From positions 320,001 through 384,000 of the forward strand of contig JAOZGC010000002.1 in assembly GCA_027491915.1 (NCBI GenBank): 64,000 nt of DNA, read 5' to 3'. The position numbers were made by a program, and so were the translations under genes. Positions 1 to 64,000 of this stretch are shown one piece after another (position 1 is the stretch's first letter; each line of letters opens with the position of its first letter). Source of the stretch: Thermoproteota archaeon. GTDB taxonomy: Archaea; Korarchaeota; Korarchaeia; Korarchaeales; Korarchaeaceae. Below the pieces are notes generated by a model. It was not told the DNA's origin and searched no databases. It saw only the letters and a program-made list of their open reading frames with translations.

Positions 1-104
1 CCGGATCGCGCGGACCTGGACTCGGGTGGGAGTGCGCCGCCTGGGTGGTCGCGGCGTCCGCCCTGGCGGTGGCGGCCGCGGGGGTGGCGATATGGAGGGC
101 CTGA
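1..104 (+). CDS. 3' end of upstream gene (C-terminal membrane anchor; probably the metal ABC substrate-binding protein)
   Basis: Frame 3 reads GSRGPGLGWECAAWVVAASALAVAAAGVAIWRA* (TM-like), stop TGA 102-104 overlapping the ABC ATPase start; identity inferred from context. Confidence 0.5.
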   Translation, partial: GSRGPGLGWECAAWVVAASALAVAAAGVAIWRA

Positions 105-880
105 GCGCGGTGGAGCTGGAGGGGGTGTCCGTCGGGTACGACTCGTTCCCCGTGCTCGAGGGGGTGAGCATGGCGGTGCCCCACCCGTCCGTGGCGGTCG
201 TCATGGGGCCCAACGGCTCCGGGAAGACCACCCTGCTGAGGACCCTCCTGGGCCTGCTCAGGCCGATGGAGGGCAGAGTCAGGGTCCTGGGGTTGGATCC
301 CTCGGAGGACAGGATCGAGGTCAGGAGGATGGTGGGGTACGTCCCCCAGAGGGAGTCCATATCCGCGGAGATCCCACTCAGGGTGATGGACGTGGTCCTC
401 ATGGGGAGGCTGGCCAGGAGGCGCCCGCCCAGGAGGGTCACCCCCGAGGACGTGGAGGCCGCGGAGCGGGCTCTGGAGGAGGTGGGGCTCCCGGACCTCG
501 GAGACGCCGTCTTCAACGAGCTGTCCGGGGGTCAGAGGCAGAGGGTGCTCCTGGCCAGGGCCCTGGCCTCGGACCCGAAGCTCCTCCTCCTGGACGAGCC
601 CCTATCGGCTACGGACGCGGCCAGCAGGGACGTGATCGCCGGGACTATAGCTAGGAAGAGGGGGGAGGGGGTGTCCTCAATAATAGTGACCCACGACGTC
701 AACCCCCTGGCCGAGGTCACGGACTACCTCGCCCTGCTGAGCGGAGGGAGGCTGGTGGCCTTCGGCAGGGTCGCCGAGGTGCTGACCCCTCCCAACCTCT
801 CCACGGTCTACGGGGGGAGGGTCCGGATCTTCAGGGAGGGCGGGCTCTGCTTCGCCATCGTCGGCGACAGGCACGGGTGA
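92..880 (+). CDS. znuC: Mn/Zn ABC transporter ATP-binding protein
   Basis: Walker A GPNGSGKT, YVPQ, signature LSGGQRQR, Walker B LLLLDEP, VTHD; start moved to ATG 92. Confidence 0.9.
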   Translation: MEGLSAVELEGVSVGYDSFPVLEGVSMAVPHPSVAVVMGPNGSGKTTLLRTLLGLLRPMEGRVRVLGLDPSEDRIEVRRMVGYVPQRESISAEIPLRVMDVVLMGRLARRRPPRRVTPEDVEAAERALEEVGLPDLGDAVFNELSGGQRQRVLLARALASDPKLLLLDEPLSATDAASRDVIAGTIARKRGEGVSSIIVTHDVNPLAEVTDYLALLSGGRLVAFGRVAEVLTPPNLSTVYGGRVRIFREGGLCFAIVGDRHG

Positions 881-884
881 GAGC

Positions 885-1700
885 ATGCTCGATCAGGTCG
901 CGCGGGCGGCGCTGGCCGCCGCCATGGTGTCCGTCAGCTCCGCCTTCGTGGGGCCCGGGGTCGTCTACAGGGGCCTCAGCTTCATGGTCAGCGGGGTGGC
1001 CCACGCCGCCCTGGCCGGGGCCGCCCTGGCCATGCTCGCCTCAACCCTGACCCCTCTCAGCTTGGACCCGGCCGTCGGAGCCGTGGCCGCGGGGATCGCC
1101 GTGGCCGCCCTGGTGTCCTGGGCCGGGGGAGGGGAAGGCAGGGCCGAGGAGATGGAGACGGCGGTGGGCGTCACCTTCGCCGGGGCCATGAGCCTGGCCG
1201 TGCTCACCTTCTACGTGATACCGTCCGAGAGGATCCCCGAGGTCTGGGGATACCTCCTCGGAGACATACTCCTCCTCTCCCCTCTGGACCTGATCGTGCT
1301 CTCCCTCACGACCGCCGCCTGCGCCGTCGGGAGCGCGGCCTTCTACCGGGAGTTCCTCTACGTGACTTTCGATCCGGAGGGGGCGGAGGCCCACGGCATG
1401 AGGCCCAGGGTGTACCAGTGGGTCCATCTCTCCCTGACGGCGCTGGCGGTCGCCGGGATGACCAAGGCCGTCGGCGCCATAATGGTCTACGCCCTGGTGG
1501 TGGCCCCCGCGGCCGCCGCGGCCAGGCTGTCCCGGGGCGTGAAGGGGACCATCCTCCTGACTTTCGCCCTGGCCGCCCTCGCCTCGGCCGCCGGCATGTT
1601 GGTGGGGTTCTGGGCCGACGTCTCCCCCAGCGCGGCCGCCGGGCTTGCCGCCTCCCTAATGTACGTGGCCTCCGTCCGGGCGGCCGGGGGGAGGGGTTAA
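885..1700 (+). CDS. znuB: Mn/Zn ABC transporter permease (ABC-3 family)
   Basis: Multi-TM; AHAALAG, YLLGDIL, FDPEGAEAHG motifs; follows ATPase. Confidence 0.88.
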   Translation: MLDQVARAALAAAMVSVSSAFVGPGVVYRGLSFMVSGVAHAALAGAALAMLASTLTPLSLDPAVGAVAAGIAVAALVSWAGGGEGRAEEMETAVGVTFAGAMSLAVLTFYVIPSERIPEVWGYLLGDILLLSPLDLIVLSLTTAACAVGSAAFYREFLYVTFDPEGAEAHGMRPRVYQWVHLSLTALAVAGMTKAVGAIMVYALVVAPAAAAARLSRGVKGTILLTFALAALASAAGMLVGFWADVSPSAAAGLAASLMYVASVRAAGGRG

Positions 1701-1725
1701 TTTCGCGTCCGGCGGTCCCGACCCT

Positions 1726-2160
1726 ATGGACCTGCTGAGGATGAACTCCGCCTCCAGGATCATCAGGGAGTCCCGCAGGCTCCTCGTATACTCCTCCTGC
1801 CTGGATCTGGAGGCGCCCTGGGTAGCCGGGGAAGCGGCGCCCGGCGCGCCGGCGGCGTCGGTCTGCATGGAGGCCGAGCACCTGAACGTGGTGGCCCTGA
1901 AGATAGCCTCGATAATGGCCAGGGTGGACCTCGAGGAACTCTCCATCCTCACCGTCGACGGGAGCCCCCACTGCCTCCAGCTCCACCACGCGGCCGAGGA
2001 GGCCGCCAGGATCTCCGGGTTCTCGGGGAGGCTGAGGCACATGATCTTCAGGCGCGGCAAGGTGGAGGAGGTGTCTCGAGAGGCGGTCAAGGCGGCCAGG
2101 TACCTGTCCAAGGTGCAGAGGATGATGCCCACCGGGGGGACGGGGCCGCTCGACTTATAA
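1726..2160 (+). CDS. Conserved archaeal putative Fe-S/Cys-His cluster-binding protein
   Basis: Motifs SCL, VCMEAEH, TVDGSPHC; TTAATTT about 25 nt upstream. Confidence 0.6.
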   Translation: MDLLRMNSASRIIRESRRLLVYSSCLDLEAPWVAGEAAPGAPAASVCMEAEHLNVVALKIASIMARVDLEELSILTVDGSPHCLQLHHAAEEAARISGFSGRLRHMIFRRGKVEEVSREAVKAARYLSKVQRMMPTGGTGPLDL

Positions 2161-2190
2161 CCCGGTCGGAGGCCGGGGCGAGGTGCGTCG

Positions 2191-3276
2191 ATGGAAATCG
2201 AGATCCGCAGGAAGATGGAGGCGCTGGCGGCCGCCGTCCTGCTGGCGGGCCCGGCGGCCGCGGCCGCGCAGCCCCTCCTTTTCAACCTGCCCCAGGGGGC
2301 CCACCTGACCTACTCCGTCGGCGCCGCCGGGACCTACGAGGTTAGGGCCGAGGGCCCCTCCAGCCACGCGGGCGGGGCGTGCAGATCCATGTGGTTCTCC
2401 TATGATCCCAACTCCTCAGTCTCCGGGGACGAGATAGAGGGGAGGGGGTGCTACAGGCAGGAAGACGGTCGCCCACTATACATAGAGCTCACGATACCGG
2501 GCGGCGTCCCGTACAACTCCCTCAGGGTCGAGTACTCCTGGAGCGGCGAGGAGCTGACCTCCATGATATTGATGGTCAACAGGACCGAGAACTCTTCCCA
2601 GATAGCGGTCGACGTGTCCTCGGGGGTGGCCGTCTACAAGTCCTTCTCCGGGGGATCGGTCGTCGATCAGGAGAACATGACTTTCGAGCCGGGGAGCCTC
2701 CCCGTGGGTATGTCAATACCTCCACTTCCCGGAGACCTGCCCTGGGTCCCGCCCGGACTCCACCTGGAGGAGATAGACCCCGGGGAGTCCGGAGACGTGT
2801 CCCTGGAGAATCCGGGCCTGCCGGGTAGGCTGATGCCCATCCACGTGGAGGCGGGCTCCGTCGAGGAGGTGACCGTCCCGGCCGGGGAATTCACCTGCTT
2901 TAGGGTGTCCCTCTCTCCCCAGGGGGTCAGCGCCGAGGAGCTGGGAACCCTGATGTGGGTCACCGAGCAGTCTCCCAGGATACCGGTGGCCCTGGAGCTC
3001 AGGATCTGGAACCAGAGCACCAGAATAGAACTGTTGAGCTGGGAGGGTCCTGGCAGGCCGTCAACCTCTCGCCCCCCGTCTTGGGCCGTTCCTGCGGCCG
3101 CCCTGGCCGCCGCGGCCGTCGCCGCGGCCGCCTACTTGTTGAGGAGGAGCCGGGGGACCGCGGAGGGACTTGAGACCCTCCCACCGGCAGAGCCCGGGTC
3201 CGAGGGGGAGCCCCGGACAGCCCCGGGCGAGTCGCCGCCTGACGGGTCAGAGGCCCCGGGATCGGAGGGAGGGTGA
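2191..3276 (+). CDS. Secreted, membrane-anchored hypothetical protein (DUF3108-like beta region)
   Basis: Signal peptide ALAAAVLLAGPAAAAA-QP; EEVTVPAGEFTCFRV motif; C-terminal TM followed by RRSR; TTATAA at 2155-2160. Confidence 0.65.
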   Translation: MEIEIRRKMEALAAAVLLAGPAAAAAQPLLFNLPQGAHLTYSVGAAGTYEVRAEGPSSHAGGACRSMWFSYDPNSSVSGDEIEGRGCYRQEDGRPLYIELTIPGGVPYNSLRVEYSWSGEELTSMILMVNRTENSSQIAVDVSSGVAVYKSFSGGSVVDQENMTFEPGSLPVGMSIPPLPGDLPWVPPGLHLEEIDPGESGDVSLENPGLPGRLMPIHVEAGSVEEVTVPAGEFTCFRVSLSPQGVSAEELGTLMWVTEQSPRIPVALELRIWNQSTRIELLSWEGPGRPSTSRPPSWAVPAAALAAAAVAAAAYLLRRSRGTAEGLETLPPAEPGSEGEPRTAPGESPPDGSEAPGSEGG

Positions 3277-3293
3277 ACCCGCGGGGACCGGGA

Positions 3294-4127
3294 TCACCCC
3301 CGCCCCCGGGATCCCCCCACCCGGTGAGGCGACAGGACGCCCCTGGCCTCCCTCAGAACCCCCTCCGGGTCCCCCACGCCCATCTCCCTGAGACCACCGA
3401 CCCCCAGGGACACCACATCCACCACCGTGACCGCCCCGGCCGCGGCCAGCTCCGCCGCCTCCCCCCTGTCCAGGGTCCTGAGGACCGTCACGGGATAGAG
3501 CCCCGTGCCCTCCACCATCTCCCTGAGGCTGGGTCCCCCGCGGGACCGGCCCCAGGACGTGAGCCTCATCCCGGTGCACCCCGCGTACCTCTCGGCGGCC
3601 GCGGTCACCTTCGTGTTGGTGGCGAGCCAGGGCTCGTCGAACCGCCCCTCCAGGTCCTCGAACCTGGCCCGCGTGTACATCGCCACCTTGAGGTCCGTCT
3701 TTATCCCCGGGCGCTCGTGGTGCTTGCACTCCACCATGTATCTGACCCCGCCCCTCTCGGCCGACACGTCGACCTCCTGATCGACGCACCTCCCGGGCAG
3801 GACCATCCCCACCCCGGATATCCTGTACCCCAGGGCCCCGAGGAGCCTGGCGAAGTACCTCTCGAAGGGATAGCCGGTCGGGCCCAGCCTCATCAGGGCG
3901 GACTTCAGGTCGTACCTGGCGGCCAGGCCCGGCCTCTCCCCCTCCAGCATCTCGAGGGCCATCTCCAGTATCTCCCTGGTCTCTATCCCTGGATGGGCCC
4001 TCCGCTCCACCTCTCCGGCTATCCTGAGCGCGGTCTCCCTGTCGGCGCCTGCCCTGATCAGGGTCCTGGCCAGCTTCCCCCGATCGAACCTCTCCACGCT
4101 GCCGTCAGATTTCCTCACAGTCAGCAG
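3294..4127 (-). CDS. ATP-cone domain + Mrr-like restriction endonuclease domain protein
   Basis: N-terminal TVRKSDGSVERFDRGKL (ATP cone); G.PFERYF, EVDV, VECK PD-(D/E)xK motif; start probably CTG 4127 or GTG 4118, not 4388. Confidence 0.8.
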   Translation of the reverse strand: MLTVRKSDGSVERFDRGKLARTLIRAGADRETALRIAGEVERRAHPGIETREILEMALEMLEGERPGLAARYDLKSALMRLGPTGYPFERYFARLLGALGYRISGVGMVLPGRCVDQEVDVSAERGGVRYMVECKHHERPGIKTDLKVAMYTRARFEDLEGRFDEPWLATNTKVTAAAERYAGCTGMRLTSWGRSRGGPSLREMVEGTGLYPVTVLRTLDRGEAAELAAAGAVTVVDVVSLGVGGLREMGVGDPEGVLREARGVLSPHRVGGSRGRG

Positions 4128-4190
4128 GGGAGACCACCATCGACCCGCCGGGGCGCGACGGTTTAAACGATCCGCCGCCCCCCTAAGGGG

Positions 4191-5663
4191 ATGGATCTCT
4201 CCGTGGAGCTGGGCGCCTACGTGGACACGGGGGAGCCCTGCCTCCTCGAGGTCTCCGAGCTCGTGACCGGAAGGACGGCGGTGGTGGCCAAGACGGGGTA
4301 CGGGAAGTCGTGGACCATGAGGAGGGTGGCGGAGGGCCTCTTGGAGCTGGGCCTCCCGGTGGGCGTCATAGACCCCGAGGGGGAGCACGTGAGCCTGGCC
4401 GACTCCTACGACATGCTGGTCATATCGCCCGAGGGCGACCTGGACCTGGCGAGGGGGGGATCCCCGGAGAGGCTGGCGAGGGCCGCCCTGAGCGGGGTCA
4501 GCTTCGTCCTGGACCTGTCCGGGTACTCGGCCGATCCGAAGACCGCGGCAGAGGTGACCTCCAGCTTGCTCAGGTCCCTAATGGACCAGAGGGGAGAGGG
4601 GTTCCTGGTCATGATAGACGAGGCCAGGGAGCTGGCCCCCGAGAGGAACGCCAGGAGCATCCTCGGGAAGTACGCGTCCGAGACCGCGGTCTGGGTCAAC
4701 TCCCTGGCCACCAGGGGTAGGAAGAGGGGCATAGGCCTGCTGTTCACTACCCAGCGGCCGCAGCTGGTCTCGAAGACCCTACTGAGTCAGGCGGAGAACA
4801 AGATCCTACTCAGGGTGGAGTACAACGCGGACCTGAGCGTGATGGCCAGGTTCCTCGGGCTCGACAGGGAGCTGATGGGGAGGATCAGGAGACTCGAGAG
4901 GGGGGAGGCATACGTCGAGGGGCCCTTCGTCGGTAGGCCGGGCCTCGTCAAGGTCGGGGGCGTGAAGACGGCTCACCTCGGTACGACCCCGAGCGTCAAG
5001 CCCAGGCCGCCCCCGAGCCTGGCGGACGTGGTTGCCTACGTGACGGCCGGGCCGCCATCCCTCCCCTCAGAGTCGGAGGGGAGGGAGGTGGGGAAGGGCG
5101 GGGATGGTGGTAAAGGCGTAGGAGGGAGACGGTCGGGGAGGGTGATTCGGGACCGCGAGGCCGTCGGAACCCTTGATCTGAGGCTGGAGTCGGCCTGGAG
5201 CATGCCCAGCGAGAGGCTGACCTCGGGGGACCTGGAAGATCTGGTGAGGGCGAGGGACGAGGTGGAGAGGATGCTGGGGATGCTCGAGGAGTCCAAGGGG
5301 GAGATGCGGGCCGAGGTCTACGAGTTCCTCAGGGGCGAGTACGAGAGGTCCCTCGAGGAGCTGGAGAGGGCCATATCCCCGTACAGGAGGGAGGCCATCG
5401 TCTCGGAGCTCGTGCTGGAGGCCGCCCTGAAGGACAGGGAGATGAGGATCAGGTACCTGAGGGAGACCAGGTCGGGGATCATCGGGAGGATCAGGGCCTG
5501 GAGGGAGATCCGCAGGATGGAGGCCGAGATGGGGGATCTGTCCGACAGGCTGGCCAGGGTGAGGGAGATCCTGGCCCGCGTCGGCCGGCTCCCGCGGGGG
5601 GCGGCCGGGATGGATGGCGCCGGCGCCCGGGAGGGGACCGGCGCGGCCCGGGGGGGTCATTAG
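4191..5663 (+). CDS. HerA/FtsK-like (DUF87) P-loop ATPase with C-terminal coiled coil
   Basis: AKTGYGKS Walker A, IDPEGEH, MIDEA Walker B, RGRKRGIG, TQRP motifs. Confidence 0.85.
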   Translation: MDLSVELGAYVDTGEPCLLEVSELVTGRTAVVAKTGYGKSWTMRRVAEGLLELGLPVGVIDPEGEHVSLADSYDMLVISPEGDLDLARGGSPERLARAALSGVSFVLDLSGYSADPKTAAEVTSSLLRSLMDQRGEGFLVMIDEARELAPERNARSILGKYASETAVWVNSLATRGRKRGIGLLFTTQRPQLVSKTLLSQAENKILLRVEYNADLSVMARFLGLDRELMGRIRRLERGEAYVEGPFVGRPGLVKVGGVKTAHLGTTPSVKPRPPPSLADVVAYVTAGPPSLPSESEGREVGKGGDGGKGVGGRRSGRVIRDREAVGTLDLRLESAWSMPSERLTSGDLEDLVRARDEVERMLGMLEESKGEMRAEVYEFLRGEYERSLEELERAISPYRREAIVSELVLEAALKDREMRIRYLRETRSGIIGRIRAWREIRRMEAEMGDLSDRLARVREILARVGRLPRGAAGMDGAGAREGTGAARGGH

Positions 5664-5695
5664 GGTGGGGGGTAGGCCAGCCGCCCGGTCCCCCG

Positions 5696-6328
5696 TCAGA
5701 CGCCGGACACCCAACCGAGCACGGCCGACCTCAGCATCTCAGCCGCCATTCCGGCTATTATCAGGGCCATGAACCTGCCCAGGGCCCTCGTCCCGTTCCT
5801 GCCGAGCAGCACCACCATCCTCGTGGAGTACCTCAGCAGGACGTACGTGGCGGCCGCGGCCGCGGCGACGGCCGAGAGGAGGGCCGCCTCTCCCTGAACC
5901 CTCCCGCCGAGCTGGGTCTCCAGCGAGGTCGAGAGGACCACCACCGTGGTGATCGTCCCGGGGCCGACCAGCAGCGGGGTGGCCAGGGGAACCACGGCTA
6001 TGTCCTCCCTCTCCACCTCCCTGGTCCTGGCCACCCCCTTGAGCATGTCCAGGGCGAGCACCGTGAGGAGGATCCCCCCTCCGAACTCCAGGTCGGCCAC
6101 GCTCACCCCAACCAGGCCGAGGAACTCCTCGCCCACGAGGGCGAAGGCGCAGCTTATCGCCAGCACCGACGCGGCCGCCCTCCTGACCACCCTGACCCTC
6201 TCCCCCTCGGACATCCCTTCCGTCAGCTCCAGGAACGTCGGGACGACGCTGATCGGGTTCAATATGGCGAACAGCTGCACGGTCGAGGTGACCACGGCCC
6301 AGGCGAAGTCGGCAGGGGGTGTAGGCAT
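5696..6328 (-). CDS. marC: MarC family membrane protein
   Basis: LFAILNP, GGILL, AVVPLATPLLVGPGTIT motifs. Confidence 0.9.
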   Translation of the reverse strand: MPTPPADFAWAVVTSTVQLFAILNPISVVPTFLELTEGMSEGERVRVVRRAAASVLAISCAFALVGEEFLGLVGVSVADLEFGGGILLTVLALDMLKGVARTREVEREDIAVVPLATPLLVGPGTITTVVVLSTSLETQLGGRVQGEAALLSAVAAAAAATYVLLRYSTRMVVLLGRNGTRALGRFMALIIAGMAAEMLRSAVLGWVSGV

Positions 6329-6374
6329 GGGGCCGCCGGGTCGCGGACCCGATATTTAACGGAATCGCCGGGCG

Positions 6375-8288
6375 TCACATCCTCTCCAGCCTCGGTATCC
6401 CGATCAGGTCCATGGCCGAGCCCAGGGCCCCCCTGACCGCGTCTACCAGAGCGAGCCTGGCGGCCTCGACCCCGCCCCCGGAGCCGAGCACCCTGTGGGT
6501 CTCGTAGTACCTGTTGAAGGCGGCGGCCAGGTCGGACGCGTATTGGGCCAGCAGGTCGGGCCTCATCAGATCGGCGGACGACCTGACGACCGACGGGAAC
6601 TCGGCCACCCTCATCAGCAGGTCCTCCTCGGCCTCGGACTTCAGCTCTCCGGGGTCGAAGTCCCCGGGGACGCCGCCGGCCCTCCTCAGTATGCCGCCGG
6701 CCCTGGTGTAGGCGTACTGGATGAAGGGGCCCGAGTTGGCCTGGAGGTTGAGGACCCTGTCCCAGCTGAAAGTCACGTTCTTTGAGGGGTCCACGCTGAC
6801 GAGGGCGTACCTGACCGCCCCGACGGCGACGGCCTCGGCTATATCCTCGGCTTCGACCTCCCCCTTCCTCCCCCCGAGGATCTCCATGACCCTCTTCTTG
6901 GCCTCGTCAAGTATCTCGTCAACGGTCACGTATCTCCCGAGCCTGCCTGCCATCTTGGCCCCGACCAGCTCGACCATCTCGTAGCTGAAGTGGATGAGCC
7001 TGTCGGGATCGTGGCCGCAGAGGGCCAGCCCCGCCCTGACCTGCATCTGCTCCAGCCTCTGCTCGCTCCCTATCACGTTGTACACCACGTCGGCCCCGAC
7101 CGCCTCCAGCTTGTAGACCGAGTACCCCACGTCGGTCCCCGTGTAGAGCCACGTACCGTCGGACCTCTGGAGGTAGAACCTGGCCGGCACGACGTCGGCC
7201 AACTTCCCCTCCCTCTCCAGCCTCTCCAGGTCCCCCTCTCCAAGGTGGAACGCCCTCCTGACATCCTCCCTCTCCCTTATGGCCCTCCACATGTTCACGT
7301 ACGCGGCCTCCCCGTCCCTCTCCAGGTACCCGGCCTCTCCTATCCTCCTGGCCGCCTCCTCGACCCACCCGTTCCATATCAGGTCGCTCTCCCAGTCGTA
7401 GGCGTCGTGAGAGACGCCCAGCCTGGCCAGGGTCTCCACGAAACCCTCCATCACCGACTCGGAGACTTCGCGAAAGAGGGCTTTCGCGTCCGGGCGGCCC
7501 TCCTGGTACCCCCTCATGAGGGACGTCAGCTCCGACTCAGGGTCGTCGTCCCCCAGGATCGAGGAGTAGACCTCCTCCACGACCTCCCCTCCCCTCCTCC
7601 TCAGGTCCACGAGGGCCTCCTCCAGCTCCCTCCTCCTGTCCTCCGGGAGGTCTTCCCTCCTCATCTCGAAGGCTATGTTCGCGGCGGCGTAGATGAGGCC
7701 GTACCAGTGATCCGGCTTCCCCCTGGGACGAGCCCTCCTCACCTTGGATCTCCCGTACGCCAGCACGGCGGGCTGCCTCCCGGAGTCGTTCACCAGGTAC
7801 CTGGCGCTGACCTCGTGGCCGAGGAACCTCAGTATCCTCGCGTAGGAATCCCCGAGGATCGCGTTCCTGCCGCTGCCCACGTGGAGGGGGTGGACCGGGT
7901 TCACGCTGGTGTGCTCCACGACGACGGTCTTACCGGTCGGGTCCCCCCTCCCCAACTCCCCCGATCTGGCCGACCCTATCACCTCGGAGAAGAACTCCCT
8001 CAGGTCGAGCGTCAGGTTGACGAACCCGCCCGACGGGGTTACCTCGACGGCCATGGGTATCATGTCGACCTCGATCCTGGAGGCGAGGTCCGCCGCCACG
8101 GCGGGCGGGGGGGCGCCGACGGCCCCGGCCAGCTTGAACGGGAGCGGGCTCCCGAGGTGACCGGGTTTCCCCCTCGGGACCCTCTCAACTCTTATCCAAC
8201 CTGGGTCGACCTCGACCCCGGACGCCGAGGCCGCCGCGGCCAGCTGCTCGGAGAAGGCCCTCCTCACCTCCCCCAGCGGATCCCTCAT
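6375..8288 (-). CDS. argS: Arginine--tRNA ligase
   Basis: EHTSVNP..PLHVG HIGH-like motif, KMAGR, GPFIQYAYTR, DALR anticodon domain, ERM C-terminus. Confidence 0.95.
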   Translation of the reverse strand: MRDPLGEVRRAFSEQLAAAASASGVEVDPGWIRVERVPRGKPGHLGSPLPFKLAGAVGAPPPAVAADLASRIEVDMIPMAVEVTPSGGFVNLTLDLREFFSEVIGSARSGELGRGDPTGKTVVVEHTSVNPVHPLHVGSGRNAILGDSYARILRFLGHEVSARYLVNDSGRQPAVLAYGRSKVRRARPRGKPDHWYGLIYAAANIAFEMRREDLPEDRRRELEEALVDLRRRGGEVVEEVYSSILGDDDPESELTSLMRGYQEGRPDAKALFREVSESVMEGFVETLARLGVSHDAYDWESDLIWNGWVEEAARRIGEAGYLERDGEAAYVNMWRAIREREDVRRAFHLGEGDLERLEREGKLADVVPARFYLQRSDGTWLYTGTDVGYSVYKLEAVGADVVYNVIGSEQRLEQMQVRAGLALCGHDPDRLIHFSYEMVELVGAKMAGRLGRYVTVDEILDEAKKRVMEILGGRKGEVEAEDIAEAVAVGAVRYALVSVDPSKNVTFSWDRVLNLQANSGPFIQYAYTRAGGILRRAGGVPGDFDPGELKSEAEEDLLMRVAEFPSVVRSSADLMRPDLLAQYASDLAAAFNRYYETHRVLGSGGGVEAARLALVDAVRGALGSAMDLIGIPRLERM

Positions 8289-8309
8289 CTCGCGGCCCGA
8301 CCCCCTCCA

Positions 8310-8807
8310 TCAAGATAAAAGTCGGCGCCTCCCCCTTATCCCGTCGACCAGGACGGAGAAGGGGACGACGACGTTGATCCCCTCCTTGGCCGACGTCTCG
8401 ACGTAGCCCAGCATCCCCTCCCTCTCCGCGAATCCCTCGGCGGCCTCGCGATCCACCCTCCTCCCGAGGTCCACCTTGTTACCCACCAGGACCGCCGGAT
8501 GCCCGTCCCCAAGCTCCCTCCTGGCGATCCCCACCCAACCCTCGAGGGCGTCCAGGGTGGCTGGCCTGGTCAGATCGAACACGTACAGCACCCCGGACGC
8601 CCCCCTGAGGGCTATGGGGGCGAAGAACCTGAACCTCTCCTCTCCCCCCACGTCCCACACGATCACCCTCTCCCCTCCCAATTCCATCGCGTGGAAGTCG
8701 GCCCCGACGGTCATGCCAGCCCCTCCAGCCTTCCCGGCCGCAGCCCTGGCGAGGGCGGTCTTCCCCACCCCTCCCTCCCCGCAGAGGACCACCTTCAACC
8801 TGCCCAA
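8310..8807 (-). CDS. Rab-like small GTPase
   Basis: G1 GEGGVGKT, G2 TVGADF, G3 WDVGG, G4 NKVD, G5 ETSAK. Confidence 0.92.
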   Translation of the reverse strand: MGRLKVVLCGEGGVGKTALARAAAGKAGGAGMTVGADFHAMELGGERVIVWDVGGEERFRFFAPIALRGASGVLYVFDLTRPATLDALEGWVGIARRELGDGHPAVLVGNKVDLGRRVDREAAEGFAEREGMLGYVETSAKEGINVVVPFSVLVDGIRGRRRLLS

Positions 8808-8810
8808 CGC

Positions 8811-9470
8811 TCAGTCCCCGAAGTACTTCTCGTGCAGCTCCCTGGACGCGTCCATGCTCACGTCCGCGAACAGCTCAGGGAAGTCCTCCACCACCCTCTC
8901 CCTCGGAGTCTGCTTCGGCACGGCCACCAGCGTCAGCTCGCAGTACTCGTCCCCGGCGGCCAGGCAGGCCGTCTCCCTGACCACCGTGTAGTACCTGGTC
9001 TCTCCGGGGGCCAGGCTCATGTAGGTGTTCGAGGCCCCCTCGTAGGCCCCGGTGGGGTAGTAACAGATCTTGTCCCCGGTCTCTATCTCGGAGGCCCATG
9101 GGGATCTCCTGTCCCTGAACCTCACTATTATGTAGTTCCCGCCGACCGCCCTCCTCTCCTCAGACTCCGCCTCCGGGTCCCTGCCGGAGAACATGTACCA
9201 GGCCGCCCTACCTATCACCCGTATGACCTTCTGGCTCGGGGGATAGCGGGCTATGTCCCTCCCCCCGAGCTTCAGCAGGTAGGCGTGCCCCATGGCATAA
9301 CCCCACTCGAATATCCTCAGGTTGGCCTTCTCCCGCCCCAGAAAGTCCCTCATCTCCGTCACGGTCATGAGGTACAGCCTGTTCAGCGTGAACGTGTCTA
9401 CGGTGGTTGCGCCGAACCTCTTCCTCATCTTGAGGACGAACATGCTCAGGCTCTCCGGAGGAGCCGACAA
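8811..9470 (-). CDS. V4R (4-vinyl reductase/Bet3-like fold) domain protein
   Basis: GYAMG helix, KIC...ETACLAAGDEYCE V4R Zn motif; TTG start at 9470 after GGAGGTGG (alternative ATG 9515). Confidence 0.75.
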   Translation of the reverse strand: MSAPPESLSMFVLKMRKRFGATTVDTFTLNRLYLMTVTEMRDFLGREKANLRIFEWGYAMGHAYLLKLGGRDIARYPPSQKVIRVIGRAAWYMFSGRDPEAESEERRAVGGNYIIVRFRDRRSPWASEIETGDKICYYPTGAYEGASNTYMSLAPGETRYYTVVRETACLAAGDEYCELTLVAVPKQTPRERVVEDFPELFADVSMDASRELHEKYFGD

Positions 9471-9539
9471 GACATGACCACCTCCCTCTCCTCGCCCACG
9501 CCGACACGCGGACATGTCCCGGAGTCGCCGGGACCTCCC

Positions 9540-9959
9540 TCAGACACCCACCCTCACCTCCTTCAGGTATCCCCCAGCCCTGAGCCTCTCGGCCATTATC
9601 CTGGCCCTCCCGACCGGAATCCCGAGCAGGGCTGCTATCTCCCTTATCGTCCTCTCTCCGTCGCACAGGGCCAGGAACCGCCACTCCTGCTCGCTCAGGG
9701 CCGATATGTCCGGGCGCCCCCCGCCGGGGACCGGCACCTCCCTTATCCTCGCCATCAGGTCTCCCCCGACCTCCGAAACGCGCGCCGACTCGACGGACCT
9801 GACCTTGCCGTCAGGATCTACGTAGGCTATCATGGCGTGGTCTCCGTGATTTATCACGACGGCCGTCACCCCGGACGGGGAGGAAGAAGCCCTCCTCACC
9901 GTCTCCTCGTCCGGCTTCAGGTCCTCCACCCTCCCGCAGACCGGGCACCTGACCCTCAA
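9540..9959 (-). CDS. Zn-ribbon protein with C-terminal winged HTH
   Basis: CPVC...HGDH.....VDPDGKVRS; C-terminal LALCDGERTIREIAALL wHTH. Confidence 0.7.
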   Translation of the reverse strand: MRVRCPVCGRVEDLKPDEETVRRASSSPSGVTAVVINHGDHAMIAYVDPDGKVRSVESARVSEVGGDLMARIREVPVPGGGRPDISALSEQEWRFLALCDGERTIREIAALLGIPVGRARIMAERLRAGGYLKEVRVGV

Positions 9960-11218
9960 GCTCTGAACCTCCCCCTGCTCGGATCGAAGTGGGGGTCCGA
10001 GATCCCGCCGACCAGCCGGATGGCCGGACCGGGGGCGACCCTGAGAGCCCTCAGGATCTTCCTCTTTGGGAGCACGCGGAACATCTCCCTGACCAACTCC
10101 GAGTAACCCCTCCTCGTGTATATCAGATCGAGCAGCAGCCTCCCCATGTCGTCATCCTCTGCGGCGAAACGGAGCAAGTCGTCCAGGAACCTCAGGTCGC
10201 TGAACAGGAGATCCCTCATCTCCCTGCCGACGGCGATGTTCACCCCGAGATCTTCCTCCCCCTCGCACCTCCTCTGGTACTCGGCCAGGCCCTCCTCGCT
10301 GGGCTCGCCCTCCTCCAGGACCTCCCTGAGGACGTCGGAGGCCAGCTCCGCCGATTTGATGGCCCCCCTCACCCCCTCCCCGGTCAGCGCGTTCACGAAC
10401 CCCCCGGCGTCCCCGACCAGTAGAGTCCTCTCGGAGTACAGCCTGCCCAGGATCCCGTTGTACGGAATGTACGATCCGAGGATCTCCCCGCCGCCGGTCC
10501 GCGCGGCCCGGGCGAGCAGGCCGGACCTCCCCTCCTCCAAGAACCTCCTGAGCTCCTCCGTCGGGAGCGAGCCGTAGTTCTCCACAAGCGCCCCTATCCC
10601 GACGTTCAGGTGGTCGGAGTGCCTGAACACCCAGGCGTACCCGGCCCCGGCCAGTCCCATGTGAAACTCGTGGGCGGCCGCGTCCCGGAGATCTCCCCCG
10701 AGGGGAACGTAGGCCACCGGGCAGAAGGCGTTGCCCCTGAACCACCCCCGCGGCCTCAGGCCCAGGGAGGCCGCCACCCTCGACCCGAATCCGTCGGCCC
10801 CCACCACGGCGCGGGCCTCGTACTCCCCCCTCCTGATGATCACCCTGGCCCTCCCCTCCCCCTCGATCACGGCCCTCACGAACTCCCCCTCCCTGAGCTC
10901 TGCCCCCGCCTCGACGGCCAACCTGGCGAGCCAAGAGTCGGTCTGCTCCCGGGGGAGATTGTAGGCCAGGACCGAGTCGGACTCGAGCTCCAGGGAGAAG
11001 CCGGAGGGGGAAACGAAGATGCTCTTCCTCACCTCAACCAGGTCGTCGCTCTCTATTCCGAGCCCCTCGACCACTGGAACGCTCAGCGCCCCCCCGCACA
11101 CCTTCCTTCTCGGGTGCCTCTTGGCCTCCAGGGCCAGGACGTCGAAGCCGTGTTCGCCCAAAATCCGGGCCGCCGTCGATCCAGCCGGTCCGGTGCCGAC
11201 CACAATGACGTCTCTCAT
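9956..11218 (-). CDS. Geranylgeranyl reductase family FAD oxidoreductase
   Basis: VGTGPAGS, KVCGG, VGADG, GYAWVF, LVGDAGGFVNALTGEG. Confidence 0.9.
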   Translation of the reverse strand: MRDVIVVGTGPAGSTAARILGEHGFDVLALEAKRHPRRKVCGGALSVPVVEGLGIESDDLVEVRKSIFVSPSGFSLELESDSVLAYNLPREQTDSWLARLAVEAGAELREGEFVRAVIEGEGRARVIIRRGEYEARAVVGADGFGSRVAASLGLRPRGWFRGNAFCPVAYVPLGGDLRDAAAHEFHMGLAGAGYAWVFRHSDHLNVGIGALVENYGSLPTEELRRFLEEGRSGLLARAARTGGGEILGSYIPYNGILGRLYSERTLLVGDAGGFVNALTGEGVRGAIKSAELASDVLREVLEEGEPSEEGLAEYQRRCEGEEDLGVNIAVGREMRDLLFSDLRFLDDLLRFAAEDDDMGRLLLDLIYTRRGYSELVREMFRVLPKRKILRALRVAPGPAIRLVGGISDPHFDPSRGRFRA

Positions 11219-11330
11219 GGTCGGGGATCCCCCTGAGGATCCCGCCTTCTAGAAAAAACTTTCCTCGTCCGCGCGGGCGGCGTCCCTCCGGGGCCCCGAT
11301 AGCCCACCTCCGGTCTGGAGGCCCGCCGAC

Positions 11331-12962
11331 TCATCCCTCCCCGACGACCGCCCTGAGGAATGAGAGATAGGTCGGGCTCGGATCCCAAGGCCTGGACTTG
11401 TACTCAGGGTGGAACTGGACCCCGACCATGTAGGGATGATCTTCGACCTCGAAGGCGTTCACTATCCTTCCGCTCCCGTCCACGGCCGCCACCCTGTAGC
11501 CGGCCCCCTCCATCCTCTCGGCGTACTCCCTCACTATGTGGTACCTGTGCCTGAACCTCTCCCTCACGATCCTCCTCCCGTAGGCCTCCCTGAGCTTGGT
11601 CCCCTCGAGGAGCACCACCTCGTGGGCCCCGAGCCTCATGGTTCCGCCCTTGTCCCTTACCGCCCTCTGCTCCGGCAGGAGGTCGACCACCGGGTAGGGG
11701 GTCCCGGGATCAACCTCTGTGGAGTTCGCCCCGGCCCACCCCATCCTGGCCCTGGCGAAGGCCGCGGTGGCCAGCTGGGCCCCGAAGCATATCCCCAGGG
11801 TAGGCCTATCTCCCTCCAGCGCCCTCTCCGCCGCCGCTATTATCCCCTCGGTCCCCCTCGATCCGAACCCGGGGGTCAGCAGTATCCCCCCCGCCCCGTC
11901 GACAGACTCCCACCCGCGGCCGCCCTCCAAACCCTCCGAGTCGACGGCCTCGACCCTCACCCTAACGCCGAGCGCGGCGCCGGCGTGCCTGAGGGCCTCC
12001 ACGATGCTTATGTGGACGTCCCTCATCTTCCAGTACTTGCCCACCATGGCCACCGAGACCTCCCGGTCTGCGGAGGTCATCCTCTCCACGACCTCCCTCC
12101 AACCGTCGAGATCCGGACGCCTCGGCTCCAGCTCGAGCCTCTCCTCTAGGAAGCGGCCCATACCCTGCTCCTCCAGTATCAGGGGAAGCCTGTACACGAC
12201 GTCCAGGTAGGGGTCCTCGAATACCCGGTCCTCCGGCACGTTCGAGTAGAGGGCTATCTTCCTCCTGGCCTCCGGCGTCAGCGGGACGTCCGACCTGGCC
12301 ACTATCCCGTCGGGCTGCAGGCCGAGTCCCTGGAGTATCCTGACGCTCGTCTGGGTGGGTTTGGTCTTCAGCTCCCCAACCTGCCGCAGATAGGGGACGT
12401 AGGTCACGTGGACCAGGGCCGACCTCACCGAGAGCCTCATCTGCCTAATCGTCTCGAGGAAGGCCGACGCCTCGTAGTCCCCCACGGTGCCGCCCTGCTC
12501 CACCACCACCACGTCGCTGCCTCCCCTCTCTCCGGCCTCCTCTATCCTGCGTCTGACCTCCATCACCAGGTGCGGTATGAGCCTCAGGGTCTGCCCCAGG
12601 TACTCCCCCCTCCTCTCCCCGAGTATGAGGCTCAGCATCACCTGCCCGCTGGTCACGTTGTTGGATGGGTGCATGTTCACCCCGAGGAACCTCTCGTATG
12701 TGCCGAAGTCCTGGTCTATCTCGGCGATCCTGAAGGAGACCCCCCTCCCGGGGCTGAACTCCCAGACCTCCTCCGTGACGAAGATCTCCCCGTGCTCCAC
12801 AGGGTTCATGGTCCCCGGGTCCGGGTTGAAGTACCCGTCCAGCTTCACCATCGAGACGCTCCATCCCCGGGCCTGCAGGAGCTTCCCTATGGAGGCGGCG
12901 ACGGCTCCCTTCCCCAGCCCGCTGACCACCCCTCCCGTGACGAACACGTACCTGGGGGGCAC
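11331..12962 (-). CDS. pyrG: CTP synthase
   Basis: FVTGGVVSGLGKG, GGTVGD, KTKPTQ, GICFG nucleophile, RHRY, QFHPE. Confidence 0.95.
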   Translation of the reverse strand: MPPRYVFVTGGVVSGLGKGAVAASIGKLLQARGWSVSMVKLDGYFNPDPGTMNPVEHGEIFVTEEVWEFSPGRGVSFRIAEIDQDFGTYERFLGVNMHPSNNVTSGQVMLSLILGERRGEYLGQTLRLIPHLVMEVRRRIEEAGERGGSDVVVVEQGGTVGDYEASAFLETIRQMRLSVRSALVHVTYVPYLRQVGELKTKPTQTSVRILQGLGLQPDGIVARSDVPLTPEARRKIALYSNVPEDRVFEDPYLDVVYRLPLILEEQGMGRFLEERLELEPRRPDLDGWREVVERMTSADREVSVAMVGKYWKMRDVHISIVEALRHAGAALGVRVRVEAVDSEGLEGGRGWESVDGAGGILLTPGFGSRGTEGIIAAAERALEGDRPTLGICFGAQLATAAFARARMGWAGANSTEVDPGTPYPVVDLLPEQRAVRDKGGTMRLGAHEVVLLEGTKLREAYGRRIVRERFRHRYHIVREYAERMEGAGYRVAAVDGSGRIVNAFEVEDHPYMVGVQFHPEYKSRPWDPSPTYLSFLRAVVGEG

Positions 12963-13006
12963 CGGCCTCCCCCAACCCGGGCCGTAAAAAGTTGACGAGG
13001 CCCGGT

Positions 13007-13789
13007 TCAGATCGGCAGTAGGGGCCCTCTCCTCCTTTTATCCCCCCTTTCTCCTCCGGAGAGCCCGTATCTGGGCTCCCTGGGGACGACCGCCAGCCTC
13101 ACCTCCCTCTCCCACTCTGACGTCACCACGGTCATGTAGGGGGTCGCCCCGAGGGATATCCCACCTCCGCTGGCCGAGAAGGTGTAGGGATAGAAGAAGA
13201 AGGTGTCTTTGGGCACGGTCGGATCGTAGGGCAGCTCCACCTCGACTACGACCCTGCCGGACTCCTCGAAGACCCTGCCGTCCCCTATCGGGTACCTGGT
13301 CGTCTTACGCCCGTCTCCGACGTCTATCCACTCCTCCACCCCAAGGCCGACCACCACGTCGCCCGCGTCGATCCCAGGATCCAGGATGTACCCCCTTATG
13401 ATCTCCCCGGGGCGCCAGGGACCGCCCTCCAGCCTTATCCACCCGCTCCTCTCCTGCCTCGGCGGCCTGGGGAGGACCTTGATCCTCACCCTTCCCTTGG
13501 GGGAGAACAGCCCCCTCAGGCCGCCGGCCGCCCTGAACGTCAGCGTCCACTTGACCTGACTCCCCCGGGTGTAGACCGTGGGCGGTAGGGTGTCGGGGTA
13601 GCCTATCTCGAAGGGGCCGGGGCCCACCCTCCCGCTCCACCTGTAGATGGATATGACCTTGGGGAGGGGGGCCGAGGGGTCCAGCAGCCTGGTGGCGAGC
13701 ATGACCGAGAGTGTGGCCTCCACCTCGCCGCCGGACACCTCGCCCCTTATGGGCTCCCCCACCCGGATGAGCCTCCTCTCCAAGGTCAC
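13007..13789 (-). CDS. Hypothetical beta-rich protein, possibly arrestin/Vps26/SpoOM-like
   Basis: Two repeats starting GE.IRG; PFEIGYPDTLPPTV...VKWTL resembles the arrestin_N LP.S..G...Y motif. Confidence 0.5.
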   Translation of the reverse strand: MTLERRLIRVGEPIRGEVSGGEVEATLSVMLATRLLDPSAPLPKVISIYRWSGRVGPGPFEIGYPDTLPPTVYTRGSQVKWTLTFRAAGGLRGLFSPKGRVRIKVLPRPPRQERSGWIRLEGGPWRPGEIIRGYILDPGIDAGDVVVGLGVEEWIDVGDGRKTTRYPIGDGRVFEESGRVVVEVELPYDPTVPKDTFFFYPYTFSASGGGISLGATPYMTVVTSEWEREVRLAVVPREPRYGLSGGERGDKRRRGPLLPI

Positions 13790-13796
13790 CGAGTAC

Positions 13797-14435
13797 CTAC
13801 CCGTGGACCACCACCTCCGCCAGGTAGGTCTCCCTGAGGATGCCGGGCCCCTTCAGTATCCTGACGCCCTCGTAGTCGTCCTTGAAGAGGTGCAGCCTGT
13901 ACCTCTTGGGGGGCGTCCCCTCCCTCTCCAGCTCCCCGGCGAGCAGCCTGACGAGGGACTCCACGGCCGCCTTGAGGGTCCTGTCCTTGCCCGGCTGCTC
14001 CCTCGCCTTCGAGGTGTAAAACTCCTCCAACTTGACCAGGCTGTACCACCTGGCCACGAGCACGAAGTACAGCAGCACCGTGGCCGCTATCAGCGTCGCC
14101 TGGGCCATCGGATGGCCCCAGACCGAGAGACCCAGCGCGACCACGAACAGCATTATGGTCACCCTCAAGGTGAGCCTGACCACGAGGAACACCTTCGACC
14201 ACCTGGTGGCCGACGGGTCCCTGGCCGGCAGGTTCACCATGAACTCCAGGACCCTCTCCAGCTTCTTCCTCCCGCCGCTGCCCCCGAGAGCCCCCTTCAC
14301 CAGGTCCCACCGCTCGTCCAGCATGGCCCTTATCCTCTTTGGATCGACGTTCCTCCCTATCCTGTAACCGTCTATGGCCTCTATGAGGGCGGCAACGTCC
14401 TCCAGATCGCGTCTCTTCTTCCCAAACAACCCCAA
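13797..14435 (-). CDS. Hypothetical membrane protein (2 central TM helices)
   Basis: Hydrophobic segments at about aa 82-127 flanked by charged domains; genome-typical codons; 7 nt upstream of the 13789 gene. Confidence 0.65.
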   Translation of the reverse strand: MGLFGKKRRDLEDVAALIEAIDGYRIGRNVDPKRIRAMLDERWDLVKGALGGSGGRKKLERVLEFMVNLPARDPSATRWSKVFLVVRLTLRVTIMLFVVALGLSVWGHPMAQATLIAATVLLYFVLVARWYSLVKLEEFYTSKAREQPGKDRTLKAAVESLVRLLAGELEREGTPPKRYRLHLFKDDYEGVRILKGPGILRETYLAEVVVHG

Positions 14436-14503
14436 CCACGACGCCCCCCAGGCGGCGTCCGGCCGGCAAATAAGCTGCCCGGGCCTTCGACTTCGCGCTG
14501 ACA

Positions 14504-14520
14504 GAAAACTATATTAATTT
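14504..14520 (+). promoter_or_regulatory. BRE/TATA promoter of APC permease operon
   Basis: GAAAACTATATTAATTT, AT-rich island about 75 nt upstream of ATG 14594. Confidence 0.55.
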
Positions 14521-14542
14521 ACCAGATGACGAAGTTGGGACC

Positions 14543-14562
14543 GTCCGACGTGACGGTCGGAC
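14543..14562. promoter_or_regulatory. Perfect inverted repeat GTCCGAC-N6-GTCGGAC, candidate operator
   Basis: 7-bp palindrome located about 25 nt downstream of the TATA box, i.e. at the expected start site. Confidence 0.35.
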
Positions 14563-14593
14563 CGAAAATATGTGAGTGTCGGGGGGAATATGG

Positions 14594-16294
14594 ATGGCCT
14601 CCGAAGGGGCACCGACGCTCTTCGTGAGGAGGGCGTCAGGTCTCGTCAGGACGGTCGGGCCGACGACTGCCTTCATGATCGTCTTCACGCACACGGTCGG
14701 AGGCGGGATACACAAGCTGGCGGTCATAGCGGCCTACTCCTATCCGGGAGCCTTCGTGCCCTGGTCCTTCCTCATAACCGGGATATTCGCGGCCCTGCCG
14801 ACCGCCGTCATATACACCCTCATGGGAGCCATGATGCCCAGGACCGGCGGCGACTACGTCTTCATAACCAGGGGACTGAGCCCGGTCTGGGGATTCCTGG
14901 CTTCCTGGGGATTCTGGTTCACTGAGGTTCTCAGCTACGGCATAATAGCCTGGTACAGCATAGACTTCTTCACCGGGGCGGTGACCGCGGCGGGAATAGC
15001 CCTCAACGACGAGGGCCTGCTGGCGACCGCCCAGTGGATGAACACCATGGACGGCCACCTGATCCTGGGAGTCTCATTCGTCATAATATTCGGCGCGATC
15101 GCGTTCTTCGGAATGAAGATATATGGATATATCATCAACCTCCTGGGAATAATAGCCATATTAGGATGCCTTAGCAACATATTCATCCTCTCCGCCTGGG
15201 GGCTCTCGCCCGGGGCGGCCGTGGCCGGCTTCAACTCCATGTACGGCTCCGGGGCCTACGAGAAGATAGTCGCCAAGGCGTTCGAGCTGGGCAGCCCGCC
15301 CGCGAAGCCGTTCAGCTGGGCGGCCACCATAGACGCGGGAGTGGGCGCCATATGGGCCTACATAGGGATAGTCTCCGCCGTCTTCGTGGGCGGCGAGCTC
15401 AAGCAGCCCTCCACCTCCCTCATAGTGGCCCAGGTCCTTGGGACCATAGTGATAATGCTCTACTACATCACCCTCCCGTACCTCTTCTACGCCGCCTGGC
15501 AGGTCCCGGCCAGCGTCCTCCAGTCGACCCCGGGAGCCATGGAGTGGCTCTCCGCCAACGGCGTGCCGGCCGACAGGGTCTACTTCACCGCGCTCTACAA
15601 CTACGTCTACGAAGAGCTCGGGGCTGACGGGCTGGGGGCCCTCATAGGGGTGCCCGGGTCCCACATGCTGCCTCCAGGCGCCATAACCTCCTTCACAATA
15701 CCGCTCGTCCCCAGGGGTATGGAGTGGCTCCAGATTACCACCGGAACCATAGTGGGCATAATCCTGCTGAAGGACATCCCGGCCTTCTTCGTCGTGGCCA
15801 GCAGGATGGTCTTCGCCTGGGCCTTCGACAGGTTCTTCCCGGAGGTCTTCGCCTCCGTCAACGAGAAGTTCCACAGCCCGCACTGGGCCATAATCCTCAC
15901 CATGATAGGAGGCCTGGTGGGAGTCCTGATCCTCTACACCGCCGGGTACGACTGGGTCGCGGCCGCCGACACCTCCAACCTGTACCAGTTCGCCGTCATG
16001 TCCGCCAGCATAGCGGCCGCCGTGCTCCCGTACGTCAGGGCTGACCTGTACGAGAGGTCCACCCTCAAGTGGGAGATAGCCGGGATACCGCTGATCACCT
16101 TGCTCGGGGCCTACTCCTTCGCGGTGAACTTCTTCTTCTACTTCGTCACCAGCGCCCAGCTCGGGCTCAACATCTGGCTCCAGCAGTCCGTCTGGATGGG
16201 TCTCGGCGCCTTCATCTTCGTGGGCTACCTGATCTACAACCAGAAGCGCGGCATAGACGTGAAGACCATATACGCGGAGATACCGCCCGCGTGA
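14594..16294 (+). CDS. APC family amino acid/polyamine permease
   Basis: LFVRRASGLVR, MPRTGGDY, SRMVFAWAFDR..P, 12+ TM helices, EIPP C-terminus. Confidence 0.9.
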   Translation: MASEGAPTLFVRRASGLVRTVGPTTAFMIVFTHTVGGGIHKLAVIAAYSYPGAFVPWSFLITGIFAALPTAVIYTLMGAMMPRTGGDYVFITRGLSPVWGFLASWGFWFTEVLSYGIIAWYSIDFFTGAVTAAGIALNDEGLLATAQWMNTMDGHLILGVSFVIIFGAIAFFGMKIYGYIINLLGIIAILGCLSNIFILSAWGLSPGAAVAGFNSMYGSGAYEKIVAKAFELGSPPAKPFSWAATIDAGVGAIWAYIGIVSAVFVGGELKQPSTSLIVAQVLGTIVIMLYYITLPYLFYAAWQVPASVLQSTPGAMEWLSANGVPADRVYFTALYNYVYEELGADGLGALIGVPGSHMLPPGAITSFTIPLVPRGMEWLQITTGTIVGIILLKDIPAFFVVASRMVFAWAFDRFFPEVFASVNEKFHSPHWAIILTMIGGLVGVLILYTAGYDWVAAADTSNLYQFAVMSASIAAAVLPYVRADLYERSTLKWEIAGIPLITLLGAYSFAVNFFFYFVTSAQLGLNIWLQQSVWMGLGAFIFVGYLIYNQKRGIDVKTIYAEIPPA

Positions 16295-16310
16295 TCGGGC
16301 GGCTCTCCTC

Positions 16311-16330
16311 TCCTCTTTTTCTTTTATTCC
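16311..16330 (+). terminator. Oligo-T/pyrimidine tract (archaeal terminator-like)
   Basis: TCCTCTTTTTCTTTTATTCC just after the permease stop. Confidence 0.45.
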
Positions 16331-16481
16331 ACCTATCCGTCCGTCTCTCCTCGGTTGACCGTTCCGGTCGACCGGCTTGAACTTCCGGGCCGGGCCGCGC
16401 CTTCTCGGTAACCCCGGGGCTGGGGTACGCTTATATGATGCCCGCCCCGTCCGGCGCGGCGGAAGGCGAGAGGTGGTTCAT

Positions 16482-17441
16482 GTGGTCTTCAGGATGTTCT
16501 TCTCCGCCGACACCCACGGGAACACCGTGGTATGGAGGAAGTGGCTCAACGCGGTCAACGTGTACAAGGCGACCGTGATAATATTCGCCGGGGACCTGAC
16601 CGGGAAGGCCATAGTGCCCATATTCGACAAGGGCGGCAGGTACGAGGCGGAGGTCCTCGGGCAGAAGAGGGTGGCCAAGTCCGAGGAGGAGCTGAGGAAG
16701 CTCCAGGACTTCATAGAGGGGATAGGCTACTACTCCGTCGTCCTCACCCCAGAGGAGGTCCAGGAGATAGCCGCCAGCCCGAAGAAGCAGGAGGAGCTCT
16801 TCAGGGAGCTCATGACGGCCAGGATGAGGAAGTGGCTGGACCTGGTCCTGGAGAAGGTCAACGTCAAGGAGGTGATCCCCATAGTGATGCCCGGGAACGA
16901 CGACGAGCTCTACATAGACGACGTGATCAAGGAGTACGAGGACAGGGGCATAGTCTACCCCCTGGACAAGGTGGTGGAGATACCCTACGGCTATCAGATA
17001 GTCAGCCACGAGTACGTCAACCCCACCCCCTGGAACACCCCCAGGGAGGCCCCGGAGAAAAAGCTGGAGAAGATGCTGAGGGAGAGGATAGGGAGGCTGG
17101 AGACCTCCGACTTCAAGAAGGTGATATTCAACTTCCACCCGCCTCCCTACGACACGAAGCTGGACCTGGCCCCCAAGCTGGACAAGGACCTGAAGCCCGT
17201 CTACGTGGGGGGAAAGCCCCTGATGGTTCACGTCGGCTCAACCGCCGTCAGGAAGATGGAGGAGGAGTACCAGCCGCTGCTGGGCCTCCACGGCCACATA
17301 CACGAGAGCTACGCCAGCGACAGGATAGGGGAAACCGTGGTCCTGAATCCCGGGAGCGAGTACACCGAGGGGATCCTCAGGGGGTTCATAGTGGAGTTCA
17401 TGGAGGACGGGCTGAAGAACTGGTGGAAGATAGAGGGGTGA
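16482..17441 (+). CDS. Calcineurin-like metallophosphoesterase (Icc-related)
   Basis: ADTHG, AGDLTG, PGNDD, HPPP, LHGHIHE, NPGS motifs; start GTG 16482 or ATG 16494. Confidence 0.88.
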   Translation: MVFRMFFSADTHGNTVVWRKWLNAVNVYKATVIIFAGDLTGKAIVPIFDKGGRYEAEVLGQKRVAKSEEELRKLQDFIEGIGYYSVVLTPEEVQEIAASPKKQEELFRELMTARMRKWLDLVLEKVNVKEVIPIVMPGNDDELYIDDVIKEYEDRGIVYPLDKVVEIPYGYQIVSHEYVNPTPWNTPREAPEKKLEKMLRERIGRLETSDFKKVIFNFHPPPYDTKLDLAPKLDKDLKPVYVGGKPLMVHVGSTAVRKMEEEYQPLLGLHGHIHESYASDRIGETVVLNPGSEYTEGILRGFIVEFMEDGLKNWWKIEG

Positions 17442-17442
17442 G

Positions 17443-18303
17443 GTGCGCTCCTTGACCGGAGGGGAGAGAGGAGGCGGGGACATACACTTCGTCGAGATGC
17501 GGCCGGAGGACTTCGTGGCCGAGTGCGTCGACATAGTGAGGAGGGCCCAGGACAAGGGGGTGGTGATAAGGATACTCGGGGCTATGGCCGTCTACCTGCA
17601 CACCGAAGGGTGCGAGAGGTGCAGGGAGATCCACAGGACCAGGTTCGGCGAGGGGACCCCCATGTTCACGGACCTGGACGTCATGGCCTACAAGAAGCAG
17701 AAGAAGAAGATAAAAGAGTTCTTCGAGAAGGATCTGAAATTCCTGCCCGACAGGATGGTCAACGTCCTGTTCGGGGACAAGAGGCTCATCTACTACCACC
17801 CCGAGGGGAAGTACCACGTGGACGTCTTCTTCGACAAGCTAGAGTTCAGCCACGACGTTCCCTTCGGGAGCAAGCCCGGCGAGGGGAGGCTGGACTTGTC
17901 TTTCCCCGCCATAACCCCGACCGACGTGGTGCTGGAGAAGCTCCAGATCCACGACATAAATCCGAAGGATCTGGTCGACCTGATAGTGCTCTTCATGAGC
18001 CACGATCTGGCCGAGGAGGACGGGGAGGGCAAGATAAACGCGGCCTACATAGCCGGACTCCTGGCGGACGACTGGGGCTTCTGGTACGACGCCACCCGCA
18101 ACCTGGAGCTGGTCAAGAGCTACGCCGACCAGATGGTGGGCGAGGGGAGGCTGAACCCTGAGGAGGCGGAGAGGGTGAAATCCCAGGTGGATCTCCTCCT
18201 CAGGAGGATAGAGGAGGAGCCGAAGACCAAGAGGTGGAGGAAGAGGGCCAAGACCGGGACCAAGAAGAAGTGGTACAGGGAGGTGGAGGAGGTAGTCAGA
18301 TGA
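17443..18303 (+). CDS. Pol-beta superfamily nucleotidyltransferase-like protein
   Basis: LGAMAV..H, TDLDV (DxD), VDVF, KLQI...KD..D. Confidence 0.7.
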   Translation: MRSLTGGERGGGDIHFVEMRPEDFVAECVDIVRRAQDKGVVIRILGAMAVYLHTEGCERCREIHRTRFGEGTPMFTDLDVMAYKKQKKKIKEFFEKDLKFLPDRMVNVLFGDKRLIYYHPEGKYHVDVFFDKLEFSHDVPFGSKPGEGRLDLSFPAITPTDVVLEKLQIHDINPKDLVDLIVLFMSHDLAEEDGEGKINAAYIAGLLADDWGFWYDATRNLELVKSYADQMVGEGRLNPEEAERVKSQVDLLLRRIEEEPKTKRWRKRAKTGTKKKWYREVEEVVR

Positions 18304-18851
18304 CGAAGAGGGGCGCCGCCGCGGCCCTCGCCCTCCTCCTGCCGACCTCCGCCCCGGCGGGGGCGGCGGCCCAGCCCACCCCGCAGTCTCTATCTCTCGT
18401 CGCGCCCTCGGAGGTCGACCTGGAGATGAACTCCGACCTCGCCCCCCAGTTCGCGTCGGTCCTGTCCCACCCTCAGCCGGGGATGGACCAGGTCATACTC
18501 GGCGGCCCGGCCGTGAACCCCGGTCCCCAGTGGGAGGGGGCCGGCCTGGTCTCCTTCTACTCCAGGGGAGGGTACTACGTCGGGCTGACCTTCAGGTTCA
18601 CCACCTACTTCGTCGTCTTCGGGGACTCGGACTACGCGGCCGTGTTCGCCGTCAGGATGCCGGACGGCTCCGTCAGGGTCTACGTGGGTGGGATATCCAG
18701 GTTCGGCACCAGGGCCGGCCTCGTCTGGCTCCTGTCAGGCTCCAACCTCCGGCGGGTCCTGTCGGGGGGGACATACATAGTTCACTGGTTTGACTCTGAC
18801 GCCGACGACGAGGTGGACCTCGGGGAGATCTCGCTGGTCGCGTCGGGCTGA
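18300..18851 (+). CDS. Secreted protein with S-layer-like 'GGP..N' domain
   Basis: Signal peptide MTKRGAAAALALLL..AAAQP; ILGGPAVNP and GGISRFGTRA motifs; ATG overlaps the upstream stop (ATGA). Confidence 0.6.
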   Translation: MTKRGAAAALALLLPTSAPAGAAAQPTPQSLSLVAPSEVDLEMNSDLAPQFASVLSHPQPGMDQVILGGPAVNPGPQWEGAGLVSFYSRGGYYVGLTFRFTTYFVVFGDSDYAAVFAVRMPDGSVRVYVGGISRFGTRAGLVWLLSGSNLRRVLSGGTYIVHWFDSDADDEVDLGEISLVASG

Positions 18852-18889
18852 TTTTTATCGTCCCCGGGAACGCCTCCCCGGGGATCTCT

Positions 18890-20176
18890 CTGTCATACCT
18901 GGACTTCGTCGACAGGAACTACGTCCCGGGAGGGGACGATCTGGTTGCCCTGTTCTACGTAGAGCCGGCTGAGGGTATAAGCCTAGAGGAGGCCGCCGGG
19001 AGGGTGGCCAGCGAGAGCTCCAACGGGACCTGGACCGAGGTCGTCACCATGAGCGACAGGATTAGGGCGCTGAGCGCCAGGGCCTATCGGTTCGAGGGCG
19101 GGTGGGTGAGGGTGGCCTACCCGAGGGACCTCTTCGAGCCGGGGAGCCTGCCGCAGGTGTGGAGCTCCATAGCCGGGAACGTGTTCGGCATGAAGGCCCT
19201 CAGGGGGCTCAGGCTGGAGGACGTCTACTGGCCCAGGTGGCTGGTGGACAGCTTCCCCGGCCCGGGGCGCGGGATCTCCGGTCTGAGGGAGATCATGAAG
19301 GTCGAGGGGAGGCCCCTCCTCGCCACGGTGCCGAAGCCGAAGGTCGGCATGACCACGGAGGAGCACGTCAGGGCCGCCGTGGAGGTCTGGTCCGGGGGGG
19401 TTGACCTCCTGAAGGACGACGAGAACCTGACGGATCAACCATTCAACAGGTTCGAGGAGAGGGTCAGGGAGACCCTGAGGGCACGCGACGCTGTCGAGGC
19501 GGAGACCGGCGAGAGGAAGTCCTACCTGGTGAACATCACAGCCCCCTACAGGGAGATGGAGAGGAGGGCCAGGTTGGTCTCTGACCTGGGCGGGGAGTTC
19601 GTCATGGTGGACATACTGACCTCGGGGTGGTCGGCGCTCCAGTCCATAAGAGAGCTCTGCGCGGATCTGGGACTGGCTATACACGCCCACAGGGCCTTCC
19701 ACGCGGCCTTCACCAGGAACCCGAGGCACGGGGTGTCCATGAAGGTCGTAGCCGAGTCGGCCAGGCTGGCCGGGGTCGACACCCTGCACGTTGGGACGGT
19801 GGTCGGGAAGCTGGTGTCCCCCGTCGAGGAGGTCAGGGCGCTGGCGAGGATCCTCAGGGACCCCAAGTCGGACGAGGATCCGGATCTAAGACTGCTGAGG
19901 AAGGACTGGGGCTCCCTGAAGCCGGCCCTCCCGGTCAGCTCCGGGGGGCTTCACCCGGGGCTGATGCCGGACGTTATAAGGATACTCGGCCGCGACATAA
20001 TGATACAGGCAGGCGGCGGGGTCATGGGGCACCCGGACGGGCCCAGGGCCGGGGCGGCCGCGGTCAGGAGGGCCGTCGAGGCTGTCGTCGCCGGGGAAAC
20101 CTTGGAGGACGCGGCCAGGGACAGCCCGGAGCTGAGGAGGGCCCTGGAGCACTGGGGCAGGCTCAGGCCGGTCTGA
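18890..20176 (+). CDS. rbcL: Ribulose-1,5-bisphosphate carboxylase, form III
   Basis: ASESSNGTW, KPKVG, KDDE catalytic motif, HRAFH, VGKL loop 6, SGGLHPG, QAGGG; conserved N-terminus YLDFVDRNYVP..DLVALFYVEP continues in frame upstream of 19004 to CTG 18890. Confidence 0.93.
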   Translation: MSYLDFVDRNYVPGGDDLVALFYVEPAEGISLEEAAGRVASESSNGTWTEVVTMSDRIRALSARAYRFEGGWVRVAYPRDLFEPGSLPQVWSSIAGNVFGMKALRGLRLEDVYWPRWLVDSFPGPGRGISGLREIMKVEGRPLLATVPKPKVGMTTEEHVRAAVEVWSGGVDLLKDDENLTDQPFNRFEERVRETLRARDAVEAETGERKSYLVNITAPYREMERRARLVSDLGGEFVMVDILTSGWSALQSIRELCADLGLAIHAHRAFHAAFTRNPRHGVSMKVVAESARLAGVDTLHVGTVVGKLVSPVEEVRALARILRDPKSDEDPDLRLLRKDWGSLKPALPVSSGGLHPGLMPDVIRILGRDIMIQAGGGVMGHPDGPRAGAAAVRRAVEAVVAGETLEDAARDSPELRRALEHWGRLRPV

Positions 20177-21194
20177 TCCCGGGGCCAGCCAGGAAGAGGC
20201 CCCCGCCGGGTCCCCTCTCCCCCTTGCCGGCTCCCACATGCTTCCAGTCAGAGGTCACGGCGACCTCCTTCCCCCTCTTCCTCAGCAGGAAGTTGTACGC
20301 CGAGAGGGCCGCCGTGGCCCCCATGCCGGCCGATATTACCGCCTGCTTGTAGGGCAGATCTGTCACGTCCCCCGCGGCGAACACCCCCGGTCTGGAGGTG
20401 GCGCACAGCTTGTCGACCACCACCTCTCCCCTCTCGGTCAGGTCCACGAAGCCCCTCAGGAACTCCGTCCTGGCGGTGTAGCCCATCTCGACGAACAGAC
20501 CGTCGGTCTCTATCTCCCTCCTCCCCCCGGGGCCCTCAACCACGACGGATCCTATCCTCTCTCCCCCCCTTATCTCCAGGACCTTGGAGTTCGGGAGGAC
20601 CTCGACGTTAGGCCTCCCGGCCAGGGACCTGTAGACCTCCGGGTCGCCGCCGGGCGTCCTCCCCGGGAACACCCAGATCACGGAGGCCGCCACGTCCGCC
20701 AGCAGCCCCGCCGCCTCGACCGCGTGCTCCCCGACCCCGACCAGGATGGTCCTCTTCCCCCTGTACAGGGGCCCGTCGCATATCGTGCAGTAGGAGACCC
20801 CTTTACCCTTGAACTCCTCCTCTCCGGGGACTCCCAACTCCCTCGGGGTCTTGCCGAACGCCAGCACCAGGACCTCGGCCGAGAACTCCCTTCCGGAGGC
20901 GGTCCTCACCTCGAAGGATCCACCCTCCCCCTCCCCCACGTCGACCACCTGGTCGTAGAGTATGGAGGCCCCGAACTCCCTGGCCTGGGACTCGACCCTC
21001 CTTATCAGGCTCATGCCGTCCGTCGATGGGATTCCAGGGTAGTTCTCTATCTCGGTGGCCAGCAGGAGCTGGCCGCCCAGGTCCATGCCTATCACCAGGG
21101 TGTCGACCCCCTGCCTCGCCAGGTAGATGGCGGCCGAGAGGCCGGCTATGCCGGCGCCTATGACTATGGCCTCCCTCTCCTCCAAGGCGATCAC
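20163..21194 (-). CDS. trxB: Thioredoxin reductase
   Basis: IGAGIAGL, GGQL..IENYPG, GKGVSYCTICDG, FAAGD. Confidence 0.92.
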   Translation of the reverse strand: MIALEEREAIVIGAGIAGLSAAIYLARQGVDTLVIGMDLGGQLLLATEIENYPGIPSTDGMSLIRRVESQAREFGASILYDQVVDVGEGEGGSFEVRTASGREFSAEVLVLAFGKTPRELGVPGEEEFKGKGVSYCTICDGPLYRGKRTILVGVGEHAVEAAGLLADVAASVIWVFPGRTPGGDPEVYRSLAGRPNVEVLPNSKVLEIRGGERIGSVVVEGPGGRREIETDGLFVEMGYTARTEFLRGFVDLTERGEVVVDKLCATSRPGVFAAGDVTDLPYKQAVISAGMGATAALSAYNFLLRKRGKEVAVTSDWKHVGAGKGERGPGGGLFLAGPGIRPA

Positions 21195-21224
21195 CGGGGG
21201 CCCCGCCGATCCCCCCCTATAATC

Positions 21225-22103
21225 TCAACCCCTGACGCGCCTCCTGAGCCAGGGCCTCTCGTCCGACTTCTCGAACCCGGCCGCCTGGAAGGCGAAGTCG
21301 AACCTCTCCCAGTGCTGGGAGGAAACGGACTCGAAACCAGCCTCGCTGGCCAGTCTGAGGGCTATCTCCAGGGCGTCGAACACCTGGCCCGGGCTGGCCT
21401 CGGGCTCCCCCCACAGGACGAGGTTGGCCTGGGATCTCCTCCTCCTGTAGAGTAGGACGGCGAAGTTCCAGGATCCCACCCTTATGGCGAAGGCCTTGGG
21501 GGGATCCAGCCCGAGTTCGGCCGACTCTGGCCCCCACAGGAGCCTCCAGCTCAGCCTACCCGGCCTGAAGTCGCCGGATATCAGGGCCAGCCTGCTCGGA
21601 TAGTCCGAGGGCCCCATCCTCACGAGGCCGGCCAGCTCCGGGGCGGGCCTCGCCGGGGCGACGGACAGCAGGTGCCTGTCCAGCAGCATGAACCCCCTCC
21701 TCTCGAAGTACCCCTCGGCGCCGGGGATGGGTACCGTGTCTACAGACCTGAACCCCCAGGACTCGGCCTCCTCCTCACACCTCTCCACCAGGGACCTCCC
21801 TATCCCCATCCCCCTCGCCCTCGGGTGAACCCACAGCGACGCCAGGAAGGCGTGGGGACCCACCAGGGAGGGCCCCTCGTCCGGGATCACCTCGGCCTCC
21901 CCCAGGATCCTCCCCCCCTCCTCAGCCACGAAGGCGACCCCGCCCACCTCCCTCAGCGCCCTGAGGTACGCAGAGAACGCCGCCGGATCCCCCCACCACC
22001 CGAACCTCTCAATCCTGGCCTCCCTGCTGGCAGGCCCGGACCCGGCCACGTAGACCTCCACCACGCCGGGGGCGTCCTCCTCCCCGGCCTCCCGCACCCT
22101 CAT
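21225..22103 (-). CDS. GNAT family N-acetyltransferase
   Basis: MRVREA, LWVHPRARGMGIG acetyl-CoA motif, YFERRGF; start ATG 22103. Confidence 0.82.
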   Translation of the reverse strand: MRVREAGEEDAPGVVEVYVAGSGPASREARIERFGWWGDPAAFSAYLRALREVGGVAFVAEEGGRILGEAEVIPDEGPSLVGPHAFLASLWVHPRARGMGIGRSLVERCEEEAESWGFRSVDTVPIPGAEGYFERRGFMLLDRHLLSVAPARPAPELAGLVRMGPSDYPSRLALISGDFRPGRLSWRLLWGPESAELGLDPPKAFAIRVGSWNFAVLLYRRRRSQANLVLWGEPEASPGQVFDALEIALRLASEAGFESVSSQHWERFDFAFQAAGFEKSDERPWLRRRVRG

Positions 22104-22154
22104 CGGGCGCCGCCTCGGGGGGAAATACAATAAATTTCCCGTGGCTCCCCCTAT

Positions 22155-23063
22155 ATGCCAGGATCGACTCCCGGACCCGGACCCGGGAGGGTCACCATGA
22201 TCCCCCTGAGGCTCCCCCTGGTGTCGCCCGGGGACGACCTGGTCTCCCTCCTCCTCTCCTCCCTGGCCGAGGCGGGGGAAGACCTGGAGGACGGTGACAT
22301 ACTGGTGGTGACCTCGAAGGTCGTCTCCAAGGCCAAGGGATACGTCACCAGGCTCAAGGACGTGAGGCCGGGTCTGAGGTCCAGGATAGCCTCCCTGCTC
22401 ATAGGGAGGGACGCCCGGGAGATAGAGCTGGTCAGGAGGAACTCCGCCAGGATACTCTTCTACGCCAGGATAGACAAGTTTGCGGGACAGCCCTTCCTGG
22501 CGGAGAGGTCGGTCGACCCTAGGGCCGCGGCGGAGATGTTCAGGGCGGCCAGGTCCCTGATCGCGGCGGAGCATCCGAGCCTGGGGATCCTCTCGGACGC
22601 CGGCGCCGACTGGTCCAACTGCCCGGACGACCTGATATGCCTCCTCCCCCCGGATCCAGACGCGGAGGCCGAGGAGATCAGGGAGAGAATAGGGAGGGAG
22701 ACCGGCAGGTCGGTGGGGGTCGTCCTGACCGACACGGAGTGGAAGTTCATGGGGAGGGGGCACGTGGACGTGGCGGTCGGGGTGAGCGGGGTTCCGGCCG
22801 TCTCCTCCGGGTTCGCCGCCCCGGACCTGTACGGGAGGCCGAAGTTCGGCGGAATGGAGGCGTGGGGAGACGAGCTCGCCTCCGCGGCCGCCCTCCTCAT
22901 GGGCCAGGCCGGGGAGGGGGTTGCCGCCGTTCTGATCAGGGGGCTGAGGCTGGAGGGGCCAGCCGTCGGGGCCCGGGAGGCCTACCTCTCCAGGGAGATC
23001 AGGCGGAGACTCCTATCGGTCGCCGCCAGGAGGTTCATCCTCCTGAGGATCTTGGGGCTATGA
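22155..23063 (+). CDS. cofE: Coenzyme F420-0:L-glutamate ligase-like protein
   Basis: GDDL, DILVVTSKVVSKAKG, AGADWSN, LLPPDPD, DLYGR, DELASAA.LLMGQ. Confidence 0.8.
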   Translation: MPGSTPGPGPGRVTMIPLRLPLVSPGDDLVSLLLSSLAEAGEDLEDGDILVVTSKVVSKAKGYVTRLKDVRPGLRSRIASLLIGRDAREIELVRRNSARILFYARIDKFAGQPFLAERSVDPRAAAEMFRAARSLIAAEHPSLGILSDAGADWSNCPDDLICLLPPDPDAEAEEIRERIGRETGRSVGVVLTDTEWKFMGRGHVDVAVGVSGVPAVSSGFAAPDLYGRPKFGGMEAWGDELASAAALLMGQAGEGVAAVLIRGLRLEGPAVGAREAYLSREIRRRLLSVAARRFILLRILGL

Positions 23064-23071
23064 CCCGTCCC

Positions 23072-24478
23072 TCATAGGGACGTCCTCTCCACCTCGGTCG
23101 CCAGGGTTCTCAGGACGTTGTTGTCCCTCTCCTCCAGGGCCTCCGGGAAGTTGAGTATCAGGACGAAGTCCCCGTGGGCCGCCGCGTCGTCCACCACGGT
23201 CCTGATGAGCGTGTAGGCATTCCTTATCCCCACGAGCATTATCAGGTCCGGCGCGCTGTCCATCACGATGAGCATCCTGGGACCCAGGTGGGCCTTCCTC
23301 AGCCTGTCTATCAGGTTCAGGATGGACTCGGTGTCCGGGTTGAGCTCGAACTCCCTCTCGCTCTCCCCAACCAGCCTCGGGTATGGGATGTGCTTGGTGG
23401 ACAGATAACCGACGAAGAGGTTCGGCAGTTCCAGGGCCGCGGGGGGGAGCCTGGAGCCGGGCCTCGACAGCAGGAGTATTAGGTCGGCCGGGTGGGACCT
23501 GAGCAGGGACAGCACGAATTCCTCGTAGCCCGACACCGGGAGCTCCAGCAGGGTGGCCCTCCCCTCTATCCCCGGCGGCCCGCGGCTCGGGGCCTCCTCC
23601 GCCGGGAAGATCTTGGGGGAGTATCTGGGCGACGCCCACCTCCTGGTCGCCAGCACCCCCATGGCCCTGCCCACCACCGTGAGGATCACTCCGGGGAGGA
23701 TGAAGAGATCCCTGCAGCAGGGCGTCAGGTGTCCCACCCCCATCTGGACGTAGCCCGCCGCTATCAGCATCGTCATGGCCGAGATAGCCGTCCAGTTGTC
23801 CCCGGTGAACATGGGGGTCTTCCCCCTGACCGAGATCGACCATCCCATGGTCGGGAGGGTTACCACCGCCGAGGCCAAGAAGCCGGCCGCCCAGATCCTG
23901 TCACCAGCGCCGGGAGGCCCCGCCGATCCGCCGGATCCGCCTAGGACCAGTCCCACGATCGAGACCGCCGCGGCCAGGGCCACGGCGACGAAGCCGGCCC
24001 CCATGGGATCCAGGGGCCAATCCACCCTCTGTATCTTCCCAGCGAACCTCCTCCCCATGTCCCCCACGACGGCTATCATGAAGATGGTGAGGTTGAGGTA
24101 GCTGAGGACGAGCGTCGCGGCCGCGGCGGCCGAGACCCACTCAGGCACGGAGTATAGGGCGGAGGCGGCATAGACCCCCAGGGCGATCGCCCTCCCCAGG
24201 GATCCGTAGGTGACCCTCTCATACTTCAGGTATCTCCTCAGCCTGAGGAGCTGCCTCCTCCTGAGGACGGCCGCCACCGAGGTGTATATCCCCCCGGCGG
24301 CCAGAAGCCCAACGCTGGCGGCGAGGATCGGATCCGGGGACTCCAGGGGGGGCCAGGTCCAGGGACCGGCGACCAGCACCGCCGCCAGGAGGGCGGCGGT
24401 CGCGCCCTCGGATACCAGGGTCCAGACCCTGACCGCTAGCCCCGCGCCCTCCGCCCTCCCTCCCTCGGCCATCCACAC
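23072..24478 (-). CDS. Multi-TM membrane protein with C-terminal DUF835-like (inactive RecA/KaiC) domain
   Basis: About 8 TM helices; C-terminal LIVMDS..DLIMLVG...AY..IR, PEALEER...L pattern. Confidence 0.6.
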   Translation of the reverse strand: MWMAEGGRAEGAGLAVRVWTLVSEGATAALLAAVLVAGPWTWPPLESPDPILAASVGLLAAGGIYTSVAAVLRRRQLLRLRRYLKYERVTYGSLGRAIALGVYAASALYSVPEWVSAAAAATLVLSYLNLTIFMIAVVGDMGRRFAGKIQRVDWPLDPMGAGFVAVALAAAVSIVGLVLGGSGGSAGPPGAGDRIWAAGFLASAVVTLPTMGWSISVRGKTPMFTGDNWTAISAMTMLIAAGYVQMGVGHLTPCCRDLFILPGVILTVVGRAMGVLATRRWASPRYSPKIFPAEEAPSRGPPGIEGRATLLELPVSGYEEFVLSLLRSHPADLILLLSRPGSRLPPAALELPNLFVGYLSTKHIPYPRLVGESEREFELNPDTESILNLIDRLRKAHLGPRMLIVMDSAPDLIMLVGIRNAYTLIRTVVDDAAAHGDFVLILNFPEALEERDNNVLRTLATEVERTSL

Positions 24479-24510
24479 ACGCCTGCCTCATATATTAATA
24501 AGCGCTCTGT

Positions 24511-25398
24511 TTGACCGAGGTGCCGCGCCGGGTCGATCCCAGGATGGCCCTCCTCGCCGGGGTCTCGGCCGTCTCTTCGGCGAGCGTGCTGATCAGGCTG
24601 AGTTCCGCCGGACCCCTGGCGATCGCCGCCTGGAGGATGCTGCTATCCGGTGCGATGATGGCCGCCGCATCCTTCAGATCCGTCGGGGCGATCTTGGGCC
24701 TCTCCGGGAGGGAGAGGCTGATCCTACTCATCTCTGGCGTCTCGCTGGCCGCCCACTTCTCCGCCTGGGTTACCTCCCTCTTCCTGACGACCGTGGCCGC
24801 CAGCGTCGTCCTGGTGGACTCCTCCCCGGTGTTCTCGGCCCTCATATCGTGGGCCCTCCTGGGGGAGAGACCCTCCCGGAGGGACTGGGTCGGGGTGTGC
24901 CTGGCGCTGATGGGCGCCGCGGCCATGGGGTGGGGTGAGTCCCCCGGGAACCTGGTCGGGGACCTGCTCGCCCTGGCGGGGGCGATCTTCCTGGCCTCCT
25001 ACCTGGTGGCCGGGCGTAGGCTCAGGCCCGTCCTGCCGACCGGGGCCTACTCGGCGGCCGTGTACTCGATCTCGGGGGTCCTCATGACCCCGCTCGCGGC
25101 GGCCGCGGGACAGCCGATGCTGGGCCTGCCCCCCAGGGACTACGTGATATTCCTGGCCCTGGCGGCCGGCCCCTCCTGCCTCGGGCACACCAGCTACAAC
25201 TACGCCCTCAGGTACCTGCCGGCCCACGCCGTTGGTGTCGCCATCCTGGGAGAGCCCATAGGGGCGTCGCTGCTGGCCTGGGCCGTCTTGGGCGAGGTTC
25301 CCCCAGCGGGGGTCCTTCTGGGATCTCCCCTGATAGCCGCGGGCGTCCTGACGGTCACCCTCGATCGCTTCCCTCCCCCAGGCCGTAGGCCTTCCTGA
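24511..25398 (+). CDS. DMT/EamA family transporter
   Basis: 10 TM; AHFSAW.TSL, GDLLAL.GA, GHTSYNYAL, LGEPIGA. Confidence 0.9.
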   Translation: MTEVPRRVDPRMALLAGVSAVSSASVLIRLSSAGPLAIAAWRMLLSGAMMAAASFRSVGAILGLSGRERLILLISGVSLAAHFSAWVTSLFLTTVAASVVLVDSSPVFSALISWALLGERPSRRDWVGVCLALMGAAAMGWGESPGNLVGDLLALAGAIFLASYLVAGRRLRPVLPTGAYSAAVYSISGVLMTPLAAAAGQPMLGLPPRDYVIFLALAAGPSCLGHTSYNYALRYLPAHAVGVAILGEPIGASLLAWAVLGEVPPAGVLLGSPLIAAGVLTVTLDRFPPPGRRPS

Positions 25399-25798
25399 CG
25401 GCCTCAACGTAGGCCTCCACGCTCCCGTACCTCTTGACGAAGGCCTCAAGCAGGTCGTAGCCGAACCTCTCCCTGAACTGCTTTCTCCCCTCCTCCGTCA
25501 TCTCGACGGGGGTCCACGGCGGGAAGGTCTCCAGCTCGGCCTCCACCTCGTACCCCAGCCCGGCGGCCTCCCTGGCCGCGCCCACTATCATGGCGGAGAT
25601 CGCGGCCGCCAGCGGGCAGCCCGGGGCGGTGAGGGTGTACCTTATCCTGAGCCTCCTCCTGCCATCCTCCCCCTCCTCCAACTTTATCTCCCTTATCAGA
25701 CCGAGGTCAACCACGTTTATCGGTATCTCCGGGTCGTAGATCTTCTTGAGGGACTCCCTGACCCTCCTCTCCACCTCATCCGACTCCAAACCGCGCAC
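25355..25798 (-). CDS. DUF59/SufT-like metal-sulfur cluster assembly factor
   Basis: DPEIPINVVDLGLI, TLTAPGCP, PPWTP. Confidence 0.9.
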   Translation of the reverse strand: MRGLESDEVERRVRESLKKIYDPEIPINVVDLGLIREIKLEEGEDGRRRLRIRYTLTAPGCPLAAAISAMIVGAAREAAGLGYEVEAELETFPPWTPVEMTEEGRKQFRERFGYDLLEAFVKRYGSVEAYVEAVRKAYGLGEGSDRG

Positions 25799-26090
25799 CT
25801 CCTTCTCCCTCCCCCCGGGGCGATTTATCCCTTTCCCCCGGGGGGGAGAGGAACAGGCCGCAGTGGCACGACCCGGTGGCCCTTATCTCCTCGTGCCTCT
25901 GGGGGCACGGGCAGATCCTGGCCCCGTCCCTGCCGGGGAGGTCGCACGGGCAGTAGGGCGCGCCGTACTCCTCGATGTTCCTGGCCAGGATCTCCACTAT
26001 CGAGGCCAGCTCCTCGCGATCCCGGTTGAGCTCGTAGCCGTCACCCCTGGCCACGACCTCCAGCCACCTCAGGACCTCCTCCCTGTTCAA
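25776..26090 (-). CDS. Ferredoxin:thioredoxin reductase catalytic subunit-like protein
   Basis: YCPC...ICPC...GSCHCGLF motif. Confidence 0.88.
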   Translation of the reverse strand: MNREEVLRWLEVVARGDGYELNRDREELASIVEILARNIEEYGAPYCPCDLPGRDGARICPCPQRHEEIRATGSCHCGLFLSPPGERDKSPRGEGEGGARFGVG

Positions 26091-26325
26091 CGAGCTCCCT
26101 CAGCCTACCCTCGTCCAGCCCCACTATAACCTCATCGCCGGCCACGACCACGGGGAAGGCGGCCGCCCCGGCGACCCTCTCAACGTAGTCCAGGGCCGCC
26201 AGGGCCTCTTCCCTGGGGGCCTTGTCGACGTCCAGCCACTCGTACTCGATCCCCAGATCGTTCAAGACCCCCCTGAGCCTCCTGCACACCGGACACGTGC
26301 TGACGGCGTAGACCCTAACCTTCAT
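26041..26325 (-). CDS. Glutaredoxin-like protein
   Basis: STCPVC active site, FPVVV, IVG. Confidence 0.85.
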   Translation of the reverse strand: MKVRVYAVSTCPVCRRLRGVLNDLGIEYEWLDVDKAPREEALAALDYVERVAGAAAFPVVVAGDEVIVGLDEGRLRELVEQGGGPEVAGGRGQG

Positions 26326-26343
26326 TTCTATCGTTATTGCCGG

Positions 26344-27330
26344 TCACAGCTCACTGATATGAGTTACTGTTGAAACGACCTCGCCGGTCCCGCAGCCCGG
26401 ACACGAGACCAGCGCGCCCCCGTCGTCGTAGACGTAGACCCTCGCCCTCCCCTTGGAGAGCAGGGCGTACCTGCCCTCCTCTCCCCCCACCTCCTCCCAC
26501 CCGTCCCGGACGAGATCTCCGACCCCGACCTCCAGGAAGAGGTACGCCCTGTCTCCCCTGACGAACGCCCTCTCCGGCCCAGCGCCCAGCCTCTCGAACT
26601 CCCCCCTCCCGCAGACTGGGCAGTTCGGATTCCTCGCTATGGATATCTCGTCGAACTCCATGCCGGAGAGGTCGAAGGAGATCAACCTCCCCCTCGAGGT
26701 CGAGCCGATACCGGTCAGGTGCTTGATCGCCTCGGCGGCTGACAGCGTCCCGGCGACCCCGGGGGTCGGCCCCAGGACCGGGGGGCCCGACTCCTCCGGC
26801 GGAGGTTCTGGGAAGATGCACCTCAGGCAGGGCGTCTCACCCGGGATCACGAAGGTGTAGAGCCCGTAGGTCCCTCTCACGGCGGAGAAGGTGTGGGGCA
26901 GGCCGAGCCTCACGCACGCCTCCCCCAGGACGTACCTGGCCTGGAAGTTGTCCGTGGCGTCCACCACCAGGTCTGCCCCGGAGAGGACCCTCAGGGCGTT
27001 CCACCCGACCAGGGGCTCGTGGACCACCTCCAACTCTATCTCCCCGTTCAAACCGGACAGCCTGTCCGCGGCGGCCAGGGCCTTGGGCCTCCCGAGGTCG
27101 CCCTCCCCGTACAGTATCTGCCTGTTCAGGTTTCCCTCCTCCACGACGTCCCAGTCTATCAACCTCAGGTTCGCCCCCGCGGCTGCCAGGTAGATCGAGG
27201 CGGCGGATCCGGTTCCCCCGAGACCGACCACGGCCACCAGGGATCCGGAGAGCCTCGACTGCCCCTCCTCACCTATGACGGGGACCTGCCTCTCGTACCT
27301 GGCGTCGGCCATCCGGCCAAAACCAGCCAA
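26344..27330 (-). CDS. ThiF/MoeB/UbaA family E1-like adenylyltransferase
   Basis: RYERQ, VGLGGTGS, NLNRQ, DATDN, CLRC and CPVC Zn motifs. Confidence 0.9.
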   Translation of the reverse strand: MAGFGRMADARYERQVPVIGEEGQSRLSGSLVAVVGLGGTGSAASIYLAAAGANLRLIDWDVVEEGNLNRQILYGEGDLGRPKALAAADRLSGLNGEIELEVVHEPLVGWNALRVLSGADLVVDATDNFQARYVLGEACVRLGLPHTFSAVRGTYGLYTFVIPGETPCLRCIFPEPPPEESGPPVLGPTPGVAGTLSAAEAIKHLTGIGSTSRGRLISFDLSGMEFDEISIARNPNCPVCGRGEFERLGAGPERAFVRGDRAYLFLEVGVGDLVRDGWEEVGGEEGRYALLSKGRARVYVYDDGGALVSCPGCGTGEVVSTVTHISEL

Positions 27331-27361
27331 CCGTTAATTATACCTCCGGTTCCGGGCCGCG

Positions 27362-36481: not shown

Positions 36482-36691
36482 TCACCATCCCCTGGCCCCG
36501 GAGGCGGATATGAGATCTATGTCCCCCACCTCCACCTTCCTGCCAAGCTCCGCCGGCGAGAAGTCGCACTCCACCGGCCTCAGGATCACCTCCCCTCCCC
36601 GGAGCAGGTCCACCTCCACCAGAGGCCGGGAAGAGAGGAGGGCGCGGGCCCCCGGGGGTAGGGCCGCGACCGCCGACCGCGATCTCCTCAC
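36482..36691 (-). CDS. Putative AbrB-like antitoxin
   Basis: 69-aa ORF directly upstream of vapC; LP..AR..L...VEV.....EVILRP; GTG after GAGGAGG. Confidence 0.55.
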   Translation of the reverse strand: MRRSRSAVAALPPGARALLSSRPLVEVDLLRGGEVILRPVECDFSPAELGRKVEVGDIDLISASGARGW

Positions 36692-36699
36692 CCACCTCC

Positions 36700-37698
36700 T
36701 CAGAACCCGGCCCTCCTCAGCAGGAGTTCCCACTCCCTGTCCACCCACTCCTGGAACCTTTCCACCATCCACTCGCTGCCGGGCCTGAGCATGTGGGCGA
36801 ACCTCCTCTGGGTCTTGAGGTACTCGACGGCGGGCTTCTTCTTGGAGGGATCCCTCGCTATGGCCAGGCTCGGACCGGTAAGCCTCCACTCGACCCCGTC
36901 TATCACCTCGAACAGCGGGAAGACGCACGTCTCGACCGCCAACCTGGCTATCTCTATGGACTTCTCTGGCGGGGAGTACCAACCCCTGTTGCAGGTGGCG
37001 AAAGCCCTTATGAAGGCCGGCCCGTCGGCCTCCAGCCCCCTCCTCACCTTGACCACAGTGTCGTTCCAGTAGGCCGGGGAGACCGTGGCCACGTACGGTA
37101 TCCTGTGGGCCGCGACTATGTCCACCAGGGGCTTCTTGTCCAGGGTCTTCCCCGGGACCACCCTGCCGGCCGGCGTGGTGGTGGTCCAGGCGCCGAAGGG
37201 GGTGCTCCCCGACCTCTGTATCCCCGTGTTCATGTAAGCCTCGTTGTCGTACAGCACGTAGAGGAACTTGTGTCCCCTCTCCATGGCCCCCGAGAGGGCC
37301 TGGAGTCCTATGTCGTAGGTGCCTCCGTCGCCGCCGAACACCACCACGTCGTAGTCGATCTCGACGTCCGGATCCGAGTCGAACCTACCGTCCTTTGCGA
37401 GCTTCCTCCTGGCGGTCTCAATCCCCGAGGCCACGGCGGCCGCGTTCTCGAACGCGTTGTGGGCCCACGGGACGGCCCAGGCCGTGTACGGGAATATGGT
37501 CGTCGCGACCTCCAGGCACCCGGTGGCGTTCACCACGACCACCGGCTTCCTGGCCGCCATGAAGACCTGCCTGACCAGGGTCCCGGCGACGCACCCGGCG
37601 CAGAGCCTGTGGCCCGGGGTTATACCGGGGGTCTCCGCGGCCCTCTTGGCCAGCTCCCTTATGTTCGGGACCCAGGGCTTCCCCTCACCGCCGGCCAT
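36700..37698 (-). CDS. porB: Pyruvate/2-oxoacid:ferredoxin oxidoreductase beta subunit
   Basis: GHRLCAGC, ATGCLEV, GGDGGT.DIG, DNEAYMNTG; start ATG 37698. Confidence 0.93.
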   Translation of the reverse strand: MAGGEGKPWVPNIRELAKRAAETPGITPGHRLCAGCVAGTLVRQVFMAARKPVVVVNATGCLEVATTIFPYTAWAVPWAHNAFENAAAVASGIETARRKLAKDGRFDSDPDVEIDYDVVVFGGDGGTYDIGLQALSGAMERGHKFLYVLYDNEAYMNTGIQRSGSTPFGAWTTTTPAGRVVPGKTLDKKPLVDIVAAHRIPYVATVSPAYWNDTVVKVRRGLEADGPAFIRAFATCNRGWYSPPEKSIEIARLAVETCVFPLFEVIDGVEWRLTGPSLAIARDPSKKKPAVEYLKTQRRFAHMLRPGSEWMVERFQEWVDREWELLLRRAGF

Positions 37699-38954
37699 CA
37701 CTCCCTCACCCCCGCCAGATCGACCCGCGGCCTCTCGGTCTCCTCCCTCGTCTCCAGGACCTCCAGGAAGATCTTCTTGAGGAGCCTCGGGGGCATGTCT
37801 CTCCCGCCGAGCCCGTACACGTACCCCCTCACCGGGGGTCTGTCTCCCAGCCCGTAGAGGGCCGACCTGACCTCCGAGAAGAGGGGGCCTCCCTCGGCCC
37901 CGAAGCTGGCGCTCCTGTCGAGCACCCCCACCGAGGCCGCCCCTGACAGGGCCCGGCGCACCCTGTCCCCCGGGAACGGCCTGAACACCCTCAGCCTTAT
38001 GGAGCCGACCCTCTTTCCCTCCTCCCTGAGCTCGTCGACAACGGCCTTGGCCGTCCCCATGGTCGACCCGAGCCCCACCACCACGGCGTCGGCGTCCTCC
38101 GTCCTGTACGGATCCAGGAATCCGTCTCCGTAGCTCCTGCCGCTGATCTCCGCGTACTCCCTGTGGACCGACTCTATCACGTCGAACGCCCTCCCCATGG
38201 CCTCCAGCTGCTGGGCCTTGTGCTCGAAGTAGTAGTCGTAGAGGTCCAGCGGGCCGAATGAGATCGGGTACTTGGGATTCAGCATCATGGGGACGGCCTT
38301 GTCGCCGTATATGTCCGGTATCCTTATCCTGGCGATCTTCCTGTATCCGACGAACTCCCCCACGACCTCGTCCGGGAGCATCCACACGTTCTGGAGGGTG
38401 TGGGATATGAGGAACCCGTCCAACATGACCATGACCGGGAGCAGGACGTCCTCGTGCTCTGATATCCTGAACGCCTGTATGACGTTGTCGTATGCCTCCT
38501 GGGCGTCCTCGCTGTATACCTGTATCCACCCGGAGTCCCTGGCTCCCATGGAATCGCTGTGATCGCAGTGGATGTTTATCGGCGCGCTGAGGGCCCGGTT
38601 GGCCACCGCCATGACCATGGGGGTCCTGTTTGAGGCCACTATGTAGAGTATCTCCCACATCAGGGCCAGACCGTTGGCGGCGGTCGCCGTGAACGCCCTG
38701 GCCCCTGCTATGGCCGCCCCCCAGGCCGCGCTCAGGGCGCTGTGCTCGCTCTCGACCCTTATCATCTCAGCGTCCATCTCCCCGTTGTTGATGAACTCGG
38801 CGATCCTCTCGACTATTATGGTCTGAGGGGTTATGGGGAAGGCGGAGACCACGTCCACCCTGCTCTGCCTGGCGGCCCAGGCGACGGCCTCGTCTCCGTT
38901 GACCGCCCTGACCACCTGGCCAGCTCCCCGCTCGACCACCACCATCTCAATCAC
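37698..38954 (-). CDS. porA: Pyruvate/2-oxoacid:ferredoxin oxidoreductase alpha subunit
   Basis: AFPITPQT, VESEHSA, NRALSAPINI..DH.D, FRPFP, GLGGRD. Confidence 0.93.
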   Translation of the reverse strand: MIEMVVVERGAGQVVRAVNGDEAVAWAARQSRVDVVSAFPITPQTIIVERIAEFINNGEMDAEMIRVESEHSALSAAWGAAIAGARAFTATAANGLALMWEILYIVASNRTPMVMAVANRALSAPINIHCDHSDSMGARDSGWIQVYSEDAQEAYDNVIQAFRISEHEDVLLPVMVMLDGFLISHTLQNVWMLPDEVVGEFVGYRKIARIRIPDIYGDKAVPMMLNPKYPISFGPLDLYDYYFEHKAQQLEAMGRAFDVIESVHREYAEISGRSYGDGFLDPYRTEDADAVVVGLGSTMGTAKAVVDELREEGKRVGSIRLRVFRPFPGDRVRRALSGAASVGVLDRSASFGAEGGPLFSEVRSALYGLGDRPPVRGYVYGLGGRDMPPRLLKKIFLEVLETREETERPRVDLAGVRE

Positions 38955-38967
38955 CCCGTCTCACTCC

Positions 38968-39246
38968 TCACTCCCTCACCATCTCTATCGCCTTGGTGGG
39001 GCACTCGTTGGCGCATATCCCGCAGCCCTTGCAGTGCTCGTAGTCCACCGTGGGGAACCCCTCCCCGTCCCAGATTATAGACGAGTCCGGGCAGTAGACC
39101 CAACACAGCCCGCACTTTATGCATTTCCCGTTCTCTATGACGGGCTTGAACACCCTCCAGTCCCCGGTCCTGTACTCCAGGGCCCGGAGGAACGGAATTC
39201 CTCCGATCGGTATCTCCCGATATCCCCTCAGCTCCACTCCGGACAC
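38968..39246 (-). CDS. porD: 2-oxoacid:ferredoxin oxidoreductase delta subunit
   Basis: TGDWR..KP, CIKCGLCWVYCP, CKGCGICANECP. Confidence 0.93.
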   Translation of the reverse strand: MSGVELRGYREIPIGGIPFLRALEYRTGDWRVFKPVIENGKCIKCGLCWVYCPDSSIIWDGEGFPTVDYEHCKGCGICANECPTKAIEMVRE

Positions 39247-39252
39247 TCCACC

Positions 39253-39810
39253 TCACCCCGACCTGGCCTCGTCGTGGGCCCTCCTGAGCGCGGCCACGTT
39301 CTTCTCCCCCACCTCCCCGGGCCACCTAGCCCTGACGGCCTCCTCGACGGCCTCCAGCGGGACGGCCCCGGTGGCCCTCACCAGGACCCCCAGCATGGGG
39401 GTGTTGGTGACGGCCCTGCCCACCTCCTCCAGGGCTATGGTCGTGGCGTCCACCGACCATACCTCGACCCCGTCGGGTACCCCGAGCCTGGACCTCACCT
39501 CGGAGGGCGAGGACTTGGAGTTGACCACCACGTGCCCCCCCTCCTTGACCCCCGACAGTATCTGCCCGGCGTACTGCAGGAGGGTCGGGTCTATCACCAC
39601 GACGGCGTCGGGCTCGTAGACGTGGGAGTGGACCACTATGGGCCTGTCGTCTATCCTGTTGAAGGCCCGCACCGGGGCGCCGGTCCTCTCCGGACCGAAC
39701 TCCGGGAAGGATTGGGCATACTTGCCGACCCTTATGGCCGCGGAGGCCAGAACCTGGGACGCGCTCCACACGCCCTGGCCCCCTCGCCCGTGCCACCTTA
39801 TCTCCAGCAT
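39253..39810 (-). CDS. porG: 2-oxoacid:ferredoxin oxidoreductase gamma subunit
   Basis: EIRWHGRGGQG, FGPERTGAPV, NTPMLG. Confidence 0.93.
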   Translation of the reverse strand: MLEIRWHGRGGQGVWSASQVLASAAIRVGKYAQSFPEFGPERTGAPVRAFNRIDDRPIVVHSHVYEPDAVVVIDPTLLQYAGQILSGVKEGGHVVVNSKSSPSEVRSRLGVPDGVEVWSVDATTIALEEVGRAVTNTPMLGVLVRATGAVPLEAVEEAVRARWPGEVGEKNVAALRRAHDEARSG

Positions 39811-39899
39811 CGGAGAGGCACCACCGTCTACTCCGGGGGCCTGGCACTAAAAACATTTTACCTACCCAACCGGCAACCACCGCAGGGGGTGCGGCCCGC

Positions 39900-41291
39900 T
39901 TGGACGAGACTTCTCGGAGGGGGGATCTCGACGCCCTCTTCAGGCCGAGATCGATAGCGGTCATCGGGGCGTCTTCTAACCCGGGGAAGATAGGACACGA
40001 GATCCTGAGGAACATAATCGAGTACGGATACGGGGGGGAGATCTACCCCGTCAACCCGAAGCACGACAGCGTTCTGGGGCTGAAGTGCTACCCGACCGTC
40101 TTGGACGTGCCGGGAGACGTGGACATGGGGGTGGTGGCCATACCGGCGGCCTACGTCCCCCAGGTCGTGGACCAGCTCGGCGCCAAGGGTGCCAAGGTGG
40201 CCGTGGTCATATCCAGCGGGTTCTCCGAGGTGGGCGAGGTCGAGCTGGAGGAGAGACTGCTCCGGGCGGCCGGGAAGTGGGGGATGAGGGTCCTCGGGCC
40301 CAACATATTCGGGGTGGCCTACACGCCCGGGAGGCTCAACGCCACCTTCGGCCCGAGGGACGTGCTCCCCGGGTCCATAGCCTTCATAACCCAGTCCGGT
40401 GCCCTGGGGATAGCCCTCATGGGCTGGACCATAACCGAGGGCATAGGGCTCTCCGCCCTGGTCAGCGTGGGGAACAAGTCCGACGTGGACGACGACGACC
40501 TCCTCGGGTGGCTCTCCCGGGATCCTGAGACCAGGGTGATCCTGATATACATGGAGGGGGTCAAGGAGGGCCGCGAGTTCCTCGAGGCCGCGTCGGCCGC
40601 CTCCCGGGAGAAGCCCATCGTAGTGATAAAGGCCGGGAGGAGCGAGAGGGGTGTGAAGGCCGCCTCCTCACACACCGGTTCTCTGGCTGGGTCTGACAGG
40701 GTGTACGACGCGGTCTTCCGGCAGTCGGGGGTCCTGAGGGCCTACAGCGTGGAGCAGGCCTTCGACTGGGCCATGGCCTTCGCCTCGGGCAGGGTCCCCC
40801 GGGGCGACAGGACTGTGATAGTGACCAACGGCGGCGGCGCGGGGGTGCTGGCGACGGACGCGGCCGAGATGTGCGGGCTCAGGCTGATCGACCCGCCCCC
40901 GGACCTAGCCGCCGAGTTCCGCAGGTACATGCCCCCCTTCGGGAGCGCCAAGAATCCCGTGGACCTCACCGGTCAGGCCTCCGCCCGGGAGTTCGAGGGG
41001 GCGGTGGCCGCAGCCCTCTCGCACGACTCGGTGGACAACGTCCTGGTCCTCTACTGCGAGACGGCCGTGACCGACCCCGAGGAGATAGCGGCAGCGGTTG
41101 CCCGGGCGGCCGGGGAGAGCGACAAGCCGGTCGCCGCCATGATGATGGGGGGGGAAAGATCCGTGAGGGCCATGAGACTACTCAGGTCCAGGGGCGTGCC
41201 GGCCTACCCGACCCCGGAGAGAACCGCCGAGTCCCTGTGCGCCCTGGTCCGGTACCGGGAGCTCAGGGACAGGGGATCGGCGGGAGTGTGA
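39900..41291 (+). CDS. acdA: Acetate--CoA ligase (ADP-forming) alpha subunit
   Basis: P.SIAVIGAS, GPN, QSGA, SHTGSLAG phospho-His, TNGGG.G, NPVD. Confidence 0.92.
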   Translation: MDETSRRGDLDALFRPRSIAVIGASSNPGKIGHEILRNIIEYGYGGEIYPVNPKHDSVLGLKCYPTVLDVPGDVDMGVVAIPAAYVPQVVDQLGAKGAKVAVVISSGFSEVGEVELEERLLRAAGKWGMRVLGPNIFGVAYTPGRLNATFGPRDVLPGSIAFITQSGALGIALMGWTITEGIGLSALVSVGNKSDVDDDDLLGWLSRDPETRVILIYMEGVKEGREFLEAASAASREKPIVVIKAGRSERGVKAASSHTGSLAGSDRVYDAVFRQSGVLRAYSVEQAFDWAMAFASGRVPRGDRTVIVTNGGGAGVLATDAAEMCGLRLIDPPPDLAAEFRRYMPPFGSAKNPVDLTGQASAREFEGAVAAALSHDSVDNVLVLYCETAVTDPEEIAAAVARAAGESDKPVAAMMMGGERSVRAMRLLRSRGVPAYPTPERTAESLCALVRYRELRDRGSAGV

Positions 41292-41309
41292 CCCGATCCC
41301 GGGCGGCGC

Positions 41310-42707
41310 TCACTCCAACATCTCCCTCTCGTACCTCTTGAGGTGCTCCACCGCCCCCTTCAGGTCGCTGAACTTCTCGGCCACCACCCTGACGTCCTCC
41401 TCAGTCACGGCCTCCCTCCCCCCGGCCCTGGCCCTGACCCCGGCGATGCTCAGTATCTGGGTCGCGTACCTGAGGGACCGCTCGGCGCCCAGCTCCCTGA
41501 GGGCCCTCACCGCGCCGTCCTCCAGCTTCACGTCCTCCTCCCTGGCCCTTATCCTGATTATCTGATCTATCTCTTCTGGAGAGTATTTCTCCGTCGTGAT
41601 GACCACGAGCCTGTCCAGGAGGTCCAGGGGCATCCCGAAGGGCGCGGTGAGGTCAGTCCCCCTGATCTTCGTCACCCCCCTGTTGGTGGCCATGACTATT
41701 ATCGGGACGAGCTCACCCTCCATCGCCCTGCTGAGGAAGGAGAGGGCCTCTATGTCCATCAGGTGCACGTCGTCTATGAAGAGGACCCCAGGTATTATCT
41801 CCCCCCTCTTCTCCTCGACCCACTCCTTCACCTGCTTGTCGACGGCCGCCCTGACCTCTGGGTCGATCTCCCTCTCCGGGGGTGCGCCGAAGAAGAGCGA
41901 GAAGAGGGCTCCCCCCCTCCTGGAGGCCACCATCTGATCCAGGTCGTCCAGCGTCATGGTGTAGACGAACTCTCTGTCCTTCAGGACGGCCCCGGTCGGC
42001 CTGGGGACCACCTTCGATCCGGACACGTCGAACCCGGCCGCCCCCTCCGCCCGGCCCATCCTGGAGACCCTCCCTGTCTCGGCGTCTATCATTATGACGT
42101 CGCCCTCGGCCACCCCCTGGTCGGCCAACTGCTGGGCCACCCTGGGGCCGACCCTCAGCTTCTTGCTCTCCTCCTCGGTCTTCAGCTCTATCTCGGCGCT
42201 CTGGGGGGTTCTGACGAACGGATTCAGGGGGCTGCTCCCCATCTTTATGTCCAGCTTGGTCACCTCCCCCTCGTAGACCTTCTTGACCTCCCTGAGCCGG
42301 ACCCCTATGGCCTTCCTCATGGCCTCCGTCAGGACCTCCGTCTTCTTCCTCTCCGCGCTGTACACCTCGGCCCCGCTGATCTGTATGAACGGGACGTCCT
42401 CCCCCAGCTCCCTGGCTATCCCGACGGCCACGGCCGTCTTCCCGGTTCCGGGAGGGCCGGCGAGGAGCACCGCCTTCCCGCTGAGCCTCCCCTCCCTGGC
42501 CATCTGCACCACGAGGCCCGCGGCCTCCCTCGCCCTCTTCTGTCCCACCAGCCCGTCTCCGACGTCCTTAGCCGTCATGTCCGGATTGAGGCCGAGCCCC
42601 CTGATGTGGCTGTGGGCCCCTATCCTCTCAAGCCTGCTCAGGCCGCCGCCTATCTCCTCTATCTCCGGCAACCTCCCACCACTCGGCGGGGGCCCGGTCG
42701 CCGTCAA
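41310..42707 (-). CDS. TIP49/RuvB-like AAA+ ATPase
   Basis: HSHIRGLGL, GPPGTGKT, PGVLFIDDVH, ATNRG, PLDLLDRL, SLRYA. Confidence 0.93.
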   Translation of the reverse strand: MTATGPPPSGGRLPEIEEIGGGLSRLERIGAHSHIRGLGLNPDMTAKDVGDGLVGQKRAREAAGLVVQMAREGRLSGKAVLLAGPPGTGKTAVAVGIARELGEDVPFIQISGAEVYSAERKKTEVLTEAMRKAIGVRLREVKKVYEGEVTKLDIKMGSSPLNPFVRTPQSAEIELKTEEESKKLRVGPRVAQQLADQGVAEGDVIMIDAETGRVSRMGRAEGAAGFDVSGSKVVPRPTGAVLKDREFVYTMTLDDLDQMVASRRGGALFSLFFGAPPEREIDPEVRAAVDKQVKEWVEEKRGEIIPGVLFIDDVHLMDIEALSFLSRAMEGELVPIIVMATNRGVTKIRGTDLTAPFGMPLDLLDRLVVITTEKYSPEEIDQIIRIRAREEDVKLEDGAVRALRELGAERSLRYATQILSIAGVRARAGGREAVTEEDVRVVAEKFSDLKGAVEHLKRYEREMLE

Positions 42708-42712
42708 AAAGA

Positions 42713-43234
42713 TTACCCGTCGGACCCGGAGACGACCTCCTCCAGCGCCCTCCTGAGCTCCTCTATCCCCCTGCCGTCCAGGGCGGAGGTGAATATCACC
42801 CTCTTGGCCCCGAGCTCCGCCGCCTCCGCCTCGGCTTCCTCCCTGCTCACCCTGGTCGGCAGGTCAAGCTTGTTGCCCACGAGTATGATCTCCTTCACCC
42901 CGGCCTCCCGCATGACCTCCGCCCACCTGCCCAGCGAGTACAGGGTGCTCGGGCGGCTCAGGTCGAACACCAGCATCCCGACGGTGGCCCCGCTCACCAG
43001 GCCCCGGTGCAGGTGGAAGAACCTCCTCTGCCCCGCCAGATCGTACACTATGAGCTCCTTTCCCTCCCCCTCCAGCACGAAGAAGTCGACTCCTATGGTC
43101 ATCGACGAGCCGCCGACGCTGAACCGGTCGGTCAGCCTCCTGCATATGGTTGTCTTGCCGACCCCGCCCTCCCCCCCGACGGCCACCTTCCTCCTGACCC
43201 TCGCCAACCTCCCCCCGGTGGACTTCATCTCCAA
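42713..43234 (-). CDS. Rab-like small GTPase
   Basis: G1 GEGGVGKT, TIGVDF, YDLAGQ.RF, NKLD, TSA. Confidence 0.92.
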   Translation of the reverse strand: MEMKSTGGRLARVRRKVAVGGEGGVGKTTICRRLTDRFSVGGSSMTIGVDFFVLEGEGKELIVYDLAGQRRFFHLHRGLVSGATVGMLVFDLSRPSTLYSLGRWAEVMREAGVKEIILVGNKLDLPTRVSREEAEAEAAELGAKRVIFTSALDGRGIEELRRALEEVVSGSDG

Positions 43235-44199
43235 GCCCTCGCCATGAACATGGGCCCCCTACCCTCTACCTTGTACCTGAGGCCGGACGCCCTCAGCCAC
43301 TTGTCCACGTCGGACCTCCTCGGCGAGATGTCTGACCCCATGAGGTAGGTGGCCAGGGAGTAGCCCCTCATTATCGGGTCGTCCCAGACGCTCTGGAGTA
43401 TTCCTATGTATCCCCTCTCCCTCCCCCTTCCCCCCGGGGCCAGCACGGAGGCCGCGTTCTTCAGCAGGAGTATGGGGTCCCTGATCCAGTTCAACTTCTC
43501 TGCCACGACCGCCAGGTGGATCACCGAGTGGCCGGCTGAGCTCACGGCCTGCCTGACCCTCTCCGGGGCGGACCTGATGAAGGATATGTTGTCCCTCAGC
43601 AGCCCCTGGGCGTTGAGCCTCTCCCTGGCCAGGTCCAGCATGTCCTGGGACGGGTCGACGGCCACGACGGCCGCCTCGGTCTCCATGGCTATGATCCCGG
43701 TCACCACGCCCATGTGGAATGAGAGGTCCGCCACCACCGCCCCCCTCGGGATGCTGGAGAGCCCCAGCCTCCTGAGCCCCTCGAGGAGCATCATCTTCAG
43801 GAACCTGCTGTCCATGAACCTGTAGAAGAGGGCCCTGTTCTCCGGGGAAGAGACGTGAAAGGGCCTCTTGCCATCCTTGACCGCCTCGTAGAGCCTGGAG
43901 AACACCTTGGAGGGGACCACCATGAAGTCCTCCACGTCGTCCCCAACGACCGGCGGGACCTCGGGCCTCTTGGCCGTCCTGTAGACCTTCGTCCCGGCCA
44001 GGTATATGTAGCCCCAGTCGTGGAGGGCCTCCAGGAGGTAGTTCAGGAGCTTTCTGTCCCCGAACTCCTGGGAGAGGGCGGACAGCTCCCTGCCCTCTAT
44101 CTCCTCGAAGAATCCGGCCTCCTCCAGGGGCCCTACGATCGCCCCCTGGAGCCTGAGCTCCAGGTGCTGGAGGGCCTCCCTAGGGATAACCGACGACAA
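43225..44199 (-). CDS. wHTH + class I SAM methyltransferase-fold protein (degenerate motif I)
   Basis: VVADLSFHMG, AVDPS.DML..AR, L.PGG; N-terminal HTH-like region. Confidence 0.65.
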   Translation of the reverse strand: MSSVIPREALQHLELRLQGAIVGPLEEAGFFEEIEGRELSALSQEFGDRKLLNYLLEALHDWGYIYLAGTKVYRTAKRPEVPPVVGDDVEDFMVVPSKVFSRLYEAVKDGKRPFHVSSPENRALFYRFMDSRFLKMMLLEGLRRLGLSSIPRGAVVADLSFHMGVVTGIIAMETEAAVVAVDPSQDMLDLARERLNAQGLLRDNISFIRSAPERVRQAVSSAGHSVIHLAVVAEKLNWIRDPILLLKNAASVLAPGGRGRERGYIGILQSVWDDPIMRGYSLATYLMGSDISPRRSDVDKWLRASGLRYKVEGRGPMFMARAWR

Positions 44200-44202
44200 G
44201 AC

Positions 44203-44565
44203 TCACTCCACCTCCTCATACCTGACTATCCCCAATCTCAGGAGAACCCGGACCGCCGCCTCGTCCTCCTCGCTCGGCGGGATCGTCCCGTCGAGCACCA
44301 GGCGTATCCTGTCGACGTCTATCCAGGTTGGGGCCAGATCATCCATCCCGGGAACGAACCTCAGCCTCGCACCCCTCTCGGCGAGCTTGGTCCCGTGCAC
44401 CTCCCTCACGTTCCCCCGCCCGTCGACGAACACGGTCACCCCGTGATCCACGTCGCATAGTACGAAATTCCACCCTGGGGAGGGTGATACGTCGTGCCTC
44501 TTGCCGCATATAGGGCAGGTTACCAGCACCAAACCCCCGGACCTCTGGCGATTGGCTCTCCCCAT
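44203..44565 (-). CDS. Zn-ribbon protein, paralog of 9540-9959
   Basis: TCPICG...C..DH...VFVDGRGNVR; C-terminal LDG...L.RLGIV. Confidence 0.65.
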   Translation of the reverse strand: MGRANRQRSGGLVLVTCPICGKRHDVSPSPGWNFVLCDVDHGVTVFVDGRGNVREVHGTKLAERGARLRFVPGMDDLAPTWIDVDRIRLVLDGTIPPSEEDEAAVRVLLRLGIVRYEEVE

Positions 44566-44622
44566 CTATTTTAACCTCAACGGGGGGATCTTTTTTAGGG
44601 GGAGGCGGGCCCCTCACCGAAG

Positions 44623-45711
44623 ATGGCGAGGAGTTGTCCGGGCGGGCCGCCCTCGTCGGTCGAGGCCGGGCTGTCCGAGGACCTCGGGGGCGGCAGGGTC
44701 AGGTGCCTCGCCTGCCCCAGGAGGTGCGTCCTCCCCCCGGGGGGCAGGGGGTTCTGCGGGACCAAGGTCAACGTCGGCGGCAGGCTCTGCGAGCTCAACT
44801 ACTCTAAGGTCAGCTCGGTGGCCATGGATCCCATAGAGAAGAAACCCCTCTTCCACTTCATGCCCGGATCCTGGGCCTACAGCGTCGGAACCGTCGGGTG
44901 CAACCTGGCCTGCAGGCACTGCCAGAACTGGGAGATAAGTCAGCCGGGGGTGCCGCCCGAGAGGTTCCCCTGGCTGCGCGACCTGACCCCAGAGGAGGCC
45001 GTCGAGCAGGCCGTCGAGCTGGGCGCCTCCAGCGTGGCCTACACCTACAACGAGCCCACCGTGGTCAGCATGGAGTGGGTGGTGGACACGGCCAGGCTCG
45101 CCAGGGAGGCCGGCCTCAAGAACGTCAGCGTCACCAACGGTTACTGGAGCCCCGAGGCGGTCGACAGGTTGGCCCCCCTCCTGGACGCCGCCAACGTGGA
45201 CGTGAAGGCCTTCTCAGACGAATTCTACGGGAAGGTGGCGGCGGCCCCTTCCATGAGGCCGGTCCTGGACACGGTCGTCTCCCTGGTCGACCGGGGGGTC
45301 CACGTCGAGCTGACCTACCTGGTCATACCCGGGCTGAACGACGGGGAGGAGGAGATCAGGGCCTTCAGCAGGTGGGTGGCGGATGAGGTGGGGGATGACA
45401 CCCCCGTGCACTTCTCCAGGTTCCACCCGGAGTTCAAGATGAGGGGGGTGCCGCCGACCCCCGCCGAGACCCTAGAGATGGCCCACGAGGTGGCCAGGTC
45501 CGAGGGACTCAACTTCGTCTACCTGGGGAACGTCCCCGGGGACCCGAGGGAGTCCACTTACTGCCCGTCCTGCGGAACCCCGCTGATAAGGAGGTTCGGC
45601 TTCGACGTGCTGGACTGCCGACTCTCGGGCGGCAGGTGCCCCTCCTGCGGCAGGGAGATCCCCATCGTGGGCCCGTGCAGGTCAAGGACCGGGTTCTACG
45701 ACCTCATGTAG
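44623..45711 (+). CDS. amrS: AmmeMemoRadiSam system radical SAM enzyme (PflA-like)
   Basis: C..CP..C, DPIEKKPLFHF, GCNLACRHCQNWEISQ, YTYNEP, HFSRFHP, YLGNV, CP.CG. Confidence 0.9.
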   Translation: MARSCPGGPPSSVEAGLSEDLGGGRVRCLACPRRCVLPPGGRGFCGTKVNVGGRLCELNYSKVSSVAMDPIEKKPLFHFMPGSWAYSVGTVGCNLACRHCQNWEISQPGVPPERFPWLRDLTPEEAVEQAVELGASSVAYTYNEPTVVSMEWVVDTARLAREAGLKNVSVTNGYWSPEAVDRLAPLLDAANVDVKAFSDEFYGKVAAAPSMRPVLDTVVSLVDRGVHVELTYLVIPGLNDGEEEIRAFSRWVADEVGDDTPVHFSRFHPEFKMRGVPPTPAETLEMAHEVARSEGLNFVYLGNVPGDPRESTYCPSCGTPLIRRFGFDVLDCRLSGGRCPSCGREIPIVGPCRSRTGFYDLM

Positions 45712-47021
45712 CCGGGACATTCCACCAGGATGCTCGCTATGATCTTGGAGAACCTCTTGTCGAGCGTGGATCGGTCGGCCAGGAACACCGCCGTCTCCTC
45801 GGGACCGAGCTCCTCCAGGAGCCTCCTCACGAACCTGTACGCTCCGGCCTCACCAAGCCCGGCGACCAGGTCGTTCAGGCTCCAAACCAGGAGGAAGATC
45901 CTGGAGCCGGTCGACCTCCTGAACCTGCCCATGAGCCCGGCCACCAGGCCGGCGTCCAGCTCGACCGCGAGGCGCCTGCCGGTAGACCTCCTGCCCCCCA
46001 CCAGTCCGACTCCCGTCTCCACCAGTAGGTCCACCTCTCTCTCGAGCATTTCGGCCACCGGACCGGGCGGGGCCAGGGCCAGCACTGCAAGGCCGAGCAT
46101 CCTGGCATCCTCGACGAATCTCCTGATCACCTTCCACGGATCCTTGGACAGGTCGGTCGCCAGGACGCACGGGAGGTGGATCCCGCGTCCCATCGAAAGG
46201 TACGTCTCTCTTCTGGGCAGCCTCGTCATCACCACGAGGGTCAGGGCGTAGGACAGACCCCCGATCCACGCCGGGGCTATGACCACTAGGACGTACGGCA
46301 CTGGCGGCAGGGGGTACATGTCCCCCACGCACGACCCCACCAGTGCGAACCCGAGCAGGCTGACGCCGGGCACCATGAGCCTGACGGCCGGATTTTCGGC
46401 TGCTATCTCAGGTCCCCGGTCGAGCAAGACCGCCCACGCGTGCACCCCTATCGACAGGGCCAGGAAGTGGGACCCCACCTCCGCGGCCAGCCATGGAGAG
46501 ACCGGCTGCGGGGCGGGATCCCATCCGGACGCCCAGGCCAGGGCGAACCCCCCGACCACGAGCCCCGCGGCCGCGATCATGGAGATCGCGGCCAGCCTCG
46601 ACAGCGAGATCCTCCTCAGCCTGGTCGGCTCCTGCGACGCGGCCGGCACCGTGATCTCCCATAAGGCGGCGGCCATCCCGACGTTGATGGAACCGGTGTC
46701 GGAGACGGCCACGACGGGGTCGGCCATGATCAGGGCCTCCTCCAACACGAAGAGCATCAGCCCGAAGATCCCCAGAGCGATCGCCAGGCCGAACCTCCAG
46801 ACTGAGAGGCCGAAGTACTCCAGCCGACTCGTCCACCCCACCGTGGCCAGGGCCAGGATGATCAGGAAAGTGGCGGCGAAGGCCGCCTTCCCCGCCAGGA
46901 TCGCCCAGTTGACCTCCGCCCTCGCGGCGGGCGGGTAGAGCAGGAGGAGGACCACCCCGAGGATCAGCCAGGCCGAGACCAGGACGGTGAGGATACTGTA
47001 GGCGAGCTCAACGGGCTTCAT
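45696..47021 (-). CDS. Multi-TM membrane protein with C-terminal DUF835-like domain
   Basis: About 8 TM helices; C-terminal SLNDLV..LG...AYRFV. Confidence 0.55.
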   Translation of the reverse strand: MKPVELAYSILTVLVSAWLILGVVLLLLYPPAARAEVNWAILAGKAAFAATFLIILALATVGWTSRLEYFGLSVWRFGLAIALGIFGLMLFVLEEALIMADPVVAVSDTGSINVGMAAALWEITVPAASQEPTRLRRISLSRLAAISMIAAAGLVVGGFALAWASGWDPAPQPVSPWLAAEVGSHFLALSIGVHAWAVLLDRGPEIAAENPAVRLMVPGVSLLGFALVGSCVGDMYPLPPVPYVLVVIAPAWIGGLSYALTLVVMTRLPRRETYLSMGRGIHLPCVLATDLSKDPWKVIRRFVEDARMLGLAVLALAPPGPVAEMLEREVDLLVETGVGLVGGRRSTGRRLAVELDAGLVAGLMGRFRRSTGSRIFLLVWSLNDLVAGLGEAGAYRFVRRLLEELGPEETAVFLADRSTLDKRFSKIIASILVECPGYMRS

Positions 47022-48155
47022 TCAATCCTCCTCCAGAATCTCCTCGGCCAGCCTGATCCCCCTCTCGGCCAGCCACCCCCTCACCGACTCGTAGGCCTCC
47101 TCCGAGGCGCCGAAGGCCTCTGGCGGGACGACCCCCCTGCTGGGGGACAGGCCGTCGGAGACGGCCCTAAGGAATCCTGTCGCCGCGAAGGCGGTCGTCC
47201 TGGCCATGGCAGTCATTCCGGTGGACTCGTCGTACCTGTCGATCAACCTGAACTCCATCCTGCCCCCGTCTCTGCCGACCGCGGAGACCAGCATGACGAC
47301 CAGGTCCCTGGGGTCCCGCGGGAGCCTCGCCTCGAGCAGCCTGACGGTGACCTCCGCCGGGATCACCTCCTTACCGTCCACGACCACCGGTTCCCTGCTG
47401 AGGAGGCCCAGATCCCGGAGGAACCTGATGGCCCTGGCGTGGCCCGGGTACCTCAGGGTCCTCTCCTCCATCCTGTCCACCCCCCTAATGGTCTTGAGGA
47501 GGGTGCGGAGCCCGTCCGTGAGGAAGGCCTCCATCCTCCCGACGCCGGGGACGTCCACCTCCACCGGGTCGGAGAGGGCCGGCACCTCCACCACCTCGCC
47601 CCCCCTGACGATCCTGGCCGGCCTGGTGTACTCCTCTATCAGGTCCTCCGGGCTCCAGGTTATGGCGTACCCCAGCGGGGGCCTCGGTTCCTGGGGAACC
47701 CCTCCGACCATTATCACAAGCTCCCTGAGCTCCCCGAGCTCGGCCAGGGCCCTGCCCGCCGCCAGGTTGCTGAGCCCCGGGGCCATCCCCGCGTCAGGTA
47801 CGATCGTGATCCCCTCGGCCCTGGCCCTTGAGTTGAGCCCCAGTGGGCTCTCCTCCGAGTAGGAGACGTCCACGAGATCTATCCCCTCGTCCACGGCGGA
47901 AGACCAGACCGCCGGGACGAGCCTGCCCGGCAGGGCGACTATCGCGGCGTCTACCTCCCTGAACAGGGAGGATATGGAGACGGGATCGCGGGCGTCCACG
48001 ACCCTGGTCTCCACCCCCCTGAGCCTTGAGGCCGCCTCCCTCAGGGCCTCGATACGGGCGTCCGCCAGGACGAGGTCGGCCTCGCCCCACCTGTCCCAGA
48101 TGTCCCAGGCGGCCGCCGACCCTATTCTCCCAAGGCCTAGAACGGCTGTCCTCAA
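47022..48155 (-). CDS. Saccharopine dehydrogenase / lysine 6-dehydrogenase family protein
   Basis: VLGLGRIG, DVSY, DAGMAPGLSN, TWSPEDLIEEY, TLRYPGH, AMARTT. Confidence 0.88.
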   Translation of the reverse strand: MRTAVLGLGRIGSAAAWDIWDRWGEADLVLADARIEALREAASRLRGVETRVVDARDPVSISSLFREVDAAIVALPGRLVPAVWSSAVDEGIDLVDVSYSEESPLGLNSRARAEGITIVPDAGMAPGLSNLAAGRALAELGELRELVIMVGGVPQEPRPPLGYAITWSPEDLIEEYTRPARIVRGGEVVEVPALSDPVEVDVPGVGRMEAFLTDGLRTLLKTIRGVDRMEERTLRYPGHARAIRFLRDLGLLSREPVVVDGKEVIPAEVTVRLLEARLPRDPRDLVVMLVSAVGRDGGRMEFRLIDRYDESTGMTAMARTTAFAATGFLRAVSDGLSPSRGVVPPEAFGASEEAYESVRGWLAERGIRLAEEILEED

Positions 48156-48382
48156 ATCACATCCCCCTCGGGCCGACCCCTCGCGGGATCCCTCCCCCGG
48201 GACCCCCCGGAGACTGGGACGGATCGGCGGTGTCCGCGCGGGGTGGGGTCACCCCGTCCTCCATCGACCCCCAACCTCAACCCTACTCCGAAAGAGCGGG
48301 GAGACATCCGAAGTCCTCACCGTCCAGGGGGTTTGGACCTCGGAGGGAGATCACTTTATTTATCTTGCGGTGCATTGGACCC

Positions 48383-48649
48383 GTGCTCGCCAAGGAGGTC
48401 ATAGGGAAGGAGGTCGTGACCCGAGACGGCGGCCTGGTGGGCCGAGTCCTGGACCTGGAGCTGACGGAGGACTGGAGGGTGTCGAGGCTCATCCTCTCCC
48501 TCAGGAGGGAGGCCGCCAGGTCGGCGGGGGCGAGGTTCCCCCTGAGGCCCAAGTCGGCCGTGGAGATCTCGGCCGTCGCCGGGGTCGGCGACCTCGTTAC
48601 CCTGATCTGCGGGTGGGCCGACCTCCCCTCGGTCCTGGAGAAGATCTGA
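48383..48649 (+). CDS. PRC-barrel domain protein
   Basis: LAKEVIGKEVVTRDG..VGRV.DLEL...W.V..L, VAGVGD.V; GTG 48383 about 25 nt after TTTATTTA. Confidence 0.8.
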   Translation: MLAKEVIGKEVVTRDGGLVGRVLDLELTEDWRVSRLILSLRREAARSAGARFPLRPKSAVEISAVAGVGDLVTLICGWADLPSVLEKI

Positions 48650-48707
48650 CCGGCCAGTTTTCGGCTAGAGGGACCGGACGCCGCGCCTTCGGGCCGGTGA
48701 GGGCGGG

Positions 48708-49898
48708 TCAGATGAGGCCCAGCTCCCGCGCCACCTCCTCCGCCCTCCCCCCTCCCCCGTACCTGGCCCAGACCGAGCAGGCCCCCTCCTGAGACACCAT
48801 GCACGGCCCGTATGGGGTTCCGGGGGTGCACACCTTCATGAACATGGGGCAGTCGGTCGGCTTGGCCGCCCCCAGGGTCACCTCGGCGCACCTGCATCCG
48901 GGGGGGAGGTCCCTGCTCCAGTCCTCCGGCGAGGGCTCCCTCAGCCCGTACCTCTCCGCCGCGTCCACCCGGGAGAACTCCCGCCTGAACGCCAGGCCGC
49001 TCTCCTCAACGAAGCCTATCCCCCTCCACGCCGAGTCGACCACCTCGCAGCACCTCTCTATCGCCCTCTTGGCGGCCAGGTTTCCCTCCCAGCTGACGAC
49101 CCTGGAGTACTCGTTGACCAGCCTGGGTCTCCCCTCCCTCAGCTGCCTGAGCATCTCGAGGACGGCCAGGACCACGTCCAGGGGCTCGAACCCGGTGACC
49201 ACGGCCGGTATGCCGTAGTCCCTCGGCACGAACTCCCACGCGGCCGCCCCCGTTATCGCCGACACGTGACCCGGGGCTATCACCCCGAGGATGGGCGCCC
49301 CCGGGACCCTCTCGAAGACGTACCTGGTTATCGGCGGGGTGAGCCTGTGGACGTTGATGAAGGTGAGGTTCTCCGGCACCGCACCCCTGGTCACCGGGGA
49401 AGCGGTGGCCGGGGCCGTGGTCTCGAACCCCACGGCCAGGAAGACCGACTCGACGCCGTCTCCCCTCGCCCGCCTCACCGCGTCCATCACGCTGTAGACC
49501 ACCTCGACAGGGGCCCCCTCCGACCTGGCCCTGGCCAGGCTGTCGGTCTCGGTCCCCCTTGGGGTTCCCTGCAGCCTGTAGGCGTCCCCGTAGGTGAGCA
49601 CCCTCACCCCGTCCCTGGCCAGGGAGGCCGCGGCGTCCACGTAGTACCCGGGGGTGATGCAGACCGGGCACCCGGGGCCGGCCACCAGCTCCACCTGCGG
49701 CGGCATCAGGGATCTGAGCCCGAAGTGGGTTATCGTCCACTCGTGGGTCCCGCAGAAGTCCATTATCTTGACCCTGTCGACCCCGGCGGCCTCGGCCGCC
49801 TGGGGGGCCACCTTCCATATCGCCCCCACGACCGACCTGACCTCCTCGGACGACCTGTAGAGCCTCTCGACCCTCTTGATGGGAGACTCCTCCCCCAT
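48708..49898 (-). CDS. hypD: Hydrogenase maturation protein HypD
   Basis: FCGTHE, GPGCPVC, GFETTAP, PGHVS, GFEP, GPCMVSQEGAC. Confidence 0.95.
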   Translation of the reverse strand: MGEESPIKRVERLYRSSEEVRSVVGAIWKVAPQAAEAAGVDRVKIMDFCGTHEWTITHFGLRSLMPPQVELVAGPGCPVCITPGYYVDAAASLARDGVRVLTYGDAYRLQGTPRGTETDSLARARSEGAPVEVVYSVMDAVRRARGDGVESVFLAVGFETTAPATASPVTRGAVPENLTFINVHRLTPPITRYVFERVPGAPILGVIAPGHVSAITGAAAWEFVPRDYGIPAVVTGFEPLDVVLAVLEMLRQLREGRPRLVNEYSRVVSWEGNLAAKRAIERCCEVVDSAWRGIGFVEESGLAFRREFSRVDAAERYGLREPSPEDWSRDLPPGCRCAEVTLGAAKPTDCPMFMKVCTPGTPYGPCMVSQEGACSVWARYGGGGRAEEVARELGLI

Positions 49899-49956
49899 GG
49901 AGATCCCGGGTCCGCGGGGTCAAGGCTTTTAAGGGGTTCCCAGGCCGCCCTCCCCG

Positions 49957-50274
49957 TTGAGCGGGGACGAGGAGGGAGATCCTGTCAGGATCTTGGTGGA
50001 GCTGCTGCGGTCGCTCCAGGACCTATCCAACGAGGTGCGGGATTCCCTGATAAGGGGATTGGAGCTGGACAGGCTGCTGATATACGACTTCCCGGAGCCG
50101 GCCCCCGTGGACGGCAGGGAGGTGGCGTCCGCCGTGCTCCGTTCCCTGGGGGTAGAGCCGAGAGATCTGTCCGATCCACTCTCCGAGCTTCAGGATGCCA
50201 TAGAGGGCGTCCTGAATAGGAAGACCGGCACCCGCCGGGCGGAGGAGGGAGGGGAAGGGAGGGGCGAGGATTGA
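49957..50274 (+). CDS. Hypothetical protein (first gene of hyp cluster)
   Basis: 105-aa ORF overlapping the next start; TTTTAA upstream. Confidence 0.5.
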   Translation: MSGDEEGDPVRILVELLRSLQDLSNEVRDSLIRGLELDRLLIYDFPEPAPVDGREVASAVLRSLGVEPRDLSDPLSELQDAIEGVLNRKTGTRRAEEGGEGRGED

Positions 50275-50771
50275 GGATCTTCGTGGGATTCGTGGGCCAA
50301 CCCCTGGCCTCGGACATGGGGGTGCCCCAGAGGGTAATGGAGATCCTGACCCGGAGGTGGGCGGAGGGAGGGGCCCCGGCGGACCTGGACTACGAGGACC
50401 TGAGCACCAACCTGGCGGCCGCCTCCCAGATAGTCGAGGAGTCCGAGCCCGACGCCCTCGTGCTGGTCGCCGCCAAGAGGAGGGGCGGCAGGCCGGGAGA
50501 GATCAGGATCTACGAGCCCGAGGTGGAGATCCCGGACGACCCCTTCGCGGCGAACGACGCCATGAGGGCCTCCCTGGAGGGGAGGGTTGACGTGGACGAC
50601 ATACTGTACGGCCTGAAGGTGCTCGGGGCGTCCCCTCCCAAGATCGTGGTGGTGGAGTGCGAGCCACCGGAGGCGGGACCGGGGATAGGCCTCTCCCGGG
50701 CGGGCGAGGAGTGCGCCTCCAGGATGGCCGAGGCCGTGGCGGGGGTGCTGGAGGGATGGGCCGGGTCCTGA
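50271..50771 (+). CDS. Hydrogenase maturation protease-like protein (divergent)
   Basis: GFVGQPLASDMGV (GN..DDG-like), LVLVAA...PGEI, VVVECEP, GLS. Confidence 0.65.
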   Translation: MRIFVGFVGQPLASDMGVPQRVMEILTRRWAEGGAPADLDYEDLSTNLAAASQIVEESEPDALVLVAAKRRGGRPGEIRIYEPEVEIPDDPFAANDAMRASLEGRVDVDDILYGLKVLGASPPKIVVVECEPPEAGPGIGLSRAGEECASRMAEAVAGVLEGWAGS

Positions 50772-51313
50772 TACTGGGGGTGGGCAACAGGTTGATAGGG
50801 GACGAGGGATTCGGGTCCTACTTCGCGGACGCCCTCTCCAGGTTCGACCTGCCCCCGGGGGTGAGGGCCTTCGACGGGGGGACCGGGGGGATGGCGCTGC
50901 TCCACGAGGCCGAGGGGGAGGACCTGGTGGTCATAGTGGACGCGGTGTCGGAGAGGTACGGCCCGCCCGGGTCGGTGGTCAGGCTCTCCGTGGACAAGGC
51001 GGCGTTCTCCCCGGAGGAGGTGGCCGAGGTTATGGGGGAGATAGACCTGCACCAGTTCGGCCCCGAGATGCTGGTGGCCCTGGGCTCCGTCATGGGGGTG
51101 TTCTCTGGGGACGTCTGCGTGATAGGCGTCGTCCCCAGCCGCCTGGACCTGGGGATGGGGCTGTCCCCCGAGGTTGAGAGGGCGGCCCTCGGGGTCCTGG
51201 AGAAGCTGAGGGAGGTTCTCAGGGAGAGGGGGATAGAGTTGGGGGTAGATCCGGACGACTTCCTGGCGGCCCTCAGGGAGAGCTACGGGATACCCAAGTT
51301 TGGGGGGACGTGA
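50756..51313 (+). CDS. Hydrogenase maturation protease (HyaD/HycI family)
   Basis: ILGVGN.LIGDEGFG, DGGT, IVDAV, H, GLSPEV; ATG 50756. Confidence 0.9.
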   Translation: MGRVLILGVGNRLIGDEGFGSYFADALSRFDLPPGVRAFDGGTGGMALLHEAEGEDLVVIVDAVSERYGPPGSVVRLSVDKAAFSPEEVAEVMGEIDLHQFGPEMLVALGSVMGVFSGDVCVIGVVPSRLDLGMGLSPEVERAALGVLEKLREVLRERGIELGVDPDDFLAALRESYGIPKFGGT

Positions 51314-51762
51314 CCTTGCACGAGTGGTCTCTCGCCCAGGGTCTCGTGGCCTCGCTCCACTCCTTCGCCGAGAGGGAGGGGCTCAGGAGGATAACGCTGG
51401 TCGAGGTGTCGGTCGGGGAGCTCATGGAGCTCGACGTCCCCGTCTTCAGGGACGCCTTCGAGACCCTGACCAGGGGAGGGCCGGCCGACTCCGCCGAGCT
51501 CAGGATAGTGGAGGAGCCCGCCAGGTTCAGGTGCAGGAGGTGCGGGGCCGAGTGGACCTTCGCCGAGGTTGAGGAGCAGATCCACCGGGGTGTGCCGGAG
51601 GACCTAATGGTGAGGGAGCCCGGGGGGGAGCTGGAGTCTCCCCTCCACATATTCCCGGACCTGGTTCCGGCGTTCGTCAGGTGCCCGAGGTGCGGCGGCA
51701 GGGACTTCGAGGTGCTGGCGGGCAGGGACATGAGGGTCTCCAGGTTGGAGGGGGAGAGGTGA
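51310..51762 (+). CDS. hypA: Hydrogenase nickel incorporation protein HypA
   Basis: HEWSLA, VGEL, CRRC and CPRC Zn motifs. Confidence 0.92.
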   Translation: MTLHEWSLAQGLVASLHSFAEREGLRRITLVEVSVGELMELDVPVFRDAFETLTRGGPADSAELRIVEEPARFRCRRCGAEWTFAEVEEQIHRGVPEDLMVREPGGELESPLHIFPDLVPAFVRCPRCGGRDFEVLAGRDMRVSRLEGER

Positions 51763-52550
51763 TGGACTCCGCTCCCGAGGGACTGGATCCCCTGGTCTCC
51801 CTGCTCGGGGAGAGGCTGGGGAGGATCGGGGAGGTCATACTGGTCGGCAGCGGGAAGGGGGGAGTCGGGAAGAGCCTCGTCTCCAGCTCCCTCGCCCTCG
51901 CCCTCTCGGACGGCGGCTCTCGGGTCGGCCTCCTGGACCTGGACCTGCACGGCCCGGCGGCGGCCAGGCTCATGGGCGTCTCCGGCCCGCTCGAGAGCTG
52001 GAGGGGCGGCGTGAGGCCCGTCGAGTCCATGGGGGTCGAGGTCATGTCCCTCGCCCTCGCCGTGGGGGACCTCCCCGTGCCCGTGTCCGGGGAGGGGAAG
52101 GGCAGGCTCACCCTGGCCCTGATGGCGCTCACCGACTGGGGGGACCTGGACTACCTGGTCGTGGACCTCCCGCCCGGGACCGGGGACGAGGTGATGATCC
52201 CGGTCAGGCACGTCGAATCGGCCAGGGCCCTGGCGGTGACCACCCCCTCCTCCCTGGCCAGGGACGCCGTGAGGAGGCTCCTCGTCCTCTTCAGGGATCA
52301 GGGGGTGGACATCCTCGGCATAGTGGAGAATCAGGCCTACGTGGATTGCGGCGGAGAGGTCGTGAGCCCGCTCGGCAGGTCGTTCGCCGAAGAGCTGGCG
52401 GCCGAGTTCGGGACCAGGGTCCTGGCGCGCATCCCGCTGGACCCCGCCATAGGCCGCGCCGTGGACGAGGGGATCCACCCGCTGAGGCGGTCCGGGGCCC
52501 TGGCCGACGCGGTGGGCGCCGTCGCGGGGGAGGTACTGGGGAGGCGGTGA
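51762..52550 (+). CDS. Mrp/NBP35 family P-loop ATPase
   Basis: SGKGGVGKS, LDLDLHGP, DYLVVDLPPGTGD, GIVEN, IPLDP. Confidence 0.9.
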   Translation: MDSAPEGLDPLVSLLGERLGRIGEVILVGSGKGGVGKSLVSSSLALALSDGGSRVGLLDLDLHGPAAARLMGVSGPLESWRGGVRPVESMGVEVMSLALAVGDLPVPVSGEGKGRLTLALMALTDWGDLDYLVVDLPPGTGDEVMIPVRHVESARALAVTTPSSLARDAVRRLLVLFRDQGVDILGIVENQAYVDCGGEVVSPLGRSFAEELAAEFGTRVLARIPLDPAIGRAVDEGIHPLRRSGALADAVGAVAGEVLGRR

Positions 52551-52552
52551 AT

Positions 52553-52801
52553 GTGTGCCTCGGGATACCGGGTAGGGTCATAGAGCTGAGCGGCGACGTG
52601 GCGCTGGTGGATTTCCTGGGGATAAGGAGGGAGGTGGACGCCAGCATGGCCGAGGGGATCGGCCCGGGAGACTACGTGGTGGTGCACGCCGGCGTCATAA
52701 TCTCAAAACTCGATCCCGAGGAGGCCGAGAGGACCCTGGACGCCTGGAGGGAGATGGTGGAGTTCCTCTCCTCCGAGGGCGGGGACGGGGGGGATGGGTA
52801 G
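52553..52801 (+). CDS. hypC: Hydrogenase assembly chaperone HypC
   Basis: (M)CLGIPG, GDYVVVHAG; GTG 52553 gives the required N-terminal Cys. Confidence 0.93.
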   Translation: MCLGIPGRVIELSGDVALVDFLGIRREVDASMAEGIGPGDYVVVHAGVIISKLDPEEAERTLDAWREMVEFLSSEGGDGGDG

Positions 52802-52831
52802 GGCGGGAGGAGAAGAGGGGGGGAGATCGCC

Positions 52832-53875
52832 TTGAGCCTCGGGACCGGACGGGTCACCCTAGCCCACGGGGCCGGGGGAAGGGAAACCTGGGAGCTCCTC
52901 GACAGGCTGATCCTGTCCAAGCTGGATCCCGGTATGAAGACCGCCCTGGGGGGGATAGGGACCGACGAGCTGGACGACGGGGCCACCCTGGCGTCCGTCG
53001 GGGGACACCTGGTGCTGACCGTCGACGCCTTCACGGTGAGCCCGCCCTTCTTCCCCGGCGGGGACATAGGATCCCTGGCGGCCGCAGGGGCCATAAACGA
53101 CGTGCTGATGATGGGAGGGAGGCCCGTCGCCGTCTTGGACTCGGTAGTGGCCGAGGAGGGCCTCCCCCTGGAAGACCTGGACAGGGTGGTCTCCTCCTTC
53201 CTGCGGGTCCTCAGGTCCGAGGGGGTCAGCCTGATAGGCGGGGACCTGAAGGTCATGCCCCGGGGCCAGGTGGACGGGGTGCTGATAACCGCCGTCGGGG
53301 TCGGGGTCGCCGACCGCCCGATAGTGGACTCTTCCCTCAGGGAGGGGGACGTCCTCATCGTGAGCGGGCCCGTGGGAGAGCACGGCGCCGCCATACTGGC
53401 CGCCCAGAGGGGGATAGGGGTTGAGAGCGAGGAGCTGAGGAGCGACTCCAGGCCCCTGACCGGGCTCATGCTGCCCCTGCTCAGGGAGCACGGAGACGCC
53501 GTCAGGGCCGCCGTGGACCCGACCAGGGGCGGGCTGGCCGGGGTCTTGAACGAGTGGGCCTCCAAGACCGGCCTGACCCTCGTGGTCGACGAGGCCAGGA
53601 TACCGGTCAGGGAGCCCGTCAGGTCCTACGCCGACATGCTGGGGGTCGACCCGCTGACCCTCGCCTGCGAGGGCGTGGCCCTGCTGGGGGTGGATCCGGG
53701 GTCTGCCGACGAGGTGCTGGAGTTCGTCAGGGATCTCGGGTTCCCGCAGGCCTCCGAGATAGGGGAGGTCCGGAGGTCCGAGAGGGGCAGGGGCATGGTG
53801 CTGCTGAGGAGCGAGGCCGGCGGCCTCAGGATACTGGAGGCCCCGTCGGGGGAGATTGTCCCCAGGATCTGCTGA
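52832..53875 (+). CDS. hypE: Hydrogenase maturation protein HypE
   Basis: LAHGAGG, DDGA, FFPGGDIG, DPTRGGL, C-terminal PRIC. Confidence 0.95.
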   Translation: MSLGTGRVTLAHGAGGRETWELLDRLILSKLDPGMKTALGGIGTDELDDGATLASVGGHLVLTVDAFTVSPPFFPGGDIGSLAAAGAINDVLMMGGRPVAVLDSVVAEEGLPLEDLDRVVSSFLRVLRSEGVSLIGGDLKVMPRGQVDGVLITAVGVGVADRPIVDSSLREGDVLIVSGPVGEHGAAILAAQRGIGVESEELRSDSRPLTGLMLPLLREHGDAVRAAVDPTRGGLAGVLNEWASKTGLTLVVDEARIPVREPVRSYADMLGVDPLTLACEGVALLGVDPGSADEVLEFVRDLGFPQASEIGEVRRSERGRGMVLLRSEAGGLRILEAPSGEIVPRIC

Positions 53876-53903
53876 GTCGGGAGCGTCCGGCGGGAACGGC
53901 CGG

Positions 53904-54809
53904 TCACGATCCGGGATCCTGGGCCGGTCGGCCGCCAGTCCCAGAGTAGAGCTCCCTCCTCCTGGCCTCGAGGAGCTCCTCCGGGACCCCCATGAAGGAG
54001 GCGGCGCTCTCCACCCTCTTCCCCAGGGCCGCCCCGGCGTCCAGGACCCCCCTCACCCTCTCCCTCCAGGCCAGGTCCCTCGTGAGGTGGTGGTCCAGCA
54101 CCAGCGTCTCCACGCGCGTCCCCTCCAGCAGCCGGATCAGGTTCGTCACCGACTCCTCCAGGCTCCTCCTGGAGTACCTGAAGCCCAGCATGTAGGTCAT
54201 CGGGCCGTCGACGACCACCAGGTTGGGGTTGACCTCCAGCATGAACTCCAGCTGGTCGGGAAGGCTCGGCCCCTCCACGTCCGAGCTGAACAGGAAGACC
54301 TCCCCCCCGGACTCGACCGCCACCTCCACGACGTATCCCAGCCTGGGGTTGGTTCCGTGGAAGACGGCCCTGGAGAACCTGACCCTGGTCCCTCCGAACT
54401 CGAAGGTCCTGCCGTCGGCGAACTCCACCCGGTCCACCCTGCCGCCGACCGCCCTCAAGAAGAGGGGGGCCCTCTCCTCCCGCTGGCTCCTGTTTATGTT
54501 CTCTGTGGGATGCTTCGCGAGGAGCACCTTCCCGTCGTACACGTCCAGTGGTATCTTCCCGCCCAGGTCGTGGTGATCGTAGTGGTAGTGGGTCACCACC
54601 ACCACGTCGGCCGACCGGGCCGCCTCGGCGACCTCCGCCGCCTTCTCCCTGAGCCTCTCGACCTCCACCCTGTGGGGGGGGAGGTGGTACCTGGACGGCC
54701 CCAGGGCGACCCCGGGGTCTATCATCACGCTGGCGTCCGGGGTCTGCACCAGGGTGGCCATGCTCCTGACACCCATGGAGTCGAAGGCTATGAGCTCCAC
54801 GTCCAGCAC
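53904..54809 (-). CDS. UPF0282 family MBL-fold metallohydrolase
   Basis: DSMGVRSMAT, IDPGVALGP, THYHYDH, DHHL.RD. Confidence 0.85.
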   Translation of the reverse strand: MLDVELIAFDSMGVRSMATLVQTPDASVMIDPGVALGPSRYHLPPHRVEVERLREKAAEVAEAARSADVVVVTHYHYDHHDLGGKIPLDVYDGKVLLAKHPTENINRSQREERAPLFLRAVGGRVDRVEFADGRTFEFGGTRVRFSRAVFHGTNPRLGYVVEVAVESGGEVFLFSSDVEGPSLPDQLEFMLEVNPNLVVVDGPMTYMLGFRYSRRSLEESVTNLIRLLEGTRVETLVLDHHLTRDLAWRERVRGVLDAGAALGKRVESAASFMGVPEELLEARRRELYSGTGGRPAQDPGS

Positions 54810-54885
54810 AGGATCCCCCCGATAGATCCGCCTTACCGTTTGCGACCGCCTTTTTATTGGCCTCGGCCCGGATCCGGGGGGACGG

Positions 54886-55431
54886 TTGCCGCGCCGGCGG
54901 GACTCCAGGTTCTTGCAGGGGCTCGCGGTCGGCCTGATCCTCGGCGCCTCCGCGGCCCTGGCGGTACGCCGGCCGCCGGCCGGGGAGGGCGGATGGTCGG
55001 CCAGGGTCTACTTCTGCCCGGAGGACGGCTGCTCCCACGTGGTCATCCGTTGGATAGAGAGGGCCAACGAGAGCGTCGACGTGGCGATGTACTCCTTCAC
55101 GCTGGACTCGATAGGGGAGGCCCTCGTCAGGGCGGCCGAGAGGGGGGTGAGGGTGAGGGTCATCCTGGAGAGGGACCAGGTGAACCAGTACAGCGAGTAC
55201 TCGAGGCTGAGGGACGCCGGCATAGACGTCGTGCTGGACTCGAACGCCCACCTCATGCACGACAAGTTCGCCGTGATCGACGGGAAGGTGGTGCTGACCG
55301 GAAGCTTCAACTGGTCCCTCTCCGCCGACCGGTACAACGACGAGAACCTCCTGATCCTCAGGTCGGGAGATCTCGCCTCGGAGTATGAGTCAGAATTTGA
55401 TGAGATGTGGGCTGGAACGTTCGGCGGGTGA
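54886..55431 (+). CDS. Phospholipase D/Nuc-like endonuclease with N-terminal membrane anchor
   Basis: YFCP, AMYSFT, HDKFAVID (HKD), TGSFNWS, N.EN. Confidence 0.88.
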   Translation: MPRRRDSRFLQGLAVGLILGASAALAVRRPPAGEGGWSARVYFCPEDGCSHVVIRWIERANESVDVAMYSFTLDSIGEALVRAAERGVRVRVILERDQVNQYSEYSRLRDAGIDVVLDSNAHLMHDKFAVIDGKVVLTGSFNWSLSADRYNDENLLILRSGDLASEYESEFDEMWAGTFGG

Positions 55432-55488
55432 TCCGGACGGGACGCTCCCCGGGATAGGTTTATCACCTCCCGCCCCCCCGGCCGCCCG

Positions 55489-64000: not shown

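Follow-up and report, generated by a model that had tools for sequence, protein, structure and literature searches.

Ras/Rab-like GTPases of archaea figure widely in discussions of how the switches for trafficking and signalling in eukaryotes began, as their forerunners, and we know of no regulators for them. In the actinobacterial conservon (CvnA-D or MfpE-B), as in the locus described here, a Ras-like GTPase is encoded in an operon with a small winged-helix protein (DUF742), as far as the accessible parts of two papers describe it (PMC11343762, PMC9769811). The available text of the first reports that the mycobacterial DUF742 member MfpC is a GEF and the Roadblock protein MfpD a GAP of the conservon GTPase MfpB (PMC11343762). 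The MglA/MglB (RomR/RomX) polarity module likewise encodes a small Ras-like GTPase together with regulators, and Roadblock is the GAP there, according to the portions of that literature at hand. Group 2 Rup GTPases of Crenarchaeota are presented, in the accessible sections of their survey, as Ras-superfamily proteins of the archaeal TACK lineage without bacterial counterparts (Wuichet and Sogaard-Andersen 2014, PMC4316618). In eukaryotes, SAMTOR is described, in the available part of the source, as a methyltransferase-fold SAM sensor without catalysis that feeds small GTPases working with Roadblock-domain proteins (PMC10883374). Excerpts of further papers hold that V4R is a prokaryotic relative of TRAPPC3/Bet3 (PMC2253512, PMC10933270) and that TRAPP complexes are Rab exchange factors (PMC10152722). 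For the Asgard archaeon MK-D1, the accessible text states that the genes of GTPases, as a rule, do not share operons with those of Roadblock, longin or TRAPPC3 proteins, which makes GAP and GEF assignment hard (PMC10933270).

Cassette 2 (42713-44565, minus strand) lies in the window, the whole stretch of 64,000 nucleotides that was analysed, and consists of three genes. The first, Zn2 (44203-44565), encodes a 120-aa protein in which a Zn-ribbon/beta domain (CxxC...C-x3-H) precedes a shortened winged helix, and its ORF contains the segments ...VTCPICGKRHDV...CDVDHGVTVFVDGRGNVREV. The second encodes a methyltransferase-like (MT-like) protein (43225-44199, 324 aa) with an N-terminal winged helix and a class I methyltransferase fold. 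The third encodes a Ras/Rab-like GTPase (42713-43234) of 173 aa from a TTG start, or of 171 aa from an alternative ATG that overlaps the upstream stop. The Zn2 stop and the TTG start of the MT-like gene are separated by a 3-nt spacer, and the MT-like stop and the GTPase ATG overlap as ATGA, confirming that cassette 2 is made of three tightly packed, translationally coupled genes. These junctions predict that the trio is a co-transcribed operon. Searches of the whole genome found two Zn-family genes, one per cassette, and two Ras-like GTPases, both inside the Zn cassettes. The TIP49 gene, 5 nt downstream, was considered as a fourth gene and rejected, since it adjoins the cassette in none of the seven related loci. 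A search with the PADLOC models of anti-phage defence revealed no defence system: five of the six cassette proteins had no match, and the methyltransferase core of the MT-like protein gave a single weak hit, to mad2 (E 9.9e-5).

The two GTPases of the window matched Pfam Ras (PF00071, cut-off 21.6) at 74.1 bits in cassette 2 and 90.6 bits in cassette 1, and aligned with each other at 41% identity over 143 residues (E 7e-24). Ras proteins are recognised by G1 GxxxxGK[ST], a switch I Thr, G3 DxxG, G4 NKxD and G5 SA, and the cassette 2 GTPase has all five motifs (GGEGGVGKT, MTIGVDF, DLAGQ, NKLD and TSAL). An alignment of 16 GTPase sequences showed G20, G25, K26, T45, D64, G67, N120, K121 and D123 to be invariant. 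The P-loop GEGGVGKT and the MT(I/V)G.DF segment, which the first-pass annotation had pointed out as common to both proteins, were read in both ORFs, as were the other sequence features that it had quoted for the two cassettes. The G3 motif is DLAGQ, with the catalytic-type glutamine, in the cassette 2 GTPase and DVGGE, without it, in the cassette 1 GTPase. Rab proteins proper carry a C-terminal cysteine prenylation motif; the C-terminus of the cassette 2 GTPase (...EEVVSGSDG) has no cysteine and thus falls outside the Rab family by this feature. Its IGVDF-type switch I presumably resembles the RabF1 motif. In the GTPase tree, the cassette 2 and cassette 3 GTPases were placed outside a group (support 88/99) that contains those of cassette 1 together with the long-Zn-linked ones; the tree was drawn open and has long branches and few starred forks, so that we make no claim of co-evolution from it.

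The MT-like protein scored above the cut-offs of Methyltransf_25 (34.4 bits; cut-off 27) and Methyltransf_11 (28.9; cut-off 21.2). Its AF2 model (pLDDT 89.6) gave 949 Foldseek matches at E<=0.001, nearly all of them methyltransferases among the matches listed. Many family-2 O-methyltransferases were among the top matches, with full-length alignments at E 9e-12 to 1e-9; the full-length alignments to 3mcz, 4qvg, 8tjk, 2r3s, 3gwz and others had TM scores of 0.43-0.69. In the Pfam search, the window's protein gave no PF00891 match at E<=1, and one relative matched this family at E 3.5e-3, below the cut-off. The modelled structure thus points to a family-2 O-methyltransferase fold. The glycine-rich loop of motif I has the consensus D/E-x-G-x-G-x-G; at the expected place the window's protein has VVADLSFHMGVV (ADLSFHMG), in which the glycines are lost, whereas strand 2 still ends in its acidic residue (AVD). 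Two relatives (L125 574-1566 and L123 7366-8340) have VVDVGAGIGLS at the aligned position, and about 5 of the 24 family members, by our reading of the alignment, have the canonical glycine loop and both acidic residues (e.g. VVDVGAGIG...AVD in L125 574-1566). These intact members reach the Pfam methyltransferase cut-offs. Among the 24 members compared, the window's copy has an eroded SAM loop, and the loops of genus g2 and of most long-Zn loci are eroded in different ways. The description "degenerate methyltransferase" in the first-pass annotation therefore applies to this genome and does not extend to the family, some orthologues of which keep VVDVGAGIG...AVD. Because it lacks the glycine loop that holds SAM, the window's protein is most likely non-catalytic and would act as a scaffold or degenerate sensor. 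Given the intact SAM site of some members, catalysis may be the ancestral role and one that is still relevant.

Zn1 and Zn2 aligned in BLASTP with 34% identity over 74 residues (E 5e-9), and hhalign of the two subfamily profiles gave a probability of 98.6% (E 1.3e-15) over 110 columns. The two proteins had been proposed as paralogues that should align significantly, and they do so over their full length: Zn2 is a homologue of Zn1 that lacks ca. 10 residues of the winged helix (helix-turn-helix). The AF2 model of Zn2 (pLDDT 88) has six strands, two helices and one strand. Foldseek found no PDB match to this model at E<=1e-3, comparison of the Zn alignment with PDB sequences returned zinc ribbons at chance level only (best E 0.034), and the Pfam search of Zn2 gave no family above cut-off and no match to DUF742. 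Zn1 matched DUF742 over residues 81-133 (E 1.1e-5) at 25.7 bits, below the cut-off of 27, and 8 of 20 Zn1-type proteins matched it at E<=0.01 (best E 1.5e-7). The same 20 proteins matched other winged-helix families, namely HTH_47 (15), TrmB (10), Sigma70_r4 (8) and IclR (6), and two of them matched Zn_ribbon_Brz. Since DUF742 is sub-threshold in Zn1 and absent in Zn2, and generic winged helices match as often or more often, it is mainly context, and less the sequence, that carries the analogy to the GEF. The family is small: an exhaustive search of 1.84 billion representatives with its HMM gave 54 matches at E<=1e-3 and 17 at E<=1e-10. The profile matched no genome in two other archaeal phylum-level groups (0/2 and 0/133) and gave no useful E-value in any of the nine 'same domain' relatives searched. 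A word-index search found two clusters only with Zn2 and nothing but the query with the MT-like protein; the relatives of both are too distant for such a search, and profile searches of genomes were used for this reason. A search of the ESM Atlas gave, as a lead, Thermoproteota hypothetical proteins of ca. 100 aa (best score 0.86). The module also defines a Zn-ribbon domain family for which no Pfam model scores above cut-off and which has no relative among solved folds.

Cassette 1, on the minus strand 34.6 kb from cassette 2, bears out the proposal that the gene order recurs 34 kb away, with the order Zn gene, middle gene and GTPase at 8310-9959. Its core begins with Zn1 (9540-9959, 139 aa), the paralogue of Zn2, whose winged helix is complete and which carries the motifs CPVCG...HGDH...YVDPDGKVR. 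The middle gene (8811-9515) encodes a 234-aa V4R-like protein that matched Pfam V4R at E 2.5e-4 and 21.5 bits, against a cut-off of 31, and whose orthologues come after Zn1-type genes in all eight loci compared. The 165-aa Ras-like GTPase (8310-8807; GEGGVGKT, MTVGADF) completes the core. Upstream, a gene for a 420-aa FAD-dependent, geranylgeranyl reductase-like protein (9956-11218, minus strand) overlaps the Zn1 start by 4 nt at its end; the protein matched FAD_binding_3 (E 3.7e-16) and, below the cut-off, GGR_cat (E 1.4e-4). Zn1-type genes have a homologue of this gene as neighbour in 9 of 13 loci tested, and it is the probable fourth gene of cassette 1. Separate from both cassettes, on the plus strand and about 13-14 kb from cassette 2, a gene at 29636-30070 encodes a 144-aa Roadblock/LC7 protein (Pfam E 1.7e-17). 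It gave the genome's single match to PF03259 (64.1 bits) and is a candidate shared regulator of the GTPases. Directly after it on the same strand lies the gene of a second V4R protein (30081-30593, 170 aa), which in the genome search exceeded the cut-off of PF02830 with 53.3 bits; its Pfam matches are V4R (E 9.7e-14) and XylR_N (E 4.7e-5). The first-pass annotation did not include the C-terminal winged helix of the Zn proteins, the Roadblock/LC7 genes or the FAD protein upstream of cassette 1.

In the window's phylum, the Zn family was found at 16 places, and its direct neighbour is MT-like at 10 and V4R at 6 of them. The suggestion that the middle gene is interchangeable holds here, and at no place is the neighbour of another kind. 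A GTPase gene lies within 3.5 kb of the Zn gene at 9 of the 16 places and none at the other 7, two of the loci without a GTPase having flanks of only 1.5 kb. Orthologous trios of Zn, MT-like and GTPase genes were found at three loci (L028, L033 and L042), and four others (L030, L031, L032 and L035) have a Zn gene, two MT-like genes and a GTPase gene. Genus g2 has Zn1 and V4R genes without a GTPase. The neighbours of the Zn2 subfamily are kept in every locus seen.

A profile search of a Thermoproteota sample found the Zn family in 24 of 401 genomes. Within 3.5 kb of its 36 places there lie a GTPase gene at 17 (none at 19), an MT-like gene at 16, Roadblock at 10 and V4R at 4. The neighbour counts, here and in the window's phylum, are based on HMMs built from these same families and on naive ORF calls; loci L070 and L071 are HMM seeds and match by construction, and the MT-like call at L114 is doubtful since it overlaps the Zn ORF. 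Zn proteins of at least 260 aa have a GTPase gene nearby in 12 and an MT-like gene in 13 of 15 cases. Eleven of the 36 places lack any partner gene, and eight of these encode Zn-only proteins of at most 107 aa, some of which have a HerA-like ATPase gene beside them. In the Thermoproteota version of the trio, the Zn protein is longer and Roadblock/LC7 genes are added; the second GTPase of these loci matches only the ATP_bind_1 type. The expected enrichment of Zn homologues beside small GTPases was observed: both Ras-like genes of the window's own genome lie in Zn cassettes, the only PF00071 match of the genome is the direct neighbour of the Zn gene in all five Thermoproteota genomes checked, and 9 of 17 Ras-family matches in five further genomes are near Zn-family genes. 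These results indicate that the module recurs across two phylum-level groups and is not a local accident. The archaea in which it was found are heat-loving.

We co-folded the MT-like protein, the GTPase and Zn2. With Zn2 scored, the median was 0.43 (runs 0.43, 0.51 and 0.41) against 0.00 for the best of three controls, in a three-chain job with custom alignments unlike the calibration set. In that set, 58 of the 80 solved complexes attained the mark, as did 2 of the 110 mismatched pairs; only 7 of the 80, and both mismatches, did so with a score of 0.60 or below. Replacing the MT-like chain brought the score down to 0.00. The runs had at least 55% of contacts in common, and the partner pLDDT was at least 72. 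The models thus give weak support to a Zn2 contact that depends on the MT-like chain.

On balance, we lean towards reading cassette 2 as a copy of a small-GTPase switch module that is conserved in archaea and in which a Zn protein is combined with a ligand-binding partner that can be exchanged. As an adaptor, the Zn protein would bind its direct neighbour, the MT-like protein in cassette 2 and V4R in cassette 1, and the pair may link the nucleotide state of the GTPase to a ligand or to metabolic state, acting as exchange factor, GAP platform or effector. The window's MT-like protein would do so without catalysis, and the Roadblock protein (29636-30070) is likely to be a GAP-type partner in trans. 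Another account, that the two cassettes reflect a recent local duplication or chance adjacency without joint function, draws on there being just two of them in the genome and on TIP49, whose tight spacing without conservation indicates that tight spacing alone is common here. However, the paralogues are just 34-41% identical, the arrangement is kept across two phylum-level groups, and the neighbour tallies, together with the five genomes in which the single Ras-family gene adjoins the Zn gene, already contradict this account, which we regard as highly improbable. That the Zn proteins are ordinary small transcription factors of their own operons, adjacency reflecting expression control and not a complex, is unlikely. 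In its favour, the C-terminal domain of Zn1-type proteins matches the DNA-binding winged-helix families listed above, two of the 20 proteins match Zn_ribbon_Brz, and three Zn1-type genes stand alone (L106, L107 and L108). Yet the Zn2 subfamily, lacking ca. 10 helix-turn-helix residues where the Zn2 model has two helices and a strand only, keeps its neighbours in every locus seen; the MT-like-dependent contact has weak co-fold support; and DUF742 winged helices act as GEFs, as stated in the accessible part of the conservon paper (PMC11343762).

Alternatively, the middle protein could be a working methyltransferase, or in cassette 1 part of an enzyme system of the FAD protein and V4R, with the GTPase and Zn protein as assembly or targeting accessories on the model of metallo-enzyme maturation GTPases. 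The intact members (ca. 5 of 24), which attain the Pfam cut-offs, and the reductase-like FAD protein conserved beside Zn1-V4R (9 of 13 loci) would fit such an enzyme. However, the varied erosion of the SAM loop, in the window's copy, in g2 and in most long-Zn loci, indicates that selection is not on catalysis family-wide, and the GTPases are Ras-family switches (PF00071) and not maturation GTPases of the SIMIBI/G3E type; we consider this account rather improbable. Returning to the switch module, a bolder version would have Korarchaeal-type and Thermoproteota Rab-like GTPases hard-wired through a lineage-specific Zn-ribbon/winged-helix adaptor to eukaryote-type partners (V4R/TRAPPC3-like, Roadblock/LC7 and a SAM-sensor-like MT fold). 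This is a speculative extension that we think doubtful; if it were true, metabolite-to-GTPase signalling in the style of TRAPP-Rab and SAMTOR-Rag would live on in these operons in a pre-eukaryotic form, and the Zn protein would be an exchange factor or coupling subunit of a new class. The module itself supplies fixed gene-level pairings of a GTPase with a Zn-ribbon/winged-helix protein, with an MT-fold or V4R protein and often with Roadblock, and so offers the archaeal relatives of eukaryotic switch proteins partners that can be tested. Because these pairings occur in small genomes with one or two such GTPases, direct assays on cognate and non-cognate sets are feasible.

The literature searched holds no description of a module of Zn-ribbon, methyltransferase-like and GTPase genes, in line with the remark in the first-pass annotation that this was not recognised as a described system; supplementary tables (notably S2 of PMC4316618) may list neighbours. 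By analogy, the module appears related in logic to the conservon and MglA/MglB. It shares with the conservon a weak DUF742 match in Zn1-type proteins and, as far as the available conservon literature goes, Roadblock/LC7, genes for which join the module in Thermoproteota. Unlike the conservon, in which sensor kinase, Roadblock, DUF742 and GTPase are in one operon, cassette 2 has three genes and neither kinase nor Roadblock, the latter being outside both cassettes of the window. Moreover, the winged helix of the Zn family has an N-terminal Zn-ribbon/beta domain outside the DUF742 match, an MT-like or V4R protein is added, and the window's GTPases match Pfam Ras strongly and not the ATP_bind_1 type alone. 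Compared with MglA/MglB, the cassette lacks MglB and RomR/RomX-type genes, and the Zn-ribbon/winged-helix, methyltransferase-fold and V4R partners are foreign to that system. The likeness to eukaryotic SAMTOR-GATOR1-Rag/Ragulator is one of logic only, with no sequence relationship claimed: the window's MT-like protein has lost part of the SAM loop, and its GTPases are single-domain and Ras-like, not Rag-like. As in the TRAPP (Bet3/TRAPPC3)-Rab pairing, the V4R-like gene of cassette 1 directly precedes a Ras/Rab-like GTPase gene, but the V4R-like protein is below the Pfam cut-off (21.5 versus 31 bits) and no longin partner was seen. The cassette 1 operon also differs from the arrangement reported for Asgard MK-D1 in the accessible part of that study. 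The window's GTPases probably belong to the same group as the Group 2 Rup GTPases or to a sister group, from which they are set apart by the conserved neighbourhood found here.

Zn2 (44203–44565, minus strand; 120 aa), an ORF with CPICG...CDVDH...VFVDGRGNVREV, is separated by a 3-nt spacer from the TTG start of the methyltransferase-like (MT-like) middle gene (43225–44199, minus strand; 324 aa), whose product matches Pfam Methyltransf_25 (34.4 bits; cut-off 27). The stop codon of this gene forms an ATGA overlap with an ATG of the gene for the cassette 2 Ras-family GTPase (42713–43234, minus strand; 173 aa; 74.1 bits against a Pfam cut-off of 21.6). As judged from the nucleotide sequence, the packing of the trio is operon-like. 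A radical-SAM gene lies divergently upstream. The TIP49 (RuvB-like) AAA+ ATPase gene (41310–42707, minus strand), which starts 5 nt past the GTPase stop, was rejected as a cassette member; none of 7 related loci has it beside the cassette.

Cassette 1, which lies 34.6 kb away and is likewise on the minus strand, repeats this gene order and consists of Zn1 (9540–9959, minus strand), a V4R-like middle gene (8811–9515, minus strand), and a GTPase ORF (8310–8807, minus strand). Zn1 and Zn2 align significantly (BLASTP, E 5e-9), and the Zn1-type and Zn2-type subfamily profiles align over 110 columns (probability 98.6%, E 1.3e-15). Both proteins have an N-terminal zinc-ribbon and beta domain, CxxC...(C/H)-x-x-D/G-H, while the C-terminal winged helix is complete in Zn1 and ca. 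10 residues shorter in Zn2. The two GTPases share 41% identity (E 7e-24), and no further member of the Zn family or Ras-like GTPase was found in the source genome (1.12 Mb in 4 contigs, 91% complete). On the basis of the ORF order, these alignments, and the lack of other family members in the genome, the recurrence of the cassette with a swapped middle gene, noticed in the first-pass annotation, stands in full. Additionally, a gene for a geranylgeranyl reductase-like, FAD-dependent protein of 420 aa (9956–11218, minus strand) overlaps the Zn1 start by 4 nt. Its homologue adjoins Zn1-type genes in nine of 13 loci tested, one of them in a Thermofilaceae genome (45% identity). Together with this gene, cassette 1 probably forms a four-gene unit.

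Between the cassettes, three close-set plus-strand genes (28953–30593) encode a B3/4-domain protein, a Roadblock/LC7 protein, and a V4R protein whose N-terminus resembles XylR_N. The Roadblock/LC7 gene (29636–30070), the only one in the source genome, lies apart from both cassettes and is followed by the V4R gene (30081–30593); its product might act on both GTPases.

To survey neighbors in other genomes, which were samples of their groups, we used HMMs built in-house from the families and naive ORF calls; the E-values were computed on small ORF sets, and L070 and L071, both included in the counts, served as HMM seeds. In the phylum-level group of the window, the Zn profile matched 16 places, distributed over 8 of 43 genomes. 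The Zn-ribbon/winged-helix gene directly adjoins a gene for a ligand-binding-type partner at all 16 (MT-like at 10, V4R at 6). A GTPase gene lies within 3.5 kb at 9 of the 16, with two of the remaining loci scanned with 1.5-kb flanks only. Genus g2 of this group has a cassette 2 orthologue, a third cassette with two tandem MT-like genes followed by a GTPase gene, and a Zn1–V4R pair lacking a GTPase gene. Its best Ras-family match (locus L140, G005:C15, ca. 5320–5790) is ca. 11 kb from this pair and had no Zn, V4R, or Roadblock neighbor in tblastn; therefore, linkage of the GTPase to cassette 1 is not fixed in the family. A pattern scan of species genomes with Zn1-type proteins yielded eight loci, including Thermofilaceae and another Thermoproteota lineage, where V4R follows the Zn gene in 8/8 and a GTPase comes next in 2/8. 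In genus g4, a further Ras-like GTPase gene (L141, G043:C36, ca. 5200–6520) lies ca. 600 nt from a V4R-like gene similar to window 30081–30593 (24% identity, E 7e-7), and no Zn gene was found at this locus.

The Zn family was present in 24 of 401 sampled Thermoproteota genomes, at 36 places. Within 3.5 kb of the Zn gene were a GTPase gene (17/36), an MT-like gene (16/36), a Roadblock/LC7 gene (10/36), or a V4R gene (4/36). The 11 places with none of these comprise eight Zn-only proteins of at most 107 aa, some adjoined by a HerA-like ATPase, and three lone Zn1-type genes. Genes for two Zn-only proteins of 101 aa, related to the N-terminal domain (L115, 5967–6272; L117, 6283–6588), are flanked by a HerA-like ATPase gene on one side and a gene for a 303–310-aa protein on the other, with no GTPase gene near; the window also has a HerA-like (DUF87) gene (4191–5663), 2.6 kb from cassette 1. 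The commonest order was Roadblock–GTPase–long Zn protein (ca. 265 aa)–MT-like protein, often with an additional Roadblock gene and an additional, ATP_bind_1-type GTPase gene alongside (L110, L111, L123, and L125). In L123 and L125, genes for a 123-aa short Zn protein and a 324–330-aa MT-like protein precede the Roadblock–GTPase–long Zn block, and this pair is the closest counterpart of cassette 2. The super-loci L111, L123, and L125 have Ras-type and ATP_bind_1-type GTPase genes on opposite strands, two Roadblock genes, one or two Zn genes, and one or two MT-like genes. Two metagenome representatives from low-GC organisms (P0023 and P0027, ca. 265–270 aa) have two tandem Zn-ribbon/beta domains and a long helical tail. 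In five Thermoproteota genomes where Ras-family genes were counted, the single such gene directly adjoins a Zn gene; of the 17 Ras-family matches in five further genomes, 9 fall inside Zn cassettes. Chance adjacency is ruled out by the neighbor counts and these single-Ras-gene genomes. Together, these loci define a conserved, predicted co-transcribed gene set centred on a putative Ras-family switch.

The AlphaFold model of the MT-like protein (pLDDT 89.6) has a winged helix at its N-terminus, followed by a methyltransferase domain of the Rossmann type; many of its top PDB matches are family-2 O-methyltransferases aligned over the full length. Compared with the textbook motif I consensus, the protein has VVADLSFHMGVV at this position, in agreement with the degenerate motif I suspected initially, and retains the acidic residue that closes strand 2 (AVD). 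Few of the 24 family members compared have an intact site (e.g., VVDVGAGIG...AVD in L125 and L123); in the rest it is eroded in differing ways. The members with an intact site permit the reading that the middle protein would be an active enzyme to which the GTPase is accessory, but repeated erosion argues against this as the common function. With the SAM loop eroded in the window copy and intact in some relatives, the MT-like protein of the source genome is instead probably a non-catalytic scaffold or degenerate sensor.

The Zn proteins could be plain transcription factors. For the Zn1 type, this reading is favored by matches to many winged-helix families: DUF742 is matched by 8 of 20 (best E 1.5e-7; Zn1 itself, 25.7 bits, slightly below the cut-off of 27), HTH_47 by 15, and TrmB by 10. 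Against it stand the truncated helix of the Zn2 type and its constant neighbors. In the Zn2 model (pLDDT 88, pTM 0.51), six strands precede two helices and a last strand; its fold matched nothing in the PDB at E ≤ 1e-3, and no Pfam family scored above cut-off. In the preferred reading, the Zn protein would bind the adjoining partner, and the two would jointly control or sense which nucleotide the GTPase carries. In three-chain co-folding, Zn2 scored a median of 0.43, compared with 0.00 in all three controls, one of which had the MT-like chain replaced. The runs share at least 55% of contacts, with partner pLDDT of at least 72. As a benchmark, 58 of 80 solved complexes cleared the mark, as did 2 of 110 mismatches; only 7 of these 80, and both mismatches, did so at 0.60 or below. 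The result was rated as weak support. In the GTPase alignment (A7), G3 is DxxGQ in the cassette 2 GTPase, its orthologues, and korarchaeal-type cassettes with MT-like genes, and DxGGE in the cassette 1 GTPase and Thermoproteota GTPases linked to long Zn proteins, which hints at possibly differing hydrolysis mechanisms.

The first-pass annotation did not recognize the module as a described system, and no description of a Zn-ribbon/partner/GTPase module was found in the full texts searched. In the sections consulted, Wuichet and Sogaard-Andersen restrict 'Group 2 Rup' GTPases to Crenarchaeota, with no conserved neighbors found according to the main text (PMC4316618); Surkont and Pereira-Leal list Rab-like proteins for two species of Thermofilum and give no context analysis (PMC4915359); the V4R/Bet3 paper is silent on GTPases (PMC2253512); and an Asgard study places GTPase genes mostly outside operons with regulators (PMC10933270). 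SAMTOR, a methyltransferase-fold SAM sensor upstream of Rag GTPases (PMC10883374), resembles the MT-like protein by analogy of logic only. The nearest characterized logic is probably that of the conservon, in which the GTPase MfpB has MfpC, a winged-helix DUF742 protein, as its GEF and MfpD, a Roadblock protein, as its GAP (PMC11343762; see also PMC9769811). Since no description of the module was found, and from comparison with the published GTPase surveys, we rate it as a GTPase-with-regulators operon of a known type in which the adaptor family and the types of partner are new.
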